NCBI GenBank assembly: GCA_964354495.1
Contig: CAYHAA010000039.1
Span: forward strand, 1 to 8,182
Length of the DNA: 8,182 nucleotides
Source: an uncultured archaeon
GTDB lineage: Archaea > Asgardarchaeota > Thorarchaeia > Thorarchaeales > Thorarchaeaceae
Reading direction: 5' to 3'
The stretch's first letter is position 1. The number at the start of each line of letters is the position of its first letter. The notes beneath the pieces were generated by a model, which did no database searches, had not been told where the DNA came from, and saw nothing but the letters and a program-made list of their open reading frames with translations. Position numbers and translations under genes: made by a program. Shown here one piece after another: positions 1 to 8,182 of this stretch.

Positions 1-936
1 CTGCAGATGTTTGTCGACCTAGAGTCTCTTCGACACTTCATGGCAGTCTATCTCGATAGAGGCACATGCGTCTTCTATCATCCCTTCACAGAGGAGAGGA
101 TTCAGCCGGACCTCATCAGTGGATTCATTGCAGCAATTACGAGTGTATATGGCGAGATCAAGGGGGATGGTGTCCGAGGCACGCTTGAAGAGATTCAGTA
201 CCACGGACTCAGACTGAATAGCTACAGCGGGGACAAGATCATTGGCATCCTCATTCTTGAGGGAGAGATGACTCCTCTCTTGAAGGACAGACTCCAGTTC
301 TTTGTCGAGCTGTTTGAGAATCAGTATGAGAGAGACCTTGAAGGCTGGTCAGGACTGATTGATTGTTTTGACCCTGAGTGGATCGTATCGACGTTGAATG
401 CAGCCTTCAACTACTCTTGGTTGCTCCCGCACAGATTCGGACCAACTCAGAAGGTATCAAAGACAAATGCCAGAATCCTGGACTACGTCGCAGCAGTACG
501 AGATAACAGATCGGAGTTCTACCTCAGGAAGCTCCTTTCTCCGCTCTCAGAAATGCTAAAGTTGTCGGAGGCACAGGTTCTCGACCGGCTTCTCACCCTT
601 CAGGACAAGGGTGCGATTGTACCAGTTGGCGTGCAGACGGTCCTTCAGCGCCAAGGGATGGGCCTATCGGACGGGCATGAAGGAGAAGAGGCGACATCAC
701 TGAAGCCGCCTCCAGAAAAAGAGATAGCCTGGGAGATTGAGGAAGAGGCTGAACCGGCCACTGTGAAAGAGCAGAAGGAGGAATTGGCACCTGCTGCGGC
801 AGAAACAGTGGAAGCGCCCGAACCGGAGCCCAAAGAGGAAACTGATTCCATGGAGGCTTTCGTTAGGGATGTGGAGTCACTCATGAGAAAAGAGAAGAAG
901 AAGGGCGAAGGCGACAAGAAGGATAAGGAAGAATAA
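1..936 (+). CDS. Longin-like domain + winged-helix + acidic tail protein (probably 5'-partial; Asgard-type)
   Basis: The frame is open from base 1 (CTG CAG ATG), so the true start may lie outside the window. Residues ~8-137 (numbered from ATG at 7) show longin-type motifs (QPDLISGFIAAI, LEEIQYHGLRL, FVELFENQY, WSGLIDCF). Residues ~152-207 resemble a winged helix (EAQVLDRLLTLQDKGAIVPV). An E/P/A-rich tail follows. Stop TAA at 934-936. Confidence 0.75.
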   Translation: MQMFVDLESLRHFMAVYLDRGTCVFYHPFTEERIQPDLISGFIAAITSVYGEIKGDGVRGTLEEIQYHGLRLNSYSGDKIIGILILEGEMTPLLKDRLQFFVELFENQYERDLEGWSGLIDCFDPEWIVSTLNAAFNYSWLLPHRFGPTQKVSKTNARILDYVAAVRDNRSEFYLRKLLSPLSEMLKLSEAQVLDRLLTLQDKGAIVPVGVQTVLQRQGMGLSDGHEGEEATSLKPPPEKEIAWEIEEEAEPATVKEQKEELAPAAAETVEAPEPEPKEETDSMEAFVRDVESLMRKEKKKGEGDKKDKEE

Positions 937-999
937 TCTTCAAACAACCCAAGAACACTTATGTACCCCCAAAAAACGAGTGAAGGTCGGTGCGATGCC

Positions 1000-1320
1000 A
1001 TGCCTTGGAACATTGACAACTACTACATCATTGATGGTCGCATACTCAGGGTTGAGATCTCAGTTCCACTCCTAGAGTTTCTCTACATAAGCATCAATGA
1101 CGTGAAGGAAGCATGGCTTGATATGTTGAAGCAGTTTGTTGCGGAACAGCCAGGTTTTGACATGTCTTGGGAGATGCAGCCAAAGCGGAATCAGGCAGTT
1201 GTTACAATTCAAATCGCCAAATCTGGAAAACTGCGTGCGTTCACAAAGGCAGAGAGAAAGGGAGCTCTGAAAGCTGTGGATGCCCTCTTTGATGATAAGA
1301 AGAGCACTACCTCGTTCTAG
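1000..1320 (+). CDS. Hypothetical small alpha/beta protein (106 aa; alternative start at 961 gives 119 aa)
   Basis: Fills the gap between ORF1 and the convergent LarA-like gene, with globular, protein-like composition. ATG at 1000 is preceded by GAAGGT (982-987) and an AT-rich TTATGTA at 959-965. No family recognised. Confidence 0.7.
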   Translation: MPWNIDNYYIIDGRILRVEISVPLLEFLYISINDVKEAWLDMLKQFVAEQPGFDMSWEMQPKRNQAVVTIQIAKSGKLRAFTKAERKGALKAVDALFDDKKSTTSF

Positions 1321-2572
1321 GTACAGGCAAGGTCCTGTTCCCTTGAGGAATCACTGCAACTCTTGGCGTAGATACGATTTGACTCCTTGCAAGCTCTAGC
1401 CCTTCCTGAGGATCTCTCACGGCCATACCGTGAAAACGTTCTGTGACTATTGATTCTCTTAGCCTGCTGCAGATGATGAGTCTTCTCGAGGCCAAGATAT
1501 TCCAGAAGAAGCGAGCCTTCTCCATGCCCGATTCATAGCCAGTTTCAGCTGTGATTTCAACCTCTGATGCAGACTTGCACTCTGAGACTCCCTTCAGGAA
1601 ACCAATGGGTCCAAGTCCATCGGCACACTCTGCAATGAGCAAGATGGCACCTCCATACTCAGTCGCCTCATGGGCAGCGCACAGACTGTCAACTGCAGCA
1701 TAGAGGGTGCTATCAAAGGGACCTCCGCCAGGGCTGACAATCGCGATGTCTGCTCTGTGCTGCATGGGAGTTTCCGTCAGAGCCCTTGCAACATTGACAC
1801 CTCGATTCCATGACTTATAGGGCTCGCCAGCAGTGATGGCTGCGATGTTGTTCTGCCGATCAGGTACTGCATTCAGAATGAAATCCAGATTCGCAATTCG
1901 TGATATCTCCTCCATATCCACACACGTTGCACTGTCTATCATGAAGGGACCTACTGGGTGTGTAGCCTGCAGTTTCGTGCTACGAGCAATGGTCTTGAGA
2001 CCGCATGCATGGGGCATTACAGACATTCGCCCCCCTGTTGAACCTATGAAGACATTACATCGTATGGTACCAAGGCCAATTCTGAAATCAGCCTCAACAA
2101 ATGCTCTGTTTACTGTAACAGGTGTAGAGTATGTTGCTGTATCACCCAAGTAACAGAGTGCTTCAGCCTCCTTTGCATCATGAAGAAGCAGATGATGGCC
2201 TCGGGCTGTCGGTTCCCCCAACATCAGATCAATATCACGAAGCTTAGCGTTGGTGCCTGCATCAGAGGAGAAGATGATGGCTACATTGCCAGGATCGGTC
2301 ATTGATGTTCCAAGAATACCTAGAAGAGTGTCGAGCAGTCTTCGATTCAACTCAATGTCCTGTTCACTGTTCACGACTACAGCAACAGTCTTCGCGTTCT
2401 TCATCATTTGCGAGAGTGACTCAGACTCAGGGGGGTCCTCAACAGCCCTATTGACCTCATGCATCAAGCCATGCTGCTCTATGATGGTTCTGGGGGTCAC
2501 TAATTCAGCTGCTAGTCTCTGAGGTATCTCAAGTGGCAGCGACCCTGCGCCATAGCGTAAGTCTATTCTCAC
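1307..2572 (-). CDS. LarA/DUF2088 (nickel-dependent lactate racemase family) homologue with degenerate active site
   Basis: Collinear with LarA over the full length: RIDLRYG N-terminus, VNRAFVEADFRIGLGTI, GSTGGRMSVMP, LDFILNAV, ADIAIVSPGGGPFD, GGAILLIAECADGLG, RVAVIPQG. I prefer GTG at 2572 (MRIDLRYG) because LarA proteins typically begin this way. The longest ORF starts at GTG 2608. Confidence 0.9.
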   Translation of the reverse strand: MRIDLRYGAGSLPLEIPQRLAAELVTPRTIIEQHGLMHEVNRAVEDPPESESLSQMMKNAKTVAVVVNSEQDIELNRRLLDTLLGILGTSMTDPGNVAIIFSSDAGTNAKLRDIDLMLGEPTARGHHLLLHDAKEAEALCYLGDTATYSTPVTVNRAFVEADFRIGLGTIRCNVFIGSTGGRMSVMPHACGLKTIARSTKLQATHPVGPFMIDSATCVDMEEISRIANLDFILNAVPDRQNNIAAITAGEPYKSWNRGVNVARALTETPMQHRADIAIVSPGGGPFDSTLYAAVDSLCAAHEATEYGGAILLIAECADGLGPIGFLKGVSECKSASEVEITAETGYESGMEKARFFWNILASRRLIICSRLRESIVTERFHGMAVRDPQEGLELARSQIVSTPRVAVIPQGNRTLPVPRTR

Positions 2573-2632
2573 TGACCGTGACCCAGAATCATGTTGCCGG
2601 TCGACCACTTAAAGTTAACAGGAAAAAAGGGA

Positions 2633-2647
2633 GATAATCTTCTTATC
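2633..2647. promoter_or_regulatory. Candidate operator: inverted repeat GATAA-N5-TTATC in the divergent intergenic region
   Basis: GATAA(2633-2637) TCTTC TTATC(2643-2647) sits between the divergent LarA-like and DedA genes. The arms are only 5 bp, so chance is possible. Confidence 0.3.
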
Positions 2648-2682
2648 GCACGAATGAAGACAGTGAGGGGGACAGAAAACCA

Positions 2683-3429
2683 ATGAGAAAGTCAGACATA
2701 CTGCTTCTAGCATCAGTGGCTGCACTCTTGGTCTATTTGCTGCTCTCCATTCTTGTCCCCGACCTAACGAGTCCAATTGTCATCATCTATGACTGGCTCC
2801 TTGATGTCTCATTGATGCTCGGCTATCTGGGCGACTTTCTCGTCTCGTTTCTCGGTAACGCCACAGTGCTCTTTCCATTTCCGTACATGGGCATCACCTT
2901 CATTCTCGGAGGGCTCGCCGATGAAGTCACAGATCAGTTTCTCTTCGACCCCTATCTCATAGGGCTCCTAGCAGGACTTGGTGCTGTGCTCGGCGAGATG
3001 ACAGGGTATCTCATCGGATACGGCGGAGGCCATCTCATAGACGCGAAACAGAGAACCGCCTTTGGCGAATATGTGAAGAGGCATCCAAGAGCAACACCGT
3101 TTGTCCTGTGGTTTCTTGCCGCCACTCCAATCCCAGACGATGTGCTCATCGTACCACTCGGAGCAGCGAGATATCCCTGGTGGAAGGTGATGATTCCCCA
3201 GTTCATTGGAAAGACTATGTTCATGACGGTTATTGCATGGTCTGGAAGATTCGGTCTTGGCCTCGTGGGCATGCTTATTGGGAGTACAGATCCCACGAAC
3301 ATTCTATCCAGAGTCATTGAGGTCGCAAGTGTGCTTCTGATTGTAATCGGAATATACGCGCTGGTTCGAATTGACTGGAGCACCCTGATTTCCAGCAGAG
3401 AAAACATTGGGGAGGCTCCAACCAAGTGA
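2683..3429 (+). CDS. DedA/VTT-domain (SNARE-associated, TVP38/TMEM64-like) membrane protein, paralogue A
   Basis: Hydrophobic 248-aa protein with VTT motifs: FLVSFLGNATVLFPFP, GLGAVLGEMTGYLIGYGG, FLAATPIPDD, LGAARYPWWK, FIGK. SD-like GTGAGGGGG at 2663-2671. Confidence 0.9.
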   Translation: MRKSDILLLASVAALLVYLLLSILVPDLTSPIVIIYDWLLDVSLMLGYLGDFLVSFLGNATVLFPFPYMGITFILGGLADEVTDQFLFDPYLIGLLAGLGAVLGEMTGYLIGYGGGHLIDAKQRTAFGEYVKRHPRATPFVLWFLAATPIPDDVLIVPLGAARYPWWKVMIPQFIGKTMFMTVIAWSGRFGLGLVGMLIGSTDPTNILSRVIEVASVLLIVIGIYALVRIDWSTLISSRENIGEAPTK

Positions 3430-4172
3430 AACGAGCTGATAAGGTGTTCATAGCACTGCTCGTATTGGTCTTGATCTATTGGATCCTCCTCATCACAAAT
3501 CCTGTCTCCGCAAGCCTGCTAGCAAGTCTGTTTGATTGGATTGCTGATGCCGCTATTGTCCTTGGATATCCGGGTGCATTCATTGCGTGCCTACTAGGAA
3601 GTGCCAGTGTGATTGTTGAAGTTCCCTTTGCGGGAGTACCATTCGTACTCGGAGGCTTAAGAAACGGAGTGTCGGGGCCGTTTGTTTTTGATCCGTGGAT
3701 TGTGGGTCTCCTCTGTGGGATTGGAGCCACAATCGGAGATATGGTAAGTTACGCATTGGGATATGCGGGGAGAAGACTCGTCGATGAAGAAAGTACGAGT
3801 GGCTTCAGCAAGTTCATCCAAGAGCACCCGAGAGCAACACCAGTCGCGGTGTTTGTTCTGGCAGCCACACCTGTTCCTCTTGACCCTGCAGTGGTGGCTC
3901 TAGGAGTGGCAAGATACGCTTGGTGGAAACTCTTCATACCCTGCGTGATTGGACAGATAGTATTCTTTACGGTGGTCTCTTGGAGCGGGAGATTCAGCTT
4001 GGACTGGATTCTGGGACTGCTGGGAGTTGGAGGTCCAGTCACACTAATCTCCGCGACAGTGGATGTGCTCGGAATCCTACTGTTGATTGTGACTGTGTTC
4101 TTGGTTGTACGCCTTGACTGGACTGCAATCATGGGGAACCGGAAAGAGAAAGAAACCTCCAACAGCGACTGA
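3426..4172 (+). CDS. DedA/VTT-domain membrane protein, paralogue B
   Basis: 248 aa and collinear with paralogue A (GIGATIGDMVSYALGYAG, HPRATP, LAATPVPLD, LGVARYAWWK, WSGRF, VRLDW). The GTG start overlaps A's stop (GTGA, 3426-3429). SD-like GGGGAGG at 3409-3415. Confidence 0.9.
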   Translation: MKRADKVFIALLVLVLIYWILLITNPVSASLLASLFDWIADAAIVLGYPGAFIACLLGSASVIVEVPFAGVPFVLGGLRNGVSGPFVFDPWIVGLLCGIGATIGDMVSYALGYAGRRLVDEESTSGFSKFIQEHPRATPVAVFVLAATPVPLDPAVVALGVARYAWWKLFIPCVIGQIVFFTVVSWSGRFSLDWILGLLGVGGPVTLISATVDVLGILLLIVTVFLVVRLDWTAIMGNRKEKETSNSD

Positions 4173-4173
4173 A

Positions 4174-5154
4174 CTAGTCATCAGTTGACTCTTTTGGTTG
4201 AAGTCCAGCGAAGAACTCACGTCCTGCTTTTGTGACAGAAACGATTCCGTCCCTCAACAGGTTGCCAATTGAAGTAAGGTTCACTCCAGTGGAACCAATC
4301 GGTGCCTTGAGCATGCCAATATCATTCATCTCCCCGAGAAGCTGGATGAACGCACCCAGTCTATGGAGCGCAAGAATGCCAACACATTTTGTGAATGCGC
4401 GCTTGATGCCTTCAAGGATTGCATCTTTGGGGTCCTCAAACTCAGCTAGTGCCTTTTCAATCTCCAGAAAGGTGCAGCACATAGTGATTGCGTTCTCATC
4501 AGGATTATCAAGGAAGTGACCCGGGGCCTCGAGGAGGAAGGGATCCTTGAAACGGTTGACAATCTTCAGTCGCACAGACTCGTCTGGAATGGACCACCAA
4601 GACTGCAGGTGCTGGTCAGAAAGGGGTCTCACCTCAAGACCTTTGTCACGAGATGACTCAGAAACTATTGCCGGCAGGAATGAATGCCATCCTGGAATCA
4701 TACGGAGGCCCATTTTGCCGCCTTGGGGGAGCTCAAAGTCGAGTCTCCTTGAGCAGTAGTGAACAAGATCATAGATTGTGTATTTCCGCCGTCTATCTAT
4801 GAAGACAAAAACGGGTTCATAATCGCCCTCATGGGCCGGAACAGCCTGATAGTCCCATACGTAGAGGTACTCAAGACAGACAAGGTCGGGAATGTCTGGT
4901 GTTTTCAGGACACGACCAAAGGCCCCGATGAACTGCGTCTCCTTCAGAGCTGCACGAGTACCTTCTGGGATGACTGCGCCAAGACTCTGAGCAAGTGCGC
5001 TGTCGCCATTCAACACGCCAGATGTCAGCGGAAGGTTCTTCTCCAAGAGATCTCTATCAAATGAAGCCATCAGTCCGCGGCTGTGTTCTTTGAAAGTCAT
5101 CTTATCTGGTTTCGGACTAATACGAAGCAGCTCGGAGTACTTTTTCTCCACCAT
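4174..5154 (-). CDS. Hypothetical protein with NPP1/Vps62-like HEGDYE motif and possible C-terminal winged-helix element
   Basis: 326-aa ORF with ATG at 5154 and SD-like GAGGA upstream. Motif order LEYLYVWDYQ - AHEGDYEPVFV - YDLVHY - PGWHSF resembles Vps62/NPP1-like domains. The CDS is secure; the family assignment is moderate. Confidence 0.8.
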   Translation of the reverse strand: MVEKKYSELLRISPKPDKMTFKEHSRGLMASFDRDLLEKNLPLTSGVLNGDSALAQSLGAVIPEGTRAALKETQFIGAFGRVLKTPDIPDLVCLEYLYVWDYQAVPAHEGDYEPVFVFIDRRRKYTIYDLVHYCSRRLDFELPQGGKMGLRMIPGWHSFLPAIVSESSRDKGLEVRPLSDQHLQSWWSIPDESVRLKIVNRFKDPFLLEAPGHFLDNPDENAITMCCTFLEIEKALAEFEDPKDAILEGIKRAFTKCVGILALHRLGAFIQLLGEMNDIGMLKAPIGSTGVNLTSIGNLLRDGIVSVTKAGREFFAGLQPKESTDD

Positions 5155-5330
5155 ACATCAGATCCTCTTTCCTTGGAACATACTGGACAGATTATAGAGA
5201 TTGTGACAGTGAATGAAACAGGAATTGGAGCAGTCTCATAAGTCACACTTCCACTTGAGGAGTCGATTCTCGTCTATTGGACCTTTCGAGTTGCGGAAGA
5301 TTCATCTAAAGAAACCGACTAGGAGGAAGT

Positions 5331-6293
5331 ATGCCAAGAGAGGGTATTCTTCGAACGCCTGATTCTCGATTTGAGAATCTTCCCGATTATGATTTTCAGG
5401 AGAATTACATGACTATCAACGGGCTTCGTATCCACTATGTAGATGAGGGCTCGAAAGTGGCACCTCCCATTCTCTTGATGCATGGAGAACCGTCATGGAG
5501 CTATCTTTACCGAAAGATGATTCCTCCCTTAGTGAAGGAGGGATTCCGCGTTATTGCCCCTGATTTGATGGGCTTTGGAAAGTCTGACAAACCTCTGCGC
5601 ATCAAGGACTATTCTCACACACGTCATGTAGATGTGATTCTCGAGTTTGTAAGAAAACTCAACCTTAGCGGTATCACCCTTTTCTGCCAAAATTGGGGCG
5701 GCCTTATCGGTCTACGAGTAGTTGGAGAAGACCCGAATAGATTCTCTAGGATTATAGCAGCCAATACCGGTCTTCCGAGTGCAAAAGGAATCAAATCCAT
5801 AATTGGGTATCCACTCTTCAAGCTACAAATAAGACGAATAGGAAAAGTGACGCAAGAGCAGTTCAAAGAAAATGTGAATCTCATGAGCTGGGTAGCATTT
5901 TCAAAAACAGTTCCAAGATTGCCAATCGGTGATATCATGCAGATGGCAACGGTGTCAAAGCTGTCGTCTGAAGTCATCAGAGCATATGAAGCTCCTTTTC
6001 CCGATGAGTCGTACAAAGCTGGTGCACGAATATTTCCATACCTAGTCCCATCTGAGTTGTCGAAGAACCGAAAGGTCTGGGATAATGTCCTGTCAAAGTG
6101 GAAGAAACCATTCCTTACAGCTTTCAGTGACCACGATCCAATTACCAAAGGGGGTGAGAAATACTTTCAGAAGATGATTCCTGGAGCAAAGGACCGAGAG
6201 CACATCATAATAAAAGGGGCAGGTCATTTTCTCCAAGAAGATAAGGGTGAGGAATTATCACAAATCATGTTGGAATTCATGCAACAGGACTAG
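5331..6293 (+). CDS. Haloalkane dehalogenase family alpha/beta hydrolase (HLD-I, DhlA/DhmA-like) with Asn at the nucleophile position
   Basis: LRTPDSRFENLPDY N-terminus, LLMHGEPSWSYLYRKMIP, APDLMGFGKSDKP, FCQNWGGLIG, ANTGLP, AYEAPFP, FSDHDPI, GAGHFLQEDKG. Strong SD AGGAGG at 5321-5326. Confidence 0.95.
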   Translation: MPREGILRTPDSRFENLPDYDFQENYMTINGLRIHYVDEGSKVAPPILLMHGEPSWSYLYRKMIPPLVKEGFRVIAPDLMGFGKSDKPLRIKDYSHTRHVDVILEFVRKLNLSGITLFCQNWGGLIGLRVVGEDPNRFSRIIAANTGLPSAKGIKSIIGYPLFKLQIRRIGKVTQEQFKENVNLMSWVAFSKTVPRLPIGDIMQMATVSKLSSEVIRAYEAPFPDESYKAGARIFPYLVPSELSKNRKVWDNVLSKWKKPFLTAFSDHDPITKGGEKYFQKMIPGAKDREHIIIKGAGHFLQEDKGEELSQIMLEFMQQD

Positions 6294-6489
6294 TGAAAGC
6301 TGCAGTTAGTTCGTCATAGATACTTGGTTGGTTCCAATCAACTCGTTCACAGATGAAACAATCATATCATAATCTAGATTGCACAAGGAAATACTGTTTC
6401 ATGTGGACTCTTCGAGGATCCTCTCTGTTTTTCAAAGATCAGTCCACAATCGGGCTACTGCAATACCTGAGGCATATGCCACACCGAGC

Positions 6490-6879
6490 CTACACGGGTG
6501 TGAAGGCCAAGTATGTTGTTCCAGACTTTCCTTTCTCGTAGCCCAGCTTCACATTCGTGCCAATCTTTACCTCTCCGGGCTTGAGTGGATCATATCCCAG
6601 AAGACGTGCGCTCACGCGAGTACCTTCTGCGAGCTCTACTATGGCCACATAAAATGGAACTTCGTCACGGAACTGATCTGGAGCGATATGAATTACAGTG
6701 AAAGACACTATCTTTCCCTTTCCGCTCACATCAGCCCAAGTCATCTTGCTACTGCCACAGATATAGCATGAGCCTGATGGGGGAGCAATGACTGCCCCGC
6801 ACTCAGTGCATTTGTAGGCTTTGAAATGACCCGCTTGGATATTCTTGAGATATGCGTCTATGGATGGTTTCTCACTCAT
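6490..6879 (-). CDS. DUF35 family Zn-ribbon/OB-fold protein (thiolase partner)
   Basis: CTEC...CYIC zinc ribbon, then SGKGKIVSFTVIH and PFYVAIVELAEGTRVSA (OB fold). The ATG overlaps the thiolase stop (ATGA, 6876-6879). SD GAGGAGGG on the minus strand at 6887-6894. Confidence 0.95.
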   Translation of the reverse strand: MSEKPSIDAYLKNIQAGHFKAYKCTECGAVIAPPSGSCYICGSSKMTWADVSGKGKIVSFTVIHIAPDQFRDEVPFYVAIVELAEGTRVSARLLGYDPLKPGEVKIGTNVKLGYEKGKSGTTYLAFTPV

Positions 6880-8048
6880 ACGTCAGCCCTCCTCATAATA
6901 TTCACAACACACGTTGCCCCCGTACCTCCGAAGTTATGCTGTAGGGCAGTTTCATGATTGGTGAGTTGGTTGGGTCCAGCATCACCAATGAGTTCGCGGT
7001 AGATGACAACAGCCTGTTTGACTCCAGTCGCTCCAACCGGGTGACCAACACCCTTCAGACCGCCCATGGGATTGATGGGCTTGTCGCCATCGAGAGCAGT
7101 CACTCCATCGCGAACAGCTCTCGCGCCTTCACCAGGTTTGAAGAATCCAATATCCTCGCTTGCTATGATCTCAGCGATTGTGAAACAGTCATGGACCACT
7201 GCAAAGTCCATATCCTTTGGCTTGAGCCCGGCCATCTTGTATGCTTGTCTGCTGGCTTCTACAGATGCGCTGAAGGTTGTAAGGTCTGAGCGGGCGCACA
7301 GGTTCATAGATGCAGAGGCTTGTCCTGTACCAATGATCTTGACAGGCAGGTCTGTGTACTTCTTTGCTTTCTCATTAGATGTGAGTACAAGTGCCGCAGC
7401 GCCATCAGATATTGGCGAGCAGTCATAGAGCTTGAGAGGCCAAGCTATGTATCTTGGTGTCATTGCCTTCTCAAGAGTGATCTCCTTCTGGAACTGCGCT
7501 AGGGGATTGGTTGAGGCGTTCTTGTGGGCTTTTACAGCTACGCGCGCCATGTCTTCTTCGGTTGTCCCATACTTGTGCATGTGTGCAACTGCAGCAATGG
7601 CAAAGATACCGGGGAAGGTCAGCCCAATACTTGATTCAAATTGATCATCAGCCGCTGCAGCAAGCGCCTCCGTGGCCTTGTTGGTTGATACTGAGGTCAT
7701 CTTCTCGGCGCCAACGACAAGAACCGTGTCATAGAGTTTCGACTCGATTGCCATGATCCCAGCCCGAAGTGCTGTTGCACCTGATGCACAGGCAGCCTCA
7801 TGACGCGTTGCAGGCAGTCCTCTGAGACCAGCATAGTCGACAAGAAGTGGTGCTGTATGCCCCTGATGAATAAGCATCTCTGGGATGAAGGTCCCGATAA
7901 ATGCTGCTTGAATATCCTTCTTGGGAATACCAGCATTCACCGTTACTTTGTCCACCGCCTCAGAGAACATCTCTCTGAGTGTCACGCCTTCAAGTGCTCC
8001 AAACTTCGTATGAGCAGCACTAACAATATTCGTGTTTTTTAGGGGCAA
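6876..8048 (-). CDS. Thiolase (acetyl-CoA acyltransferase, SCP2/archaeal type), 390 aa
   Basis: HEAACASG (nucleophile Cys), LYDCSPISDGAAA, VHDCF, GGLKGVGHPVGATG, HNFGG. The true start is most likely TTG at 8048 (MPLKNTNIVSAAHTKFG) with SD GAGGTG upstream. The 35 extra codons of the 8153 ORF do not look like thiolase sequence. Confidence 0.95.
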   Translation of the reverse strand: MPLKNTNIVSAAHTKFGALEGVTLREMFSEAVDKVTVNAGIPKKDIQAAFIGTFIPEMLIHQGHTAPLLVDYAGLRGLPATRHEAACASGATALRAGIMAIESKLYDTVLVVGAEKMTSVSTNKATEALAAAADDQFESSIGLTFPGIFAIAAVAHMHKYGTTEEDMARVAVKAHKNASTNPLAQFQKEITLEKAMTPRYIAWPLKLYDCSPISDGAAALVLTSNEKAKKYTDLPVKIIGTGQASASMNLCARSDLTTFSASVEASRQAYKMAGLKPKDMDFAVVHDCFTIAEIIASEDIGFFKPGEGARAVRDGVTALDGDKPINPMGGLKGVGHPVGATGVKQAVVIYRELIGDAGPNQLTNHETALQHNFGGTGATCVVNIMRRADV

Positions 8049-8095
8049 GTGATGATTCCACCTCTGCAAAGATGAGTCGGACCACAAAGTACAGC

Positions 8096-8103
8096 TATAA
8101 AAA
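8096..8103 (-). promoter_or_regulatory. Candidate archaeal TATA box (TTTTTATA) for the thiolase-DUF35 operon
   Basis: Minus-strand TTTTTATA lies 48 nt upstream of TTG 8048, leaving room for a short leader carrying the SD. No clear purine-rich BRE. It could instead serve a divergent gene outside the window. Confidence 0.4.
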
Positions 8104-8182
8104 CTGTGAGAAACACTGCATTTTCCCAAGTACCACGCAAGTAGCAGCAGCATACTACTCTCCGAAGAGATAATAAGCCGTT

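What the first reader, a model, noticed from the sequence alone, without database searches (positions are those of the whole stretch)
1307..2572. Intact LarA-fold protein with every nickel-pincer active-site residue replaced: candidate pseudoenzyme or repurposed ligand-binding protein
Aligned by eye to Lactiplantibacillus plantarum LarA (recalled sequence), the scaffold is conserved but the functional positions are not. Numbering is from the 433-aa ORF. SDHTR becomes NSEQD (D72 to S81, R75 to D84). ATGFH becomes SSDAG (H108 to G118). ESHFFAGFSGGRKSVLPG becomes RCNVFIGSTGGRMSVMPH (H174 to N185; K184, the NPN attachment lysine, to M195, codon 2026-2024). The Ni ligand H200 becomes T211. YQAVK becomes YAAVD (Q295 to A304, K298 to D307). 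There is no frameshift or premature stop, and structural glycines and hydrophobic strands are kept, which suggests selection on the fold rather than decay. Two carboxylate-binding basic residues become Asp, hinting at a pocket for a cationic ligand or metal. New C184, H200 and C202 lie near the old site (inference). No larB/C/E gene is in the window. Possible roles: inactive subunit of a LarA heteromer, metabolite sensor, or NPN-independent chemistry.
Basis: partly seen in the sequence, partly recalled or inferred. Interest (0 to 1): 0.8.

Follow-up and report, generated by a model that had tools for sequence, protein, structure and literature searches.

The report
Cofactor-site-less lactate-racemase-fold protein in Thorarchaeia
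This intact archaeal gene keeps the fold of nickel-dependent lactate/malate racemases but has lost every residue that holds the nickel cofactor or does the chemistry. It descends in place from a normal malate-racemase-type gene and is still kept by selection, so it must do something else; similar "dead-site" relatives were noted in 2020, and its function is unknown.

Summary
Window 1307-2572 (minus strand) encodes an intact 421-aa LarA-fold protein: Pfam Lar_N + LarA_C, AF2 pLDDT 94.8, TM 0.90 to LarA 5HUQ. D72, R75, H108, H174, K184, H200, Q295 and K298 are all replaced.

- **Not recent decay.** The same losses are shared by a monophyletic clade (23-86% identity) found only in one family (f1) of Thorarchaeia among 151 Asgard genomes sampled. 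dN/dS is 0.16-0.23 in three close pairs, against 0.05-0.16 for canonical Asgard LarA homologues.
- **Origin.** In the sister family the same slot (DedA/VTT gene | LarA homologue | small ~100-aa gene) holds a fully canonical malate-racemase-type enzyme. The catalytic site therefore died in place.
- **Constraint.** The gene is the fastest-evolving one in its syntenic block. It has been deleted, replaced by a toxin-antitoxin pair, or truncated in several genera, so its role is dispensable.
- **Cofactor.** The genome has LarC and two canonical LarA paralogues, but no LarB or LarE was found.
- **Best reading.** An NPN-independent, non-racemase protein whose former carboxylate-binding residues turned acidic. 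Function is unknown.

Desguin et al. 2020 already reported LarA-homologue groups without these residues, and this scan found one before in Thaumarchaeota (e1-715020). This is a new variant, not a new kind.

The parts
1307..2572 (-). CDS of the LarA-fold protein without an NPN site (421 aa, GTG start at 2572, TAG stop)
2573..2608 (-). In-frame upstream extension of the 433-aa ORF; probably not translated
   Evidence: Databases and L099 use the GTG at 2572; relatives have stops here
2024..2038 (-). Codons T191-G-G-R-M195. The loop that carries the NPN-tethering Lys184 in LarA is here TGGRM; Met is in 113/120 relatives and Lys in none
2054..2056 (-). N185 codon, equivalent of catalytic H174 (clade: D 78, N 36 of 120)
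1976..1978 (-). T211 codon, equivalent of the Ni ligand H200 (clade: A/S/T, variable)
2255..2257 (-). G118 codon, equivalent of catalytic H108; lies in the least conserved loop of the clade
2357..2368 (-). S81-E-Q-D84 codons, equivalents of D72..R75 (NPN ribose/phosphate and substrate carboxylate binding); variable loop, register uncertain by a few residues
1688..1699 (-). A304-A-V-D307 codons, equivalents of Q295..K298 (substrate carboxylate binding); D307 is the clade's conserved charge reversal
1517..1528 (-). G361-M-E-K364 codons, the clade-specific conserved lid motif (canonical MAR-type relatives read GGHK here)
2573..2682 (.). 110-bp divergent intergenic region shared with the DedA/VTT genes
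2683..4172 (+). Two tandem DedA/VTT-domain membrane protein genes, the conserved divergent neighbour (one or two copies in relatives)
1000..1320 (+). Conserved ~100-aa protein of unknown family, convergent with the LarA-like gene and overlapping its 3' end by 14 bp. Adjacent in all 23 relatives' loci checked and in the sister family

Best explanation
**What it is.** The gene encodes an intact LarA-fold protein that cannot be a nickel-pincer (NPN) racemase. It has none of the residues that tether NPN (K184), ligate Ni (H200), bind the NPN ribose and phosphate (D72, R75), perform acid/base catalysis (H108, H174) or hold the substrate carboxylate (R75, Q295, K298).

**Origin.** It is the positional descendant of a malate-racemase-type LarA homologue. 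That ancestor sat between a DedA/VTT membrane-protein gene and a small conserved gene. The catalytic site was lost once, in the ancestor of one Thorarchaeia family.

**Selection.** Since then the protein has been kept under moderate purifying selection. It evolves faster than all its neighbours and has been discarded in several genera. It therefore serves a dispensable, NPN-independent role.

**Most likely mechanism (inferred, not shown).** It acts as a non-catalytic binding protein that uses the remodelled inter-domain cleft. The side chains that converge on the substrate carboxylate in LarA are now acidic or neutral: D84, N185, D307 and E363 in this protein, mostly D/D/D/E across the clade. 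The cleft would therefore favour a cation (a divalent metal or an amine) over a carboxylate. The strongest constraint lies in the C-terminal domain and in the TGG(R) and GMEK loops, not in the old NPN-binding loops.
For: **Shown**

- Homology and fold.
- All eight functional positions are replaced, while canonical homologues in the same alignment keep them.
- The clade is one side of a branch with 99-100 SH-like support.
- Among 151 Asgard genomes the residue-less form was found only in family f1. All 16 hits fetched from outside that family (15 from other Asgard families plus the sister family f2) read DRHHKHQK.
- In G015 (sister family) the same VTT | LarAH | small-gene slot holds a canonical enzyme: Lar_N 215 bits, Mar2 5e-90.
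- An AU test does not reject grouping the clade with that gene (p = 0.32).
- dN/dS is 0.19-0.23, 0.18-0.20 and 0.16-0.18 in three close pairs, against 0.05-0.16 in four canonical Asgard pairs.
- It is the fastest-evolving gene of the block. In L015, for example, thiolase is 83% identical, the small protein 65%, the unknown 326-aa protein 53%, VTT 47% and the LarA-like protein 30%.
- It has been lost cleanly in G005, G006 and G002, replaced by a HEPN-MNT pair in G009, and carries a TAA stop in the GMEK motif in G025.
- The genome lacks LarB and LarE although it is 97.7% complete. Relatives carry these genes on separate contigs.

**Inferred**

- The cation-binding cleft. In 9EIA the lactate carboxylate is held by Arg73, Gln295, Lys298, His107 and His173 (bioRxiv 10.1101/2024.11.28.625916). 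The equivalents in the clade are D/H, D, D, variable, and D/N.
- Conservation is low in the ex-NPN loops and high in TGG, DxTLYDxxD, AEC, GMEK and IICSRLR.
Against: - No ligand, metal or partner has been shown.
- The acidic pattern is incomplete in this very protein (N185 and A304 instead of D).
- The ex-active-site positions are only averagely conserved in the clade. That weakens the idea of one precise shared binding site.
- I had no model coordinates in the Python box, so I could not map conservation or electrostatics in 3D.
- Synteny within one family may be inherited order rather than functional linkage.
- Repeated loss shows the role is not essential and leaves slow decay possible in some lineages.
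Confidence: 0.6

Rival explanations
1. Neo-enzyme. The remodelled cleft catalyses a new, NPN-independent reaction. An example would be a divalent-metal-dependent reaction using the converging Asp/Glu residues, with R183, R194, R209 and K212 binding a phosphorylated or anionic group.
For: - Purifying selection.
- Conserved charged residues around the old site in most of the clade: R183, R194, R209, N210, K212, D299, D307, E363, K364.
- Desguin et al. suggested that residue-less groups catalyse something without NPN (PMC7583248).
Against: - The candidate catalytic positions vary within the clade: 185 is D/N/S/H/T, 304 is D/E/N/A and 195 is M/I/L/T.
- This protein has N185 and A304.
- The overall rate is high and losses are frequent, which is unusual for a core enzyme.
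Confidence: 0.2
2. Slowly decaying relic. After the catalytic site died the gene has no function and is on its way out; intact copies are survivors.
For: - It is the fastest-evolving gene of the block.
- It has been deleted, replaced or truncated in several genera.
- dN/dS is about twice that of canonical relatives.
Against: - The ORF is intact in most f1 genomes, across divergence down to about 25% identity.
- dN/dS is 0.16-0.23 in three independent recent pairs.
- Invariant clade-specific motifs exist.
- A functionless 1.3-kb ORF would not stay open over family-level divergence.
Confidence: 0.1
3. Inactive subunit or regulator of a canonical LarA homologue (a heteromer with one of the two paralogues at C4:185875-187170 or C1:675871-677310).
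For: - Canonical paralogues exist in the genome.
- One LarA subfamily forms octamers (PMC12611868).
Against: - The paralogues are distant (about 26% identity or less over the best match) and unlinked.
- The clade gene persists in genomes without LarB or LarE, where canonical LarA homologues would have no cofactor.
- LarA from Isosphaera is handled as a monomer.
- No test of binding was run.
Confidence: 0.05
4. Still an NPN enzyme that binds the cofactor non-covalently with shifted residues.
For: - LarA of T. thermosaccharolyticum binds NPN non-covalently (PMC11796402).
- One alignment pairs E86/R89 with D72/R75.
- K212 is conserved next to the H200 position.
Against: - That non-covalent enzyme still aligns Lys and His at the K184 and H200 positions (2YJG row).
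- Here the Ni ligand, both catalytic His residues, the tether Lys and the ribose/phosphate binders are all gone, and their loops are the least conserved parts.
- LarB and LarE were not found in this genome.
Confidence: 0.03

Closest known systems
Malate racemase Mar2 and MAR-type LarA homologues (PDB 6D6Z/7S91; Desguin et al. 2020, PMC7583248)
   Same: - Best sequence match in the PDB (2.6e-39), same two-domain fold, and shared AEC..G and GG..D..LY motifs.
- The positional orthologue in the sister family is of this type (Mar2 5e-90).
   Different: - All NPN-binding, Ni-binding, catalytic and carboxylate-binding residues are replaced.
- The lid motif is GMEK instead of GGHK.
- The Lar_N score drops from 215 to 91 bits.
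Lactate racemase LarA of Lactiplantibacillus plantarum (PDB 5HUQ)
   Same: Fold: TM 0.90, rmsd 2.8 A over 432 columns. Also Pfam Lar_N + LarA_C.
   Different: 22% identity. D72, R75, H108, H174, K184, H200, Q295 and K298 are all absent.
LarA-homologue Groups 12, 13 and 16 of Desguin et al. [quoted passage not shown]
   Same: [quoted passage not shown]
- Group 12 (Nitrosopumilus) also has H174->D and H200->A.
   Different: - Different taxa: Thaumarchaeota, Planctomycetes and Frankia.
- Different signatures: Group 12 keeps D72 and has K184->T, Y294->G and K298->S.
- Different gene contexts.
- The Thorarchaeia clade was not in that data set.
- I did not place those groups in my tree.
Single-histidine LarA subfamily (PDB 9Q3J/9Q3K; PMC12611868)
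   Same: H174 is replaced by Asn, as in this protein.
   Different: Those proteins keep K184, H200, D72 and H108 and still load NPN. They are only 14-15% identical to this protein.
Second residue-less clade nested in canonical Bathyarchaeia LarA homologues (L092, P0158, P0228 and others)
   Same: Independent loss of K184, H108, Q295 and K298.
   Different: It keeps H174, branches inside a canonical group, and is unrelated in position on the tree.

Membership tests
LarA superfamily (Pfam Lar_N PF09861 + LarA_C PF21113; COG3875) | Significant match to both domain models, above the curated cut-offs | tested here: met
   Lar_N 90.8 bits (cut-off 23.3); LarA_C 58 bits (cut-off 25)
LarA superfamily (Pfam Lar_N PF09861 + LarA_C PF21113; COG3875) | Two-domain LarA fold | tested here: met
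   AF2 pLDDT 94.8; TM 0.88-0.90 to 2YJG and 5HUQ
NPN-dependent 2-hydroxyacid racemases/epimerases (functional LarA family) | Lys184 that tethers NPN | tested here: not met
   M195; Met in 113/120 clade members, Lys in none
NPN-dependent 2-hydroxyacid racemases/epimerases (functional LarA family) | His200, the Ni ligand | tested here: not met
   T211; A/S/T and variable in the clade
NPN-dependent 2-hydroxyacid racemases/epimerases (functional LarA family) | Catalytic His108 and His174 | tested here: not met
   G118 and N185
NPN-dependent 2-hydroxyacid racemases/epimerases (functional LarA family) | Asp72 (NPN ribose) and Arg75 (NPN phosphate and substrate carboxylate) | tested here: not met
   S81 and D84 in the 100-sequence alignment. 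The loop register is uncertain, but no conserved D..R pair exists in any register
NPN-dependent 2-hydroxyacid racemases/epimerases (functional LarA family) | Gln295 and Lys298 binding the substrate carboxylate | tested here: not met
   A304 and D307; the clade is mostly D and D
NPN-dependent 2-hydroxyacid racemases/epimerases (functional LarA family) | NPN biosynthesis genes larB, larC and larE in the genome | tested here: not met
   LarC is present at C1:210183-211472. No LarB/AIRC was found and no LarE above cut-off. The genome is 97.7% complete. Same-genus relatives mostly have both, on separate contigs
NPN-dependent 2-hydroxyacid racemases/epimerases (functional LarA family) | Ni/NPN content and racemase activity | not testable with these tools
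   Needs purified protein
MAR-type LarA homologues (by descent) | Orthology to a canonical MAR-type gene | tested here: inconclusive
   - Same VTT | LarAH | small-gene slot in G015, where the gene is canonical.
- The free tree does not place them as sisters because of a long stem branch.
- The AU test does not reject that grouping (p = 0.32)
Residue-less LarA-homologue groups of Desguin 2020 (Groups 12/13/16) | Catalytic and NPN-binding residues not conserved | tested here: met
   paper text
Residue-less LarA-homologue groups of Desguin 2020 (Groups 12/13/16) | Sequence membership in one of those three groups | not tested
   Their sequences were not in my alignments. Signatures and taxa differ, so membership is unlikely

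The most novel reading that the evidence does not exclude
In one Thorarchaeia family a malate-racemase-type nickel enzyme was converted in place into a cation- or metal-binding accessory protein. It would work with its ancient neighbours, the DedA/VTT membrane protein(s) and the conserved ~100-aa protein. That would be a LarA-fold pseudoenzyme recruited to a membrane transport or lipid-handling module in Asgard archaea.
Probability: 0.1. Interest if true: 0.7.

Novelty: new variant of a known kind. Interest (0 to 1): 0.45.

Why it matters
- **Annotation.** Databases name this protein 'nickel-dependent lactate racemase'. The evidence here says that name is wrong for the residue-less clade, which was found in most sampled genomes of one Thorarchaeia family. 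Metabolic reconstructions of Asgard archaea that count it as a racemase overstate NPN-dependent chemistry.
- **Evolution.** It is a clean, datable case of an enzyme losing its cofactor site in place. A canonical orthologue sits in the same slot in the sister family. The dead copy was then retained for a long time, evolved faster and was repeatedly lost. This gives a natural pair (G015 gene versus this gene) for asking what a LarA fold can do without NPN.
- **Field.** It adds a large, well-sampled group to the residue-less LarA homologues flagged but never studied since 2020.

Tried and rejected
- **Complex prediction.** LarA-like protein plus the conserved ~100-aa neighbour: 'no answer', score 0.19 against a mark of 0.32. 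This is not evidence either way.
- **Small neighbour.** The AF2 model has pLDDT 67 with a beta-beta-alpha-beta-beta-alpha order. Foldseek against the PDB found nothing at E <= 0.001. The protein atlas gave no usable hit for the small protein or for the 326-aa unknown.
- **Expression.** No RNA holder was listed among public runs.
- **Loci search.** The search for related loci with the 73-sequence clade alignment failed for lack of a conserved stretch. It worked with a 36-sequence alignment.
- **DNA for close relatives.** DNA for the 85-86% identical relatives P0003 and P0005 could not be fetched. L099 (P0004) was used instead.
- **3D mapping.** Model coordinates are not exposed to the Python box. 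Conservation and electrostatics could not be mapped in 3D, so positions were interpreted through equivalence with published LarA structures.
- **C184/H200/C202 as a new metal site.** Rejected, because these residues are not conserved.
- **LarB absence as an assembly gap.** LarB and LarE are both missing and are unlinked in relatives, so a gap is unlikely. It cannot be excluded.
- **Literature.** A search for 'LarA' plus 'pseudoenzyme' found nothing relevant.
Full report
**1. The object**

The window is a complete 8,182-bp contig (C39) of a 3.3-Mb, 97.7%-complete genome. By the names of its homologues it is a Thorarchaeia (Asgard) archaeon.

The minus-strand ORF 1307..2608 is open for 433 aa. 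The true start is almost certainly the GTG at 2572, giving 421 aa:
- the database copy of this protein and most relatives are 421 aa long;
- the 86%-identical relative L099 begins with GTG at the same codon;
- several same-genus genomes have a stop codon in the 12-codon upstream extension.

The finding's coordinates are therefore the gene. Its residue numbers follow the 433-aa ORF, and I keep that numbering.

**2. Checking the observation**

Family and fold:
- Pfam finds Lar_N (9.2e-26) and LarA_C (1.4e-15).
- The best solved relatives are malate racemase Mar2 (2.6e-39), T. thermosaccharolyticum LarA (8.7e-33) and L. plantarum LarA (about 1e-26).
- An AlphaFold2 model built on 100 homologues has mean pLDDT 94.8.
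- It superposes on 5HUQ_A with TM 0.90 and on 2YJG_A with TM 0.88.

Residue equivalences:
- The 100-sequence alignment contains about 28 canonical homologues. Nearly all of them read D, R, H, H, K, H, Q, K at the columns of D72, R75, H108, H174, K184, H200, Q295 and K298.
- At those columns the window protein reads S81, D84, G118, N185, M195, T211, A304 and D307.
- The HMMER pairwise alignments agree for the H174, K184, H200, Q295 and K298 segments.

The only soft spot is loop 80-89. One pairwise alignment shifts it by one residue, and a 344-sequence alignment pairs E86/R89 with D72/R75. Those positions are among the least conserved in the clade, so no register yields a conserved Asp..Arg pair.

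**3. Fixed in a clade, not recent decay**

- 120 homologues at 43-100% identity all lack the residues. Position 195 is Met in 113 and never Lys. Position 307 is Asp in 113. Position 185 is Asp or Asn in 114.
- An exhaustive HMMER search adds representatives down to about 25% identity with the same losses.
- On trees of 157 and 62 sequences the residue-less sequences that include the window form one side of a branch with 99-100 support.
- Sampling 151 Asgard genomes, matches at E <= 1e-35 occur in 22 of 32 genomes of the window's family (f1).
- All 16 hits I fetched from outside that family (15 from other Asgard families and one from the sister family f2) are fully canonical (DRHHKHQK).

Selection:
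- dN/dS is 0.19-0.23 (window vs L099), 0.18-0.20 (L010 vs L018) and 0.16-0.18 (L009 vs L019).
- Four canonical Asgard pairs at usable dS give 0.05-0.16.
- The gene is therefore under purifying selection that is roughly twofold relaxed.

**4. Origin in place**

The neighbourhood is conserved even where the LarA-like protein is only 27-33% identical. Its order is:
- thiolase, DUF35/OB protein and an unknown ~325-aa protein;
- one or two DedA/VTT genes, divergent from the LarA-like gene;
- the LarA-like gene;
- a conserved ~100-aa gene, convergent with it;
- a giant 1,300-1,900-aa protein.

In G015, the only sampled genome of the sister family, the core trio (VTT | LarA homologue | small gene) is present. 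There the LarA homologue is canonical: Lar_N 215 bits, Mar2 5e-90, all eight residues intact.

The free tree does not make the two sisters, because the residue-less clade sits on a long stem. The AU test does not reject holding them together (p = 0.32).

The simplest reading is a single loss of the NPN site in the ancestor of family f1, at the original locus.

**5. How constrained is it now?**

Within the block the LarA-like gene is always the most diverged. Examples are L015 (thiolase 83%, small protein 65%, unknown-326 53%, VTT 47%, LarA-like 30%) and L016 (thiolase 78%, LarA-like 27%).

Weighted conservation in the clade:
- The loops that held D72/R75 (80-86) and H108 (114-121), and position 211, fall in the lowest deciles.
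- The most conserved stretches are T191-G-G(-R), G294-G..D299.T.LY(D)..D307, A326-E-C, G361-M-E-K and I378-I-C-S-R-L-R.
- Many of the clade-specific conserved residues lie in the C-terminal domain.

The gene is dispensable:
- In G005, G006 and G002 (95-97% complete) the small gene and the VTT gene are adjacent with only roughly 50-300 bp between them.
- In G009 the slot holds a nucleotidyltransferase/HEPN pair instead.
- In G025 the copy has a TAA stop inside the GMEK motif.

**6. Cofactor supply**

- The genome has LarC and two canonical LarA paralogues, at C4:185875-187170 and C1:675871-677310.
- It has no LarB/AIRC and no LarE above cut-off.
- Across the class LarB is found in 48 of 61 genomes. 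LarE was matched in 10 of 12 same-genus relatives. The two genes lie on different contigs there, so a joint assembly gap is unlikely.
- Genus g9 shows no LarB in 4 genomes, yet three of them carry the residue-less gene.

This fits NPN independence.

**7. Mechanism**

Shown: the protein cannot bind or use NPN in the known way, and it is nevertheless maintained.

Inferred:
- In the LarA(Ip)-D-lactate structure the carboxylate is held by Arg73, Gln295, Lys298, His107 and His173.
- The equivalents in the clade are D or H, D (about 67%), D (about 80%), variable, and D or N. The lid His of MAR-type enzymes is Glu363.
- A point once surrounded by positive groups is now surrounded by carboxylates. This suggests a cation (a metal or an amine) rather than an anion.
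- In this protein the set is D84, N185, A304, D307 and E363.

These positions are only averagely conserved, and I could not inspect the model in 3D. I hold this part at about 0.3. The general statement (NPN-independent, non-racemase, selected, dispensable) I hold at about 0.8.

**8. Comparison with what is known**

- Desguin et al. [quoted passage not shown]
- Those groups come from Nitrosopumilus, planctomycetes and Frankia, with other signatures and contexts.
- The 2024 JBC survey reports the highest larA-homologue prevalence in Asgardarchaeota (87.5%), but my term search found no mention of residue-less members there.
- My tree also shows a second, independent residue-less clade nested among canonical Bathyarchaeia sequences.
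- This scan has already described the Thaumarchaeota Group 12 case on other DNA (e1-715020).

The phenomenon is therefore known but unexplained. This Thorarchaeia clade is a new, well-sampled instance with an unusually clear origin.

**9. Verdict**

Novelty is moderate (a new variant of a known kind) and the function is unknown.

Noticed in passing
G000 genome: C1:210183-211472 (LarC); C4:185875-187170 and C1:675871-677310 (canonical LarA homologues): The genome keeps LarC and two LarA homologues with intact NPN residues, but no LarB or LarE was found at 97.7% completeness. Most same-genus relatives have both, on separate contigs. G040 and G041 lack both as well. NPN synthesis may have been lost in part of the genus, leaving orphan LarA homologues.
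   Followed up: partly
window 5331-6293 (+): The alpha/beta-hydrolase gene (Abhydrolase_1, 1.4e-25) is absent from this position in all seven syntenic relatives' loci compared. It lies in a lower-GC stretch (0.44-0.45 against about 0.50). It looks like a recent insertion into the conserved block.
   Followed up: partly
window 1-936 (+): This ORF is the C-terminal end of a giant 1,300-1,900-aa protein with no Pfam family. It is conserved next to the small gene in relatives (46-76% identity over this part). The contig ends inside it.
   Followed up: partly
window 1000-1320 (+) and L009-L031: This ~100-aa protein starts MPW(D/N)IENY. It is 53-77% identical across the family and about 32% identical in the sister family. 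It is always convergent with the LarA-like slot and is kept even where the LarA-like gene is deleted. It has no Pfam, atlas or PDB fold match. The ORF as listed (961-1320) probably starts at 1000.
   Followed up: partly
window 4174-5154 (-): This 326-aa protein has no Pfam family. It is conserved (52-77% identity) between the DUF35/OB gene and the VTT gene in most relatives, but is missing in L016.
   Followed up: no
L125 (G009:C1:1290494-1293796), 535-1339: In G009 the LarA-like slot between the VTT gene and the small gene is occupied by a minimal nucleotidyltransferase plus a HEPN/DUF86-like pair. I read this by eye from the ORF translations as a toxin-antitoxin-type module.
   Followed up: partly
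L118 = G025:C45:28907-30160 (same contig as L031): The residue-less LarA copy carries a TAA stop at the Glu of the conserved GMEK motif (codon 353 of the fetched stretch). It is a probable pseudogene, or a sequencing error.
   Followed up: partly
L092, P0158, P0160, P0197, P0209, P0221, P0228, P0235, P0238, P0260: A second clade of LarA homologues has lost K184, H108, Q295 and K298 but keeps H174. It is nested with 97-100 support inside canonical Bathyarchaeia sequences, so this is an independent loss of the NPN site.
   Followed up: partly
window 2683-4172 (+): The DedA/VTT gene is duplicated in tandem here and in the closest relatives (L010, and the contigs of P0003 and P0005). It is single in more distant ones. 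The second copy is the more diverged (37-43% against 45-65% identity to the single-copy orthologues).
   Followed up: partly
window 6876-8153 (-): The thiolase ORF as listed (425 aa) has an N-terminal extension. Orthologues are 390 aa and 78-90% identical, so the real start is probably near 8045. The thiolase and DUF35/OB genes overlap by 4 bp, as in the archaeal thiolase/DUF35 pairs.
   Followed up: no
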